The translations under genes were made by a program, and so were the position numbers. The notes under the pieces were generated by a model that was not told the origin of the DNA, ran no database searches, and saw nothing but the letters and a program-made list of their open reading frames with translations. Positions 1-53,427 of a stretch of DNA of 53,427 nucleotides are shown here, one piece after another; position 1 is the first letter of the stretch; the number at the start of each line of letters is the position of its first letter. The stretch lies in the sequence record SRR2962707_3662; one strand, 5' to 3'.

Positions 1-32
1 GCGCAGCCCGGTAGCGCACTTGTCTGGGGGGC
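1..32 (+). repeat. attL: truncated 5' half of tRNA-Pro(GGG)
   Basis: GCGCAGCCCGGTAGCGCACTTGTCTGGGGGGC gives the D-arm plus anticodon loop (CT-GGG-GG). The sequence then diverges from a tRNA: no complete anticodon stem and no T-arm. Confidence 0.85.
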
Positions 33-63
33 TTGTGGGCAACGCGCCTTTTTCTCAATTCCG

Positions 64-603
64 TCAATCGTTTACGGCGCGCCGGTCTGTAGTTGCAGGC
101 GCCGGCGTGGCGGTCGATGTTGCCGGTGGGACATTGGCGCTGTGGAATTGCTCCGCCTCTTCAATGAATTTCTTCAGCTTTCCGCAGTAGAAAAACCATT
201 CCAGCCTGTGATGGCAGGCCTCAAATTCCCGGTGAAGCTTGTGCTCAAGGTCTGTGCCGCCTCTGAACCAGAACAGCAGCTCGGGCGCTGTTGGTGCTGA
301 TCCGCTCAGCTCGGCGAGGCGTCGCTTTGGATCGACCGAGTGCCCGATCTTCACAAAATGGCCAGCCCTGACGATGTATACGTATCCCCGTCTTGCCTGC
401 ATGGCGGAGGGGAGAGAGCGGCGAGCGCGCCTGATAATCGAGCGGAAGAACGAGTTGGACGCAAAGACCTCCTGCCGGAGCAAGTCTTCGACTTTCTGTG
501 CGTCCACGGGATCGTCAGTTCCGGTTGAGCCGTGATATCTGTTGCCGTCGACCCGGAAATCGTAGCTGTAATGTCGGCAGTCCGACCGTTTGAACACGCT
601 CAT
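64..603 (-). CDS. Fusion of an integrase-like N-terminal arm-binding domain and a T5orf172/MUG113 (GIY-YIG) nuclease domain
   Basis: N-terminal YSYDFRVDGNRYHGSTG resembles Int YSYEFRLHGRRFSGSTG. C-terminal GYVYIV..VKIGHS..PKRRL..LE..LH..F....EWF is T5orf172-like. Start overlaps the int stop (ATGA). Confidence 0.8.
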   Translation of the reverse strand: MSVFKRSDCRHYSYDFRVDGNRYHGSTGTDDPVDAQKVEDLLRQEVFASNSFFRSIIRRARRSLPSAMQARRGYVYIVRAGHFVKIGHSVDPKRRLAELSGSAPTAPELLFWFRGGTDLEHKLHREFEACHHRLEWFFYCGKLKKFIEEAEQFHSANVPPATSTATPAPATTDRRAVND

Positions 604-1793
604 GCCTGTTCTTCTCCCGTCTTCCGTTTGCGGACTAAAGCCAGAGCCTCTGCCATCTCGTCCGGCGTCGCGCGAACGCTCGCCGCCTCCATGGCGCGGC
701 GGATGTCGTCGTCCTGCACATGGGCGTATTTCGTCGTCGTCTCAATGTCCGCGTGGCCCAGGAGCTGCTGTGCGGTGCGGATACCCGCCGCCCGCGTGAT
801 CCGGCTGCCTGCGGTGTGGCGGGTGTCGTGGAAGCGGAAGTCGGTGACGCCTGAGGCGGGGAGCTTCCTCCGCGCCACGGATTTCATGCCGCTTTCCGTG
901 ACCGGATACCGCTTGCCGCGCTCGATCTTCTCCGTCACCCAGTTTCCTACGTCGTCCTTCGACCGGATCGTGCGGGTCCGCGTCGCGACATAGGTGAAGA
1001 CGAATTCCGGGTGATTGCCGAGAAGTCGGCGGAAGAGATCGAAGAGGGCGGCAGACATGGGAATGAAGCGGCGCCTTCCGCCCTTGCCCGTGACCTCGAA
1101 CCGGCGGTTGATGAAATCCACCTTCTCCCAGCGGAGCGCCCATCGGTCGCCCACGAGCTCGCATCGGCGGCAGCCGGCGATCATGGTGGCGTCTAGCACG
1201 TCGCGATAGCCTTCCGGCACGGCGGCGCGCAGAGCCTCCTCCTCAGCCGCACTCGCCTCGCGGACCCGCTCCTGGGGCTCTTCGAGCCAGTGGAGCTTCC
1301 ATTCAACATCGGCCGTTTCGGCCTTCCACACCTTACGCGCACGCGTCAGCACGTCGCGTAGCGGCTCCGTCGCCGTGCGGTTCACCGTCGCGGGCGCGAC
1401 GAAGCCCTTGTCCTTCCGGCCCCACTTCTTCTCGCCTCGCCGCTTTGCGACCATAGAGGCGACTTCCGCATTGCCGATCGTTGCGATGGGTTTCGACTTG
1501 CCGAAGTAATCGAGAAGCCAGTCGAGGCAGGCGAGGCGCGTTGTTGCGTCTCGGCGGCGGCTGCCGACCTCAAGCCAGTGGCGCGCACAGGCCTGTTCCA
1601 GCGTGAGCCGTGGCCCCTGCAGCGCCTTTTCAGCCGCGATCAGAAGAGCGGCTTCCTCGCGCCTGGCGCGCTCTACGGCTTCCGCTTCCCGGCGCGCCGT
1701 GCATCCAGTGCTACCTGAAAATCGGCGACCGTGAAGCCTGAATTCGTAGGAATAGACGCCTTGTTTCGCGTCTCCGCGGATATAGACGGGCAT
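600..1793 (-). CDS. int: Tyrosine integrase
   Basis: Catalytic motifs GCRRCEL, KGG, HDTRH and LLGHADIETTTKY; adjacent to att. Confidence 0.97.
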   Translation of the reverse strand: MPVYIRGDAKQGVYSYEFRLHGRRFSGSTGCTARREAEAVERARREEAALLIAAEKALQGPRLTLEQACARHWLEVGSRRRDATTRLACLDWLLDYFGKSKPIATIGNAEVASMVAKRRGEKKWGRKDKGFVAPATVNRTATEPLRDVLTRARKVWKAETADVEWKLHWLEEPQERVREASAAEEEALRAAVPEGYRDVLDATMIAGCRRCELVGDRWALRWEKVDFINRRFEVTGKGGRRRFIPMSAALFDLFRRLLGNHPEFVFTYVATRTRTIRSKDDVGNWVTEKIERGKRYPVTESGMKSVARRKLPASGVTDFRFHDTRHTAGSRITRAAGIRTAQQLLGHADIETTTKYAHVQDDDIRRAMEAASVRATPDEMAEALALVRKRKTGEEQA

Positions 1794-1999
1794 GCGACCT
1801 TCTTGTTTTTCCGCTTCCAGGCCTCGATGTCGGCGGGATCGTAACGAGGCGTTTCGCGCTTCCCGCCGCGACCGATGTTGATGTAGGGGATGTCGCCCGC
1901 CTTGCGCATGGCAGCGAGCGTCTTGATCCCGCAGCCGAGTTCACGGGCTGCTTCGGCCGGTGTCAAGGGTTCCTGGCCTTTGCCGGGGGTGGAGGTCAC
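1673..1999 (-). CDS. xis: Excisionase (HTH_17/MerR-like)
   Basis: LTPAEAARELGCGIKTL..GDIPYINIG..RYDPADIEAW; overlaps the int 5' end. Confidence 0.85.
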   Translation of the reverse strand: MTSTPGKGQEPLTPAEAARELGCGIKTLAAMRKAGDIPYINIGRGGKRETPRYDPADIEAWKRKNKKVACPSISAETRNKASIPTNSGFTVADFQVALDARRAGKRKP

Positions 2000-2670
2000 G
2001 TCGCAGTCCTCCCCATCGGGATAGGAATCGCCGGGTCAGGCTTCAGGTCTTCGGGCCAGCCCCATTCGCGGGCGCGCAGGGCGCGGCAGACCTCATCGCG
2101 GATCTGATCGCCTGTCAGCGCGCGGCCGAGGCGCGTCACGATGTCGAAGGATATGTCGAGCGCGCCGACCCGAACTCCGCGCCGGTGAGCCACCTCGCGC
2201 AGCTCCTGAAAAGCGAGAAGGCCGAGCATGGGGACGAAGAGCCTCATCCAGTCGCGCGAGGCGAACGTCTCCCACTCTCCGTTTGACGTTGTGGTGGGGC
2301 GCTTGAAGCCGTCGCCCTCGACGATCGCGAGGCCGCAGTTGGCCGGCAGGAACCCGCGATTGTCGGTGAACTTCTTTTCGTGGTGCGCATCGGCGACGAG
2401 CCAGAGTTCGGGGAGAAGTACGAGCGCCTCTTCCGCGCGCGCCGGTACATCGTGGATGACGGCTTTAGGCGGCTTGACGATTACCCCTGCGATGCTGGTC
2501 GCGCCGATGAACGCCATGTGGATGCGGTGCTTGCCGATGGGAAGCTGATGCACCATGCGCGCCCCCGGCCATTTCTCCCGGCCCCAGGTCTCCACGATGC
2601 CGCGCAAGCGCAGCTCCTCGATCGACGGTGCCACCACGTAGGGCTTTTTCTTGCGGGAGCCGTGGGCCAT
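1996..2670 (-). CDS. sce7726-like PD-(D/E)XK fold protein with degenerate catalytic residues
   Basis: Pattern ARMVHQL..GKHRIHMAFIG..IAGVIVK and C-terminal ELRE..IRDEVCRALRAR resemble that family. Start set at MAHGS. Confidence 0.5.
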   Translation of the reverse strand: MAHGSRKKKPYVVAPSIEELRLRGIVETWGREKWPGARMVHQLPIGKHRIHMAFIGATSIAGVIVKPPKAVIHDVPARAEEALVLLPELWLVADAHHEKKFTDNRGFLPANCGLAIVEGDGFKRPTTTSNGEWETFASRDWMRLFVPMLGLLAFQELREVAHRRGVRVGALDISFDIVTRLGRALTGDQIRDEVCRALRAREWGWPEDLKPDPAIPIPMGRTAT

Positions 2671-2671
2671 G

Positions 2672-2911
2672 TCAGTTTCCCTCTCCGCTGTCGACAGTCC
2701 AGCCCATGACCTTGAACTTGAGAAAGTCACCGATCTTCGCCGCGACGGCGCAATGGGCTCTGTTGCGGCCATAGGTCGTCAGGTGCTCACCGCATGGCTC
2801 TGGAGCGTCTCCGACGCGCCGTCCAAGCACGATCACCTGGTCGTAGCCGTAGCGTTCAGCTATGGCCTTGGCGGCCGAGATGGGGATGGGCTTGAGCGGC
2901 CGGTGTTTCAT
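2672..2911 (-). CDS. Hypothetical phage protein
   Basis: Translationally coupled ORF in the leftward operon. Confidence 0.75.
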   Translation of the reverse strand: MKHRPLKPIPISAAKAIAERYGYDQVIVLGRRVGDAPEPCGEHLTTYGRNRAHCAVAAKIGDFLKFKVMGWTVDSGEGN

Positions 2912-3126
2912 TCGGCATCTCCCTTGAGCACCCCGATGCGGTAGGCGCCTTCGGCGGTCAGATCATCCCAGAGGCTTCCCTTGATCCATGCACGGCCCTC
3001 GCGATTGTGATCGGTCACCTGCGCGATCGCTTCGTCGAGGATGAAGTTCACGGCGGCAATCGGCGTGCCGGGAAACCGCTTCTGCAAACGGTCGATGAAG
3101 TCGGTGCGGCGTTCTTCAGGCGTCAT
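2908..3126 (-). CDS. Hypothetical phage protein
   Basis: MTPEERRTDF... start overlaps the end of the ACP gene; stop overlaps the next start. Confidence 0.65.
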   Translation of the reverse strand: MTPEERRTDFIDRLQKRFPGTPIAAVNFILDEAIAQVTDHNREGRAWIKGSLWDDLTAEGAYRIGVLKGDAE

Positions 3127-3373
3127 CGCCGAGCCTCTCCTGCACAAGCGCGAACCAGTCGGCGACAGACTTGCGGCCTTCGGCCTCGGCATCTTCAATC
3201 ACGGCGAGGCCGAACTCATCCTCAAGCGCCATCCCGACCTCGATGCGGTCGAGGCTGTCGAGTTCGAGATCGGCATCGGCCGCGGCGCCGACATGGCCAG
3301 CCGTCACGGTGGAGATGGCCTTGCGGACGCGGTTCTCGATTTCTTGCGTTTTGAGGGCTTCGGTTTCCATCAT
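3116..3373 (-). CDS. Acyl carrier protein-like
   Basis: 85 aa, acidic. DLELDSLDRIEVGMALEDEFGL matches the phosphopantetheine DSLD motif and helix II. RBS AAGGA upstream. Confidence 0.85.
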   Translation of the reverse strand: MMETEALKTQEIENRVRKAISTVTAGHVGAAADADLELDSLDRIEVGMALEDEFGLAVIEDAEAEGRKSVADWFALVQERLGDDA

Positions 3374-3642
3374 GTTTCCTTTACGGCGGGAGGAATGCTC
3401 CATGGCAGCAGCGGCGTGTCGTAGGCCAGCATGAGCGTGTGGCGCGGCTGGCCGTCCCTTGCCGTGCCGAAGCAATGGAGGCGCTTGCCGGTGCGATCCG
3501 CGATGGTGACGACTTCCCGCCACCGGGAACGAAGATGCGGCGGGAGCTTCGCGAGCGGGCCCCATGCGGCGACCACAATGTCGGCATCCCGCATGATGCG
3601 CTCGAGGTGATCGTCATTCTCCGTGCCGACTGGATCGCCCGC
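3370..3642 (-). pseudogene. C-terminal half of a DUF1643-family gene, disrupted by an IS1595 relic
   Basis: DPVGTENDDHL..IVVAAWG..LHCFGTARDGQPRH is the DUF1643 C-terminus; the N-terminal LNPSTAD region is absent. Confidence 0.65.
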
Positions 3643-3798
3643 AACGAATTCACGTTCCGCTTCAACCGGCGGTTCTATCCGTTCAACACCTTCCGCTCGC
3701 TGCTCGGCATCGGCAGCGACGCAGAGCCACCCACCTATCGGGCTCTTTATGACGGGGGCTGGGAGCATCCGACTATCGGCCATCGACCCCTCCGCTGA
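3643..3798 (+). mobile_element. IS1595-family transposase C-terminal remnant
   Basis: NEFTFRFNRRFYPFNTFRSLLGI..PTY..LY.G.W.HP matches the ISXO2/IS1595 C-terminal signature as recalled. Confidence 0.7.
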
Positions 3799-4549
3799 GA
3801 CCGAGAAACCCGGCGGTTTCTTCGCAGAAGGGTGAACACTCGATGGTCGGCTCATCCTGTTGCCGCCCAGTCTCGGGGCGGAGTTCATCAAGGAAAATGC
3901 GCACCCCGTCTTGGCGAACGAGACGTGCGCCCAATTCCCTCGATAGCCGCGCCATTCGCCAAAACACGTCCGGAAAATGGCGGCGTATCATGTTCCAGTA
4001 ACCTGCGCCGCCCTTCGGGCAGCCGATACAGTTGTTGTTCATGAAGCCGAGCAGATACATCGCAGGCAGAACTATTCCGGCGGCGCGAACCAGCGCATGG
4101 CAGTCCGGCTTTCGAAGCTTTGCCTCTATCAGCGGGAGTTCAGCGGCGATTTCGAAATTGGTTTCGACAAACCGCTTTGCGCGCCCTTCCTCTTCCGCCG
4201 TGTACCCAAAGATATGAATGTCGTCTGGGCGCTGAAATTCGTAGCGAACCGCCTTCTTCAGCAATCCGGTACAAGGCGCTCCCTTTGGCCCCGCGATGAA
4301 TTTTCGCTTTTCCCACACGGCCCACGTGTCGACGTAATCCGGGCTGCGAAGTTCGATGATTGGTGCGCCAAACCACTTCGAACATTCAGACGCAAAACGG
4401 TCGTTGTCGGGGTGCTCGCTGTCTATACAGATACGCGCAACCACGACCTCATGCGTGCCGCCATACTTCTTCAGCGCGAGCTTCGTCGCGACAGCCGAGG
4501 CATCGCCGCACGAGAACCAGCAAATGACGCGAGGGTCAGACATCAACAT
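3773..4549 (-). CDS. PAPS-reductase-like / adenine nucleotide alpha-hydrolase family protein
   Basis: PP-loop-like WFSCGDASAVA, EHPDNDRF, APCT..LKK, GF.NNNCIGC.KGG.GYWN and C-terminal ECSPFCE. Confidence 0.85.
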   Translation of the reverse strand: MLMSDPRVICWFSCGDASAVATKLALKKYGGTHEVVVARICIDSEHPDNDRFASECSKWFGAPIIELRSPDYVDTWAVWEKRKFIAGPKGAPCTGLLKKAVRYEFQRPDDIHIFGYTAEEEGRAKRFVETNFEIAAELPLIEAKLRKPDCHALVRAAGIVLPAMYLLGFMNNNCIGCPKGGAGYWNMIRRHFPDVFWRMARLSRELGARLVRQDGVRIFLDELRPETGRQQDEPTIECSPFCEETAGFLGLSGGVDGR

Positions 4550-4592
4550 TTAGTCCCTGTGGGTGTGAACCGGATAGGCACGAAAGTTTCGA

Positions 4593-4688
4593 TCATGCGA
4601 CGAACCCTCCGATGAACAGGCAGACCGCAGCGAACACGACGAAGCCGGCGAGCGCCTTGAGATCGTCGCGGGTGACGAGATCGCGCAT
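4593..4688 (-). CDS. Small membrane peptide (31 aa)
   Basis: MRDLVTRDDLKALAGFVVFAAVCLFIGGFVA; TGATG coupling to the upstream gene. Confidence 0.5.
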   Translation of the reverse strand: MRDLVTRDDLKALAGFVVFAAVCLFIGGFVA

Positions 4689-5086
4689 CAGAAGTCGACC
4701 TTTCGCGTTTCGATAATCACGGTGTCGCGCTCACGGCGGACGCCGACGATGGCTGTGCCGCTGCAATCTTCGGGCTGGTCCACCCATAGCGGTGTTTCTC
4801 CGCTCATTTGGAAGTAGCCACCCTTCCAACCCTGATAGGTGTTGCCGATCGCTTTTTCGAGTTCGGTCGCGACGCTGAATGCACTCGGCCAGTGCCGGTC
4901 CGGCAGCGACTTGTCAGACCATCCGAGCGCACAATGGTCGAAATAACCGCGGTAGCTTCGGACCACGGTCGGGCGCAAGTAGCAGAAATCGAACTGCACA
5001 TCGGCTTTCGGCGGCGCCTTGCGGATGGCTTCCATGACGGATTCGAGTGACGCCGTGCCATACGCGGTCATCGTCAGTTCACTCAT
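4688..5086 (-). CDS. Conserved hypothetical phage protein
   Basis: SYRGY..GWKGG.F.M..TPLW motif; coupled ORF. Confidence 0.75.
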   Translation of the reverse strand: MSELTMTAYGTASLESVMEAIRKAPPKADVQFDFCYLRPTVVRSYRGYFDHCALGWSDKSLPDRHWPSAFSVATELEKAIGNTYQGWKGGYFQMSGETPLWVDQPEDCSGTAIVGVRRERDTVIIETRKVDF

Positions 5087-5583
5087 CGATCATCCCCCGC
5101 CGGGTCCATGACGGGATAGTCGCGCAGCAGCAGTGTGGCGCGTTCGTCGAGGATCTTGAGGAAGAGCGTCATGCGCTCGGCGATGCTGCGTTCGTCGGTC
5201 TGGCCCTTGCGGCGCGGGACGATGCTTTCCGGCAGCATTGCGTGCGTCGCCTCAATTTCGAGGCGCATCCGCTCGCGGCTGGCGCCGACGTTGAACAGGA
5301 ATTCGTCGACGGGCGGGAAGGCGGGCGCCTGGGTCCGTTTCGCGGGATGCATGTGAACGGCACGCTGGCCGTCGCCCAGGGTCTCGCACGCCTTCGTCCT
5401 CGCTTCCGGGGAGGCGTAGGGCAGTTGGTGCTGCGCGGCTGGTGTGCCGCGAGATGCGGCACTGGCGGCGGCCCTCGCAATCGCGTACTGGCTTCCGCCC
5501 GCGAGCCGGAAGCGATCGCAGGCTTCCCGGAAGGCTTCATCGCCGCTGATCGCAGTGGCTTGCATCTCGACGGTTGAGGTCAT
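5083..5583 (-). CDS. Hypothetical phage protein
   Basis: Start MTSTVEM overlaps the upstream stop (ATGA). Confidence 0.65.
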   Translation of the reverse strand: MTSTVEMQATAISGDEAFREACDRFRLAGGSQYAIARAAASAASRGTPAAQHQLPYASPEARTKACETLGDGQRAVHMHPAKRTQAPAFPPVDEFLFNVGASRERMRLEIEATHAMLPESIVPRRKGQTDERSIAERMTLFLKILDERATLLLRDYPVMDPAGDDR

Positions 5584-6047
5584 GCTGATGTCCTGTTCCC
5601 TTCCGATGCGGTCTTCTCGTCTTGCGTGTTGCCCTCCTGCTCGCCGTTGCCCGTCGAATTGATCTGCTCGACGGTTCGCGCCTCGGCAACACACCACACC
5701 GGCGGAATGCAATCGTTCTTCCACATCCAGAAGCGGAAGGCCTCGGCGAGGTGAGCCTCCATGCTCACCCGATCCTCTGGCTCGAGTTCCCATTCCATGC
5801 CGTCTTCGCCCCAACACATCGCGTTGTGGTCGGCGAAGTCCTCGAAGATGCGGTCCGCATCGAAGATCGCGTGATCCGGCACCATCATGTCAGCCTCGAT
5901 CAGACAGAAGGGGCGGTCCCCATACTTGGCGAGCCCTTTCTTCAGCGCTTCTCCGCGCGTGCTCGAGGAGGCATCGAACGCTTCGGCGTCTTCTGCGTGG
6001 GCCACATACCAGCGAAACTTTCCATCGCCCTTGTTCACGCCCATCAT
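5580..6047 (-). CDS. Hypothetical acidic phage protein
   Basis: Start MMGVNKG coupled to the upstream stop. Confidence 0.7.
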   Translation of the reverse strand: MMGVNKGDGKFRWYVAHAEDAEAFDASSSTRGEALKKGLAKYGDRPFCLIEADMMVPDHAIFDADRIFEDFADHNAMCWGEDGMEWELEPEDRVSMEAHLAEAFRFWMWKNDCIPPVWCVAEARTVEQINSTGNGEQEGNTQDEKTASEGNRTSA

Positions 6048-6475
6048 CACAGCTCCCATGTCTGGCGGTCCAAAAGCGCGCCGCCACCGGCGAGATGGTC
6101 CGCGATCATGACCAGCCGCTGTTTCGCCCCCTCGACGGTCTCCGCGTCGTAGTCGCCGGGCTTCGCGAGGATCTCGTCGGCCTGCTTCTGCACCTCTTCG
6201 TAGGTGGGGCTGCAATTCGCGCAGCAGGTTTCGCCGCTTGCGTAGCGATATCCCTTGTCGCCCTCGATGACCGGGGCGCTGCAATCCATGCACTTGCCGA
6301 GGATGACGCCCTCGCCGGCCATGAATTCCTCAATCGCTTCGCGCGCGCCGTCGATTTCGTCGATGGCGTCGCGGTAGGGGCGCATCGCCTCCTGCACTGC
6401 CTGTTCGGCCTTGTTGAGACGCTGCAGCCAGTCGCGGAGCGGTGTGGCGAGTTTGGTGCGGTCGTCGGTGTTCAC
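6047..6475 (-). CDS. Hypothetical Zn-finger protein (CxxC...CxxC)
   Basis: GTG start overlaps the dnaN stop; CMDC and CANC motifs. Confidence 0.7.
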   Translation of the reverse strand: MNTDDRTKLATPLRDWLQRLNKAEQAVQEAMRPYRDAIDEIDGAREAIEEFMAGEGVILGKCMDCSAPVIEGDKGYRYASGETCCANCSPTYEEVQKQADEILAKPGDYDAETVEGAKQRLVMIADHLAGGGALLDRQTWEL

Positions 6476-7608
6476 TGCCTGCCTCCCTGCTGCGCGATCA
6501 CTTCGCGACGGCTGGCGTCGCCTGGTATTTCGATGGCGATCACCGCGCGGCCGCCGTGATCGCATTTGACGAACTCGACTTCTTCGACGTTCATGTTGGC
6601 GAGGGCGGAAACGAGATAGCGGGCGTTGAACGTGAAGGTCTCTTCCCCCTCGGCCCAGTCGCAATCGACCTCGTCGACAGCTTCCATTCCGTTGTCGCCG
6701 CGCGCGGAAACCGCGACCTTGCCTTCGGTCAGGCTGATCTGGACGGCCGACGAGCCGCCATTCTGGATGATCGTCGCCCGTTTGATGGCCGTGAGCATGC
6801 GTTCTGTCGTGACGGTGAAGCTCGTCTTGCCGCGCGCCGGAATAAGGCGGCGATACTCAGGATAGGTTCCCTCGACGAGCTTCGTAGCGAAGCGGATGGT
6901 GACGCCGCCGCGCTCGAAGGTAACGGCGAGCTTCAGTCCGTCGGTCCGAAGCGCGGCAATGTCGTCGGAAACAAGGCCGCGCAGGATCTTGACCGAGGCA
7001 AGCGGAACGATAACCCCGATCTCCGCCGCCACCTCCGCGTCTTCGTCGGCATCGGGAAACCGCGTTTCCGCCAAGGAAATCCTGTGCGTGTCCGTCGCGA
7101 CCGCGATGAGGTCCTTGCCGTCGCGGTGCAGGTAGATGCCGCTCAGGTAGTGCCGCTGGTCGTCATTGGCCGCCGCATGGCCGACGGCGAGAAGCGTTTC
7201 GAGCTCGGCACCGTAAAGCTCGAAGGCAGTCACATTCTCCGGAAACTCGAAGACGGGAAAATCCCGCGCGGGAAGCGAGAAGAGCTTGTATCTGCCGCGC
7301 CCGGCGCGGACAGTGGCGATCTCTGCTTCCTCGTCATACTCGATCGTCACCTGGGCGCCTTCAGGCGTTGTGTCGGCAATGCCTTTCAGCTTCTGGTACT
7401 CGATGGTGGCGGCTCCACCTTTCTCGGCGGTGCCGGCCACCGTGACGGACATGGACTGGCTGTAGTTGTTCGCGGTGAACACAGCCTTGCCATCATGCGC
7501 CTCGATCAGGACGTTGTTGGCGATCGCGATGGTGTTGCGCGAGGCGTAGACGCCGGACAGGTGCGAAAGAGCGCGGACGAGGTTCGCCCGCTCAATCGAG
7601 AAGCGCAT
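6472..7608 (-). CDS. dnaN: DNA polymerase III beta sliding clamp
   Basis: 378 aa from MRFSIERANL. SRNTIAI..NVLI, RHYLSGIYL, AVATDTHRI, KLVEGTYPEYRRLIP, FNARYL. Confidence 0.93.
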   Translation of the reverse strand: MRFSIERANLVRALSHLSGVYASRNTIAIANNVLIEAHDGKAVFTANNYSQSMSVTVAGTAEKGGAATIEYQKLKGIADTTPEGAQVTIEYDEEAEIATVRAGRGRYKLFSLPARDFPVFEFPENVTAFELYGAELETLLAVGHAAANDDQRHYLSGIYLHRDGKDLIAVATDTHRISLAETRFPDADEDAEVAAEIGVIVPLASVKILRGLVSDDIAALRTDGLKLAVTFERGGVTIRFATKLVEGTYPEYRRLIPARGKTSFTVTTERMLTAIKRATIIQNGGSSAVQISLTEGKVAVSARGDNGMEAVDEVDCDWAEGEETFTFNARYLVSALANMNVEEVEFVKCDHGGRAVIAIEIPGDASRREVIAQQGGRQ

Positions 7609-7978
7609 CGGGGTTCTCCAGAATGTCGGTGATGAGATCGTTGAGGTCGTCGCGATGAATGGTCTCTTCATCGGCCCGGCCGCTCTCGATGCGCCTGAAG
7701 GCGGCGTCGAACAGGGCGCCGCTCGCCGGATGCGGGAAATGGTTTGCGGCGCGGCGAATGATGGCCACGGCATTTTCCCATGCGACGAGGTGGATGTAGT
7801 AGTAATCGCTCGAGCCGCGGTCCTGCTGGCGCTTGCGTCGTGCGGATGCCTTGACGGCGCCGGACATGACGGCAAGGTCGCTGGGAACGCGCTTCGCCGC
7901 ACACCAGCGCCGCGCCTGATCGCGAGCGTGTTCCGGCTGCGAATGTGCGGTGAAAGCGCGGTCAGCGGAGGAGCGCAT
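7592..7978 (-). CDS. Hypothetical phage protein
   Basis: ORF in the coupled leftward operon; start uncertain. Confidence 0.6.
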   Translation of the reverse strand: MRSSADRAFTAHSQPEHARDQARRWCAAKRVPSDLAVMSGAVKASARRKRQQDRGSSDYYYIHLVAWENAVAIIRRAANHFPHPASGALFDAAFRRIESGRADEETIHRDDLNDLITDILENPDALLD

Positions 7979-8318
7979 CGGTATCCTCCAGAAGATCGCG
8001 GATGAGTTCGTAGGCGTCGGCGGGCGAGACTTCCGCCGCTTCGCCGCAGACGATGCGGCGCAGGCGCGCTTCGGCGGCTGTGCGGAGCGCCTCGCTGCTC
8101 GGCCAGGGATAGAGATCGACGATCCGGAGCATGCGCTTGCGGAGATTGTTCGCGCCGAGGAGACCGTTGCCGCGTGGCGGGCTGTTCCGGTCGCTCATCG
8201 CCCTTTCGAGAAAATGCGCCTTCTCGCTGGCCGAAATCTTCCGCGACCATTCCCGCGCCTGCTGGCGCGGGTCGGCAGCAGTCGTTACAGGGGGGGGGAT
8301 GGCCGCTGGTTGAGCCAT
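7962..8318 (-). CDS. Hypothetical phage protein
   Basis: TAATG coupling with the upstream ORF. Confidence 0.65.
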   Translation of the reverse strand: MAQPAAIPPPVTTAADPRQQAREWSRKISASEKAHFLERAMSDRNSPPRGNGLLGANNLRKRMLRIVDLYPWPSSEALRTAAEARLRRIVCGEAAEVSPADAYELIRDLLEDTDALLR

Positions 8319-8506
8319 TAGAGCGGGCTCCAGACGATCAGGAAGTGAACCGCGATGAACAGGGCGGTCGCGAGCGAGGCGAGGGTGGCGAGGCGATGGT
8401 GCACATGCCGCAGCGTCGTGCGGCGGTGCGTCTTGTGGCGCATGTCGCGGCGGGTGACATAGAGACGGCGGCCGTAATCGCGGGGCAGGGGTGCGCGGGC
8501 GGTCAT
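8318..8506 (-). CDS. Small basic membrane protein
   Basis: C-terminal hydrophobic helix; coupled ORF. Confidence 0.65.
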   Translation of the reverse strand: MTARAPLPRDYGRRLYVTRRDMRHKTHRRTTLRHVHHRLATLASLATALFIAVHFLIVWSPL

Positions 8507-9066
8507 GACTTCACCCGCTGACGCAGCTCGGCCATGATCTCGTTGATGATCGCCACGTCGGTTTCGCCATCGCCGCGCACAGCGTCTTCGGCGAATTCCG
8601 CCATGGATTTCAGCACCGCCGCCGCAGCGCCTGAAAGACGCAAAGTCACCATCGCGGCGGGTGGAGTGCTGTCGGCACCGAGTTGATCGTGATCTTCGCT
8701 AAAGAGCTTCAGGATCGCTTCGCCGGCTTCTTCCTCGTCTTCCGTCAACATCGAACAGTCGGCTGTGCGCCCGTACTGGCTAATCCACTCGTCGAGGCTG
8801 AGCGGTTTGAGTTCGGGACGCAGCGCCATGATGCCGCGCGCAAGAGCGTGCAGCGCATTTTCGCGCTCGCCCGCCTCTTCCCATCGGCGCAACACCTCAT
8901 AAAGGTCTTCGGGATAGAGGTCTTCGGGGCGCGCCGTCACGACGGTCCCGCCCGGGGCCTCGTCGTCTTCGAGCATGTCTGCATAGGAAGCGGCGATGAA
9001 GCGCGCCTGCTGTTCGAGCGGAAGCCCGGTCAGGATTTTGGCGATACTCTCGTGAAGGGCGGTCAT
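8503..9066 (-). CDS. Hypothetical acidic phage protein
   Basis: ATGA coupling at both ends. Confidence 0.65.
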   Translation of the reverse strand: MTALHESIAKILTGLPLEQQARFIAASYADMLEDDEAPGGTVVTARPEDLYPEDLYEVLRRWEEAGERENALHALARGIMALRPELKPLSLDEWISQYGRTADCSMLTEDEEEAGEAILKLFSEDHDQLGADSTPPAAMVTLRLSGAAAAVLKSMAEFAEDAVRGDGETDVAIINEIMAELRQRVKS

Positions 9067-9434
9067 GCCGCACACCGCGCGCAGCGGCAGACATCGTCGG
9101 CGAGGAATTCAGCGGCGAGGGCATCAGCGTCAGCGCCCGCGAGCACGCGGCGGTAGAACGTCTGCGCGGCGTCATGGGCGTAGAACAGGCGCATGCGCTG
9201 GTCGTGAAAGAAGCGGAGCATGGAGCCATCCTCCCCCTTGCCTTCGGGGCGGTAGCGCGCGTCGCCCGCCCGCTTCCCGAAGACGCGCTCCAATTCCCTC
9301 TGCCATGCATCGTCAGCAGCCCCGAAGGCCGCGCGGGCGGCGGTGTGGACGCGGAGCGCGGCGGCGGCCGAGCGCTTGTGGCGGGCCTCCTCTTCGGTTC
9401 CGGGTGTCTTGTCCAGCGTGTTCGCGACGTGCAT
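9063..9434 (-). CDS. Hypothetical protein, first gene of the leftward early operon
   Basis: MHVANTLDK start with RBS AAGGGAGA. Confidence 0.7.
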   Translation of the reverse strand: MHVANTLDKTPGTEEEARHKRSAAAALRVHTAARAAFGAADDAWQRELERVFGKRAGDARYRPEGKGEDGSMLRFFHDQRMRLFYAHDAAQTFYRRVLAGADADALAAEFLADDVCRCARCAA

Positions 9435-9544
9435 TCCATCTCTCCCTTGGTTCCGGCTGACCCCGGCGGCGGTGGGGCTTGGGGCGAGCGCGCCGCCGGG
9501 GTGCCGTTGCATCGCCGCGCGGGGGGCAGGGCGGCGATGGGGAA

Positions 9545-9586
9545 ACAATGAACAAAACGTTCTTAATCGTCAAGAACAAAATGTTC
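9545..9586 (-). promoter_or_regulatory. PL promoter with two repressor operators (OL)
   Basis: -35 TTGACG (9573-9568), 17 bp spacer, -10 CATTGT (9550-9545). Palindromes GAAC-N5-GTTC at 9550-9562 and 9574-9586. Confidence 0.8.
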
Positions 9587-9690
9587 ATCACCGGGAACAA
9601 GATTTCTGTGGCTGTGATTCGGGGAGTGGGCTTTTAATATGGGGAAGGGAAAGCGCGGGCTCGGCACGAGCGCGCGAACGCGGGGGAGAT

Positions 9691-10149
9691 ATGCTGGAAG
9701 CAATCGGATACGGCGGTCAGCTCCGCCTGGGGGAAGACAATCTTGTCATCAGCCGCAAGGGGCTTATGGGGTTTCTGTCTCAGGGGATGAAGGGCGACAA
9801 GGAAATCAGCCTGGAGCACATATCCTCCGTCCAGTTCAAGGCGGCGGGAACCCTGATGAACGGATACATCCAGTTTGCCTTTGTCGGCGGAACGGAAAAT
9901 CAGGCTGGGATATTCGGTGCCACGGCGGACGAAAACAGCGTGATGTTCACGGCTTCGCAACAGCCGGAATTCGAGATCATGCGGGATGCGATCAAAGCGC
10001 GCATCGCCGCCATCCGAGCGGGGCGGGGAGGCGCAGCGGCCGCGACGTCGGCAGCCGACGAGATCGCGAAGCTGGCAAAGTTGCGGGATGAAGACGTTCT
10101 GACGGAAGAAGAGTTTTTGGCTAAGAAGCGCCAGTTGCTTGGACTTTAG
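9691..10149 (+). CDS. DUF4429 (PH-like) + SHOCT domain protein
   Basis: KGDKEISLEHISSVQFKAAG..NGYIQF; C-terminal ADEIAKLAKLRDEDVLTEEEFLAKKRQLL (SHOCT). Confidence 0.85.
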   Translation: MLEAIGYGGQLRLGEDNLVISRKGLMGFLSQGMKGDKEISLEHISSVQFKAAGTLMNGYIQFAFVGGTENQAGIFGATADENSVMFTASQQPEFEIMRDAIKARIAAIRAGRGGAAAATSAADEIAKLAKLRDEDVLTEEEFLAKKRQLLGL

Positions 10150-10178
10150 GCATCAAGGGATGGCGGCGCGGAATTGCG

Positions 10179-10916
10179 CTACAGCCTGCGCGCAAACCAC
10201 ACGACGCGACCATGGATGACCGCATCTTCGGCGATGACCGAGTATTCCTTGAACCTCTTGTTCTCGCTAAATATGCGCAACATCGGCGGCTCGCTTCCGT
10301 GCTGCCGCTCGACCCACTTGCACACGACGCCGTCGCCATCCCAAAGCAGGAAAATCCCCGGCTCGGACACGTTCTTCTTGCGGATATCGACAAGGATCTG
10401 ATCGCCGCTATAGAGGATGTCCTCCATCGACTGGCCTTCGACCTCGGTCGAGAGGAGGTCTTTCGCTGACGCCCGGAGGGCTGCGATCAGCGATGCCTCG
10501 ATGTAGCGCGGCGGCCCGAATGCCTCTGGCGGCAGACTGCCGCCGCCCATACCTGCCTTCGTCTCCAGATATGCAACCGGCTCATAATGCGCCGGCATGT
10601 CCGGCATATCCGGAAGGTCGGGTGTGTTTCCCAGATGCATTTCGGCTTCTTCGCCGCGGCGCCCGGATGCACCCTTGTTCAATGCCCCCCGCTTCGCCTC
10701 AATCATTATGGCCTTGCCGCCGAAGTTGAACAGAAAGTCCGGCGTTGTATTCAGGGCGTCGCACATTTTACGAAGCAGGCCGAAGTCAGGCTGCCGCTCG
10801 TCGTTCAGGTAGTAACTGAACCGTCGAGGGCTGATGCCAACACTCCGCGCGATCTCGGCTTCGGATTTGCCGGTCGCTGCGACGCTGGCGCGTAGGTTCT
10901 GACCGAATGTTTTCAT
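10179..10916 (-). CDS. cI: CI-like repressor (XRE HTH + S24 peptidase)
   Basis: N-terminal HTH (FGQNLR..SEAEIARSVGIS), Ala-Gly site KAGMG, catalytic Ser in EGQSM and Lys in VCKWV. Confidence 0.93.
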   Translation of the reverse strand: MKTFGQNLRASVAATGKSEAEIARSVGISPRRFSYYLNDERQPDFGLLRKMCDALNTTPDFLFNFGGKAIMIEAKRGALNKGASGRRGEEAEMHLGNTPDLPDMPDMPAHYEPVAYLETKAGMGGGSLPPEAFGPPRYIEASLIAALRASAKDLLSTEVEGQSMEDILYSGDQILVDIRKKNVSEPGIFLLWDGDGVVCKWVERQHGSEPPMLRIFSENKRFKEYSVIAEDAVIHGRVVWFARRL

Positions 10917-11000
10917 GAACAGATTGTTCGGCAAGCCGTGTTTGCGGTATATGAACGAATTGTTCTTGCCAAATGAGAACGAATTGTTCATGCTCCGCAC
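10917..11000. promoter_or_regulatory. OR region: three operators plus divergent PR/PRM
   Basis: GAAC-N5-GTTC at 10917-10929, 10953-10965 and 10977-10989. PR: -35 TTGCCA 10966-10971, 17 bp spacer, -10 CATGCT 10989-10994. Confidence 0.85.
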
Positions 11001-11237
11001 ATGAACACCTTTCCCATCATCAGCAAGCTCGGCGGCCGTGAAGCAACCTTCTCGAAACTGCAGTCACGCGGATTCGACAAGGGGCTCGATGCCTTGCGCA
11101 TGTGGCACTCCCGCCGACGCATCCCGGGGGACGCAATCACGCTCCTGATGAAGACTGCGGACGAAGAGGGGATCGAGTACTCCGCTGCCGATTTCGAGTT
11201 CTGCGAGGATCGCGAACCGGAGGCTGCGCATGCGTGA
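11001..11237 (+). CDS. cro: Cro-like repressor
   Basis: Small protein divergent from cI; IISKLGG..ALRMW.SRRRIP. Confidence 0.8.
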   Translation: MNTFPIISKLGGREATFSKLQSRGFDKGLDALRMWHSRRRIPGDAITLLMKTADEEGIEYSAADFEFCEDREPEAAHA

Positions 11238-11243
11238 CAGCCC

Positions 11244-11543
11244 TCAATCGATTGCCGCTGGCGCTGCGCCTGGCGCTGAAGGAAGACCATCTCTCGGTGT
11301 CTGGCAATGCGGACAGACCTTTGCCTCGCGGCGCAGGATCTCCGCACACGCTTCGCAGCGCGTTTCGAATGCAAGCGGCCTGCGCTTCGTGGAGAGCGCG
11401 ATCGGGACCGCGAACACACCAAAGACGATGCCGCCGAAAAACCCGGCGGCGGCGCTGTTGCCGCGGTTGGCCATGATGACGGCGGCCGTGATGGCCGACA
11501 CGATCCAGATAAAAATCAATGCCGTCTCGAACATGGCGATCAT
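11244..11543 (-). CDS. Membrane protein with C-terminal zinc ribbon
   Basis: Two TM helices, then CEACAE.....AKVCPHC; RBS GGGGAG. Confidence 0.8.
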   Translation of the reverse strand: MIAMFETALIFIWIVSAITAAVIMANRGNSAAAGFFGGIVFGVFAVPIALSTKRRPLAFETRCEACAEILRREAKVCPHCQTPRDGLPSAPGAAPAAID

Positions 11544-11611
11544 CGGACTTCTCCCCCGTGGTGGTTTCGGCGCCAGTTTGGCCCGGACGGGCCGCGAAAG
11601 CGAGTGCGGCC

Positions 11612-12910
11612 ATGTCTGACCGCCAGCCCGCCACACCCGAAAACCTCCCTCCCGGCTTCAATGACTGGGAGATGAACCTTGTTGCCGACGCGCAAAAGGA
11701 TGCGGCGGGGCGGTGGGTGCTGATCGACCGGCTGGCGGAGGGAAAGTCCCTGTTCGAGCCCGCCCTGTTCTGGGCTGCCGCCAAGGCCGCCGGCCTCTCG
11801 CGAGGGACGGTCAACAACCGGCTGTCTATCCACAAGCGGTTCCCGGTTTCCCGCCGGCGGGAAAATCTCCTGCCTGCGATCCACGATGAATTCCGCAAGC
11901 TGGACGATGCCCTGACGCTCGCCGCTCTGGATCGCGCGGAAGAACATCGCTGGACCCGCGAGCAATGCCGGATGCGGGTGAAGGCGTTCAAGGGCGGTGA
12001 CGCCCAGGCGCTCGAGCCGACATGGACCCCGCCCCCGGTGAGGGCAAAACAGCAGAATGCCGCCGATGCCGAGACGCCACCCGTCGCCAGCGAGGATGGT
12101 GACGGCAAGGCGGTGTTCGAGAGCACTGCCGCAGGCGCCGCGATGTCGGCGGAAGAGCGTCGCGAAGTGCGGGACGCATATGCCGAACAGAACTTCGCAA
12201 ATGGCAACGACTTCTTCGAGAAGATCGCGGCGACCATCGAACGAAAGGGCGATCCCTCGCGGTTCTCTCGCGAATGCGATCTGAAGCGCCTCAACCCGAA
12301 GCGCGCGCGGGCGCTGGCGGAGTTCTTTATCGAGGTCGCCGCTGCCGCCGAGATGGCACAGACGGGGGCGCTGGGCGGTGTTGCCGCCGGCAATGACGGA
12401 GACAGGTTTGCGGCCTATCTGCCGGAGGCGCGCGCGGCGATCGTCCGGGAGGAAAATGCTTCCGTCTCGTTCCTGCAGCGGCGCATGCAGATCAATTTCA
12501 ACACGGCGGCGCGTCTGATGGAGATGCTGGAAGAGGAGGGTGTGGTATCCGCACCCGACCTGTCCGGCAAACGCGCCGTACTGAAACCTGCAACGGAAGA
12601 CTTCACTGCCCCGGAAGGAGGCCCAGGCGGCCGCGAGCGTCTCGGTAGAGCAAACACAAGCGAGGATGATGTGGCAGCCGGTGGCGGTGAACCGCGCATT
12701 GCATCTGTCCAATCCTCGCCTCTCGCGGAAAAATTCGACGGCGTTGACGATTTCGTCGACGGCGTTACTCAAACCGGAAACTCAACTGCACCGGCTCCCG
12801 GTGCGGATGGCGGGGACGGTCTGGAAATTCCGTCCTTCCTTCGGCGCGGTCATGAGGACTGCGCCGCCGATGCAGGGCAGCAGCGGGAGGGAGCCTCCGG
12901 CGATGCCTGA
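11612..12910 (+). CDS. FtsK-gamma (winged helix) domain protein with FtsZ-tail-like motif
   Basis: ASVSFLQRRMQINFNTAARLMEMLEEEGVVSAPDLSGKRAVL is FtsK gamma; LEIPSFLRR lies near the C-terminus. Confidence 0.8.
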   Translation: MSDRQPATPENLPPGFNDWEMNLVADAQKDAAGRWVLIDRLAEGKSLFEPALFWAAAKAAGLSRGTVNNRLSIHKRFPVSRRRENLLPAIHDEFRKLDDALTLAALDRAEEHRWTREQCRMRVKAFKGGDAQALEPTWTPPPVRAKQQNAADAETPPVASEDGDGKAVFESTAAGAAMSAEERREVRDAYAEQNFANGNDFFEKIAATIERKGDPSRFSRECDLKRLNPKRARALAEFFIEVAAAAEMAQTGALGGVAAGNDGDRFAAYLPEARAAIVREENASVSFLQRRMQINFNTAARLMEMLEEEGVVSAPDLSGKRAVLKPATEDFTAPEGGPGGRERLGRANTSEDDVAAGGGEPRIASVQSSPLAEKFDGVDDFVDGVTQTGNSTAPAPGADGGDGLEIPSFLRRGHEDCAADAGQQREGASGDA

Positions 12911-13014
12911 AATCCACCTCGGTCACATTCCCGAAACACGCGGCTTCGTCTGCCAGGACCTCCGCGCGCTTCACGTGACCGATTACCACGTCGATGTTTT
13001 TCCCATCGTTCATA

Positions 13015-13030
13015 TGTTTCCCGTGAAACA
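13015..13030. promoter_or_regulatory. parS-like palindrome
   Basis: TGTTTCCCGTGAAACA, 15/16 match to the chromosomal parS TGTTTCACGTGAAACA. Confidence 0.6.
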
Positions 13031-13092
13031 TTCCCGGAACATCCATGTCACTCGTCTCCATACGGATCAACGTATGAAACGAGGGTTCCGCG

Positions 13093-13521
13093 ATGCAGGA
13101 ATTTCCGTCCACGGATCGGGAAAATCAGGACGCCAACGAGGAATCGCAGGCGGTGATTGAAGTTAGCGCCGAACACGTGCTGCAGGATTTGCAGCGAATG
13201 GTGCGTGAGGCGGCCGGAAAGCCGGAAGGCTGGGGCTGCAACAAGGTCAAGGTCGGGATCGATCGCGCCGCGCGGGCGCTCGGCATCCCGGCGCGTGAGG
13301 CCAAGGCCTGGTGGTACCGGGAGCGGGGCGAACCTCCGCACTCCTACTACATGGCCATCAAGGCGAGATACGAGGCGTGGTGCGCGCGCGAAGCGCGGAA
13401 GAACGCCATCCACAGGGAAATCCTCGACGCGCGGATTGGCGCGCACAGGCAGGGCAAGGATGCGGATCATCAATATTCACCTCGCGAAAATGTGCCGGAC
13501 AATAGGCGAATGGCACGTTGA
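13093..13521 (+). CDS. Putative CII-like HTH regulator
   Basis: RAARALGI..REAKAWWYRE HTH-like segment; position downstream of cro. Confidence 0.55.
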   Translation: MQEFPSTDRENQDANEESQAVIEVSAEHVLQDLQRMVREAAGKPEGWGCNKVKVGIDRAARALGIPAREAKAWWYRERGEPPHSYYMAIKARYEAWCAREARKNAIHREILDARIGAHRQGKDADHQYSPRENVPDNRRMAR

Positions 13522-13642
13522 TCGCGCCGATGTGTGGAAGAGGCGCGCCGATGCGTTTGACGCGCGGGCATCTGTCCTGACCTCGGACAATATCGCGCGC
13601 ATCGAACCCTACGAGCGGGAGAAGCACGGGGGGCTGAAGTGA
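13460..13642 (+). CDS. Hypothetical protein
   Basis: MRIINIHLAK...; GTGA coupling to the next gene. Confidence 0.5.
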   Translation: MRIINIHLAKMCRTIGEWHVDRADVWKRRADAFDARASVLTSDNIARIEPYEREKHGGLK

Positions 13643-13857
13643 GCCGGAAGAAACCCGTCAAGCTCCGGACGCTTACGCTTTACCGCGACGACAGCACCAC
13701 GCAAGTGGTGTTCGAGAACGTGAAGCACTTCTTCTGGACCGCGAACAGCTCGGTCCTGTCGATTGCGCAAGTGACCGACCGGAAATCGGGAGCACACCAT
13801 TACATCCACTGGCCGCGCGAGCGGTTTTGTTGGTACCGCGACGAGGCACAGTCATGA
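13639..13857 (+). CDS. Hypothetical protein
   Basis: Coupled ORF. Confidence 0.65.
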   Translation: MSRKKPVKLRTLTLYRDDSTTQVVFENVKHFFWTANSSVLSIAQVTDRKSGAHHYIHWPRERFCWYRDEAQS

Positions 13858-14156
13858 CCGGCTGGCCGCAGAACGCCTATGTGGGGCAGAGGGTCGTCTC
13901 CATCACGGCGGAATGGGTGGAACCGGCGACCGGCAAGGACGCTACCGATCTTTGCCCCTCGCTGGACGAGGTGGCGACAATCCGGAGCATTCACGTCTGG
14001 GAGAAGTTCATCTGCTTCGAACTGGACGAGTATTCCCGGTCCATTGGTTTTGCCGCCGTCGGCTTCCGCCCCGTGAAAGACACGACTGCCGCCGTCGAGA
14101 AAATCAAACGTAACGCGCTGCGGCCTTCGCTGCCTGCCGGGGAGCCGGTGGCATGA
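13854..14156 (+). CDS. Hypothetical phage protein
   Basis: ATGA coupling; VGQRVV...FRPV motif. Confidence 0.7.
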   Translation: MTGWPQNAYVGQRVVSITAEWVEPATGKDATDLCPSLDEVATIRSIHVWEKFICFELDEYSRSIGFAAVGFRPVKDTTAAVEKIKRNALRPSLPAGEPVA

Positions 14157-14389
14157 TCCCCATTTCTGAAATCAGGAATAAGTGGTTCAGGCGCGCGCTG
14201 GTGATCGCGGCCGCGCCGGTGGCGTATGCAGTCTTTGGCATATTTCGCGCGTTTTTCCTTCTCTTGCTTCTGACCCTTCACCTGATCAGAGCCTTTCCAG
14301 CGGCGCTTGTCGGCATGACGGAGATTACGCGGTCCCGTCCACCACTCTGGAAGACTATTCGCAACGCATGGCGGGGCGGTGACGCATGA
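14153..14389 (+). CDS. Small membrane protein
   Basis: Hydrophobic; coupled on both sides. Confidence 0.6.
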   Translation: MIPISEIRNKWFRRALVIAAAPVAYAVFGIFRAFFLLLLLTLHLIRAFPAALVGMTEITRSRPPLWKTIRNAWRGGDA

Positions 14390-14748
14390 GACGCGAGGAA
14401 CAGAACGCGCAGATATCGGTGATGCAGTTCCTCGACGCTGCGCTGGTCCCGCCCGCTTTCGCTTTTCACGTCCCGAACGGGGGCAAGCGCAGCAAGGTCG
14501 AGGCCGCCATCCTCAAGGCGATGGGCGTCAAGGCCGGCGTGCCGGACGTCTTCGTGATCGCGCCCGGCAATACGGTGGTGGCGATCGAGATGAAGGCGGA
14601 GAAGGGCAGCGCGCGGAAGGACCAGGACCGCCGCATGGAAGACCTGCGCGCCTGCGGCATTCCGACCGCCGTCTGCCGGACGCTTGCCGAAGTGATCGAC
14701 GTCGTCGAAGCCGCTGGCATCCGCCTCAAGGGGAGGATCGCTGCGTGA
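14386..14748 (+). CDS. VRR-NUC domain nuclease (putative junction resolvase)
   Basis: FHVPNGGKRS, GVKAGVPD, IEMKAEKG..Q. Confidence 0.9.
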   Translation: MRREEQNAQISVMQFLDAALVPPAFAFHVPNGGKRSKVEAAILKAMGVKAGVPDVFVIAPGNTVVAIEMKAEKGSARKDQDRRMEDLRACGIPTAVCRTLAEVIDVVEAAGIRLKGRIAA

Positions 14749-15224
14749 TGCACCTGGGGGGGCTTTCCGAACGATTGATCCGGTGCTTCATCCTGTGGGC
14801 GCGTGCCCGCGCGCCCTACCGGCAGCCCGTAGTCACTTTCGACGGCAAATACAGCTTCTCCCGTTTCGAGTTTCTCTGGCCGGACGAATTCATCTCGCGC
14901 GGTGGTGAGCATTTCAACAGACCGCGGTGGTGGCGTCCTTTCAACATGATGCTCCACTGCTGGCGGCCGGACCATGCAGGCGAGACATTCCACGATCATC
15001 CGCGCTGGTCGGTGACGATTTGCCTGCGAGGTCAACTGACCGAGCTGACGCCGTGGCGTTCGCGCGTTCTGACGCCGGGCTCGGTGGTGATCCGGTCGCG
15101 GAAGTCCATTCACGCCTTTCAGGTGGCGCCCGAGCACCGGGGAAAGACCTGGACGCTTTTCATCGTCGGCAGGCGAAACCACCGGCAGAACCGATACCTC
15201 ATCCAACCTCAGGAGCTGTCATGA
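14748..15224 (+). CDS. Cupin-fold phage protein
   Basis: FNMMLH..FHDHPRWSVTICLRG..E..H motif. Confidence 0.7.
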   Translation: MHLGGLSERLIRCFILWARARAPYRQPVVTFDGKYSFSRFEFLWPDEFISRGGEHFNRPRWWRPFNMMLHCWRPDHAGETFHDHPRWSVTICLRGQLTELTPWRSRVLTPGSVVIRSRKSIHAFQVAPEHRGKTWTLFIVGRRNHRQNRYLIQPQELS

Positions 15225-15571
15225 AGAGCAAGGCCCCACAGAACACCGTCGATCATCCCGTGCATTACAACGCGCATCCGGCAGGCATCGAATGCATCGA
15301 TGTGGTCGAGCATTTCGGCTTCAACATCGGCAACGCGATCAAGTATCTGTGGCGGGCCGGGCTGAAGGGCGAGCGCACCGAGGATCTGAGCAAGGCGCGC
15401 TGGTACATCGAGCGCGAGCTTGAGAGGTCGGCGAAGGATGCACTGGCCCGCGCCGATGCGGCGGAGCGGGAACGCCGCGTTGCTGGAGCACGGCAGGCCG
15501 CCATCACCCGGAAGCAGAATGCCGCTCGTGCCGCGCGCGTGCTCGCCCGCAAGAAGGCGGGGCGGCGCTGA
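15221..15571 (+). CDS. DUF3310 protein (T7 gp1.7 nucleotide-kinase-like family)
   Basis: VDHPVHY..GIECIDV..FNIGNAIKYLWRAGLK..EDLSKARWY. Confidence 0.9.
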   Translation: MKSKAPQNTVDHPVHYNAHPAGIECIDVVEHFGFNIGNAIKYLWRAGLKGERTEDLSKARWYIERELERSAKDALARADAAERERRVAGARQAAITRKQNAARAARVLARKKAGRR

Positions 15572-15975
15572 TGCGAGTGACCGCCGCAGACCGGGACGAC
15601 GCGACGTTCGCGATCTTCGTCAAGGCCGCCTGCGAAGGCGTGCGATGCCCGAAGAACGACGATCTTCCCGCAGCGGCGGGCACGGGACGCCTCGCGCGGG
15701 CCGGCCGCATCCGCGTCGAGGTCTACGAGCACAACTACCGCGTTGTCGAAATCCGCGCGGGCGACCACACGGGCAAGCGGACGGCGGAGCATCCCTCCGG
15801 GCGCAAGCCTTACCGCGTCATCGACGAGAAAGGCGACCAGTGGGTGAGCCGGACGGTGGTGGGCGCACTGCCAACAGTTCGGCATGTTCCCCGCAAGAGA
15901 GACACGGACGCGCTGGCCCCGCCGAGCGTCACGCTGCCGAGGGTGAAGTTTATTGAAGGCAAGGAACGAACATGA
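15571..15975 (+). CDS. Hypothetical phage protein
   Basis: TGATG coupling. Confidence 0.7.
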   Translation: MRVTAADRDDATFAIFVKAACEGVRCPKNDDLPAAAGTGRLARAGRIRVEVYEHNYRVVEIRAGDHTGKRTAEHPSGRKPYRVIDEKGDQWVSRTVVGALPTVRHVPRKRDTDALAPPSVTLPRVKFIEGKERT

Positions 15976-18026
15976 ATTTTGCCGCCCCCATTGCGCTTCC
16001 CGGCGAATTCCCGGACAGGAAATTCCTCGTTGCCGATCTCTTCTGCGGTGCGGGCGGGTTCTCGACCAGCTTCCAGCATGCGCTCGCGCAGCTCGGGATC
16101 GAGATGGAGCTTGTCTGTGTCAACCACTGGGGCAGGGCGATAGAGACGCACCGGGCGAACCATCCGCATGCACGGCATTATTGCGAGGACATCGCCAGCG
16201 TGCGGCCGAGCATCGTGGTGCCGGAAGGCCGCCTCGACGCGCTGACCGCTTCGCCCTCCTGCACGCATCATTCGGTGGCGCGCGGCGGCAAGCCGACATC
16301 CGACCAGCAGCGCGCGGACCCGTGGCACATCATCACCTGGCTGACCGAGCTCGACGTCACGCGGATCGCGATTGAGAATGTCTGGGAGTTCACGAGCTGG
16401 GGGCCGGTGGACCCGGAGACGCGCCGCCCGATACCCGAACGACGGGGCGAGTATTTCGAGGCATGGATCAACGTCATCCGCAGCCTCGGCTACAAACCCG
16501 AATGGCGGAAGGTGAATGCCGCCGATTTCGGCGAGGCGCAGACGCGCGTCCGCTTCCTGCTGATGGCGCGCAAGGATGGCAAGGAGATCGTCTGGCCCGC
16601 GCCGACGCATGCGAAGGTCGTGGCCGCGCAGGCCTCGCTTCTCCCCGACCTGAAACCGTGGCGCCCGGCGCGCGAGATCATCGACTGGACGCTGAAGGGT
16701 AAATCGATCCTCGGACGGCCCATCCCGCTGGCGCCAAAGACGCTGGCGCGCATCCTTGCGGGCGCGCTGAAGTTCGGCTGGCCGATGCCGTTCGTGCGCG
16801 TGATCCTGCGCGCGATCGATGAATCTCTCCGCTACCACATCCGGCGCAATTTCAGCCTGCGGCACGAGCCCGGGAAGAAGGGCGCCACGGCGAAGGCGAA
16901 GGCGCGGGACTACGCAGGCGCGCTGCGTCATTTCCGCGAACACCCGCTGCAGTTCGGCGGGCGCATGCCGGGTGCCGAACCCATGCTCGTCACGCTCCGC
17001 AACAATGCCGACGGCCGCCCGATCGGCTGTCCCGTCCCGGCGCTGGCGGCGAACGGCCAGCATCTCGCGCTGGCGGAGCCTGTGTTCATCAACGGCCGCA
17101 AGGGCAACAAGGCGGCGCCGGTTTCGGATGCGCCGATTCCGGCTCTCGATACTAAGGGCGGCGTCTGGCTCGCCGAGCCGATGGTGCTTTCGCAGCACGG
17201 TTCGGGCGCGGCCCGGCCGGTGAGCGCGCCGGGACCGACGATCACGACGGGCGGGGCCGCTTCGGAAAAGCGGCAGGGCTGTGCCAGGCCGATGCTTGTC
17301 GAGCCCGTGGTGATCAGAACCAACATGCACGGCCGTAAATCGCCCGGCGCTCGTGGAGCGAAAGACCCACTGATGACCATCACTACGGATGGCGGGATAG
17401 GCATGGCGGCTCCCTTCATGCTTTCGCGCCATGCGGACGGCGCACCCCGCTCGACCGAACAGCCCTCGCCCACACAGGTGGCCAAGCACAGCACCTGCCT
17501 CGTCACCGCCTATTACGGCGCGAATGACGGATGCAAGCCGGTGGACGATCCGCTGGACACGGTCGTCTCCAAGGACCGCTTCGGGCTGGTGGTGCCGGTG
17601 ACGCATGCGGGCGGCAGCAACAGAGCCATCAATCCGGACGACACACCTCTGCCGACCGCGACGGCGGCGAACCGCGGCGAGCTTGCCTTCATTGCCGCGC
17701 AATTCGGCGAGCGGGAAGGGCAGGCGCCACGGGTCCACGATCTCGGACAGCCGTCCCCCTCGGTCACGGCCACGGGCCACATGAACCTCGTTGAGGCCAT
17801 CGGCGAGGCGGCCGGTGACGAGGGCTGCGACGTGCTCTTCCGCATGTTCGAGACGCATGAACTCGCGGCCGCGATGGGGATGGACGGATATCTCTTCACC
17901 GGCACGAAGACGGAAATCGTCAAGCAGATCGGCAACGGCGTCAGCGAGAAAAAGATGCGCGCGCACCTTCTCGCGCTCTGCGCGGATGCCGCGCCGGGTG
18001 CGCCGTTTCAACAGGCAGCGGATTAG
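15972..18026 (+). CDS. C5 cytosine DNA methyltransferase with a repeat-expanded variable region
   Basis: DLFCGAGG (motif I), SPSC (IV), ENV (VI), QTRVR (VIII), KQIGNGV (X). Confidence 0.93.
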   Translation: MNFAAPIALPGEFPDRKFLVADLFCGAGGFSTSFQHALAQLGIEMELVCVNHWGRAIETHRANHPHARHYCEDIASVRPSIVVPEGRLDALTASPSCTHHSVARGGKPTSDQQRADPWHIITWLTELDVTRIAIENVWEFTSWGPVDPETRRPIPERRGEYFEAWINVIRSLGYKPEWRKVNAADFGEAQTRVRFLLMARKDGKEIVWPAPTHAKVVAAQASLLPDLKPWRPAREIIDWTLKGKSILGRPIPLAPKTLARILAGALKFGWPMPFVRVILRAIDESLRYHIRRNFSLRHEPGKKGATAKAKARDYAGALRHFREHPLQFGGRMPGAEPMLVTLRNNADGRPIGCPVPALAANGQHLALAEPVFINGRKGNKAAPVSDAPIPALDTKGGVWLAEPMVLSQHGSGAARPVSAPGPTITTGGAASEKRQGCARPMLVEPVVIRTNMHGRKSPGARGAKDPLMTITTDGGIGMAAPFMLSRHADGAPRSTEQPSPTQVAKHSTCLVTAYYGANDGCKPVDDPLDTVVSKDRFGLVVPVTHAGGSNRAINPDDTPLPTATAANRGELAFIAAQFGEREGQAPRVHDLGQPSPSVTATGHMNLVEAIGEAAGDEGCDVLFRMFETHELAAAMGMDGYLFTGTKTEIVKQIGNGVSEKKMRAHLLALCADAAPGAPFQQAAD

Positions 18027-18034
18027 GGGGGGCG

Positions 18035-18205
18035 ATGAAAGCGGCAATCTTCTTCTGGACTTGCGTCGTGGCGGTGGTCGCGATCGCGATCTTCTATCCG
18101 CTGGTCATGCAGGTGGCGGTGGTGGGCGGCGCCGTGTTTCTGGCCGCTGGACAAATCTGGCTCCGGCGCGGCACGCGAGCCGTCGACAGGTGGACGAAGC
18201 CATGA
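18035..18205 (+). CDS. Small membrane protein (56 aa)
   Basis: MKAAIFFWTCVVAVVAIAIFYPLVMQVAVVGGAVFLAAGQ...; G-rich RBS; not in the ORF track. Confidence 0.5.
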   Translation: MKAAIFFWTCVVAVVAIAIFYPLVMQVAVVGGAVFLAAGQIWLRRGTRAVDRWTKP

Positions 18206-18242
18206 ATGCAAGAAACCTCAAGCGCGACGATGGAGATTGGGC

Positions 18243-18689
18243 ATGACGGAATTTGGCTGGATATTCGGACGCGGCATCAAGGGATATCTACGGCGCGAGC
18301 GAGTGCGCGTGGCACTGCGAAGGGTGAAGAGGTTCTTCGTCCCAATGGAGATGTGCGGTGAATGTGAGCACTTCTTCGAGCGTGCTGATCCAAGGGCTCA
18401 TGTCCCGCGCCGCCACAGAATCGACATGTCGCCACTTTGCCCGCTATGCGCCGAGCGGACGCTTCGCGGAACCGAATGCTGGGCTCTCTGGAACGATTGC
18501 CAGGGAATATTCGGCGACACGATCAGATGGGACCGCCCCGCGGCTGCAGCACTTCTGACCGGGCCTTACGAAGATTGCAAGTTGATCCCGGTCCGTGCCT
18601 ATGCCGTTGAAGACGAGGAAGAAGTCTGGCTTCGGACGGCGCGAGCAGTCGCGCAGGAAGCGATAGCTGAGAGGGAGAGGGGTGCATGA
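18243..18689 (+). CDS. Hypothetical Zn-finger protein
   Basis: CGEC...CPLC; coupled to the next gene. Confidence 0.6.
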   Translation: MTEFGWIFGRGIKGYLRRERVRVALRRVKRFFVPMEMCGECEHFFERADPRAHVPRRHRIDMSPLCPLCAERTLRGTECWALWNDCQGIFGDTIRWDRPAAAALLTGPYEDCKLIPVRAYAVEDEEEVWLRTARAVAQEAIAERERGA

Positions 18690-21600
18690 CCGCGCTCTCC
18701 TATCGCGAATTCCTCGAAAGCAAGATCCGGCTGGCGGAGCAGGAGGGTTTTGCCCTCGCACCCGCCGCCACGAACCCGGCATTGAAGCCGCATGCGGGCG
18801 CCGCCGTGCAGTGGGCCTTGCGCGGCGGGCGGCGGGCGGTCTTTGCCGCCTTCGGCCTGCACAAGACGAGCATGCAGATCGAGATGATGAGGCTCGCTGG
18901 CGTTGAGCTTCAGGGACCGACGCTGATCGTGCTGCCGCTCGGCGTGCGGCAGGAATTCACCCGCGACGCGCAGCTCTGGTTCACGGGCGAACATGCCGTC
19001 CGCCTGAAGTTCATCCGCCGGCCCGACGAGATCGAGCACGAGTGCTGGCAGGAAGGCGCGGCGTCCGGCTACACGATCCATCTCACGAATTACGAGACGG
19101 TGCGGGACGGGAAGCTCGACCCGAAGCTCTTCCGGGCGGCATCGCTCGACGAGGCCTCGGTGCTGCGCGGCTTCGGAGGCTCGAAGACGTTCCGCGAATT
19201 CATGCGGCTCTTCGACGGCATGAAATACAAGTTCGTGGCGACCGCGACGCCGAGCCCCAACGACTATATCGAACTGCTGGCCTATGCCGCCTTCCTCGAA
19301 GTGATGGATGTCGGCGAGGCGAAGGCACAGCCGCTAGACGCAAAGGTGCTGACACCGAGCGGATGGAAACCGATGGGGGACATGAAGGTCGGCAGTCGCG
19401 TTATTGCCGCCGACGGGTCGACAACAAGGGTGATCGGTGTCTACCCGCAGGGCGAGCGCCAGATCTATCGCGTCGGTTTTTCCGATGGCTCGGCTACTGA
19501 ATGCGACGGCGATCACCTCTGGCTGACACAGACGCAGTATGAGCGCAACAACGAGCGCCGATATCGTCAGCGTAACCCCTTTGGCGATCGGATAGGGGCA
19601 TTCTGTCAGGCGCGCGCCACACGAGAGATCGCGGCCACACTGCTTACTGATCGTTCCGGCAAGAACCACACCATTCCAATGGTTCAGCCGGTCCGCTTTC
19701 ATCGGCGAGCCGTCCCGGTTGACCCGTGGTTTCTCGGCTTCCTGTTGGGAGACGCGTGTCTCCGAGATACCAGCATCATCATATCTTCGGGTGACGCATG
19801 GATTATAGATCGAGCCACCAAATGCCTGCCGGAAGGCTTTCACCTCAGAAGGACCAGTGCGGCTTCCGGTTGTGACTATAGCGTCAGTAGTACAGGCAAC
19901 AAGGGAGGAAGGGGACCGGGCTCTAACCCCTTGCTCACGTCACTTAGGAAGCTGGGCGTGCTCGGCAAGAGGGCATGGGAAAAGCGCATTCCCGACGTCT
20001 ATCTTGTCAACTCGATCGATATCCGGCTGGCAATCTTGCAGGGGCTCATGGATGCCGATGGCACCGTTTGCAGAAACGGGCAGATGGTGCGCCTTTCCAC
20101 GTCTTCTGCGGGGCTGGCTCAGGATGTTCAGGCCATTGTGCAATCGCTCGGCGGAACTGCACCTATACGCCGGTGCGCCACGGCCAAGAGAGATGCCTAC
20201 CGTGTCCTCATAAATCTGCCCAACGGGATGAGTGCATTCTCACTTCCTCGCAAGGCGGTGCGCTTGAAGGCTCGGACGAAATATCCGGCCCGCCGTTACA
20301 TCACCTCGGTTGAAACGGTGGGGAGAAAACAGGCGCAGTGTATCGCGATTGAGCACCCGAGTCGCCTCTATGTGACCGATGATTTTGTCGTCACTCACAA
20401 CACCCGCTTCTTCAAGCGCAATTCCGAGAAGGCGGACGAGCTCGTCCTGCATCCCCACAAGGAAGCGGAATTCTGGTTGTGGGTGGCGAGCTGGGCGCTG
20501 TTCATCGAGAAGCCCTCCGATCTCGGCTTTTCGGACGAGGGATATGTGCTGCCCGATCTCGATGTGGTCTGGCACGAAATCCCATCCGACCATGCAACGG
20601 CGGGATATGCGCGCGACGGTCAGGCGCTGCTGATGCGCAGCACGGCGGCCGGCGTTCAGCACGCAGCGCGCGAGAAGCGGGACAGCCTCGACGCGCGGCT
20701 TGCGAAGCTGATGGAGATACGCGCGGCCGAGCCGGACGAGCACCGGATCATCTGGCACGACCTCGAAGATGAGCGCCGCGCGCTGGAAAAGGCGATCCCG
20801 GATGTCGTGACCGTCTACGGCTCGCAGGATCTGGACGAGCGCGAGCGGCGCATCATCGGTTTCTCGGACGGCGACTTCACCGAGCTTGCGACAAAGCCGC
20901 GCATCGCCGGGTCCGGCTGCAATTTCCAGCGTCATTGCCGCCGTGAGGTGTTCCTCGGCATCGGCTTCAAGTTCAACGACATGATCCAGGCCATTCACCG
21001 CATCCAGCGCTTCGGGCAGATGCATGAATGCCGGGTGGACCTGATCTACACCGAGGCCGAGCGGCCGGTGCGCCAGAGCATCGAGGCGAAATGGGCGCGG
21101 CACAACGAGCAGAGGAAGATCATGACGGAGATCGTCAGGAAATACGGCCTTTCGGAAGCCGCGATGGCGGAGACGCTGGCGCGCAGCATGGGAACCGAGC
21201 GCATCGAGGTCGCGGGCGAGGGCTACCGTCTCGTCAACGAGGATTGCGTCGAAGAGACGCGCCGGATGGCGGCGGACAGCATCGGCCTCATCGTCACGTC
21301 GATTCCGTTCTCGACCCAGTACGAGTATACACCGAGCTTCAACGATTTCGGCCACACGGACGACGACGCGCATTTCTGGCGGCAGATGGACTATCTGACA
21401 CCCGAGCTGCTGCGCGTGCTGGAGCCGGGCCGTGTCGCGGCCGTGCATGTGAAGGATCGCGTCACGCCGGGCGGCATCAACGGCTTCGGCTTCCAGACGG
21501 TATCGCCCTTCTCCGACGATTGCGTCGCGCATTTCCGCAAGCACGGCTTCGCCTTCCTCGCACGCAAGACGATCGTCACGGACGTGGTGCGCGAGAATAA

Positions 21601-22351
21601 CCAGACCTATCGCCTCGGCTGGAGCGAGCAATGCAAGGACGGCAGCCGCATGGGCGCGGGCATGCCGGAATACCTGCTGCTGTTCCGCAAGCCGCCGACG
21701 GACCGGAGCAACGGCTATGCCGACACACCGGTTGTGAAGGCGAAGCGCGAGTGGAAGGGCGATCACTGGACGAATGAGGGCTACAGCCGCGCTCGCTGGC
21801 AGGTCGACGCGCATGGTTTCTCGCGCTCGAACGGCAACCGGCACCTGAAGGCGGAGGAATTGCTGACGCTGGAGGCCGCCGAGGTGTTCCGGGCCTACCG
21901 GGCCTTCTCGCATTCCGCCGTCTACGATTTCGAACATCACGTAAAGATCGGCGAGACGCTGGAGACGCACGGCATGCTGCCGCCGACCTTCATGCTCTTG
22001 CCGCCGCAGAGCTGGCACCCGGACGTGTGGACCGACGTCACGCGCATGCTGACGCTCAACGGCAGCCAGCATGCGAAGGGCAAGGAAATGCATCTTTGTC
22101 CGCTTCAGTTCGACATCGTGGACCGCGCCATCGCGCAATTCACCGTGCCGGGCGAGACCGTGTTCGACCCGTTCGCGGGGCTCATGACGGTGCCGTATCG
22201 CGCCGTGAAGATGGGCCGCAAGGCGGTGGGTGTCGAACTCAACCCCGGCTATTTCCTCGACGGCTGTGCCTATGTCGAAGCGGCCGCGCGCGAGATGGCG
22301 ACGCCTTCGCTGTTCGACCTGGCCGGGATCGCGGAGGAAGACGCGGCATGA
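18686..22351 (+). CDS. SNF2-like helicase / N4-N6 DNA methyltransferase fusion containing an intein
   Basis: FGLHKT, LDEAS, TATPSPND, QAIHRIQRFGQ (SF2 motifs); IVTSIPF and FDPFAG (amino-MTase motifs). Confidence 0.9.
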   Translation: MTALSYREFLESKIRLAEQEGFALAPAATNPALKPHAGAAVQWALRGGRRAVFAAFGLHKTSMQIEMMRLAGVELQGPTLIVLPLGVRQEFTRDAQLWFTGEHAVRLKFIRRPDEIEHECWQEGAASGYTIHLTNYETVRDGKLDPKLFRAASLDEASVLRGFGGSKTFREFMRLFDGMKYKFVATATPSPNDYIELLAYAAFLEVMDVGEAKAQPLDAKVLTPSGWKPMGDMKVGSRVIAADGSTTRVIGVYPQGERQIYRVGFSDGSATECDGDHLWLTQTQYERNNERRYRQRNPFGDRIGAFCQARATREIAATLLTDRSGKNHTIPMVQPVRFHRRAVPVDPWFLGFLLGDACLRDTSIIISSGDAWIIDRATKCLPEGFHLRRTSAASGCDYSVSSTGNKGGRGPGSNPLLTSLRKLGVLGKRAWEKRIPDVYLVNSIDIRLAILQGLMDADGTVCRNGQMVRLSTSSAGLAQDVQAIVQSLGGTAPIRRCATAKRDAYRVLINLPNGMSAFSLPRKAVRLKARTKYPARRYITSVETVGRKQAQCIAIEHPSRLYVTDDFVVTHNTRFFKRNSEKADELVLHPHKEAEFWLWVASWALFIEKPSDLGFSDEGYVLPDLDVVWHEIPSDHATAGYARDGQALLMRSTAAGVQHAAREKRDSLDARLAKLMEIRAAEPDEHRIIWHDLEDERRALEKAIPDVVTVYGSQDLDERERRIIGFSDGDFTELATKPRIAGSGCNFQRHCRREVFLGIGFKFNDMIQAIHRIQRFGQMHECRVDLIYTEAERPVRQSIEAKWARHNEQRKIMTEIVRKYGLSEAAMAETLARSMGTERIEVAGEGYRLVNEDCVEETRRMAADSIGLIVTSIPFSTQYEYTPSFNDFGHTDDDAHFWRQMDYLTPELLRVLEPGRVAAVHVKDRVTPGGINGFGFQTVSPFSDDCVAHFRKHGFAFLARKTIVTDVVRENNQTYRLGWSEQCKDGSRMGAGMPEYLLLFRKPPTDRSNGYADTPVVKAKREWKGDHWTNEGYSRARWQVDAHGFSRSNGNRHLKAEELLTLEAAEVFRAYRAFSHSAVYDFEHHVKIGETLETHGMLPPTFMLLPPQSWHPDVWTDVTRMLTLNGSQHAKGKEMHLCPLQFDIVDRAIAQFTVPGETVFDPFAGLMTVPYRAVKMGRKAVGVELNPGYFLDGCAYVEAAAREMATPSLFDLAGIAEEDAA
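19325..20401 (+). mobile_element. Class-3 intein with LAGLIDADG homing endonuclease (359 aa)
   Basis: Starts AQPLDAKVLTP and ends VVTHN followed by T. Contains HLW and QCI, and LAGLIDADG motifs FLGFLLGDA and ILQGLMDADG. Confidence 0.92.
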
Positions 22352-22620
22352 GCGAAATTTCCCGGGACCGCTTGCGGCGTATCGACAACAGGGAATTCAC
22401 GCCGGACGAAATTGCGCGGCTCCTTCAATGGCGGCCGGCGTCGGGACACCCGGGCGGCTGGCGCGTCATGCGCGAGGACTTCCGAAGCCCTCCGCTGTTT
22501 AAGCCAAAGCTGCAGGCGGCCACGGGGCCTAAAGGCAAACTCTGCTTGTTTCGGACGATGGAGGCCGCTCAAAGGCGCGCTGATGAGATGAACCGCGCGG
22601 CGCGGGAGACGGCAACATGA
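22348..22620 (+). CDS. Hypothetical protein
   Basis: ATGA coupling on both sides. Confidence 0.65.
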   Translation: MSEISRDRLRRIDNREFTPDEIARLLQWRPASGHPGGWRVMREDFRSPPLFKPKLQAATGPKGKLCLFRTMEAAQRRADEMNRAARETAT

Positions 22621-23177
22621 GTGAGACTGTCGAAAGTTTCGCCGTCAGGGTGCTGGCACAGGCACATGCCGACCTGTTGGCGGTGGACCTTGCCCTAGCG
22701 CGCGAGACCGCGACGAGCCTAGAGGCGGCGGCGGACATCCGATGCATGCGGATGGAGGGATCGCTGGCCGAGGCGGAGGAAGAGGCCTTGCGTCTGCGCG
22801 ACCGTCTTTCTCGCATCAGCGCGATCGGCGCTGCGATGGCCGCGCAGGAAGGCAGCGTGACCATGAAGGTTTTGCAGGCCGTCCTTGCCGGCGTCGAAAT
22901 CGAAACAGGCATCTCGCGTGAGATCCTGAAAGGCAGCTCGCGGAAGCAGGAGCCGGCGCGCGCGCGGATGCTCGCCATGTGGCTGATCCGGAAGCTCACA
23001 CCGCTGTCCCTGCCCCAGATCGGGAGGCACTTCGGCGGGCGGCATCATACGACTGTCATGCACGCGATCCGGGAAATCGACGGACTTGAAGGGGCTGAGG
23101 AAGAAGCACGCGACCGGCTGCGGCGGGTCTTGGTCCAGGCAGTGGGTTCGATGAGCCCGCAAGCGGCGGCGGAATAA
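22617..23177 (+). CDS. DnaA domain IV (C-terminal HTH) containing protein
   Basis: ARARMLAMWL.RKLT.LSLPQIGRHFGGRHHTTVMHAIREI. Confidence 0.9.
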   Translation: MSETVESFAVRVLAQAHADLLAVDLALARETATSLEAAADIRCMRMEGSLAEAEEEALRLRDRLSRISAIGAAMAAQEGSVTMKVLQAVLAGVEIETGISREILKGSSRKQEPARARMLAMWLIRKLTPLSLPQIGRHFGGRHHTTVMHAIREIDGLEGAEEEARDRLRRVLVQAVGSMSPQAAAE

Positions 23178-23200
23178 CCTTCCGGCCAACAGGTGAGTAG

Positions 23201-24097
23201 ATGAACTATTACGAGCACCATCTCGGCGACTACGTGAAGAAGGCCCGGCACCTGACGATGCTGGAGCACGGCGCATACCGGATGCTGCTGGACCTTTACT
23301 ACATTCACGAGCAGCCCTTGCCCGCCGACCTTAAGGCCGTGCAACGAAAGGCCGGGGCGCGGACGGACGAGGAGAAGGAGGCCGTGGAAACCGTCATCCG
23401 CGAGTTCTTCACGCTGCAGGATGACGGCTGGCACAACAGCAAGTGCGACAAGGAAATAGCGAAAGCACGCGCCCGCATCGACGCCGCCCAGGAGAATGGC
23501 AAGAAGGGCGGCAGGCCGAAAAAGAACCCGGCGGATAGCGGCGGGCAACCCGACGCCAACCCATCGGATACCGGACGGGGACCGGAAACAAACCCACCGG
23601 AAACCCACCGGGTTAAATCCGGTTCCGTTTCGGAAACCCAGCCGAAAGCTCACCAAGCACCAGCCACCAAGCTCCATACACCAGTTATTGCTGCTGCTGG
23701 ATGCGCGCAGGCGCGCGCGGCGATCACGACCGAAATGCGCGAACAGCTCATGGAGGCGGCGGGCAATGCGCTGAACGTGCCCGGCTCGCCGGAAATACTC
23801 GTCATGGCGCGGCCGATGCACTGGCTCGAGATCGGCGCCGACTGGGACCTCGACGTTCTGCCCACGGTGCGGACGCAAGCCGCGAAGGGCAGACCCTACA
23901 CAATCCGCTCATGGCACTACTTCGACGGACCCATTGCCGATGCGATGGCCCGCCGGGTGAGGCCGATGCCCCTGGGACATGTCACGGGAGAAATCAATGG
24001 ACACGGAAATCGCGATATCAAGGCCAGCGGAGATCGTCGGCGAGACAAGGCTATTGCCGCCGTCCTTGCTTCGGGCGATCGAGGTGGCGGCGATTGA
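23201..24097 (+). CDS. Replication initiator, YdaU/DUF1376 family
   Basis: MNYYEHHLGDY....HLTMLEHGAYRMLLDLYY..EQPLP; NGKKGGRP. Confidence 0.9.
   Translation: MNYYEHHLGDYVKKARHLTMLEHGAYRMLLDLYYIHEQPLPADLKAVQRKAGARTDEEKEAVETVIREFFTLQDDGWHNSKCDKEIAKARARIDAAQENGKKGGRPKKNPADSGGQPDANPSDTGRGPETNPPETHRVKSGSVSETQPKAHQAPATKLHTPVIAAAGCAQARAAITTEMREQLMEAAGNALNVPGSPEILVMARPMHWLEIGADWDLDVLPTVRTQAAKGRPYTIRSWHYFDGPIADAMARRVRPMPLGHVTGEINGHGNRDIKASGDRRRDKAIAAVLASGDRGGGD
23526..23650 (+). repeat. Putative replication origin iterons within the initiator gene
   Basis: Multiple AACCC(A)NCGGA-like repeats in the low-complexity linker, as in lambda O. Confidence 0.55.
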
Positions 24098-24818
24098 CCA
24101 CGCCGCGAGGCAGGTCGTGCTTCCCGCCTTCGTGACACCTCGCGACATTGGCGGCGTTTCGGGTGCGGTCGAGCAGGCCGAGGATGCGCTGACGCCCGCG
24201 AGCACGAACCAGCGGCGTGCCTGTCTGCTCGCGCTCGTGACCGTTTACCCGCCCCGCGACGATGACGAGGAGGTGTCGAAACGCCGCTTCACGCTTTACC
24301 ACGAGGCGCTTCGCGACCTTCCCGCAGACGTGCTGTGGGATGCCTGCATGGAATGCGTCCGTACCGTCACGTTCTTTCCGATGCCTGCAGAAATCCGCAA
24401 GGCGGCCGAGCCGATGATGGGTAAGCGCCGCCGCATGCTGGTGCAACTGAAGGCTCTGCGCGACTACAGGATCGAACGCCCGGAGCCGCTGCAGCGTCTC
24501 TCGACGGAGGAGCAGGCACGCCGCCGCGCGATGATCGATGCGACGATGAAGAAGATGGCCGCGTCCGCGCCCGAACCCGAGCTGCCAAGGGGGGTCACGC
24601 TCGAAAGCGCGGTTATCGCGATCGAGGGAGAACCGGAGGTCGGCGACATAGCGACGGCCATCCTCCGGGCACGGATCAAGGCTTCGGCGGCGTCTCTGCA
24701 CGGCAACATCGAATGGCTTAAGAAGGCGGCGCTGGCCGATGCACGCGAAGTCTGGCCGTTTCTCGAACGGCGCGGCTGGAAAGCGGCCACCTCCGAAATC
24801 GAGACGAAAAGCGAATGA
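23997..24818 (+). CDS. Putative replication accessory protein (helicase-loader-like)
   Basis: Follows the initiator; LY.EAL.DLP.DVL..AC..C......FPMPAEIR motif. Confidence 0.6.
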   Translation: MDTEIAISRPAEIVGETRLLPPSLLRAIEVAAIDHAARQVVLPAFVTPRDIGGVSGAVEQAEDALTPASTNQRRACLLALVTVYPPRDDDEEVSKRRFTLYHEALRDLPADVLWDACMECVRTVTFFPMPAEIRKAAEPMMGKRRRMLVQLKALRDYRIERPEPLQRLSTEEQARRRAMIDATMKKMAASAPEPELPRGVTLESAVIAIEGEPEVGDIATAILRARIKASAASLHGNIEWLKKAALADAREVWPFLERRGWKAATSEIETKSE

Positions 24819-25036
24819 CGCCGCGGGAACCACGGTCGCAGTTGGCGGCATTTGTAGGCCCGACGGGCGGCGATCCCGGCACGGTCAGCAAGCATGCGCG
24901 ATCCCTCTGGAATTCCGGGGGTGCGCTGATCCTGCCCTATCAGATGGAGGCCCTGCCTGCGGCGGCGCGCCATGTGGTGGAGGCGGAAATGGAAAAGGCA
25001 TACGGCAAGAGGAAGCTCAAGAATGGCGGCCGATGA
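24815..25036 (+). CDS. Hypothetical protein
   Basis: ATGA coupling. Confidence 0.6.
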   Translation: MTPREPRSQLAAFVGPTGGDPGTVSKHARSLWNSGGALILPYQMEALPAAARHVVEAEMEKAYGKRKLKNGGR

Positions 25037-25601
25037 AGCGAGAAAGTTCCCGCCGGCGGGAAATGCGACGCGCTCGGAAGGTGAGCATATCCGCGCGGTG
25101 CTGCGGGCAGGGAGGCTGCTGTGTGAGGCGGACGGCATGGAAGACCCTGCCATGGCGGACGTCGTGTGGCGGCTGTTTCGCGAGGGTGCCGACACGCTGC
25201 GGCGCTTGCCCGACAGGGAATGCGGCTGGCTTGCCTCTGGCAACAGGACGGCGTGGCCGGACATCGTGTTCGATGCGGAAGACAAGCGGCAGTCGCAAGA
25301 ACAGTTCGATGTCGAGCTGGCGCGCGTCCAGTCCGGCCAGGACCCCGTCGAGGCGGTACGGCTGCGCGAAGGCCCGCCGGATCGTGCGGCGATCGGGCGC
25401 GTCGATGTCGTCTCGGGGTGGCATCGGCATCTGGCGGGAAACGATCGACGCCGCGACTGGAAGATACTCTGGCTTGTCGCATCCGAGCGGCTTAAGGCGA
25501 AGGTGATCGCGCGCGAATGTCATTGCTCGGTGCGCACTGTCTGGCGCATCCGGGAGTGGCAGTGTCGCGTGCTCGCGGAACGCCTACTGCATGTAGAGTA
25601 A
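25023..25601 (+). CDS. Putative late-gene activator/antiterminator with C-terminal HTH
   Basis: Last early gene before the late promoter; EGADTLRRLP and KVIARECHCSVRTVWR HTH. Confidence 0.65.
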   Translation: MAADEARKFPPAGNATRSEGEHIRAVLRAGRLLCEADGMEDPAMADVVWRLFREGADTLRRLPDRECGWLASGNRTAWPDIVFDAEDKRQSQEQFDVELARVQSGQDPVEAVRLREGPPDRAAIGRVDVVSGWHRHLAGNDRRRDWKILWLVASERLKAKVIARECHCSVRTVWRIREWQCRVLAERLLHVE

Positions 25602-25628
25602 AAAAGGTGAGGGTGACGCAAAATAGCG

Positions 25629-25658
25629 TTGCACACTTGGCACAGATTGCGCTATGAA
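25629..25658 (+). promoter_or_regulatory. Putative late promoter (PR'-like)
   Basis: TTGCAC-N18-TATGAA, with a tandem TTG(G)CACA repeat. Confidence 0.5.
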
Positions 25659-25731
25659 TTTTCCTACGGTGGACGACGTGCGACCAGCACATCGCGGTCA
25701 CGGTGAAACTCCTGATAGCACCCCGCAACGG

Positions 25732-25765
25732 AACCCCAGCCTTCGCAAGGCGGGGTTTTTCTTTT
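25732..25765 (+). terminator. Rho-independent terminator (tR'-like)
   Basis: AACCCCAGCCTT-CGC-AAGGCGGGGTT followed by TTTCTTTT. Confidence 0.8.
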
Positions 25766-26003
25766 GCGCCGAGGCTCATGGTTGCGCGCTGACAGGCGCT
25801 TGCCGCCTTCCGTGCGGAATTGCCCTCGGCACCTTCGCCTCTCTTTTCACGCGCCATCCTCGCGCCAATGAACCGCATCCGACGCCCGCACACAGGGCGG
25901 GGGCCCCTGAGGGGGGACACCCCCCGCGGGGGGCGCGCTTGCCGTGTTTGATCACCAGCCTTGGGATGTCAAAACAGGGTAACAGGCCGTCCGAGGGTAA
26001 CAA

Positions 26004-26732
26004 ATGACGCTCGTTACCCAAGCCGATCTGGCGAAGCTGCACGGCGTCTCACGGAAGACGGTGACGAAATGGAAGGACGGGGATTACCTCGTTGTTTCAG
26101 AGGGTAAGGTCGACCTTGAGGCAACCGACGCCGTTCTGAGCGAACACGGTCTCGGGCGTTTTCGCGATGTTACCCGGGCGAAACAGGGTAACAAGCCGCC
26201 GCCTGAAGCCGCATCCGGGAAGTCTGTCAAGCCGAAGCCGGTGCGGCCGTCTTCGCCGCCGCGAGTCGCAGAAATCGAACGGCCGAGCGATGGCGCTCCG
26301 GAGGAAGAAGAGGACCTTGATCAGTTCGTAGGGGACACCGACGAACTCATCGAGGACATCCTCGGCGGGCGGTACCGGAAGGCGAATTATGCCGAGCGCG
26401 TCAAAGAGAACCACATCGCGCTCAAGCATATTCTCGATATGCGCGAGCGCGCGGCGATGCTTGTCGAGATGGACAAGGTCGAAAAGCTGTACTTCGAGAC
26501 ATCACGGCGGGCACGAGATGCCTGGATGGACTGGCCGACGAAGGTCGGGCCGCTGATTGCCGCCGACATCGGTCTGGAAGCCGATGTCGTGGTCGAGGTG
26601 TTGACGAAGTATGTCCAATCTCACCTTGAGAAGCTCGGCAATCCGGGTGCCGAGTTCGGAGGAGAAGCTCGCGCGCCTGAGCCTGGCGTATCAGCGGGGC
26701 TGGATGCCCCCGCCGCGGATCAGCGTACCTGA
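26004..26732 (+). CDS. terS: Terminase small subunit (Nu1-like)
   Basis: N-terminal wHTH (TQADLAKLHGVSRKTVTKWK); upstream of TerL. Confidence 0.85.
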   Translation: MTLVTQADLAKLHGVSRKTVTKWKDGDYLVVSEGKVDLEATDAVLSEHGLGRFRDVTRAKQGNKPPPEAASGKSVKPKPVRPSSPPRVAEIERPSDGAPEEEEDLDQFVGDTDELIEDILGGRYRKANYAERVKENHIALKHILDMRERAAMLVEMDKVEKLYFETSRRARDAWMDWPTKVGPLIAADIGLEADVVVEVLTKYVQSHLEKLGNPGAEFGGEARAPEPGVSAGLDAPAADQRT

Positions 26733-28824
26733 CTGGGCTGACCGGTATCGCAAGCTAGCGAAGCAGAGCGGCAGCCGAGGCGGGGACTGGGATACGTCCA
26801 CAGCGGAGGCCGCTCGCGGCCCGATGCTCTCGGTCACCGAACCCGGTGTGCATGTCATTTCGGTGATGGCCTGCACGCAGCTCCTGAAAACGGAGTTCAT
26901 CAATAACGTCTTCGGGTTCTTTGCCCATCTCGATCCGGCGCCGATGCTTTTCGTGCAGCCGAAAGACGATGCGGCGGAACAGTTCGCGAAGGAGCGGATC
27001 ATTCCGCTCATCAAGGCCACGCCGGTTCTGCTGGAGCTGATCGCGCCGAACCGGAAGCGGCGCCGGATGTCGAAGGCGCAGCGCGAGCGCGAGGAAAGCG
27101 CCGGGGTCGAGCCAGAGAATACGCTGACCTTTCATCAGTTTCCGGGCGGCTTCCTCGCCCTGGTGGGTGCGGGCAGTCCCGACAATCTGGGCCGCCGCCC
27201 GGTGCGTATCGTTCTTTACGATGAGGTCGACAAGTACCCGGTCACTCGCGAAGGCGATCCGCTCCGCCTCGGTGACGAGCGGACGGCGAGCTTCGTCAAC
27301 TGGCTGTCGATCCGGGTGTGTTCGCCTACGGTCGAGGACGAAAGCCGGATCGCGTCTAGCTATGCGGAATCGGATCAGCGCCGCGCCTCGGTCGAGTGTC
27401 CGCACTGCCGGCACCGGCAGTTCCTCGACTTCTTCAAGCACGTCAACTGGTCGAAGGACGAAGACGGCAAGCATCTGCCGAAGACGGCGGGCATCTATTG
27501 CGAGGCCTGCGGCGCCGGGTGGTCTGAGGGCGAGCGGCTGCGCGCGCTCCAGACGATCAGGTGGCATCAGACGAGGCCCTTCAAATGTTGTGGCCTCGCA
27601 CATTCGCCTCTGGACGCTTACGAGAAGGCGTGGCGTGGCGCGAAGTCCGGCGAAGAGGGCGATCCGGTCGGGAAGATATGGGGCTGGTGGTTCGGACCGC
27701 GATGGGCCGTCTATCGCGCCAAGTGTCCGAAGTGCGGGAAATGGGGCGTCGATAACGAGCACGCCGGGTTTCAGGCCGGCAAGCTCCTCAGTCCGTGGAA
27801 CAAGGACCAGCCTCGCGATATCGCAAAGAAGTGGCTCGATGCGCAAGGCGACGAAGATGCCCTGCAAACGTGGTGGAACACGCAGCTCGGGCTTCCCTAC
27901 CGCCCGCGCATCGGGCGCGAGGTAAAGCAGTCAGCGCTTCTCGAGCGGCGCGAAATATGGGCCTCTCAGGTACCCGACGGCGTGGCCGTCATTACTGTCG
28001 GCGTGGATACGCAGGACGATCGCCTTGAATTCGAGGTGGTAGGCTGGGGGCGCGGCGAAGAGTCATGGTCCATTGCCTACGGCGTTCTCGAAGGCGATCC
28101 GGACGAGGATGAAGTCTGGAGCCGGCTCGATGCAATCTTGCTGCAGACGTTTGTCCGTGCGGACGGAAGGCCATTCACCGTCGCCGCTTCATGTGTGGAT
28201 ACGGGCGGACATAGAACGCAAGCGGTCTATGCATATTGCCGCGCACGGCGCGCACGGAAGATATGGGCGATCAAGGGCGACAGCGAGACATCGGGCAAAC
28301 GGTCGCCGGTGTGGCCCTCTGGCCGGGCAACCCGCCGGCGGTCGAAGGACTACAAGCCGTTTATCATCGGCACGAATGCCGCCAAGGACCGCATATCCTC
28401 TTGCCTGCAAATCGAGGTGCCGGGCAAGGGCTACATGCACTTCCCGGCGGAACGGGACGCAGGTTATTTTGCGCAGTTGACCGCCGAACGGCTGGTGGTG
28501 AAGAAGCGCAGCGGCCAGAGCTATCGGGTGTGGGAGGCAAAGCGCGATCAGGCGCGTGAGGCGCTCGATTGCCGTGTTTACGCCTATGCGGCTTTGTGGG
28601 GATTGATCGTGCAACACAAATTCGACATCGATCGCGAGGCCGACAAGGTTGGGGCCGCGCGCGAGACCCCGGTTGTCCGCGCCGATACGCCGGAAGGGCA
28701 GAGGATTGCGGCGAACAAGGAAGATGGCGACGAGACGCCCCCCCCTGCGCCCGAAGAGCCGAAGCCGGGGCCGCGCAAGCGCAAGGTCGGCAAGTCGAAA
28801 TACATGAACAGGATCGGACGATGA
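26611..28824 (+). CDS. terL: Terminase large subunit (lambda gpA family)
   Basis: WADRYR, VLYDEVDKYP (Walker B), CPHC, GVDTQDDRLE, DTGG, EALDCRVYAYAA; start uncertain. Confidence 0.95.
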   Translation: MSNLTLRSSAIRVPSSEEKLARLSLAYQRGWMPPPRISVPDWADRYRKLAKQSGSRGGDWDTSTAEAARGPMLSVTEPGVHVISVMACTQLLKTEFINNVFGFFAHLDPAPMLFVQPKDDAAEQFAKERIIPLIKATPVLLELIAPNRKRRRMSKAQREREESAGVEPENTLTFHQFPGGFLALVGAGSPDNLGRRPVRIVLYDEVDKYPVTREGDPLRLGDERTASFVNWLSIRVCSPTVEDESRIASSYAESDQRRASVECPHCRHRQFLDFFKHVNWSKDEDGKHLPKTAGIYCEACGAGWSEGERLRALQTIRWHQTRPFKCCGLAHSPLDAYEKAWRGAKSGEEGDPVGKIWGWWFGPRWAVYRAKCPKCGKWGVDNEHAGFQAGKLLSPWNKDQPRDIAKKWLDAQGDEDALQTWWNTQLGLPYRPRIGREVKQSALLERREIWASQVPDGVAVITVGVDTQDDRLEFEVVGWGRGEESWSIAYGVLEGDPDEDEVWSRLDAILLQTFVRADGRPFTVAASCVDTGGHRTQAVYAYCRARRARKIWAIKGDSETSGKRSPVWPSGRATRRRSKDYKPFIIGTNAAKDRISSCLQIEVPGKGYMHFPAERDAGYFAQLTAERLVVKKRSGQSYRVWEAKRDQAREALDCRVYAYAALWGLIVQHKFDIDREADKVGAARETPVVRADTPEGQRIAANKEDGDETPPPAPEEPKPGPRKRKVGKSKYMNRIGR

Positions 28825-29219
28825 GCGAGAGAAATCCCGGATCGGCCTTCACCCTCGTCGACGCGGAGGGTTACGCGCATACGCCGGCGGCATCGGCCGC
28901 GATCGCGGACGGCGGTTCGCTGTCCGCCGCGGTTGTGTTGGACGGAAAGATGCCTTGCGGCTTCTACATCCCCGCGTCGTTCGAGGGCGGGAACATCCAG
29001 CTCCAGGTGTCGCATGACGGAACCAATTTCTTCGATGTCTGCGACGAGGCCGGCGACAAGGTGCAGATGGTGGCCGCGTCTTCGACCTTCGTTCAGATCA
29101 CCAATCCTGTCGGCCTGCTCGGTCACGCCGCGATGAAAGTCCGTTCCGTCAATTCCGGCGGAAGCGCGGTAAATCAGACCGGCGCGTCGACCGTCATGGT
29201 CTCGTTGCAGGGCGGGTGA
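28821..29219 (+). CDS. Hypothetical virion-associated beta-rich protein
   Basis: Coupled to terL; LQVSHDGTNF motif. Confidence 0.7.
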   Translation: MSERNPGSAFTLVDAEGYAHTPAASAAIADGGSLSAAVVLDGKMPCGFYIPASFEGGNIQLQVSHDGTNFFDVCDEAGDKVQMVAASSTFVQITNPVGLLGHAAMKVRSVNSGGSAVNQTGASTVMVSLQGG

Positions 29220-30409
29220 TGCCGGCCTTCGTCGGCAAGAGGAGGGCTATTCTGGCGGCTGCCGCCGTGCGTTCGCCCCCATCATTCTCCCCGCTTGACC
29301 TGTTCCCGCTGGGGACCGAGGGCGAATGGCACGACCCCGCCACAATATCGAGCCTGTTTCAGGACGCGGCAGGAACAACGCCTGTTACAGCCGCCAATGA
29401 TCCGGTTGGGCTTGCCCGCTCCGTAGAGAGGTGGGGCGGACAGACCTTTTTGGAGGTTATGGCGGCTCAACCGCAGCTTGTAACGAACGGGGATTTTACG
29501 AACGGAACGACGGGCTGGACGCCTGACGATGCCACTCTGTCAGTTGTTGGCGGAAAGTTGCGCATTACGACCGGCGTAAATTTTGGACGGGCTCAGCAGG
29601 CCATAAGTGTTACGGCGGGAAAATCCTATCTCGTAAGCGCCATCACCGCCGCTGTCTCGGGGTCGAACCAGACAGCCATTAGCTTCACGTCAGGGATCGA
29701 CGGCGGTGGGTCGGCGGTCGCGGGCTTTCGTCCTGAGGCCAGCGCACCTGCCACGCTTTCTGGGATATTCACCGCCCCCGCCACGGCGACGATATACCTC
29801 TCGCTGTCGAACTTCTTTAGCGGTGCGGCGGTAAACGACTTCGGCAGCGTTTCGGTCAAGGAAATCCCGAGCGTTCCTGCCACTCAATCCACTTCCGGGT
29901 TTCGGGGTTCGTACCAGACAAGCCCCCGGCCCCTTCTCCGCTTCGACGGCGGCGACGACCGGCTCATGACAACCCGCAACCCCACACTTGCGGGTTGCCT
30001 GATCTTCGTCGGTACGCCGGACGGCGCATCGGACTCGTTCATGGGTTCGGCGGCGGCTTCGGACGGGCGCTGCTACATCGGCACGGATGCGAGCGGTTAT
30101 CTCTGCGGTGGCATTGGTGCTGATAGTCCGACGACCATCGTAGGCAGTTCGGATGTTCGCGGGACTGCCGGTGTCTACTGGCTCAAATGGACCGGTAGCG
30201 CCGTTGCCTTGGGGCTCAACAACACGACGGTTTACTCAGCCGCCCAAAACGGCGCGGTGAACACCACGGTTCCCATTACCCTCGCGGCTCGAAACGCCAA
30301 CGGAACGCCGACCGCCTTCGCGGATGTCGATGCGCTCGGGTTTTTCGCACTCAACTATGCCCCGACGGATGCGCAGATCGCGCAGCTCGTCAGCTATTAC
30401 GGTTTCTAA
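29216..30409 (+). CDS. Putative head fibre/spike with carbohydrate-binding/LamG-like domains
   Basis: LF..G.EG.W.DP....LFQDAAGTTPVTA..DPVG; LVTNGDFTNGTTGW (CBM-like); LRFDGGDD. Confidence 0.6.
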   Translation: MMPAFVGKRRAILAAAAVRSPPSFSPLDLFPLGTEGEWHDPATISSLFQDAAGTTPVTAANDPVGLARSVERWGGQTFLEVMAAQPQLVTNGDFTNGTTGWTPDDATLSVVGGKLRITTGVNFGRAQQAISVTAGKSYLVSAITAAVSGSNQTAISFTSGIDGGGSAVAGFRPEASAPATLSGIFTAPATATIYLSLSNFFSGAAVNDFGSVSVKEIPSVPATQSTSGFRGSYQTSPRPLLRFDGGDDRLMTTRNPTLAGCLIFVGTPDGASDSFMGSAAASDGRCYIGTDASGYLCGGIGADSPTTIVGSSDVRGTAGVYWLKWTGSAVALGLNNTTVYSAAQNGAVNTTVPITLAARNANGTPTAFADVDALGFFALNYAPTDAQIAQLVSYYGF

Positions 30410-30420
30410 GGGAGAAGAAC

Positions 30421-30804
30421 ATGTCGAACTCCATTCTCTACATCGTCCCCGCCGCTTCGAGCGAAGCCGTCAATCTTGTCTGCACGGCATGGGGCGTGGG
30501 CCCGATCTTCGGTGTGGGCACGAACACAACGGGCGGCTGGTTCGATCCGGCTGAATACTTCTTCGGCAATTACGAGAACATGCCGAGCGGCGAGGAGGCC
30601 ACGCTTCGCGCGATGAAGGCCGGGACGCTGCCGGAGATTTCCGGGACGTGGGGCGAAGACGGCCTGCCGAGCGAGCAGGACGCTATCACGGCCTGCGCGA
30701 CGATCAGCATCTTCCTGCGTGACAGCGAGGAAATGACGGCATCCCAGCACGCCGTATCGGTGCTTTCCGGCATGGGCCAGCTTGAGAAGGTTGCACCGGA
30801 CTAA
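30421..30804 (+). CDS. Hypothetical protein (likely partner of the fibre)
   Basis: RBS GGGAGA; follows the fibre gene. Confidence 0.7.
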   Translation: MSNSILYIVPAASSEAVNLVCTAWGVGPIFGVGTNTTGGWFDPAEYFFGNYENMPSGEEATLRAMKAGTLPEISGTWGEDGLPSEQDAITACATISIFLRDSEEMTASQHAVSVLSGMGQLEKVAPD

Positions 30805-30844
30805 ACAACCGCCGCCCTCGCCACCTTGTAACCCCGGAAGCATC

Positions 30845-31045
30845 ATGGCCCGAACACAAGACGACATCGACGCCCTGCAGGCGGCGATCGGTAGTGGTGC
30901 GCGCTCGGTGACCTATTCGGACGGGTCGCAGGTCGTCTATCGCGATCTCGATGAGATGCGCAGCATCCTGCGCGACATGAGCCGGGAAGTGAACGGCACG
31001 AAGCCTGTCCGCGCCTTTCGCGGTGTCGTGAGCAACGGGTACTGA
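30845..31045 (+). CDS. Head-tail joining protein (gpW-like)
   Basis: TQDDIDALQAAIGSGARSVTYSDGSQVVYRDLDEM; precedes the portal. Confidence 0.9.
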   Translation: MARTQDDIDALQAAIGSGARSVTYSDGSQVVYRDLDEMRSILRDMSREVNGTKPVRAFRGVVSNGY

Positions 31046-31047
31046 CA

Positions 31048-32610
31048 ATGTCGAACCGTCATCGTCCAGGGGCCGGTAGGGACCGGCCGTCCTTGCTCGT
31101 GCCCGTTCGCGCCGGAAGCGAGAATTACGTTTCGCTGTCGGAAGTTCGCGAGACGATGGAAGCGTATAATCTGGCGCCCGGGACCGGGCCCTTTCACGGG
31201 GCTTCGACAGGACGCCGGATGAGCGGCTTTCGCCCGTCCGGCTCCGGGCCGAACAGCGTGGTGCAGATCAGCGCGCCGGAGCTCGTCCGGCGTTCTCGCG
31301 ACATGCGCCGCAATGTGCCTCATGCCCGCCGCGCACTCGACCTCGTGCCGATCCATACGGTTGGCACCGGCATCAAGCCGCGCTTCCTGTGCTCGCACAA
31401 GGCGACCCGCGAGGCGATGACGCAGCTCTGGGCAGACTGGGTGCTGCTGTCGGACGCCGACGGCGTTCAGGATTTCTATGGCCAGCAGGCGCTCGCGGTG
31501 AGCGAGCTGGCGGAGGGCGGCGAGTGCTTCGGGCGTCTCCGGTCCCGGCGCCTGTCTGACGGGTTGCCGGTGCCGCTGCAGATTCAGTTGCTGCCGACGG
31601 AACAGGTGCCGCTGGATTATAACCAGCCAAACGGCACGAACGGCGTGGTCCAGGGCATCGAACGCGACGCGCTCGGCAAGCGAGCGGGTTACTGGTGTTA
31701 CGCGCAGCATCCTGCCGACTACCTCATGACACCGGGCTTTACGGACATGACGCCACGCCGCGTGCGCGCGTCGGACATGGTGCATCTCTACAACGTGACG
31801 CGCATCGGCCAGTTGCGCGGCATCCCGTGGCTCGCGGCCGCGATCACGACGCTGCATCAGGTTCACCAGTATGTGGACGCGGAGCTCCTGCGAAAGCAGA
31901 TGGTGTCGAGCATCGTGGGTTTCGTTCGGCGCGCGGCGCATGCCGATATGGACGCGGATGAACTCGCGAAGGCGTGGGGCGAAGTGCTGGACAATGTGGG
32001 CGGCGAGCTTCCGGCCGTCGCCATGGAGCCCGGCACGATGCAGTACCTCGATGTCGGTGAGGATGTCGAGTTCAACAATCCTGCCGACGTGAGCGGCAAT
32101 TTCGATCCGTTCCTGACGCGCAACTACCAGGCGGTCGCGTCGACGATCGGTGCGCTTTACGAGGAGGTCACCGGCGACTGGAAGAGTTCGAACGACCGGA
32201 CTTTCCGCGCGCAGTTCAACACCTGGAAGCGGCAGGTGCAGCAGTGGCAGTTCAATCTCGTCTGCCACCAATTCAATCAGCCGATCGCGCAGCGCTTCAT
32301 CGACTATGCCGTAGCGTCGGGCGCCCTGAAGGTGCCGAAGAGCGTGTCTGACAAGGATCTTCGGCGCATCGACTGGCGGCCGCAGCGCTGGGAATACCTG
32401 CACGTCAAGCAGGACGTGGAAGCGCAGCTCGCGGAGATCGACGGCGGCCTTACCTCCCGGCAGGCGAGCGTCGCGGAGCGGGGCGACGACATCGAGGTCA
32501 TCGACCAGCAGCGCGCCGACGACATGGCGCGCGAGAAGACGCTCGGCATCGAGCGCAAGGCCGCGAAACCGGCGCCAACGCCGCCCCAGACAGAGAGTGA
32601 AGACGCATGA
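31048..32610 (+). CDS. Portal protein, lambda family
   Basis: LVRRSRDMRRN, VGTGIKP, GQLRGIPW, YEEVTGD, GLTSR. Confidence 0.95.
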   Translation: MSNRHRPGAGRDRPSLLVPVRAGSENYVSLSEVRETMEAYNLAPGTGPFHGASTGRRMSGFRPSGSGPNSVVQISAPELVRRSRDMRRNVPHARRALDLVPIHTVGTGIKPRFLCSHKATREAMTQLWADWVLLSDADGVQDFYGQQALAVSELAEGGECFGRLRSRRLSDGLPVPLQIQLLPTEQVPLDYNQPNGTNGVVQGIERDALGKRAGYWCYAQHPADYLMTPGFTDMTPRRVRASDMVHLYNVTRIGQLRGIPWLAAAITTLHQVHQYVDAELLRKQMVSSIVGFVRRAAHADMDADELAKAWGEVLDNVGGELPAVAMEPGTMQYLDVGEDVEFNNPADVSGNFDPFLTRNYQAVASTIGALYEEVTGDWKSSNDRTFRAQFNTWKRQVQQWQFNLVCHQFNQPIAQRFIDYAVASGALKVPKSVSDKDLRRIDWRPQRWEYLHVKQDVEAQLAEIDGGLTSRQASVAERGDDIEVIDQQRADDMAREKTLGIERKAAKPAPTPPQTESEDA

Positions 32611-33932
32611 ACAGAACCGACATTCTGAGCCAGCTTTCCTGCACACCTCTCCTGATCGAGGAACCGTTCGGGCACTCGCTCATTGCTTCGATGGCGGCGC
32701 TTCCCGAGCGGATGGACTGGGATGCAGCGGAAAGCCGTGTCGATAATTCCCGCTGTTATCCGGTCGTGGACGGTGTTGCCGTCATTCCGATAATCGGGAC
32801 GCTCATGCATCGCCCTTCATGGTCCTACTACTACCGCAGCAGCCCGAACTACCTGTCTCTCGCCGACATGATCGAGGATGCGGTCACGGACAGCAACATC
32901 AAGGCCGTCCTTCTCGAGGTCGACAGCGGCGGCGGGCTCGCCGCCGGGTGTCTCGACCTTGCCGAGAGCATCCGTGCGATGCGCGGCGTCAAGCCTCTTT
33001 GGGCAAACGTCAACCAGCGCTGCTGTTCGGCGGCCTATGCGCTCGCTTCTTCGGCGGATCGCATCACGATCGCGAAGAGCGCGCAGGCGGGCTCGATCGG
33101 CGTGATGGCCGTGCATTGGGATTATTCCGCCGCGCTGGAGAAGTGGGGCGAGAAAGTCACCTACCTCTATGCCGGTGCACACAAGGTCGATGGCGTTCCC
33201 TACGAACCGCTGACCGAGCAGGCGGAAAAGGCGTTCAGGCAGTCGATCGAGGAAGAGTACGAGCGGATCTGCGAAGTGACGGCCGCGGGCCGCGGGGCCG
33301 ACGTCAAGAAAATGGCCGCCACGGAAGCGGCGGTCTATCGGGGCCAGGGCGCCGTCGATGCCGGACTGGCGGATGAAGTCGCAACTTTCGAGGAGACGAT
33401 CATGTCAATCACCAAGAAGACGGCGCCCGAGGGTGCCCGTCTTACGCCGGGCTTCAGTGGGGGCACCGGAGGCAGCGAAGGAGATCGCAATATGACGACG
33501 AAGACACCCGAACAGATCGCGGCGGAAGCTGTCGCGGCGCAGACGCAGGCCAACTCGGCCGCGCCGGCGAACCCCGTGCTCGCCGATGCCTCCACCATCG
33601 CCGAAGCATGCGAAGCCGCTGGCTTCTCCGCGTTGACGTCGTCTCTCATCAAGGCGAAGCCGACGATGGAGAAGGTCAACGCGCGCATCGAGGAGGCGAA
33701 GGCGATTGCCGAAGCCGCAACCGGCGTCGGCCTCTCGACGATGGCGGGAACGCTCATCAGCTCGGGCGTGAGCCTCGATACCGCGAGAAAGATGCTGTTC
33801 GAGGCGAAGGCCGCCTCGGATGGCGGCGTGTCGACCGATGCCACCCACACGCAGACGCATCCGGAGAAGAAGGCCGCCGCGATCGACGTGCAGGCGACCT
33901 ACAAGACGTTCAACACACCCGCGAAGATCTGA
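32607..33932 (+). CDS. S49 head maturation protease with C-terminal scaffold (gpC/Nu3-like)
   Basis: DSGGG, CSAAYALAS, GSIGV, AG.HKVDG. Confidence 0.92.
   Translation: MNRTDILSQLSCTPLLIEEPFGHSLIASMAALPERMDWDAAESRVDNSRCYPVVDGVAVIPIIGTLMHRPSWSYYYRSSPNYLSLADMIEDAVTDSNIKAVLLEVDSGGGLAAGCLDLAESIRAMRGVKPLWANVNQRCCSAAYALASSADRITIAKSAQAGSIGVMAVHWDYSAALEKWGEKVTYLYAGAHKVDGVPYEPLTEQAEKAFRQSIEEEYERICEVTAAGRGADVKKMAATEAAVYRGQGAVDAGLADEVATFEETIMSITKKTAPEGARLTPGFSGGTGGSEGDRNMTTKTPEQIAAEAVAAQTQANSAAPANPVLADASTIAEACEAAGFSALTSSLIKAKPTMEKVNARIEEAKAIAEAATGVGLSTMAGTLISSGVSLDTARKMLFEAKAASDGGVSTDATHTQTHPEKKAAAIDVQATYKTFNTPAKI
33492..33932 (+). CDS. Nested in-frame scaffolding protein (Nu3-like)
   Basis: Strong internal RBS GAAGGAGA before an in-frame ATG (MTTKTPEQ). 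Confidence 0.7.
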   Translation: MTTKTPEQIAAEAVAAQTQANSAAPANPVLADASTIAEACEAAGFSALTSSLIKAKPTMEKVNARIEEAKAIAEAATGVGLSTMAGTLISSGVSLDTARKMLFEAKAASDGGVSTDATHTQTHPEKKAAAIDVQATYKTFNTPAKI

Positions 33933-33998
33933 TCGCCCCGGCCCGAGTGAAGGGCTGGACCGTTCCGATGCTTCCTCACTAGAAACAGGGGATATCCC

Positions 33999-34664
33999 AT
34001 GACTGAATTCGCAGAAGGCTTTCACACGGGGGAACACCTCGTTTCGGAAGCGAATGGCTATCGCTCGCGCGAAGTCGGCACCATCACGGGAGGCGACTAT
34101 GCCCCCGGCACCGTTCTCGGCCAGATCACCGTCGGCGCAAAGACGGCAGCGGGTGCCGCGGGCCTTCCCGCACCTGCGGCCGCGACGATCACGGCTGCGC
34201 CTGCAGCCAGTGCGGCCACGAAAGTCGGCGTTCATGTGTTCCGCGCCATCGTCGGCGGTTCCGGTACCGCGTCGAAGTGGGAGCATACCGACCCCGAAGG
34301 CGAGATCGTCGGCATTGCGACGGGCAACACCGAATATGCCGGTGGCGGCCTCTCCGGTCTCACGATCACGGACGCCGGTACCGACCCGACGGCAGGCGAG
34401 GCCTTCGATGTCACGGTGACCGAAGCCGAGGCGTCGAACAAATACACGCAGTTCGACCAGGACGCGACCAATGGCAGCCAGCACGCTGCGGCGGTTCTTT
34501 ATGCCCCCGCGACTGCGTCCGAAGCCGATGTCGAGGGCACCCTTCACGTGCGCGACTGCGAAGTGAACGGCCTCTGCCTGACCTGGCCGGAAGACATCGA
34601 AGACGCTGAGAAGGCGGCGGCCGTCGCCGAACTCGCCGCGCTCGGCATCGTCGTCCGCAACTGA
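33999..34664 (+). CDS. Head decoration protein (gpD-like) with internal insertion
   Basis: EHLVSEANGYRSRE..PGTVLGQIT..DGSQ-like..LAALGIVVR. Confidence 0.9.
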   Translation: MTEFAEGFHTGEHLVSEANGYRSREVGTITGGDYAPGTVLGQITVGAKTAAGAAGLPAPAAATITAAPAASAATKVGVHVFRAIVGGSGTASKWEHTDPEGEIVGIATGNTEYAGGGLSGLTITDAGTDPTAGEAFDVTVTEAEASNKYTQFDQDATNGSQHAAAVLYAPATASEADVEGTLHVRDCEVNGLCLTWPEDIEDAEKAAAVAELAALGIVVRN

Positions 34665-34699
34665 TACCGCCCGGCGGTTTCGCCGGGTTCCTCTTTACC

Positions 34700-34729
34700 G
34701 CCGCCCTGTTCACGCATGGCGGCTTTTTT
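34700..34729 (+). terminator. Terminator-like hairpin before the capsid gene
   Basis: GCCGCC...GGCGGC followed by TTTTTT. Confidence 0.55.
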
Positions 34730-34756
34730 GTGCCCGAAGGGGCCAGGAGAACCGCT

Positions 34757-35815
34757 ATGCATGAACTTACTCTGGACGTTTTCAATGGAGACAACTTCTC
34801 CAACGCGACGATGACCTCGTATGTGAACACCAACATCCCCTTCGTGCCGGGATTTCTCGGGAGCATGGGGCTGTTCACCGGCGAGGGCGTCTATACCCGC
34901 AACGTCGAATTCGACGACGAGAACGGTTCGCTCTCGCTGATCCAGTCGAGCCCGCCCGGCTCGGCACCTTCGCAGTCGAAGAACACCAAGGGTGTGATGC
35001 GTGTGCTCCGCACCGTGCGTCTCGCCCGCGAGGCGGCCATCTATGCCGAACAGGTCGCGGGTGTTCGTCAGCTCGGCACGGCGAACCAGCTTCAGACCGC
35101 CGAGCGCCTTGTCTACAAGCGCATCGAAGGTCCGGCCGGCCTCAAGGCCGAGCTCTCCTTCACCCTCGAGCACATGTATCTCGGGGCGGTCGACGGCGTC
35201 GTATACGATGCCGACGGGGTGACGGAACTGTGGAACTACTTCACGCATTACGGCGTCGAGCGGCCCACGGCGATCGACTTCAACTTCAGCACGATGACGG
35301 CCGACGGGGGCGTCTTCAAGAAGAAGTGCACCGAACTCAAGCGCGCCGTCGTCCGGGCACTCAACGGCTTCGCGATCCCGGCGGGCGCGCGCATCGTCGT
35401 GCTGTGCGGAGACAATTTCTTCGATGCTGCGGACACGAACAAGGAGATCGTCGCGGCCCGCAAGGCGGGTGCGACGGGCCGGTCCGACGCGCTGAAGATC
35501 ATCAGCGAGAACGGTGCCTTCGCCAGTTTCGAGTATGGCGAGATCATCTTCATCAACTATCGCGGCGACGATCAGGGTGAGGTCGCGGTCGGCACCGATG
35601 TCGCCCGCGCGTTCATGCTCGGCGTGCCCGGCCTCTTCCGGACGTTCTTCTCGCCCGCAGACACCTGGGACTTCGTCAATACGGAGGGCTTGCCCTCCTA
35701 CATGATCCAGCGCCGCGAGCAGCAGACGGAATCGGCCCGCGTGTTCGAAATCCAGTCGAACCCGCTGGCCATGTGCATGCGCCCGCTTCACATGCGGCGC
35801 CTCACCAAGTCCTGA
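34757..35815 (+). CDS. Major capsid protein (lambda gpE family)
   Basis: LDVF..D.FS, TLEHMYLGAV.G, F.PADT.DFVNT.GLP.Y, QSNPL.MC.RP; RBS AGGAG. Confidence 0.95.
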   Translation: MHELTLDVFNGDNFSNATMTSYVNTNIPFVPGFLGSMGLFTGEGVYTRNVEFDDENGSLSLIQSSPPGSAPSQSKNTKGVMRVLRTVRLAREAAIYAEQVAGVRQLGTANQLQTAERLVYKRIEGPAGLKAELSFTLEHMYLGAVDGVVYDADGVTELWNYFTHYGVERPTAIDFNFSTMTADGGVFKKKCTELKRAVVRALNGFAIPAGARIVVLCGDNFFDAADTNKEIVAARKAGATGRSDALKIISENGAFASFEYGEIIFINYRGDDQGEVAVGTDVARAFMLGVPGLFRTFFSPADTWDFVNTEGLPSYMIQRREQQTESARVFEIQSNPLAMCMRPLHMRRLTKS

Positions 35816-35833
35816 CGCGCGGGGTGGCGATGT

Positions 35834-35859
35834 GACGGGGCGCCTTCGGGCGCCCCGTT
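35834..35859 (+). terminator. Stable cUUCGg hairpin after the capsid gene
   Basis: GACGGGGCGCC-TTCG-GGCGCCCCGTT; weak U tract. Confidence 0.55.
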
Positions 35860-35877
35860 CATACCGAGGAAAAGACA

Positions 35878-36708
35878 GTGGATTTCAGTCCGCATCTCCA
35901 GACGGTGTTCGCGTCGCGCGGTTCAGCCGCGACCTATACGCCGCAGGAAGGCGACCCCGTTTCGTGCCGGATGATCCGGCAGGGCGGTGGCCAGCCCATC
36001 CGGATAGGGCCGGTGCTTGTCACCGTCGAACGCATATCGTTTCACGTCCGCCGCACCGACGTTCCGGCGCCTGCGGCCGGCGCCGTCGTCTCCTATCGTG
36101 GCGAGACGTTCACGGTCGACGCCGCGCAGCCGGTCGAACGCGACGCAGAAGGGTTGCTCTGGTCGCTCGATGTGAGCTGGGGCGCGGATATGGTTTTCCG
36201 CCCGGTGACAGGATCCGGGTCAACGCAGAACCCGCCGCTCGGCGCGGGCTACGCGATATCCGCGAATGCCGATGCGGGCGCGGGTGTCATGTCGATCCGG
36301 GCGCCGCTGGCTGTCGGCAAGCTCCTCGCGGGAGACAAGATTACCGCCGGCGGGAATATCCATACGGTGACAGGCGCGGGTGTTCAGGCCGTCGCGCAGC
36401 AGTTCGCAGCCGTGCCGGTTTCCCCGGTTCTGGCGGCATCGGTGTCGGTGGGTGATCCGGTGACGCTCACATTCGCGAGCGACATAGCCTTGCGAGGGGC
36501 GGTGGCGGCCTATCAGGCGAGCGAGTTCCTGGGCGGTGTGCAGGCGGGCGATCGCCGCATCGTCATCATGAGCGACACCCTCGGAAACGCCTTGCCTAAG
36601 GCAGGGGACCGGCTCGTATTCGAGGGGCGGATGTTCAACGTGGTCAACGCGCTCGCGATCTATCAGGGGGCCGCAGTGAAGGCCTGGGATATTCAGGCGC
36701 GCGGCTGA
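35878..36708 (+). CDS. Head-tail adaptor/closure protein (possible two-domain fusion)
   Basis: Position; N-terminal FII-like ATYTP..G.PV; C-terminal GVQAGDRRI..PKAGDRL. Confidence 0.7.
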   Translation: MDFSPHLQTVFASRGSAATYTPQEGDPVSCRMIRQGGGQPIRIGPVLVTVERISFHVRRTDVPAPAAGAVVSYRGETFTVDAAQPVERDAEGLLWSLDVSWGADMVFRPVTGSGSTQNPPLGAGYAISANADAGAGVMSIRAPLAVGKLLAGDKITAGGNIHTVTGAGVQAVAQQFAAVPVSPVLAASVSVGDPVTLTFASDIALRGAVAAYQASEFLGGVQAGDRRIVIMSDTLGNALPKAGDRLVFEGRMFNVVNALAIYQGAAVKAWDIQARG

Positions 36709-37319
36709 TGGCTCGTCTCACCTTCAGGCAGGCGGCCGTGCAGATGCAGAGCCGGCTTACCGGAGAACAGCGGCAGCGCGAGCTGGTGGCACTTGCCCAT
36801 GCCGCGATCGGCGAGGCTACGGAACGCAACCGCGCCGCGATCGGCCGCGATGTGAGCCGGACGATCATCGTCGACGGTCACGAGGGCGCGCCGGTCGAAA
36901 GCGTGAAGATCGGCGGGACGGTGGTGGCGCTGTTCGCCGTGCATGAGGCGGCCATCGACTTCGCATGGGAGACGCTGGCGATGCTGTCGCCAGTCGACAT
37001 GAGCGACGACGCCGATATGACGGTTTACCGGGACCGGCACCTGCTGCTGGTAAACGGCGTCGAGGGCGACGATCCGATGCCCGGCGACACGGTGACGTTC
37101 GTCAACCTGCTGTCCTATGCGCGGCGTATCGAAAAAGGCTGGTCGAAGAAGCAGGCGCCGGACGGCGTTTACGAGGTTGCGGTGCCGATCATCCGCTCCC
37201 GCTTCGGACGGCTGGTCAATGTCAAGTTCGGATATGGCGCCTTCTTTGGCGACGATCCGGGCATCCGCGAATTGCGCTACCCGTATATCGAGCTTTCGCC
37301 CAAGAGGAGCCGGATTTGA
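36708..37319 (+). CDS. Neck/tail completion protein
   Basis: SPVD..YR..H, N...YARRIE.GWS.QAPDGVY. Confidence 0.75.
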   Translation: MARLTFRQAAVQMQSRLTGEQRQRELVALAHAAIGEATERNRAAIGRDVSRTIIVDGHEGAPVESVKIGGTVVALFAVHEAAIDFAWETLAMLSPVDMSDDADMTVYRDRHLLLVNGVEGDDPMPGDTVTFVNLLSYARRIEKGWSKKQAPDGVYEVAVPIIRSRFGRLVNVKFGYGAFFGDDPGIRELRYPYIELSPKRSRI

Positions 37320-37732
37320 GCAGCGCGACCGTTGCGGGCATCACCAAAGCGCGCTTTGCGTCGCAATGGGATACGGCGCTGGCGGCGGTCAAGGAACCCA
37401 ATGCGACGTTCGATCCCGCAGGCAAACAGTGGGTACAGCTCCGCTTCCCCGGCTCGCGGGAAGAGCGCGCCGACATCGGCGAGCCTGATGCGCCGCTTGC
37501 GGAAGAGACCGGTTCGATCATGGTGGATGTTTTCGTTCCCGCGAATGCGGGCGACGATCTGGCGAGGATCATCGCCGACGCCATCTGGGCGATCTTCCGG
37601 TTTCAGAACATCGAAGGCGTGCGCTACGACGAGCGGATGGCCGGACAGAGCGGCTGGCGCGAACCCGACGGCGTCGGCGGCGTCTGGTGGGGATTGAGTT
37701 ACGGGATTTCGTATCGATACATGTCGGTGTGA
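37316..37732 (+). CDS. Tail terminator protein
   Basis: TTG start; PN..FDP..WV.L, G...VDVFVP..G. Confidence 0.7.
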   Translation: MSSATVAGITKARFASQWDTALAAVKEPNATFDPAGKQWVQLRFPGSREERADIGEPDAPLAEETGSIMVDVFVPANAGDDLARIIADAIWAIFRFQNIEGVRYDERMAGQSGWREPDGVGGVWWGLSYGISYRYMSV

Positions 37733-37754
37733 ACCGGCACATCTGACTTCAACC

Positions 37755-37780
37755 AGGCTCGCCAATGGCGGGCCTTTTTC
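37755..37780 (+). terminator. Terminator-like hairpin before the tail tube gene
   Basis: AGGCTCGCC-AAT-GGCGGGCCT followed by TTTT. Confidence 0.6.
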
Positions 37781-37797
37781 TATGGGAGAACAAGGCC

Positions 37798-38976
37798 ATG
37801 GCGACTTCGGCATATCAGGCTGGCACGGACAGCAACGACCTGGAGTTGAGCTACGCCGCCGAGACGACGTGGGGCACCTCCCCGGCAGGCAACTACCAGA
37901 AGGTTCGCGTGAACAGCGAGAGTTTTGCCGAGCAGAAGTCTCGCACCCGTCCCCCGGAAATCCGTTCGGACTGGCAGTCGGCGCCGAATACGACACAGGA
38001 TGTGCAGGCACGCGGCGGGATGCAGTTCGGCATTTCCTACGGCAACACCGATGACCTGATCGCAGGCGCGCTGACGGGGGCATGGTCCACCGATCTCGAC
38101 ATCGGCGGCACGGATATTTCCTTCGATGCCTCCACGAACACCATCGAAAGCGAGACGGCCGGCAAGTTCACGAATGTCGTGCTTGGGCAGCATATCCGGG
38201 TCAGCGACGCAGGGCAGGCGGGAAATAACGGCTTCTTCCGCGTCGTTGCGAAGCCCGACAACCTGACGCTGGAGGTCGACGGCACCCTTACGAATGAAGC
38301 GGCCACCGCCGATGTGAGCATCACCGGGTCTATGCTCCGCAATGCCAAGGTTTTCACGTCGTTTTCGATCCAGAAGCGGCTGAAATCCAATCTCGGGTTC
38401 ATTTACCCGGGAACATTCTTCACGGGTGGCCAGATCAATGCCTCGCGCGGACAGTATTTCTCCGGCCAGCTCGATGCTCTCTGCAAATCGGAAGAGAAAG
38501 CCGCTTCGGCGGTCGGCAGCGGCTTCGACGCCGCCCCGAACAACCGCGTTTTCAACTCGGTCGGGAACTTCAAGGGGTTTTCCTTCAACGACGTGCCCTC
38601 GGCCGCGAAAATCATGTCGCTCAACACGACGTTTGGCCGCACGGGCGCCAACATGGCGTTCGCGATGGGCGACGAGGCGGCCGCCGGCGTCGGCAGCGTC
38701 GGGCAGCTTGAGGCGAGCGGCACGATGAGCATCTATTTCGAAGATTACGACCTCTACGACAGCTACAAGGCGGAAGAGGCGCTTCTGATCAGCTATCGCG
38801 TGGAGGACCATCTCGGAAACAGCTATGTCGTCTCAGTGCCGCAGCTCGTGCTGGGGCAGTCGCGCGTCATTGTCGGCGGCCCGAACCAGCCTGTCATGGC
38901 GCAGTTCGACTGGGCGGCGGACCCGAGCGAAAGCCTCGGCTGCACGATGCAGATCGACCGGTTCGACGCTGCCTGA
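37798..38976 (+). CDS. Major tail tube protein
   Basis: LSYAAETTWGTSP..EIRSD.Q; SGTMSIYFED..LY; position. Confidence 0.85.
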   Translation: MATSAYQAGTDSNDLELSYAAETTWGTSPAGNYQKVRVNSESFAEQKSRTRPPEIRSDWQSAPNTTQDVQARGGMQFGISYGNTDDLIAGALTGAWSTDLDIGGTDISFDASTNTIESETAGKFTNVVLGQHIRVSDAGQAGNNGFFRVVAKPDNLTLEVDGTLTNEAATADVSITGSMLRNAKVFTSFSIQKRLKSNLGFIYPGTFFTGGQINASRGQYFSGQLDALCKSEEKAASAVGSGFDAAPNNRVFNSVGNFKGFSFNDVPSAAKIMSLNTTFGRTGANMAFAMGDEAAAGVGSVGQLEASGTMSIYFEDYDLYDSYKAEEALLISYRVEDHLGNSYVVSVPQLVLGQSRVIVGGPNQPVMAQFDWAADPSESLGCTMQIDRFDAA

Positions 38977-39090
38977 TCAACCCTGAAATTCCCCAGCCCG
39001 CGATAGCGGGATCACTTCGTCGCGCGACGGCCGGCCCGGTGTCACTGGGGTGCATCGGGCCGGTATTAACCCCAGAAGAGGAAACGAGAA

Positions 39091-39447
39091 ATGAGCAACG
39101 TCTTCGAAGGCGACCCAGACGGCCGCCAATCTGAAGAGCATATCGATGTGAGCCGGTTCCGGCCTCGCTATCGTCAGCTTACCGACGAAGAGAAGAAACT
39201 TCACGACGACATCAAGGCGAAGGCTGCAGAGCTGGAAGCCCTGTTCGAGGCCGCTCGTGACCTTCGGTTGCCGCCCGGCACACTCGGCATTGATGTGCAG
39301 AAGGGCGGCGTCGTCGTCGAAGCGGGGCAACGTCATGATGTTGAAGCACACCTCTGCACGTTCGATCCCGCTGTCGAATACTTCGACGACGGCATGAAAT
39401 CGCTTGAACTTGCGGTCATGTGGACGGTCAAGGGCCTGACGGCCTGA
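39091..39447 (+). CDS. Acb2/Tad1-family cyclic-nucleotide sponge-like protein
   Basis: YRQLTDEEK..HD.IK.KA.ELE and C-terminal LELAVMWTVKGLT. Confidence 0.7.
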   Translation: MSNVFEGDPDGRQSEEHIDVSRFRPRYRQLTDEEKKLHDDIKAKAAELEALFEAARDLRLPPGTLGIDVQKGGVVVEAGQRHDVEAHLCTFDPAVEYFDDGMKSLELAVMWTVKGLTA

Positions 39448-39484
39448 TTCTACACCCCAGAGCATCCCAGAAGAGGAATATCGA

Positions 39485-39943
39485 ATGGAACTCGAGAGTT
39501 TCGAGGTCGAAGTTTCGACCTATGAGAACGGAAAGCGCATCCCGCTCGGCGAGGGCGCCCATGTGACGGTGCGGTCCACCGGGTCGGAACGTGCCACAAA
39601 GGTTCGCGAGCGGTTGTGGAAGCCCTATGCCACGTTCCGCGAGGTCAAACCGGAAGTGCTCGACCTTCTGAATTCAAGGTGGATTGCTCAAGGCATCCTC
39701 GTTGAGATGGTCGGCTTCACCATCGACGGCAAGACCCTCGATCTCGACCTGACTTCCAAGGAAGACCAGGAGCGCCTCGTGAAGATACTGATGCGTCCTG
39801 AATACAAGGGCTTCCGGAACAGGATTATCGGCCTCGCGCTGGACGAGACGAATTTTCAGGCCTCGATCGACGAGGATCTGGAAAAAAACTCCGGCTCTTC
39901 GCCCGCTCGCGGTTCGAGTGGGGCGAAGAAAGCGAACGAATAG
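39485..39943 (+). CDS. Tail assembly chaperone (gpG-like)
   Basis: Between tail tube and tape measure; ends in a slippery EKN site. Confidence 0.8.
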   Translation: MELESFEVEVSTYENGKRIPLGEGAHVTVRSTGSERATKVRERLWKPYATFREVKPEVLDLLNSRWIAQGILVEMVGFTIDGKTLDLDLTSKEDQERLVKILMRPEYKGFRNRIIGLALDETNFQASIDEDLEKNSGSSPARGSSGAKKANE

Positions 39944-40239
39944 TCCTCGCCTACATCGAAGACGGGGACGAACTTCCGGACCGATACGCCAATCCTCCAA
40001 CCTTGAGCGTTACGGAAACCAGATACTGGCGCATCTTCAGCGTGCTGAAGAATGACCGCCAGATCGCTTCCGGTCTCACGCCCGGCGTTGGACCCATCAT
40101 GTCCACATCCATCATCGATTACATGATCCGCGTCGACAACACCCGAGACGCCCCGGAAATAGACCGGGCCGTTCGCATGGTGCAGGCGATCGATGGGGAA
40201 TATGTGGCCGTCGTCAACAAAGGGCCTAAAACCCAGTGA
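39886..40239 (+). CDS. Tail chaperone gpGT extension via -1 frameshift
   Basis: Slippery A-AAA-AAC at 39883-39889; the -1 frame is open to 40239 (YWRIF..L..DR..IDGEY). Confidence 0.8.
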   Translation, partial: KLRLFARSRFEWGEESERIVLAYIEDGDELPDRYANPPTLSVTETRYWRIFSVLKNDRQIASGLTPGVGPIMSTSIIDYMIRVDNTRDAPEIDRAVRMVQAIDGEYVAVVNKGPKTQ

Positions 40240-43200
40240 GCGTCGAACTCAATACCGTGGTGCAGGAAGTCGTCATCGACGACTCTCAATCCGCGCAGGG
40301 AGCGGCGCGCGTTGTCGACAGCATGGAACAGATGGCGGCGGCCTCCGACAAGGCGACCGCCGCCACTCAACGGCAGGCGTCCGGGTTCGACGCGCTCGAT
40401 GCCGCCCTCAAAACGTCAACGCCCGCACAGGAGAGCGCCCTCCGCCGCCTGAATTCGTGGAAAGCTCAAGCAGATCCTGTCGAGGGTGCTCTTCAGCGGC
40501 TTTCTCGCGCAGAGCAGGACCTTAACCGGGCCGTAACGCAGGGCATTTCGACGGAACGAGAGAAGGCCCGCGTCCTCGATCAGCTCTGGACGAAACTTGT
40601 CGGGGCGGCAGAGGCGCAGGAGAAGTTGAACGCCGCGATGCGGGCCCAGGAGGCTCAATCCTCGTTCAACTCTCAACTGGGCGTCAGGGAAGAATTCGGC
40701 ACCGCACAGCGGGCGGCTGATGTGGCCGCCTACGGTCAGGAGATCGACCGGCTGCAGCAAAAATATGCGCCGCTGGTCGCCGCGCAGGCGCTTTACGAGC
40801 GACAGATCGAGGAAATTACTCAGGCGCAGCGAACTGGCGCGCTAACCGCCGCGCAAGCCGCCGATGCCCTCGCGATGAATGAGGGGGGATACAAGCGGAA
40901 CATTTCCGCGATCAACGCCAGCCAGCAGGCGGTCATGGGGCACACGGGCGCGGTGAAGCTGCAGACGTGGCAGCTCACCAACCTCGGACAGCAGATGCAG
41001 GACGTTTTCGTCCAGATGCAGATGGGCACCAATCCCTTCACCATTCTCGCGCAGCAGGGTCCGCAGATCACCACCGCCATGGGCGGCGTCCGCAATGCGC
41101 TCGCTCTCGTGATGGACTGGATCAATCCGGTCTATGTCGGCCTGGGCCTGCTGGCGGCGGGCGTCGCTGCCGTGTCGGTGCGCTCGGTCAGCCTGCAATC
41201 CGATGCCCGCGGCATGTCCGTATCTCTCCGAGCGTGGGGCAAGGATGCTGAAATCACGACGCAGCAGACGCGCGCTTATATCGACGCGCTGCGTGACTAC
41301 GGTGTTTCGCAGGCCGATGCGATCACCGCGGCGGAAGCCGCTATCGCTGCGGCAGGCGCGACCGCTGCCGATTTGTCAAGGCAAGCTGCGGCGAACGCGG
41401 CTGATTTTTCGGCGGCCTATGGCGGATCGATCGACGAGGCGACGAAGAAACTCATCGAACTTCGCACCAAAGGCTTCCCCGCCATTAAGGCCCTGGACGA
41501 AAGCTACCGGTTCCTTACCGACGCCCAGGCAAAGCACATCCTCGGCCTTGTCGAGGCGGGACAGCAGGCGGAGGCCACGGAGATTGCGTTGGCCGCGCTG
41601 CACGCGAGGATCAAGGGGCTGGCGGATGAAGCGATGTCGCCGCTCGGTCGCGCGCTCAACGAGACGAAGCGGTCGTGGTCCGGCCTTCTCGACACGGCGG
41701 CGGGCAGCGATATCATGATCGGCTTTGTTACGAGCCTTGGTTCCGGGTTCAAGGCAGTGGCGGACGTCCTTCGGGGCGACATGACTTCGGCCTGGGATGC
41801 GTGGGTGTCTCACGTCACCAATGACCCGGCGATGAAGTTTATTGAGAAGGCCCTCGAATACCAGCCAGGAATCGACAGGCTGGCGGCCAATACGCCTGGC
41901 ACAAGACAATATGCTGCCGCTCAGTCTTCTCGCGCGAGACTCGACGCATGGACCGGTGTCGGGCCAACTTCTTCCGGCGCAATCGGCGGCACAAATACCG
42001 ATCCCAAGCTCCGAAACGAGATCGACGATCAGGTTTCCGCCTATGAGCGCGAAATCAGCGTCCTTCGACAGTCTTCAGTGGAGCGCGAGGCTTATCGCGC
42101 GAAGATCGAGACCGAGATCTCGTGGCGCCGCCGAGGCGCCGACGAAACACAAGCGCAGATGCTCGGCGAGAAGGCCTATCAGGCTGTCCTCGCGCGTTCG
42201 GTGGTGGCTGTAAACGACAACATCGCCGCGCTGGACACCCAGGCGCAGCAACTCATCAAGGTGGGCGCGGCCTACGAGATTTCCGCATCCGCCGGGCGCG
42301 ATGCCGATCTGCACATGCAGGCGTTTCTGGCGACCACCGCGAAAGGCGTTGCAGGAGAGGATGCCTACTACGCGGCGCTCAAGAGGGTTTCGGACCAGCA
42401 GCGCGCGATGGCGGAATTCCAGAAGCTCGCGAATGAACGCCAGCAGAGCGCCGTGGCACTCGAAGAGGCGCGGATCGCGGGTATCCTCGATCCGTCTGTC
42501 CGGCACGCCGAAGAACTGAAACTCGAACGGCAGGTGAAGCTCAATGAGCTGACGCGCGAATATGGCTCGCTGACCGAACAGGCGATGAAGCATCTCTCCG
42601 AGTTCGACAAGAAGCAGGCTGCCGACGAGATCAAACGGTATTGGGACGACGTGCGGCAGATGGCGATGGATGTATCCAGCGACATCTCACAATTCCTCGT
42701 CGACGGCTTTGTCAATGCCGGCGAGGGCGGGAAGAGCATGTTCAGCAGTCTTTGGGACGGGGCGATGGCTGGAGCAAAGCGGTTCCTTGCGAACCTCGCC
42801 GCGGAGTTCCTGAAACAGAAGCTGATCCTGCCGATTGCCATGTCCGTCATCGGCGAGAACTCCTCGCTGATGGGCATCATCCAGCCGGGCGGCGCTGGCG
42901 GCATGAGCGGCATGGGCAACATGGCGGGCTCCGGCTCGATGTTCTCCGGTCTCGGCGGTATGGCGGGCGATGCGTGGGGCTGGGCGAGCGGGCTGTTCGG
43001 CGGCGGTGCCGCCGCAGCATCGGCCGCGCCGGAAATCGCGATGGGTGCCTATGGGCTCGGCAGCGGGATTTCCGTCGGCACGGCCGGGAGCGCCACGCTC
43101 GGCGCAGGCGGCCTCGGGGCGAGCGGCGGCATCGGCGGCGCGGCATCGGCGGCCTATGCCATTCCGGTCTGGGGATGGATCGCCGCCGCCGCGGCGACGG

Positions 43201-44447
43201 TCAAGAGCTTTGTCGAGGGGTCCGATCCGGCAAGCGCGAAGGGCGCGATCAATACGCTGCTGCTGCCTTCTATCGAGGAGTGGCAGGCGAACCCGATCCG
43301 CTCGGCGGGCAATGCGCTCGACCCCATCGGAACGGTGCTTTCCGATTTCGGCCTTCCGGATTTCCTGACGCTGGGCGGCCTCTTCGGCTCGATCGGCAAC
43401 GACCAGCCCTCCAACAAATTCGCCGCGCGGGCCATCGATATTTCCGCAGGCACGATCGGCGAGGCCAGGTTCAACCCGGACGAACGCAGCAGCCAGACGA
43501 TCAAGGGATCGGAGCAGATGGCGCAGGTGTTCCTCGATATCGCCAAGACCATCGAAGAGATCACCGGCGGAACGGGCGCGGCGGGTGCGTACCTGATTGC
43601 GGGCGAACGCGACGGGTTTCAGGTCGGTGTCGGCGAGGCCGGGCTTTCATACAAGAACGGCGAGGGCGTGCGCGGGAGCTTCAAGGACCCGGAAAAGGCC
43701 ATCGAGTGGATGGTGTCGGAATTCGCGAAGACACTCTCGGGCGAGATCGATGAGAACTACAGGCTCGTCATCGCCAAGGGCGGCGGCTTCGAGGCGCTCG
43801 CCGAAAACCTCAGCTTCGTGCAGGCCGCCCTTGCGCTGACCGCCGATGCCGTCAACCCGCTGACTTCGGCACTGGCGGCGGTGAACGACAACTTCGACGA
43901 CGCGACGAAGCGGGCGCACGAGCTCGGCCTCACGACCGAATTGCTCACCAAGCTGGAAGCGGCGCGCGCCATACAGCTTGCGGAAGTGCAGGCGGGGTTC
44001 AGCCTGCAGGGATACGGCAACGTCGCCAACGCGATGTCGCAGATCACCGGGTTCGTTTCCCAGTATCAGACCGGCGGCGGATCGAGCCTCAACCCGCTCG
44101 CCCGCGAGGCGCTGGCGCAACAGAATTACGATGCGCTGTTCGAGATGGTCCAGGGCGGCGACCTGTCGCGCGCTGCCGCGCTGACGGGTGCGGCGGGGAC
44201 GCTGCTCGATATCTCGCGGCAGAATTACGGCTCGACGGCGGCGGGCACATCGATCGAGGCGAGCGTCCTCAAGGGCCTGTCGGACCTTGGACTGTCGATT
44301 TCCACCCAGCAATCGATGACCGATCAGGTGACGCGGGCCATTCAGCTCGCGGCGCAATCGAATGTCGACAAGTCGGAAGAGTTGAGGGCGGAGATCGTGA
44401 GAATGCGCGAGGACCTGAAGATCCTCGCGCAGCAGATCGCCGCGTGA
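40236..44447 (+). CDS. Tail tape measure protein
   Basis: 1403 aa, helical and Ala-rich; NLGQQMQDVFVQ..G.NPF.ILAQQGPQI. Confidence 0.95.
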   Translation: MSVELNTVVQEVVIDDSQSAQGAARVVDSMEQMAAASDKATAATQRQASGFDALDAALKTSTPAQESALRRLNSWKAQADPVEGALQRLSRAEQDLNRAVTQGISTEREKARVLDQLWTKLVGAAEAQEKLNAAMRAQEAQSSFNSQLGVREEFGTAQRAADVAAYGQEIDRLQQKYAPLVAAQALYERQIEEITQAQRTGALTAAQAADALAMNEGGYKRNISAINASQQAVMGHTGAVKLQTWQLTNLGQQMQDVFVQMQMGTNPFTILAQQGPQITTAMGGVRNALALVMDWINPVYVGLGLLAAGVAAVSVRSVSLQSDARGMSVSLRAWGKDAEITTQQTRAYIDALRDYGVSQADAITAAEAAIAAAGATAADLSRQAAANAADFSAAYGGSIDEATKKLIELRTKGFPAIKALDESYRFLTDAQAKHILGLVEAGQQAEATEIALAALHARIKGLADEAMSPLGRALNETKRSWSGLLDTAAGSDIMIGFVTSLGSGFKAVADVLRGDMTSAWDAWVSHVTNDPAMKFIEKALEYQPGIDRLAANTPGTRQYAAAQSSRARLDAWTGVGPTSSGAIGGTNTDPKLRNEIDDQVSAYEREISVLRQSSVEREAYRAKIETEISWRRRGADETQAQMLGEKAYQAVLARSVVAVNDNIAALDTQAQQLIKVGAAYEISASAGRDADLHMQAFLATTAKGVAGEDAYYAALKRVSDQQRAMAEFQKLANERQQSAVALEEARIAGILDPSVRHAEELKLERQVKLNELTREYGSLTEQAMKHLSEFDKKQAADEIKRYWDDVRQMAMDVSSDISQFLVDGFVNAGEGGKSMFSSLWDGAMAGAKRFLANLAAEFLKQKLILPIAMSVIGENSSLMGIIQPGGAGGMSGMGNMAGSGSMFSGLGGMAGDAWGWASGLFGGGAAAASAAPEIAMGAYGLGSGISVGTAGSATLGAGGLGASGGIGGAASAAYAIPVWGWIAAAAATVKSFVEGSDPASAKGAINTLLLPSIEEWQANPIRSAGNALDPIGTVLSDFGLPDFLTLGGLFGSIGNDQPSNKFAARAIDISAGTIGEARFNPDERSSQTIKGSEQMAQVFLDIAKTIEEITGGTGAAGAYLIAGERDGFQVGVGEAGLSYKNGEGVRGSFKDPEKAIEWMVSEFAKTLSGEIDENYRLVIAKGGGFEALAENLSFVQAALALTADAVNPLTSALAAVNDNFDDATKRAHELGLTTELLTKLEAARAIQLAEVQAGFSLQGYGNVANAMSQITGFVSQYQTGGGSSLNPLAREALAQQNYDALFEMVQGGDLSRAAALTGAAGTLLDISRQNYGSTAAGTSIEASVLKGLSDLGLSISTQQSMTDQVTRAIQLAAQSNVDKSEELRAEIVRMREDLKILAQQIAA

Positions 44448-44752
44448 CCACGGAGAGAAACATGGAAGGCGTACTTGCGGATGCCGGTGCCGGCGGGCTG
44501 CGCGTCGTGGCGACGAACGGACGCGGCGCGACGCCGGAAGAGTGGGTGGAAATCCTGATGCCCCGCCTCATTTCGATATCCGAGACGGCGCCGGAACCGT
44601 TGCGCCTGCAGGCGGAGGCGTTTCAAGGACAGCTTCGCGCGTTTCTCCTCAAGGCCATGCGCCGCGCCATCGCTTCCGACCGCACAACCATCGCCAACCG
44701 GCTGACCGAGGCGGGCCATCCCGACCTCGCGGCTGCGATAAAGGATATTTGA
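44444..44752 (+). CDS. Hypothetical virion-module protein
   Basis: Coupled to the tape measure gene; TNGRG.TPEE..QAEAF..AIASDRTT. Confidence 0.7.
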   Translation: MTTERNMEGVLADAGAGGLRVVATNGRGATPEEWVEILMPRLISISETAPEPLRLQAEAFQGQLRAFLLKAMRRAIASDRTTIANRLTEAGHPDLAAAIKDI

Positions 44753-44753
44753 C

Positions 44754-45179
44754 ATGGCCATCACGACCGCGATCTGTTCGTCCTTCCGCCGCGAGCTGCT
44801 GAAGGCGGAACACGACTTCACACCCTCGACGGGTCACGACATGAAGCTCGCGCTGTTTCTCAACGCGGCGACGCTTGGCGCCTCGACGACAGCCTATTCG
44901 ACGAGCAGCGAGGCGAGCGGCACGGGCTACACGGCGGGCGGAAAGTTGCTCACTCTGGCCGACCCCGCCCTTGACGGGGTTGTGGCCGTGGTCGACTTCG
45001 ACGACCTCGTGTGGAGCAATGCGACGATCACGGCGCGCGGCGCGCTGATCTACAACGCGGACAATTCTAACAAGGCCGTGAGCGTCCATAGCTTCGGAAG
45101 CGACAAGGTCAGCACGGGCGGCGATTTCATCGTCACCGTGCCCGCACCTGCCGCCGCAACCGCCATCATCCGCATCTAA
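44754..45179 (+). CDS. Small structural tail protein
   Basis: MAITTAICSSF..ELL..EASGTGYTAGG..TARGALIYN. Confidence 0.75.
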   Translation: MAITTAICSSFRRELLKAEHDFTPSTGHDMKLALFLNAATLGASTTAYSTSSEASGTGYTAGGKLLTLADPALDGVVAVVDFDDLVWSNATITARGALIYNADNSNKAVSVHSFGSDKVSTGGDFIVTVPAPAAATAIIRI

Positions 45180-45180
45180 C

Positions 45181-47871
45181 GTGTTCGAACACGTCGCCAC
45201 GCGCTCGGTTGTCAGCACCCTCAGCACCTTCACTTTCACGGACGTGCCGCTGGGTGACGCGGCCAGCGACCGCTATATTTTCATCGCGGCGCGAGGGTGG
45301 CGTGGCAACGGAACTCTCGCTGTCACGGGCATAACGGTCGCCGGGGCGGCAACAGCCGAAGTCGTCGCCGCCAACTTCAGCGTTGCCTGCGTAGCGATTC
45401 GGCGAACAAGCAGTGCGCTGACGACCGGCACAACCGGCACGATCACCGTTACGCTATCCAACACGTCAGCCGGTTGTCATATCGACGTATACCGCGCAGT
45501 GGCGCTGGTCTCGACCACGCCAACCGACACCGCCAATCCGACGACGAATTCGGCAAACACCGTCACGGGCAATATCGACGTTTCCGACAATGGTGGTGTT
45601 CTCGCCGCGGCCCTCGGTATCCGGGCGACGGGCAATCAGTTCTATGGCTCCGGCGCGCATGACTTCCTGACTTCTGCCGAAGCCGGACGTCCGGTGACGC
45701 CCACGCATGGCGGCAGCGGGATCGGCTGGAGCGGCGCAGTCAAGGACAGCCAGGAGGATATCTCGTCCGGTACGACCGGCGCGAACTGGATGCTGCTGGC
45801 GGCGGCGAGCTTCGCGTTCGTCGCCGGAACGACCGCCGCCCTTTCCGGTGTTGCCGCCGCGCCTTCGGCTGCGGCGCTCTCGGCCGCTGGCGGTGCCTCG
45901 GCCCCGGTTACCGGTGTTGCGGCGTCGCCCGCTGTTGCCGCCCTGTCGGCAACCGGCGGCGCGTCTGCGGCTTTGCCGTCCGTCGAGACGTCTCCGGCCC
46001 CCGGCACGTTCGAGGTCACAGGCGGGTCAATTCTGACGCTCCCCGGCGTGACAGCCTCGCCCGCCGCGGCCGAGATGATCGCGCAGCAAGGCGCAGAGAC
46101 GGTTCTGGCCGGTGTCGCGGCGCTGGCCGATGCCGGGGCGTTTGAAGCCCAGGGCGGCGCCATAGCCGCGCTGGAAAGCGTGACCGCCTCGCCCGAGGCC
46201 GCCGCGCTGCAGACGCTGGGGCTGTTCGCGCTCGATTTCATCACGTCACCGGACGCGGCGGCACAGTACCTGATCGAGATCACGGCTTTCCGAACCGACG
46301 GCACGTCGGGCGGGTTGGCGGCGATCGCGGAAATCGCCATTGCGAGCCTGCCGCCGGGGTCGGCGACGACGGGCGGCGAGGTGCAACTGCGTTTCGCGGA
46401 CATAGACTGGCAGGGCGATCCGGACGACGCGCATCACCCGAACCTCTGGTATGACGGCCGCGTGGCGATGGCGCTGCGCTGCGACCGCACGGCGCCGCTA
46501 TACCCGGAGGAGGCACGTCGCGCGACACGGCAATTCGGGGCGCTTGAACTCATCAACGCCGACGGCAGGCTTGACGAAATCGTCCGGCACTATTCCGTCG
46601 GCGGGCGCCCAGTACGCGTAATGCTCGGCCCTTATCTCGCCAACTATGCTGATTTCGCCCCGGTCGCCGTCATGGCGGCTATCGAATGGCAGCCCGGTGA
46701 AGATTCCGTCCGGCTCAACCTGCGCGAGGTTGCGACCGAGCTGGACCGGCCGTTGCAGCAGGTTCTTTATCTCGGCACGGGAGGCGTGGAGGGTACCGCC
46801 GATGTCGGAGGAAAGCCGAAACCGATTGCTGGCGGCTTCAATGAAAACGTAACGCCGACGCAGATTTCAGCGCTGCATCTGATTTACCAGGCGAACGATG
46901 GTCCAACCGGCGGCATTCCCGCCGTGTATGACCGCGCCGGTGTGCTTAATCTTGACACGGACGCTGGCGACGGCGGGGATCTTGAGGACTACGACGCTCT
47001 CGAAGCGGTAAGTGTTGCCACGTCCAAATATGCAACATGCCTCGCCCTTGGTCTGTTCAAGCTGGGGTCATCGCCCGCCGGGCTTGTGACCTGCGATGTT
47101 CAGGGCGACGCAACAGGCGGCTACACCGACGAAATCGGCGAGCTGGCCCGGCGCATCATCACAACCCGCGCCGGCATAGCCGAAGCATCGGTGGAGATCG
47201 CCGGTTTCGATGAGCTCACCACACTCGGCGGCCCGGTCGGGTATTACATTTCATCGAATGAAAGCCCGACCGGCGCGGACGTGCTGAACCGACTCGTCGC
47301 TTCTGCGGGCGGTTGGTGGGGTCCGTCGCGGCTTGGCCGCATCCGGGCGGGGCGGCTCAAGGATCCCGCGGCACAGACGCCTGACTACAGACTGGACAGT
47401 TATGACATCCTGACAATTAGCGAAGAGCCGACACCGCGGCTGCGCTGGCGGCACAGGGCTTCCTACCGACGCAACTGGACCGTGCAGCGCGGCGAAGACC
47501 TCAACGTGACAGTAAGCGAGGAGCGGCGTCAGTTTCTCGCCGAAGCGGCGCTGGTCGCCGCTCCGCTCGACGCGCAGAACGGCGCTCTGCTGTCGCGATA
47601 TCTGAACGCGGTCGACACGCCAGTGCTCGAAACTTTGCTGAACGAGAAAGAAGATGCAGACGCGCTCGCAATCAAGATGCAGGAGCTGTTCGGCGTGCCG
47701 CGCCAGATTTTGAGGCTCACGGTCAACCGGCTCGGCTATCTCTTCGACTTCGGCACCATCCTCCATCTGACCTATCCGCGGTTCGGGCTCGCAAACGGCA
47801 AGCGTTTTGCCGTCATCGGCATCGGCGAGGAATCGACCGCCGGGGAAATTCAACTAAGGGTGTGGGGATGA
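45181..47871 (+). CDS. Tail tip/hub protein with N-terminal beta-sandwich and Ala-rich repeats
   Basis: YLGTGG.EG....GKPKP..G...NV.P; CLALGLFKLG; late-operon position. Confidence 0.75.
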   Translation: MFEHVATRSVVSTLSTFTFTDVPLGDAASDRYIFIAARGWRGNGTLAVTGITVAGAATAEVVAANFSVACVAIRRTSSALTTGTTGTITVTLSNTSAGCHIDVYRAVALVSTTPTDTANPTTNSANTVTGNIDVSDNGGVLAAALGIRATGNQFYGSGAHDFLTSAEAGRPVTPTHGGSGIGWSGAVKDSQEDISSGTTGANWMLLAAASFAFVAGTTAALSGVAAAPSAAALSAAGGASAPVTGVAASPAVAALSATGGASAALPSVETSPAPGTFEVTGGSILTLPGVTASPAAAEMIAQQGAETVLAGVAALADAGAFEAQGGAIAALESVTASPEAAALQTLGLFALDFITSPDAAAQYLIEITAFRTDGTSGGLAAIAEIAIASLPPGSATTGGEVQLRFADIDWQGDPDDAHHPNLWYDGRVAMALRCDRTAPLYPEEARRATRQFGALELINADGRLDEIVRHYSVGGRPVRVMLGPYLANYADFAPVAVMAAIEWQPGEDSVRLNLREVATELDRPLQQVLYLGTGGVEGTADVGGKPKPIAGGFNENVTPTQISALHLIYQANDGPTGGIPAVYDRAGVLNLDTDAGDGGDLEDYDALEAVSVATSKYATCLALGLFKLGSSPAGLVTCDVQGDATGGYTDEIGELARRIITTRAGIAEASVEIAGFDELTTLGGPVGYYISSNESPTGADVLNRLVASAGGWWGPSRLGRIRAGRLKDPAAQTPDYRLDSYDILTISEEPTPRLRWRHRASYRRNWTVQRGEDLNVTVSEERRQFLAEAALVAAPLDAQNGALLSRYLNAVDTPVLETLLNEKEDADALAIKMQELFGVPRQILRLTVNRLGYLFDFGTILHLTYPRFGLANGKRFAVIGIGEESTAGEIQLRVWG

Positions 47872-48635
47872 AGCTGATCCTGTGCTGGCAGAACGCGGTC
47901 ACGGACGGCGCGACGCAGCTCGGTGCAACCTCGGACCTCGGCAACATGCCGGTGGCGCATCTTCGCGACGCCCGGATGGGGCGGCGCTGGCGCAGCGCGG
48001 GCACGGCGAGCGCCGAGGCCGTGTTCGGCAGCAGCAAGGATATCGATCTGCTTGCGCTCGCCTTCCCGCGCGACACAACCGCGCCGAGCGGGACGATCAG
48101 GCACTTCCTCGACGGTCCCGGCGGTACGCCGGGCGCGGGCGCGCTCTACGACAGCGGCCCGATCGATATTGGCGTCGTGCCGGGCTACGGCTATCACGTG
48201 CACCGGCTTCCGGCAGCGGTCATGGCGGGTTCCTGGGTGTGGACCTACACGCTCGCGCGGCCCTTCTGCGACACAGGCCTCGCCTGGGCCGGGAAGGCGT
48301 GGTCGCCAAGGATCAACATGCAATACGGCGCGGGCGATCAGTGGCGCGACCTTTCGCGCATTGCGTATTCGCGACGCTCTGGCGCCGAGTTTCCCGACAA
48401 GGGTCCGCGCCAGCGCGCCGTCAGTTTCTCGCTCGATTTCATGGATGAGGCGACGGCCGCGACGGTGGAAGAACTGCGGCGCATTGCCGGTGTGAGCGAA
48501 CAGGTGCTCGCGATCACCTATCCGGAGAACGCGGCGCGCAAGACGGTGATGGGCCGCATGGAAGAGGCAAACCCGGTGCTTCACACCGCGCACGATATCC
48601 GTTCCACGCCATTCGTCATTCGGGAGAGCCTTTAA
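47868..48635 (+). CDS. Minor tail (distal tail-like) protein
   Basis: PV.HL.D....RRWRS; N.QYG....W.D.S; coupled. Confidence 0.7.
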   Translation: MKLILCWQNAVTDGATQLGATSDLGNMPVAHLRDARMGRRWRSAGTASAEAVFGSSKDIDLLALAFPRDTTAPSGTIRHFLDGPGGTPGAGALYDSGPIDIGVVPGYGYHVHRLPAAVMAGSWVWTYTLARPFCDTGLAWAGKAWSPRINMQYGAGDQWRDLSRIAYSRRSGAEFPDKGPRQRAVSFSLDFMDEATAATVEELRRIAGVSEQVLAITYPENAARKTVMGRMEEANPVLHTAHDIRSTPFVIRESL

Positions 48636-50332
48636 TGAGCAGGCCGCGTTTCGGTAACCGTGTCAAGGAGACGAGCGCGACGACCTCGACCGGCCCATAT
48701 GTGCTCGACGGATCTGTCGGCACCTTCCGCCGCGTTCGCGATTATTTGCCCGATGGCGAGGCCTCGACGTTTATCGCCGTCGACGACCCGGTCGAGACGG
48801 TGCAATGGGAGATTTTCAAGGGTACGCTGACGATCGATGTGCAGGACGAGCTGAGCCGCGACAGTCTGCTCATGTCGTCGACCGGCGAGTGGATCGAATG
48901 GGCGTCCGGCGCAAAGACGATCGTCTGTGTCGCCGACGAGAATGTCTACAACTCCATTATCGATACGCTGGACAGCGATCTCGTTACGACCGGCGACGGC
49001 TCGTCCTATTCGATCGCGAGCTACCGGCCGGGCGCCGGGCTCTATGAGGGCCGCTTCGTCTGTGCCCGCCTCCATGCGGCCAGCGCGGACAATCCGACCC
49101 TCACGGTGGACGATACCGGCGCGCACCCGATCAAGCGCTGGGACGGCGCCGCGCCGTTAGAAAACGAACTGCCTGCCGGGGCGTATTATTGGTGGAAATA
49201 CAGCGCGACCGCCGAAGCGTGGATCATCTTCTCGCCGATAGACGCCTTCGCCAAGGCGGGCGGCGAAGTCACGGGGCCCCTGACGATGGTCGGGGCAGCC
49301 ATCAACACGGCGAAAGCAACAGAGGTAGCCTCGGCCACCACCATCGATCTCAACGCGGTGGACGGCAATTTCATTCCGGTCACCGGCGACAACGCCATCT
49401 CGGCCGTAACGCTGGCGGCCGGGCGCGAACGTGTCGTTTTGTTCACGGGCGCGCCGCTCCTCGTCGACGGCGCCAATCTCCTGCTCGGGGGGGCGAGTAT
49501 CCAGACCGCCGCAGGCGACGTTGCGGCCTTCACGGGCGACGGCGACGGCAAGACGCGGCTGACCGGGTTTCTGACAAACAGGCCTGCCATCGGGCAGGGC
49601 GGCGGCGGCCTGATCGGGCTGAAGGTTCTGGTGACCGGCAATGCCGCCGTCGATGTCGACGCCGACGCCGCGACGGTCTTCGCCGCCGACGGCCGCGCCT
49701 ACACGCTGCGTAGCGTAGACCTGTCGCTCAACCTCGCATCGACAGGTGCGAACGGCCGCGACGGCGGGTCCGAGGCGGCGAACACCTGGTATCACGTCTT
49801 CATCATCTACAACCCCGCAACGAACGCCGTGGCGGGGTTGCTGTCGGCGAGTGCGACGGCACCCACGCTTCCCAGCGGCTATACGGCATGGCGCCTTGTT
49901 GGCGCGGTGCGGAACAACGGCAGCTCGAACCTCTTCAGGACGCTGAAGCGTGGCAATCGCACTGTCTATCTTCTCGGCACGAACCCCACCGTTCACCGGA
50001 GCATGGCGGCCGGTGCCGCAGGCAGCTTTTCGCCGCTTACATGGGCGGCGGTCGCGACCGGCGACTTCGTCCCGCCGACGGCGACGGAGATCGATGTTCA
50101 TGCCGTGCTGGCCGGTTCAAATCAGGCGGTCATCGTCGCCCCCAACAACAGCTATGGCGGCACCGTTTCGGCGGATGCACCGCCGCCGCTGGTGCTGAGC
50201 AGCGCGGCCAGCGGCAACGGGTACTCGGCGCGCGGGACCTTCCTGCTCGAAAGCACGGATATCTACTGGGTGAGTTCGACCGGCAACGGGAACCTGATGT
50301 GTCTCGGCTGGACGGACCAGGCTTGCGGATAA
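48635..50332 (+). CDS. Tail fibre / receptor-binding protein
   Basis: NRVKETSATTSTG N-terminus; ANTWYHVFII..ATAPTLPSGY..RLVG. Confidence 0.8.
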   Translation: MSRPRFGNRVKETSATTSTGPYVLDGSVGTFRRVRDYLPDGEASTFIAVDDPVETVQWEIFKGTLTIDVQDELSRDSLLMSSTGEWIEWASGAKTIVCVADENVYNSIIDTLDSDLVTTGDGSSYSIASYRPGAGLYEGRFVCARLHAASADNPTLTVDDTGAHPIKRWDGAAPLENELPAGAYYWWKYSATAEAWIIFSPIDAFAKAGGEVTGPLTMVGAAINTAKATEVASATTIDLNAVDGNFIPVTGDNAISAVTLAAGRERVVLFTGAPLLVDGANLLLGGASIQTAAGDVAAFTGDGDGKTRLTGFLTNRPAIGQGGGGLIGLKVLVTGNAAVDVDADAATVFAADGRAYTLRSVDLSLNLASTGANGRDGGSEAANTWYHVFIIYNPATNAVAGLLSASATAPTLPSGYTAWRLVGAVRNNGSSNLFRTLKRGNRTVYLLGTNPTVHRSMAAGAAGSFSPLTWAAVATGDFVPPTATEIDVHAVLAGSNQAVIVAPNNSYGGTVSADAPPPLVLSSAASGNGYSARGTFLLESTDIYWVSSTGNGNLMCLGWTDQACG

Positions 50333-50357
50333 GGCTTGCGGATAAGGGGGAAGATCG

Positions 50358-50693
50358 ATGGCGGAATCTCAGGATCGCATTCTCGGGCAGCTCGAGGGCA
50401 CGCTCAATGCGCTGACGAAGAGCGTCGAGACGCAGCGCGCGGAATCGGCGCAGTCGCGCGCGGGAATGTACCGGAAGCTCGATGCCATCCAGCGGGCGCT
50501 CGACGACCTGTCCGCGCGCGTCACGAGGACGGAAGAACGACAGGAAAAGACCGACGCGACGACGGTCTTTGTCGAAACCATCAAGCAGCGCGCCATCGGT
50601 ATCGCCTTCGCGGTGTCGTTCGCCTTCACCATGTTGGGCGCGGGCTTCGTGCTCGGCGTGCAGCGCCTTCTCAAATACATGGCGGCCCCCTGA
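50358..50693 (+). CDS. Coiled-coil protein with C-terminal TM helix (holin-associated)
   Basis: ILGQLEG..coiled coil, then a hydrophobic tail; precedes the lysis genes. Confidence 0.7.
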   Translation: MAESQDRILGQLEGTLNALTKSVETQRAESAQSRAGMYRKLDAIQRALDDLSARVTRTEERQEKTDATTVFVETIKQRAIGIAFAVSFAFTMLGAGFVLGVQRLLKYMAAP

Positions 50694-50694
50694 G

Positions 50695-50913
50695 ATGCGC
50701 CTCACGCATGACGCGGTGGACCGCTGGCGCGTGATCCCGCGCGTACTGGTGACGCTTTACGGCGTGCAGTGCTGGCGCGTGGGCGAATGGTTCATGGCGC
50801 TCGACAAGCCGACGCTCGAACAGGCCGGGTTCGTATCCGTGCTCTGGGGAGGTGCGGCGGTGTGGTTCAACTTCTATGTGAACTCGGGACCGAAGGGGAA
50901 GGCAGAGGAATGA
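50695..50913 (+). CDS. Putative holin
   Basis: DRWRVIPR..WFMAL..P..EQAGFVS; two TM segments. Confidence 0.65.
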   Translation: MRLTHDAVDRWRVIPRVLVTLYGVQCWRVGEWFMALDKPTLEQAGFVSVLWGGAAVWFNFYVNSGPKGKAEE

Positions 50914-51371
50914 AGCTCTCACGGCATTTCACGCTGGCGGAGGCGATGGCGTCGAACACGGCGCGCGCTCACGGCATCGACAACACGCCGCCGGGCGAGA
51001 TCGTGCCCCGGCTGCGGTTCGTCGCGGAGACGGTGCTCGAAAGCATCCGCGCGCATTACGGCGTGCCCATCATCTATGACGGCGGCCTGAGCTGGTATCG
51101 CTGCCCGGCGCTCAATCGGGCGGTGGACGGGGCGGAAGACTCGCAGCACATGACCGGCGAGGCCGTCGATGTGGAAGTGCGCGGCGTCTCGAATATCGAG
51201 CTGGCTTACTTCGTGCGCGATCATCTCGATTTCGACCAGCTGATCCTCGAGAACTGGGATGGCGTCACCCCGTCGAGCGGCTGGGTTCATGTCTCGGCGA
51301 CGCTGACGGGGAAGCATCGCCGCGACGTGCTGACCTATAGCAAGGGCGGATATGTGAAGGGGCTGCCGTGA
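50910..51371 (+). CDS. Endolysin, peptidase M15A family
   Basis: LSRHFTLAE, SWYRCPALN.AV.G...SQH..GEAVD, WVHVS. Confidence 0.92.
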   Translation: MKLSRHFTLAEAMASNTARAHGIDNTPPGEIVPRLRFVAETVLESIRAHYGVPIIYDGGLSWYRCPALNRAVDGAEDSQHMTGEAVDVEVRGVSNIELAYFVRDHLDFDQLILENWDGVTPSSGWVHVSATLTGKHRRDVLTYSKGGYVKGLP

Positions 51372-51940
51372 TGTTCGGAATTTCGCTCGCAGGGCTGTTT
51401 TCCGGGGCGCTGAAGGCGCTTCTCGATCCGCGCGTCATCTGCGCCGCCATTGCCGCCGTGGCGCTGTGGGGCGTCGACACACGCGCCTACGGACGCGGCG
51501 CGGCGGAGGTCCGGGCGGAGTGGCGCGCCTCGGAACTGGCCTCGGCGGAGGCGGCGCGCCTGCAGGAGGCGGGCGACGATGCGCGCGCCGGCGAAGTGAG
51601 CGCGGAAGTGTCGGCGACGCTGGCCGGTTTCCGCGCGGATACGGAACGGCTTCTAGGGGAGATCAGAACGCATGTCTCGAACGAAACTGACGATCGCTTT
51701 CCTGTGCCTTGCGGCCTTGTCCGCCTGCACGACGCCGCCGCCCTCGGGCTCGGCCCCGGCGAGGTTGCCGCGTGCGCCGGACAGCCTGATGACGCCGTCG
51801 CCGAAATTAGAGCCTCTCGTTTCGCCGCCGTCGTCGCAGCCAACTACGGACGCTGCCTCGGCGAGGCCGAGCGCGTGAGGCAATGGCAGCGCTGGTACGA
51901 GGATCTGAGGAAGAGCCGGGACGGCGAGCCGCCGCCGTGA
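51368..51940 (+). CDS. Inner-membrane spanin (Rz-like)
   Basis: N-terminal TM, coiled coil, GLVRLHDAA; follows the endolysin. Confidence 0.75.
   Translation: MMFGISLAGLFSGALKALLDPRVICAAIAAVALWGVDTRAYGRGAAEVRAEWRASELASAEAARLQEAGDDARAGEVSAEVSATLAGFRADTERLLGEIRTHVSNETDDRFPVPCGLVRLHDAAALGLGPGEVAACAGQPDDAVAEIRASRFAAVVAANYGRCLGEAERVRQWQRWYEDLRKSRDGEPPP
51672..51878 (+). CDS. Embedded outer-membrane lipoprotein spanin (Rz1-like)
   Basis: Lipobox LSAC and a Pro-rich tail; nested in the +1 frame of Rz. Confidence 0.7.
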   Translation: MSRTKLTIAFLCLAALSACTTPPPSGSAPARLPRAPDSLMTPSPKLEPLVSPPSSQPTTDAASARPSA

Positions 51941-51996
51941 GCGCCTGAGCCCATCCGCTGGCAGACCGGCTGTCTGCCGTTCCTCCCTGTAAACTG

Positions 51997-52029
51997 CCCC
52001 TCTCGCTTCGTGCGGGAGGGGCTTTTTTT
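51997..52029 (+). terminator. Late operon terminator
   Basis: GCCCCTCTCGC-TTCGT-GCGGGAGGGGC followed by TTTTTTT. Confidence 0.85.
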
Positions 52030-52063
52030 GTGCGTCGAATCTCAATCGTGATAGGATGCTGGC

Positions 52064-52183
52064 GCTGCATGTGGCGGAACCGATAGACGCTGAAAGCCGT
52101 AAGGCGAAGTTGGGGACGCGGCGCTGACGAGCCGCAATGTCCGATGTCCGGCGTATTCCGGGTTTGAATCCCGGCTCGCAGCA
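52064..52183 (+). ncRNA. tRNA-like RNA (acceptor, D and T arms; anticodon arm replaced by hairpins)
   Basis: GTGGCGGAA..TAGACGC D-arm, CCGGG-TTTGAAT-CCCGG T-arm, GCTGC/GCAGC acceptor; own promoter and terminator. Confidence 0.65.
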
Positions 52184-52186
52184 GAT

Positions 52187-52213
52187 AGCCCCGCCCTCAC
52201 CGGCGGGGCTTTT
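52187..52213 (+). terminator. Terminator after the tRNA-like RNA
   Basis: AGCCCCGCC-CTCACC-GGCGGGGCT followed by TTT. Confidence 0.8.
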
Positions 52214-52244
52214 CGTTTGCGTCGAGCGCGGCTAGGCTGGCCGC

Positions 52245-52892
52245 ATGTGCGGACGGTTTACACAGTATTTCACCTGGGCCGAGCTTCACGCGCTCTACGA
52301 GCTGACGGGCGCGGCGCGGAACCTTGAGCCGCGCTACAACATCCCGCCGACCTCGACCGTCGACGTGCTGGTGCCGGAGGGCGAGGGCTTCGCGCTGCGG
52401 CCGATGCGCTGGGGCCTGATCCCCGCGCGGCACAAGGGCGACAAGCCGCCGGGCTTCACCTTCAACGCGCGGGCCGACCGCGTGGCGACCGCCTGGACGT
52501 GGAAAGGCCCCTTCGCGGAGCGGCGCTGCATCCTGCCGATGTCGGGCTTCTTCGAGTGGCGCCGGGAAGGGAAGGAGAAGACGCCCTTCCATATCACCAT
52601 GCGCGACGGCGGCGTGATGCCCGTTGCCGCGATATGGGAGCGCGGCCCGCTGAAGGGCGAGGAAGTCGACACGGTCGCGCTGATCACGACGGAAGCGAAC
52701 GGCACGATGCAGCCAATCCATGACCGCATGCCCGTCATCATCGACAATGACGATCAGGCCGCCTGGCTGAGCGGCCGTGCGGGCACGGAAATTCTCACGC
52801 CCGCCTATGACGACTGGATCGTCGCGACGGAAGTCAGCGGCTACGTGAACAAGGTTGCGAACAAGGGGCCGGAAGCGATCGAGCCGGTCTAG
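52245..52892 (+). CDS. SOS response-associated peptidase (SRAP/HMCES/YedK family)
   Basis: MCGRF N-terminus, RYNI.P, WGLIP, FNAR, GFFEW, IHDRMPVI. Confidence 0.95.
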   Translation: MCGRFTQYFTWAELHALYELTGAARNLEPRYNIPPTSTVDVLVPEGEGFALRPMRWGLIPARHKGDKPPGFTFNARADRVATAWTWKGPFAERRCILPMSGFFEWRREGKEKTPFHITMRDGGVMPVAAIWERGPLKGEEVDTVALITTEANGTMQPIHDRMPVIIDNDDQAAWLSGRAGTEILTPAYDDWIVATEVSGYVNKVANKGPEAIEPV

Positions 52893-53233
52893 GCATCGCC
52901 TGTGTTTTTCCCCTCATTTTCCGGCCCGGATTTTAACAAGGGCGGATCCGTGCGCAGCACGCGCTCGAGCGGGAAGGGCATCGGCCCGTGCGAGCCCATG
53001 CGCGAGGGGCAGGTGATCTGCGTTGAGCGCGCGTGGCAGCGGAGACAGCGGAAGCGGGTCAGCATCCAGCCGCGCGGGGCGCCGGCGCCCCAGCGGATGA
53101 CGAGCGGCACCAGCGGCACGGCGGCCGCGTTGCCGCAATCGGCCGTATTGCAAGAAAGCCAGACCCAGCGGGGCTCTGCGGCGGCGAGCTGGCCGATGGT
53201 TTCGATGCGGTTGTAGGTCGGGGCGCGCGGCAT
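52889..53233 (-). CDS. Small Zn-binding protein, probably LexA-regulated
   Basis: CNTADC...FRCLRC; LexA box upstream. Confidence 0.75.
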   Translation of the reverse strand: MPRAPTYNRIETIGQLAAAEPRWVWLSCNTADCGNAAAVPLVPLVIRWGAGAPRGWMLTRFRCLRCHARSTQITCPSRMGSHGPMPFPLERVLRTDPPLLKSGPENEGKNTGDA

Positions 53234-53261
53234 GGGCGCGAGGATAGCGGCGAATCTGTGC

Positions 53262-53276
53262 GAACGGGACAGGAAC
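53262..53276 (-). promoter_or_regulatory. Alphaproteobacterial LexA (SOS) box
   Basis: GAAC-GGGACAG-GAAC, i.e. GTTC-N7-GTTC on the minus strand, 28 bp upstream of the ATG. Confidence 0.7.
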
Positions 53277-53277
53277 C

Positions 53278-53310
53278 TCCGTGGCGCATCCGTGGCGCTT
53301 ACTGTGACGG
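53278..53310 (+). repeat. Putative integrase arm-type sites
   Basis: TCCGTGGCGC twice (53278-53287, 53289-53298) plus ACTGTGACGG, about 100 bp from the att core. Confidence 0.5.
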
Positions 53311-53365
53311 AACATGCCGGATTACGCCTGAATATGCCGTTTCGTTCCGGCGCAGCTTTTAACGC

Positions 53366-53392
53366 TTGCGGGAAAATCCAAGGATATATAAG
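53366..53392 (+). promoter_or_regulatory. Phage-supplied promoter for the reconstituted tRNA
   Basis: TTGCG... and TATAAG in an AT-rich patch just upstream of the tRNA 5' end; spacing is imperfect. Confidence 0.45.
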
Positions 53393-53404
53393 GGTTTCGG
53401 CAGT

Positions 53405-53427
53405 CGGAGCGTAGCGCAGCCCGGTAG
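53405..53427 (+). tRNA. tRNA-Pro 5' end (attR; runs off the window)
   Basis: CGGAGCGTAGCGCAGCCCGGTAG is a canonical tRNA-Pro start; the GGG anticodon is inferred from the left copy. Confidence 0.8.

Follow-up and report, generated by a model that had tools for sequence, protein, structure and literature searches.

The window, as we call the whole stretch of 53,427 nucleotides that was analysed, opens with a minus-strand operon consisting of an excisionase-like gene, the integrase gene (int) and an open reading frame in which an integrase-type N-terminal domain is fused to a nuclease-type domain of the T5orf172 family (Table 1). The ATG of this fusion gene (603-601) overlaps the TGA of int (602-600), and the coordinates therefore agree with an earlier note on this DNA, which had the reading frame start within the int stop codon as ATGA. 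When positions 1-2200 were scanned for sigma-70 promoters and for terminators, nothing resembling either was seen on the minus strand.

Table 1. Features at the start of the window, with their positions and strands.
Feature	Position	Strand	Remarks
Orphan 5' part of tRNA-Pro(GGG), from the D arm into the anticodon loop	1..30	+	Cut by the start of the window
Anticodon-loop heptamer CTGGGGG	24..30	+	Presumed crossover region
Fusion gene	64..603	-	179 aa; integrase-type N-domain, helical linker, T5orf172 domain, disordered tail
GTCCCAC, candidate integrase arm-type motif	126..132	-	In the 3' coding tail of the fusion gene, 102 nt from the junction; tentative
T5orf172/MUG113 nuclease-type domain, residues 73-150	154..387	-	
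N-domain, residues 1-47	463..603	-	Putative arm-type-like DNA-binding domain, by sequence; strands 3-5, 12-18 and 21-26, helix from 32
ATGA, overlap of int stop and fusion start	600..603	-	Arrangement linked with translational coupling
Tyrosine integrase	600..1793	-	397 aa; Pfam Phage_integrase 7.3e-21; phrog_1 integrase 4.2e-35
Excisionase-like HTH protein	1673..1999	-	phrog_66 excisionase and transcriptional regulator, 1.6e-9; lies upstream of int, with an overlap

The remainder of the window looks like a complete siphovirus-type prophage, with a CI-like repressor, replication genes, methyltransferases, terminase, portal, protease, capsid and tape measure. The same prophage contains a PAPS-reductase-like gene (3773-4549, minus strand), and it encodes a 684-aa DNA methyltransferase (15972-18026, plus strand) and a 1221-aa protein (18686-22351, plus strand) with PHROG matches of primase/helicase type and of methyltransferase type. 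A PADLOC search returned weak matches only, to PD-Lambda-1 (0.0012) and to PDC-S57 (0.017).

The first 30 positions of the window are the bacterial, attL-like side of the prophage junction. They match without a mismatch the 30-nt pattern that marks the orphan and intact copies of tRNA-Pro in five related genomes (G001, G002, G333, G366 and G400; L077-L086). Each of these five genomes has exactly two copies of the 5'-half pattern, one belonging to an intact tRNA-Pro(ggg) called by ARAGORN and the other being an orphan at the int end. Orphan and intact copy lie on the same strand, 41.4 kb apart in G001 and 61.7 kb apart in G366, with the intact tRNA at the far end of the prophage. These pairs indicate that attP carries the 5' half of the tRNA, that the crossover falls in the anticodon loop and that the orphan is left beside int. 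We place the presumed crossover at CTGGGGG because the identity to the tRNA stops directly after this heptamer. ARAGORN called no tRNA in the window, since only half of the gene lies in it, and half tRNAs gave no match in Rfam. Elements that integrate into tRNA genes usually carry the 3' part of the tRNA; the orientation in which this tRNA-Pro(GGG) prophage lineage duplicates the 5' half looks unusual.

The N-terminal domains of integrases bind the arm-type sites of att. Residues 1-45 of the fusion protein align with residues 1-47 of the neighbouring integrase with 20/47 identical positions (43%; E 5e-8 in a single BLASTP comparison), so the similarity between the first ~45 residues and the integrase N-terminus that the earlier note had pointed out is real. 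The same comparison with the neighbouring integrase gave E 1e-14 and 3e-10 at two other loci of the fusion (L038 and L007, described below), and the profile of the fusion matches the N-terminus (first ~50 residues) in 21 of 22 related integrases. In an alignment of five fusions and 15 integrases, M1, Y12, F16, R22, G25, T27 and A35 are invariant, and the two groups have the sheet-forming positions in common. The start of the helix differs systematically, being basic in the integrases and acidic or neutral in the five fusions. This altered charge is a difficulty for a model in which the fusion reads integrase sites, and it could mean that specificity or partners have changed. Neither the N-terminal part of the fusion nor that of the adjoining integrase matched a Pfam family at E up to 1. 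Elsewhere, an 85-aa open frame (G187:C11:14608-14742) matches only the integrase-type N-domain, over profile positions 4-48; it could be a fragment, or an arm domain made as a protein of its own.

The predicted structure is compatible with this kinship. AlphaFold modelled the whole protein with a mean pLDDT of 80.9 (83.3 for residues 1-60) as a three-stranded sheet and a helix (1-48), followed by another helix (51-62), a hinge of low confidence, an alpha/beta domain over residues 73-157 and, at the end, a disordered tail; the N-domain is a beta-beta-beta-alpha unit with pLDDT above 90. When the N-domain alone was compared by Foldseek, 3jtz ranked first and the P4-like arm domain 3rmp third, with weak E-values of 0.26-0.28, and the top structural matches were integrase arm domains and AP2 domains, all with weak scores and low Z. 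The whole model had no Foldseek match at E <= 0.001. Low scores are expected because the domains are only 50-80 residues long. The predicted fold thus agrees with the arm-domain-like N-terminus proposed earlier, the structural matches being weak, and we regard them as consistent with an arm domain, not decisive; the decisive evidence for the N-domain is its sequence homology to integrase N-termini.

The rest of the protein is, as had been proposed, a T5orf172/MUG113-like domain, for both Pfam models score above their cut-offs: MUG113 (PF13455) with 36.6 bits against 22.3 over residues 84-137, and T5orf172 (PF10544) with 31.6 bits against 20 over residues 73-137. Among the PHROGs, families of T5orf172 type were matched together with one family annotated as endonuclease. 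A sequence search of the PDB gave weak matches to GIY-YIG enzymes, namely Hpy188I (E 0.049) and T4 endonuclease II (E 0.29), and the alignment to Hpy188I spans its Tyr...Lys-Ile-Gly-His...Arg segment (Y...KIGHS...R in the fusion). Across 21 sequences that are 25-87% identical to the query, Y76, K85-I86-G87, R95, E120, H124 and E135-W136 do not vary, and G20, A35, P104 and F137 hardly do. The conserved set of the GIY-YIG superfamily is a Tyr in the first strand, Lys/Tyr-Ile-Gly in the second, an Arg and a metal-binding Glu. We take residues of this set to correspond to the catalytic residues of Hpy188I, I-TevI and Odn, E135 being placed by motif order only. Judged from this alignment, the invariant Y, K, R and E are compatible with an active nuclease.

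How widely the two domains occur together was examined by several searches. A word-index search returned two relatives only, with 87% and 46% identity, both of the same length as the query and with both domains. A full HMMER search with the profile of these relatives gave 23,405 hits (E up to 1e-3), most of which, with few exceptions, share the T5orf172 part only. Domain HMMs recovered the two domains, in unchanged order, from 24 of the 153 proteins to which they were applied, namely the query, the two close relatives just mentioned and 21 of the 150 best listed representatives of 50%-identity clusters; 18 of these 21 representatives had been used to build the HMMs, and P0022, P0025 and P0053 had not. 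The fusion is rare, in that G001 alone has it among ~800 sampled genomes (401 at the level of the order and 401 at the level of the phylum). By HMM, the N-domain is absent from two partial candidates (L029 and L019). Among the records of isolated phages, 0 of 50,697 reached 80% coverage with any of four fusion queries, and viral scans with the distant fusions P0011, P0007 and P0014 found only integrase N-termini or genes with T5orf172 alone. The fusion flags a class of prophage-edge genes that are now labelled merely 'GIY-YIG nuclease family protein'.

The earlier note had suggested looking for the same fusion beside integrases in other prophages, and four further loci of the close family were found, in a Rhizobiales isolate (L001), a Hyphomicrobiales metagenome-assembled genome (L002), a metagenome (L038) and an IMG/VR contig (L007). 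These fusions are 47-52% identical to that of the window. Their conservation bears on the view that the gene, which adjoins int and begins like an integrase, is what remains, without function, of an old integrase gene in decay. All five loci keep an open frame, the motifs of both domains are kept in homologs down to 25% identity, and the structural model is a confident one. Since the fusion is conserved across diverged homologs, we consider the remnant ruled out and give it next to no probability; a one-off without conserved homologs, which the earlier note had envisaged, is contradicted by the four other loci and the 21 of 150 listed representatives.

Comparison of the five loci shows a constant arrangement. 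In all of them the fusion is the terminal gene of the prophage, a broken tRNA-Pro gene lies on its 3' side on the opposite strand, and an integrase gene or its remnant adjoins it. The tRNA broken right after CTGGGGG is tRNA-Pro(GGG) in four of the loci; L007 instead has tRNA-Pro(UGG), with the break behind the variable loop. The distance from the fusion stop to the end of the tRNA identity is 33 nt in the window and 10, 33, 41 and 44 nt in the other four loci, which bears out the earlier placing of the gene beside att. In the window, L002 and L038 a co-oriented int overlaps or abuts the fusion, the junction being a 14-nt overlap at L002 and a 3-nt gap at L038. At L001 (4507-5543, G001) the overlap is 4 nt; here the co-oriented int is reduced to its last 87 alignable residues and the fusion is intact. 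The L001 element, of ~41 kb, is bounded by two copies of tRNA-Pro. At L007 int lies on the far side of the tRNA fragment, which is followed by the convergent fusion gene. The spacer between int and tRNA at L007 (1740-2100) is homologous to that of L049, where tRNA-Pro(tgg) is intact, and we therefore infer that L007 has an attP-like arrangement with int and fusion on opposite arms. Repeated GTGGCAC/GTGGGAC motifs occur in the spacers of L007 and L049. In the same genome samples, one of 28 loci with T5orf172 alone has a related integrase within 1.5 kb. As the five fusion loci represent one orthologous family, their agreement is to be read as conserved synteny, not as five independent events.

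Related integrases without the fusion show what the site looks like when it is empty. Homologs of the integrase occur in 21 of 401 genomes from the same order, at 22 loci and with 31-48% identity over the aligned part, and the fusion is absent from all 22 related integrase loci. The same junction point is used in the window, L001, L002 and L038, where the site beside tRNA-Pro is occupied by the fusion, and in L045, L046, L047 and L054, where it is empty and the int stop itself lies 37, 10, 10 and 42 nt, respectively, from the orphan tRNA-Pro junction. The fusion is thus present or absent at one site between conserved flanks, as homing genes are. Since the integrases of the compared loci are 41-48% identical over the part aligned by BLAST, no near-isogenic pair of occupied and empty sites was seen. 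Because int abuts the same junction in the empty-site relatives, we conclude that the fusion is optional, an insertion that part of the lineage carries between int and the att core. Its composition is AT-shifted: GC is 58.1% in the fusion gene and 65.4% in the integrase gene of the window, and in five of five loci the fusion lies 2.4-7.7 points under the locus average in GC and, relative to the adjoining int, 3-7 points lower in GC and 5-10 points lower in GC3.

A T5orf172 gene after int at the end of a prophage is not unique to the fusion. At L025 (235-1887), an excisionase-like gene and a 330-aa integrase of another subfamily are followed by an overlapping 155-aa T5orf172 gene without an arm domain, after which comes the host gene murA at the edge of the element. 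This gene, directly downstream of another integrase, would speak for the fusion being an ordinary free-standing T5orf172 homing endonuclease or moron with some other target, which sits where accessory genes usually pile up at prophage ends. The GC of the fusion below its surroundings fits such a gene. T5orf172 genes are also known to combine with many DNA-binding modules, and AP2-type domains occur in HNH homing endonucleases, according to the available text of a survey (10.1101/2023.03.23.533998). However, the identity of 43-53% to integrase N-termini of the same lineage goes well beyond AP2 similarity at the level of the fold, distant fusions, P0011 for one, are matched at 49-74% by the N-termini of other integrases, and the position relative to the core is invariant in all five loci. 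We therefore regard an ordinary homing gene or moron as improbable, though a serious alternative.

The history of the two modules was examined in three pairs of fusion and adjoining integrase. The N-domains within a pair share 20/46, 23/48 and 24/48 residues; fusion N-domains share 18-24/48 with other integrases and 22-29/48 with one another. A fusion is thus no closer to its own integrase than to others, and less close to it than to the other fusions. No pair-specific co-variation between the N-domain of a fusion and the integrase of its own neighbour was seen in these three pairs, so the duplication is an old one and did not arise recently from the adjoining gene. From these identities, the paralogous N-domains have diverged in parallel within the close family. 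Distant fusions resemble other sub-lineages of integrases, the N-domain of P0011 being 49-74% identical to the N-termini of 346-396-aa integrases. On the poorly resolved tree of T5orf172 C-domains the fusion label is scattered, which would also be expected of an ordinary homing gene; it requires 16 changes, at least four of them forced by supported branches, against a mean of 22.5 after shuffling. T5orf172 homing endonuclease genes swap their DNA-binding modules, as the available text of the survey describes (10.1101/2023.03.23.533998), and the scattered label and varied integrase kinship fit such modular swapping.

If the N-domain still recognises arm-type sites, these should be found close to the junction. 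Scanning 160 nt on the prophage side of the junction at nine loci, we found a tandem repeat of a 9-mer (at least 8/9 matching, period 10-14) at four of the nine, a number of loci reached in 0 of 500 shuffles. Three of the repeats are perfect, with a period of 12 and a start at 80-86 nt from the junction; L002 has one in the 3' end of its fusion gene, and the other two are in the 3' ends of integrase genes at the empty sites L045 and L046. A motif chosen post hoc, GT[CG]CC[AG]C, occurs at a distance of 62-104 nt from the junction, always on the same strand, in the window, L001, L007 (twice), L045 (twice) and L046. It is found on the other arm of L007 as well, and three times between int and the intact tRNA of L049, and its density is 2.16 per kb near the junctions and 0.75 per kb elsewhere in the loci. 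In the window, evidence for the candidate motif is thin: GTCCCAC has a single exact copy in the 53 kb, and the degenerate motif is not enriched over the same 53 kb. An analysis of exact k-mer enrichment across att arms did not single the motif out. Tentatively, then, the candidate repeats, if they are arm-type sites, sit in the 3' coding tail of the gene next to the core, be it int or the fusion. In that case the poorly conserved and disordered tail of the fusion would be shaped partly by constraint at the DNA level.

We argue that the fusion may be a site-directed nuclease that is guided to the arm-type sites of the integrase and acts as a homing or anti-rival gene, a proposal to which we give a probability approaching one half. 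The protein would combine a paralog of the integrase N-domain, by way of a linker of ~25 residues, with a T5orf172 domain that looks catalytically competent, and would be a conserved accessory gene at the edge of attP in temperate phages that integrate at tRNA-Pro in hosts resembling Hyphomicrobiales/Rhizobiales. Co-expressed with int, as the gene order suggests, it would dock with its N-domain on the arm-type repeats read by Int or on similar ones, and by analogy with related enzymes the tethered nuclease could cut DNA nearby. Its likely role would be to home into, or to destroy, related phages or elements that have the same arm sites and lack the gene. The earlier note had proposed a nuclease or competitor targeted to att arms, which could act against rival phages using the same tRNA, on excised circles or on recombination directionality. 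Three observations fit a homing or anti-rival role: relatives with an empty site exist, the gene is AT-shifted, and it lies directly against both a conserved gene and the att core. Moreover, that L001 retains an intact fusion beside a dead integrase speaks against the fusion doing no more than assist that integrase.

Self-immunity is a difficulty for any nuclease of arm sites, since the arms of the phage's own att should carry sites too. A more specific proposal, which we hold tentatively and with about one chance in three, is that the arm module of the phage's integrase became the guide of a nuclease on the phage's own attP arm and that, with it, the phage homes into or destroys the attP/att arms of rivals using the same tRNA-Pro. 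Under this proposal, insertion of the gene itself would alter the spacing between arm site and cut site and could so provide self-immunity. If it is true, arm sites would be a battleground between phages, and the fusion would be a natural 'integrase-guided nuclease'.

It is conceivable that the protein does not cut at all and regulates recombination, as a competitor for arm sites or an architectural factor that biases integration against excision or blocks re-integration, with the T5orf172 domain serving only for DNA contact or dimerisation. The fusion shares the N-domain of Int, is coupled to int in four of five loci, and has candidate binding sites in its own 3' end beside the core, all of which would suit a regulator. 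Repressors such as CapR are domesticated DNA-binding modules of T5orf172 homing genes; what CapR kept, however, was the DNA-binding part and not the T5orf172 domain, as far as the available text describes it (10.1101/2020.11.28.402263). Further, residues of catalytic type are invariant over 21 diverged sequences, the fusion is intact at L001 although the truncated int cannot recombine, and the empty-site relatives do without it. The fusion also differs in architecture from the small HTH or winged-helix excisionases and recombination directionality factors, and a separate excisionase-like gene is already there. A non-cutting regulator is therefore unlikely in our estimate, about as unlikely as the ordinary homing gene considered above. 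We assign a far smaller probability to a structure-specific nuclease that is tethered at arm sites and, like Slx1, processes branched or stalled intermediates of recombination.

The proposed arm-guided nuclease would not be without precedent. The earlier note did not recognise the architecture; a functional precedent exists in Odn, and the version with an integrase arm was itself not found in the literature. Odn (origin-directed nuclease, gp88) of the Vibrio phage ICP1 joins a T5orf172 nuclease to a RepA_N-like domain and cuts the replication origin of the PLE satellite; cutting requires the RepA-binding iterons, and E180A, the predicted catalytic null, was used as a control, according to the available part of that work (PMC8263062). 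As in Odn and its homologs in E. coli phages, the T5orf172 domain of the fusion is joined to a DNA-binding domain homologous to the site-specific domain of another protein. The logic of Odn, as far as the accessible text sets it out, is to copy the specificity of a protein in order to cut its cognate site (PMC8263062), and the DNA-binding part is described there and in the survey as modular and swappable (PMC8263062; 10.1101/2023.03.23.533998). In contrast to Odn, the borrowed module here is the N-terminal domain of an integrase and not RepA_N, and the gene lies on the att edge of a temperate prophage. The paralog is in the same genome, as the neighbouring gene, and not in a rival satellite; that is, the closest paralog seen belongs to the phage's own integrase lineage, whereas the donor for Odn is a rival element. 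T5orf172-like segments also occur inside the 'replication initiation protein' (p19) of Mx8 (AF396866.1, 9578-9865) and inside a 'DnaD-like helicase loader' of a Mycolicibacterium phage (PP947710.1, 64551-64811), and these may be further Odn-style fusions with site-specific replication proteins.

If the fusion reads arm sites, the principle of Odn would be extended from replication origins to attachment sites, and competition for integration sites would be indicated as a selective force. Int and the nuclease would then also be a compact natural pair for studying how the specificity for arm sites evolves.

The fusion likewise resembles the free-standing T5orf172/GIY-YIG homing endonucleases (those of ICP1 and T5-like phages, I-TevI, T4 Seg), which consist of a nuclease and a DNA-binding module, are present or absent at a fixed site beside a conserved gene and have a composition unlike that of their neighbours. 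The order of the domains in I-TevI is opposite to that in the fusion. The AP2-domain HNH homing endonucleases (IPA-HNH and relatives) belong to another nuclease family, HNH as against GIY-YIG, and have another domain order, and the N-domain of the fusion goes beyond an AP2-like fold in being a sequence-level paralog of integrase N-termini. Unlike the integrase arm domains themselves (lambda Int 1-64, the HPI/P4-like Int and Tn916 Int), it is followed by a nuclease and not by core-binding and catalytic domains. The partners of T5orf172 named in the available text of the survey are CapR-type zinc fingers, DUF723, DUF4397 and RepA_N, with no integrase arm domain among them (10.1101/2023.03.23.533998), and papers of the Seed laboratory, in the portions available, also name Bro-N and KilA-N, and AP2 for HNH enzymes. 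A full-text search of the literature found no description of a fusion between an integrase arm domain and a GIY-YIG/T5orf172 nuclease, a matter on which the domain tables of the 2023 survey might add something. By its sequence, the fusion would thus be of a known kind, the chimeric T5orf172 nucleases with a borrowed DNA-binding module, in which the integrase arm domain appears to be a new partner.
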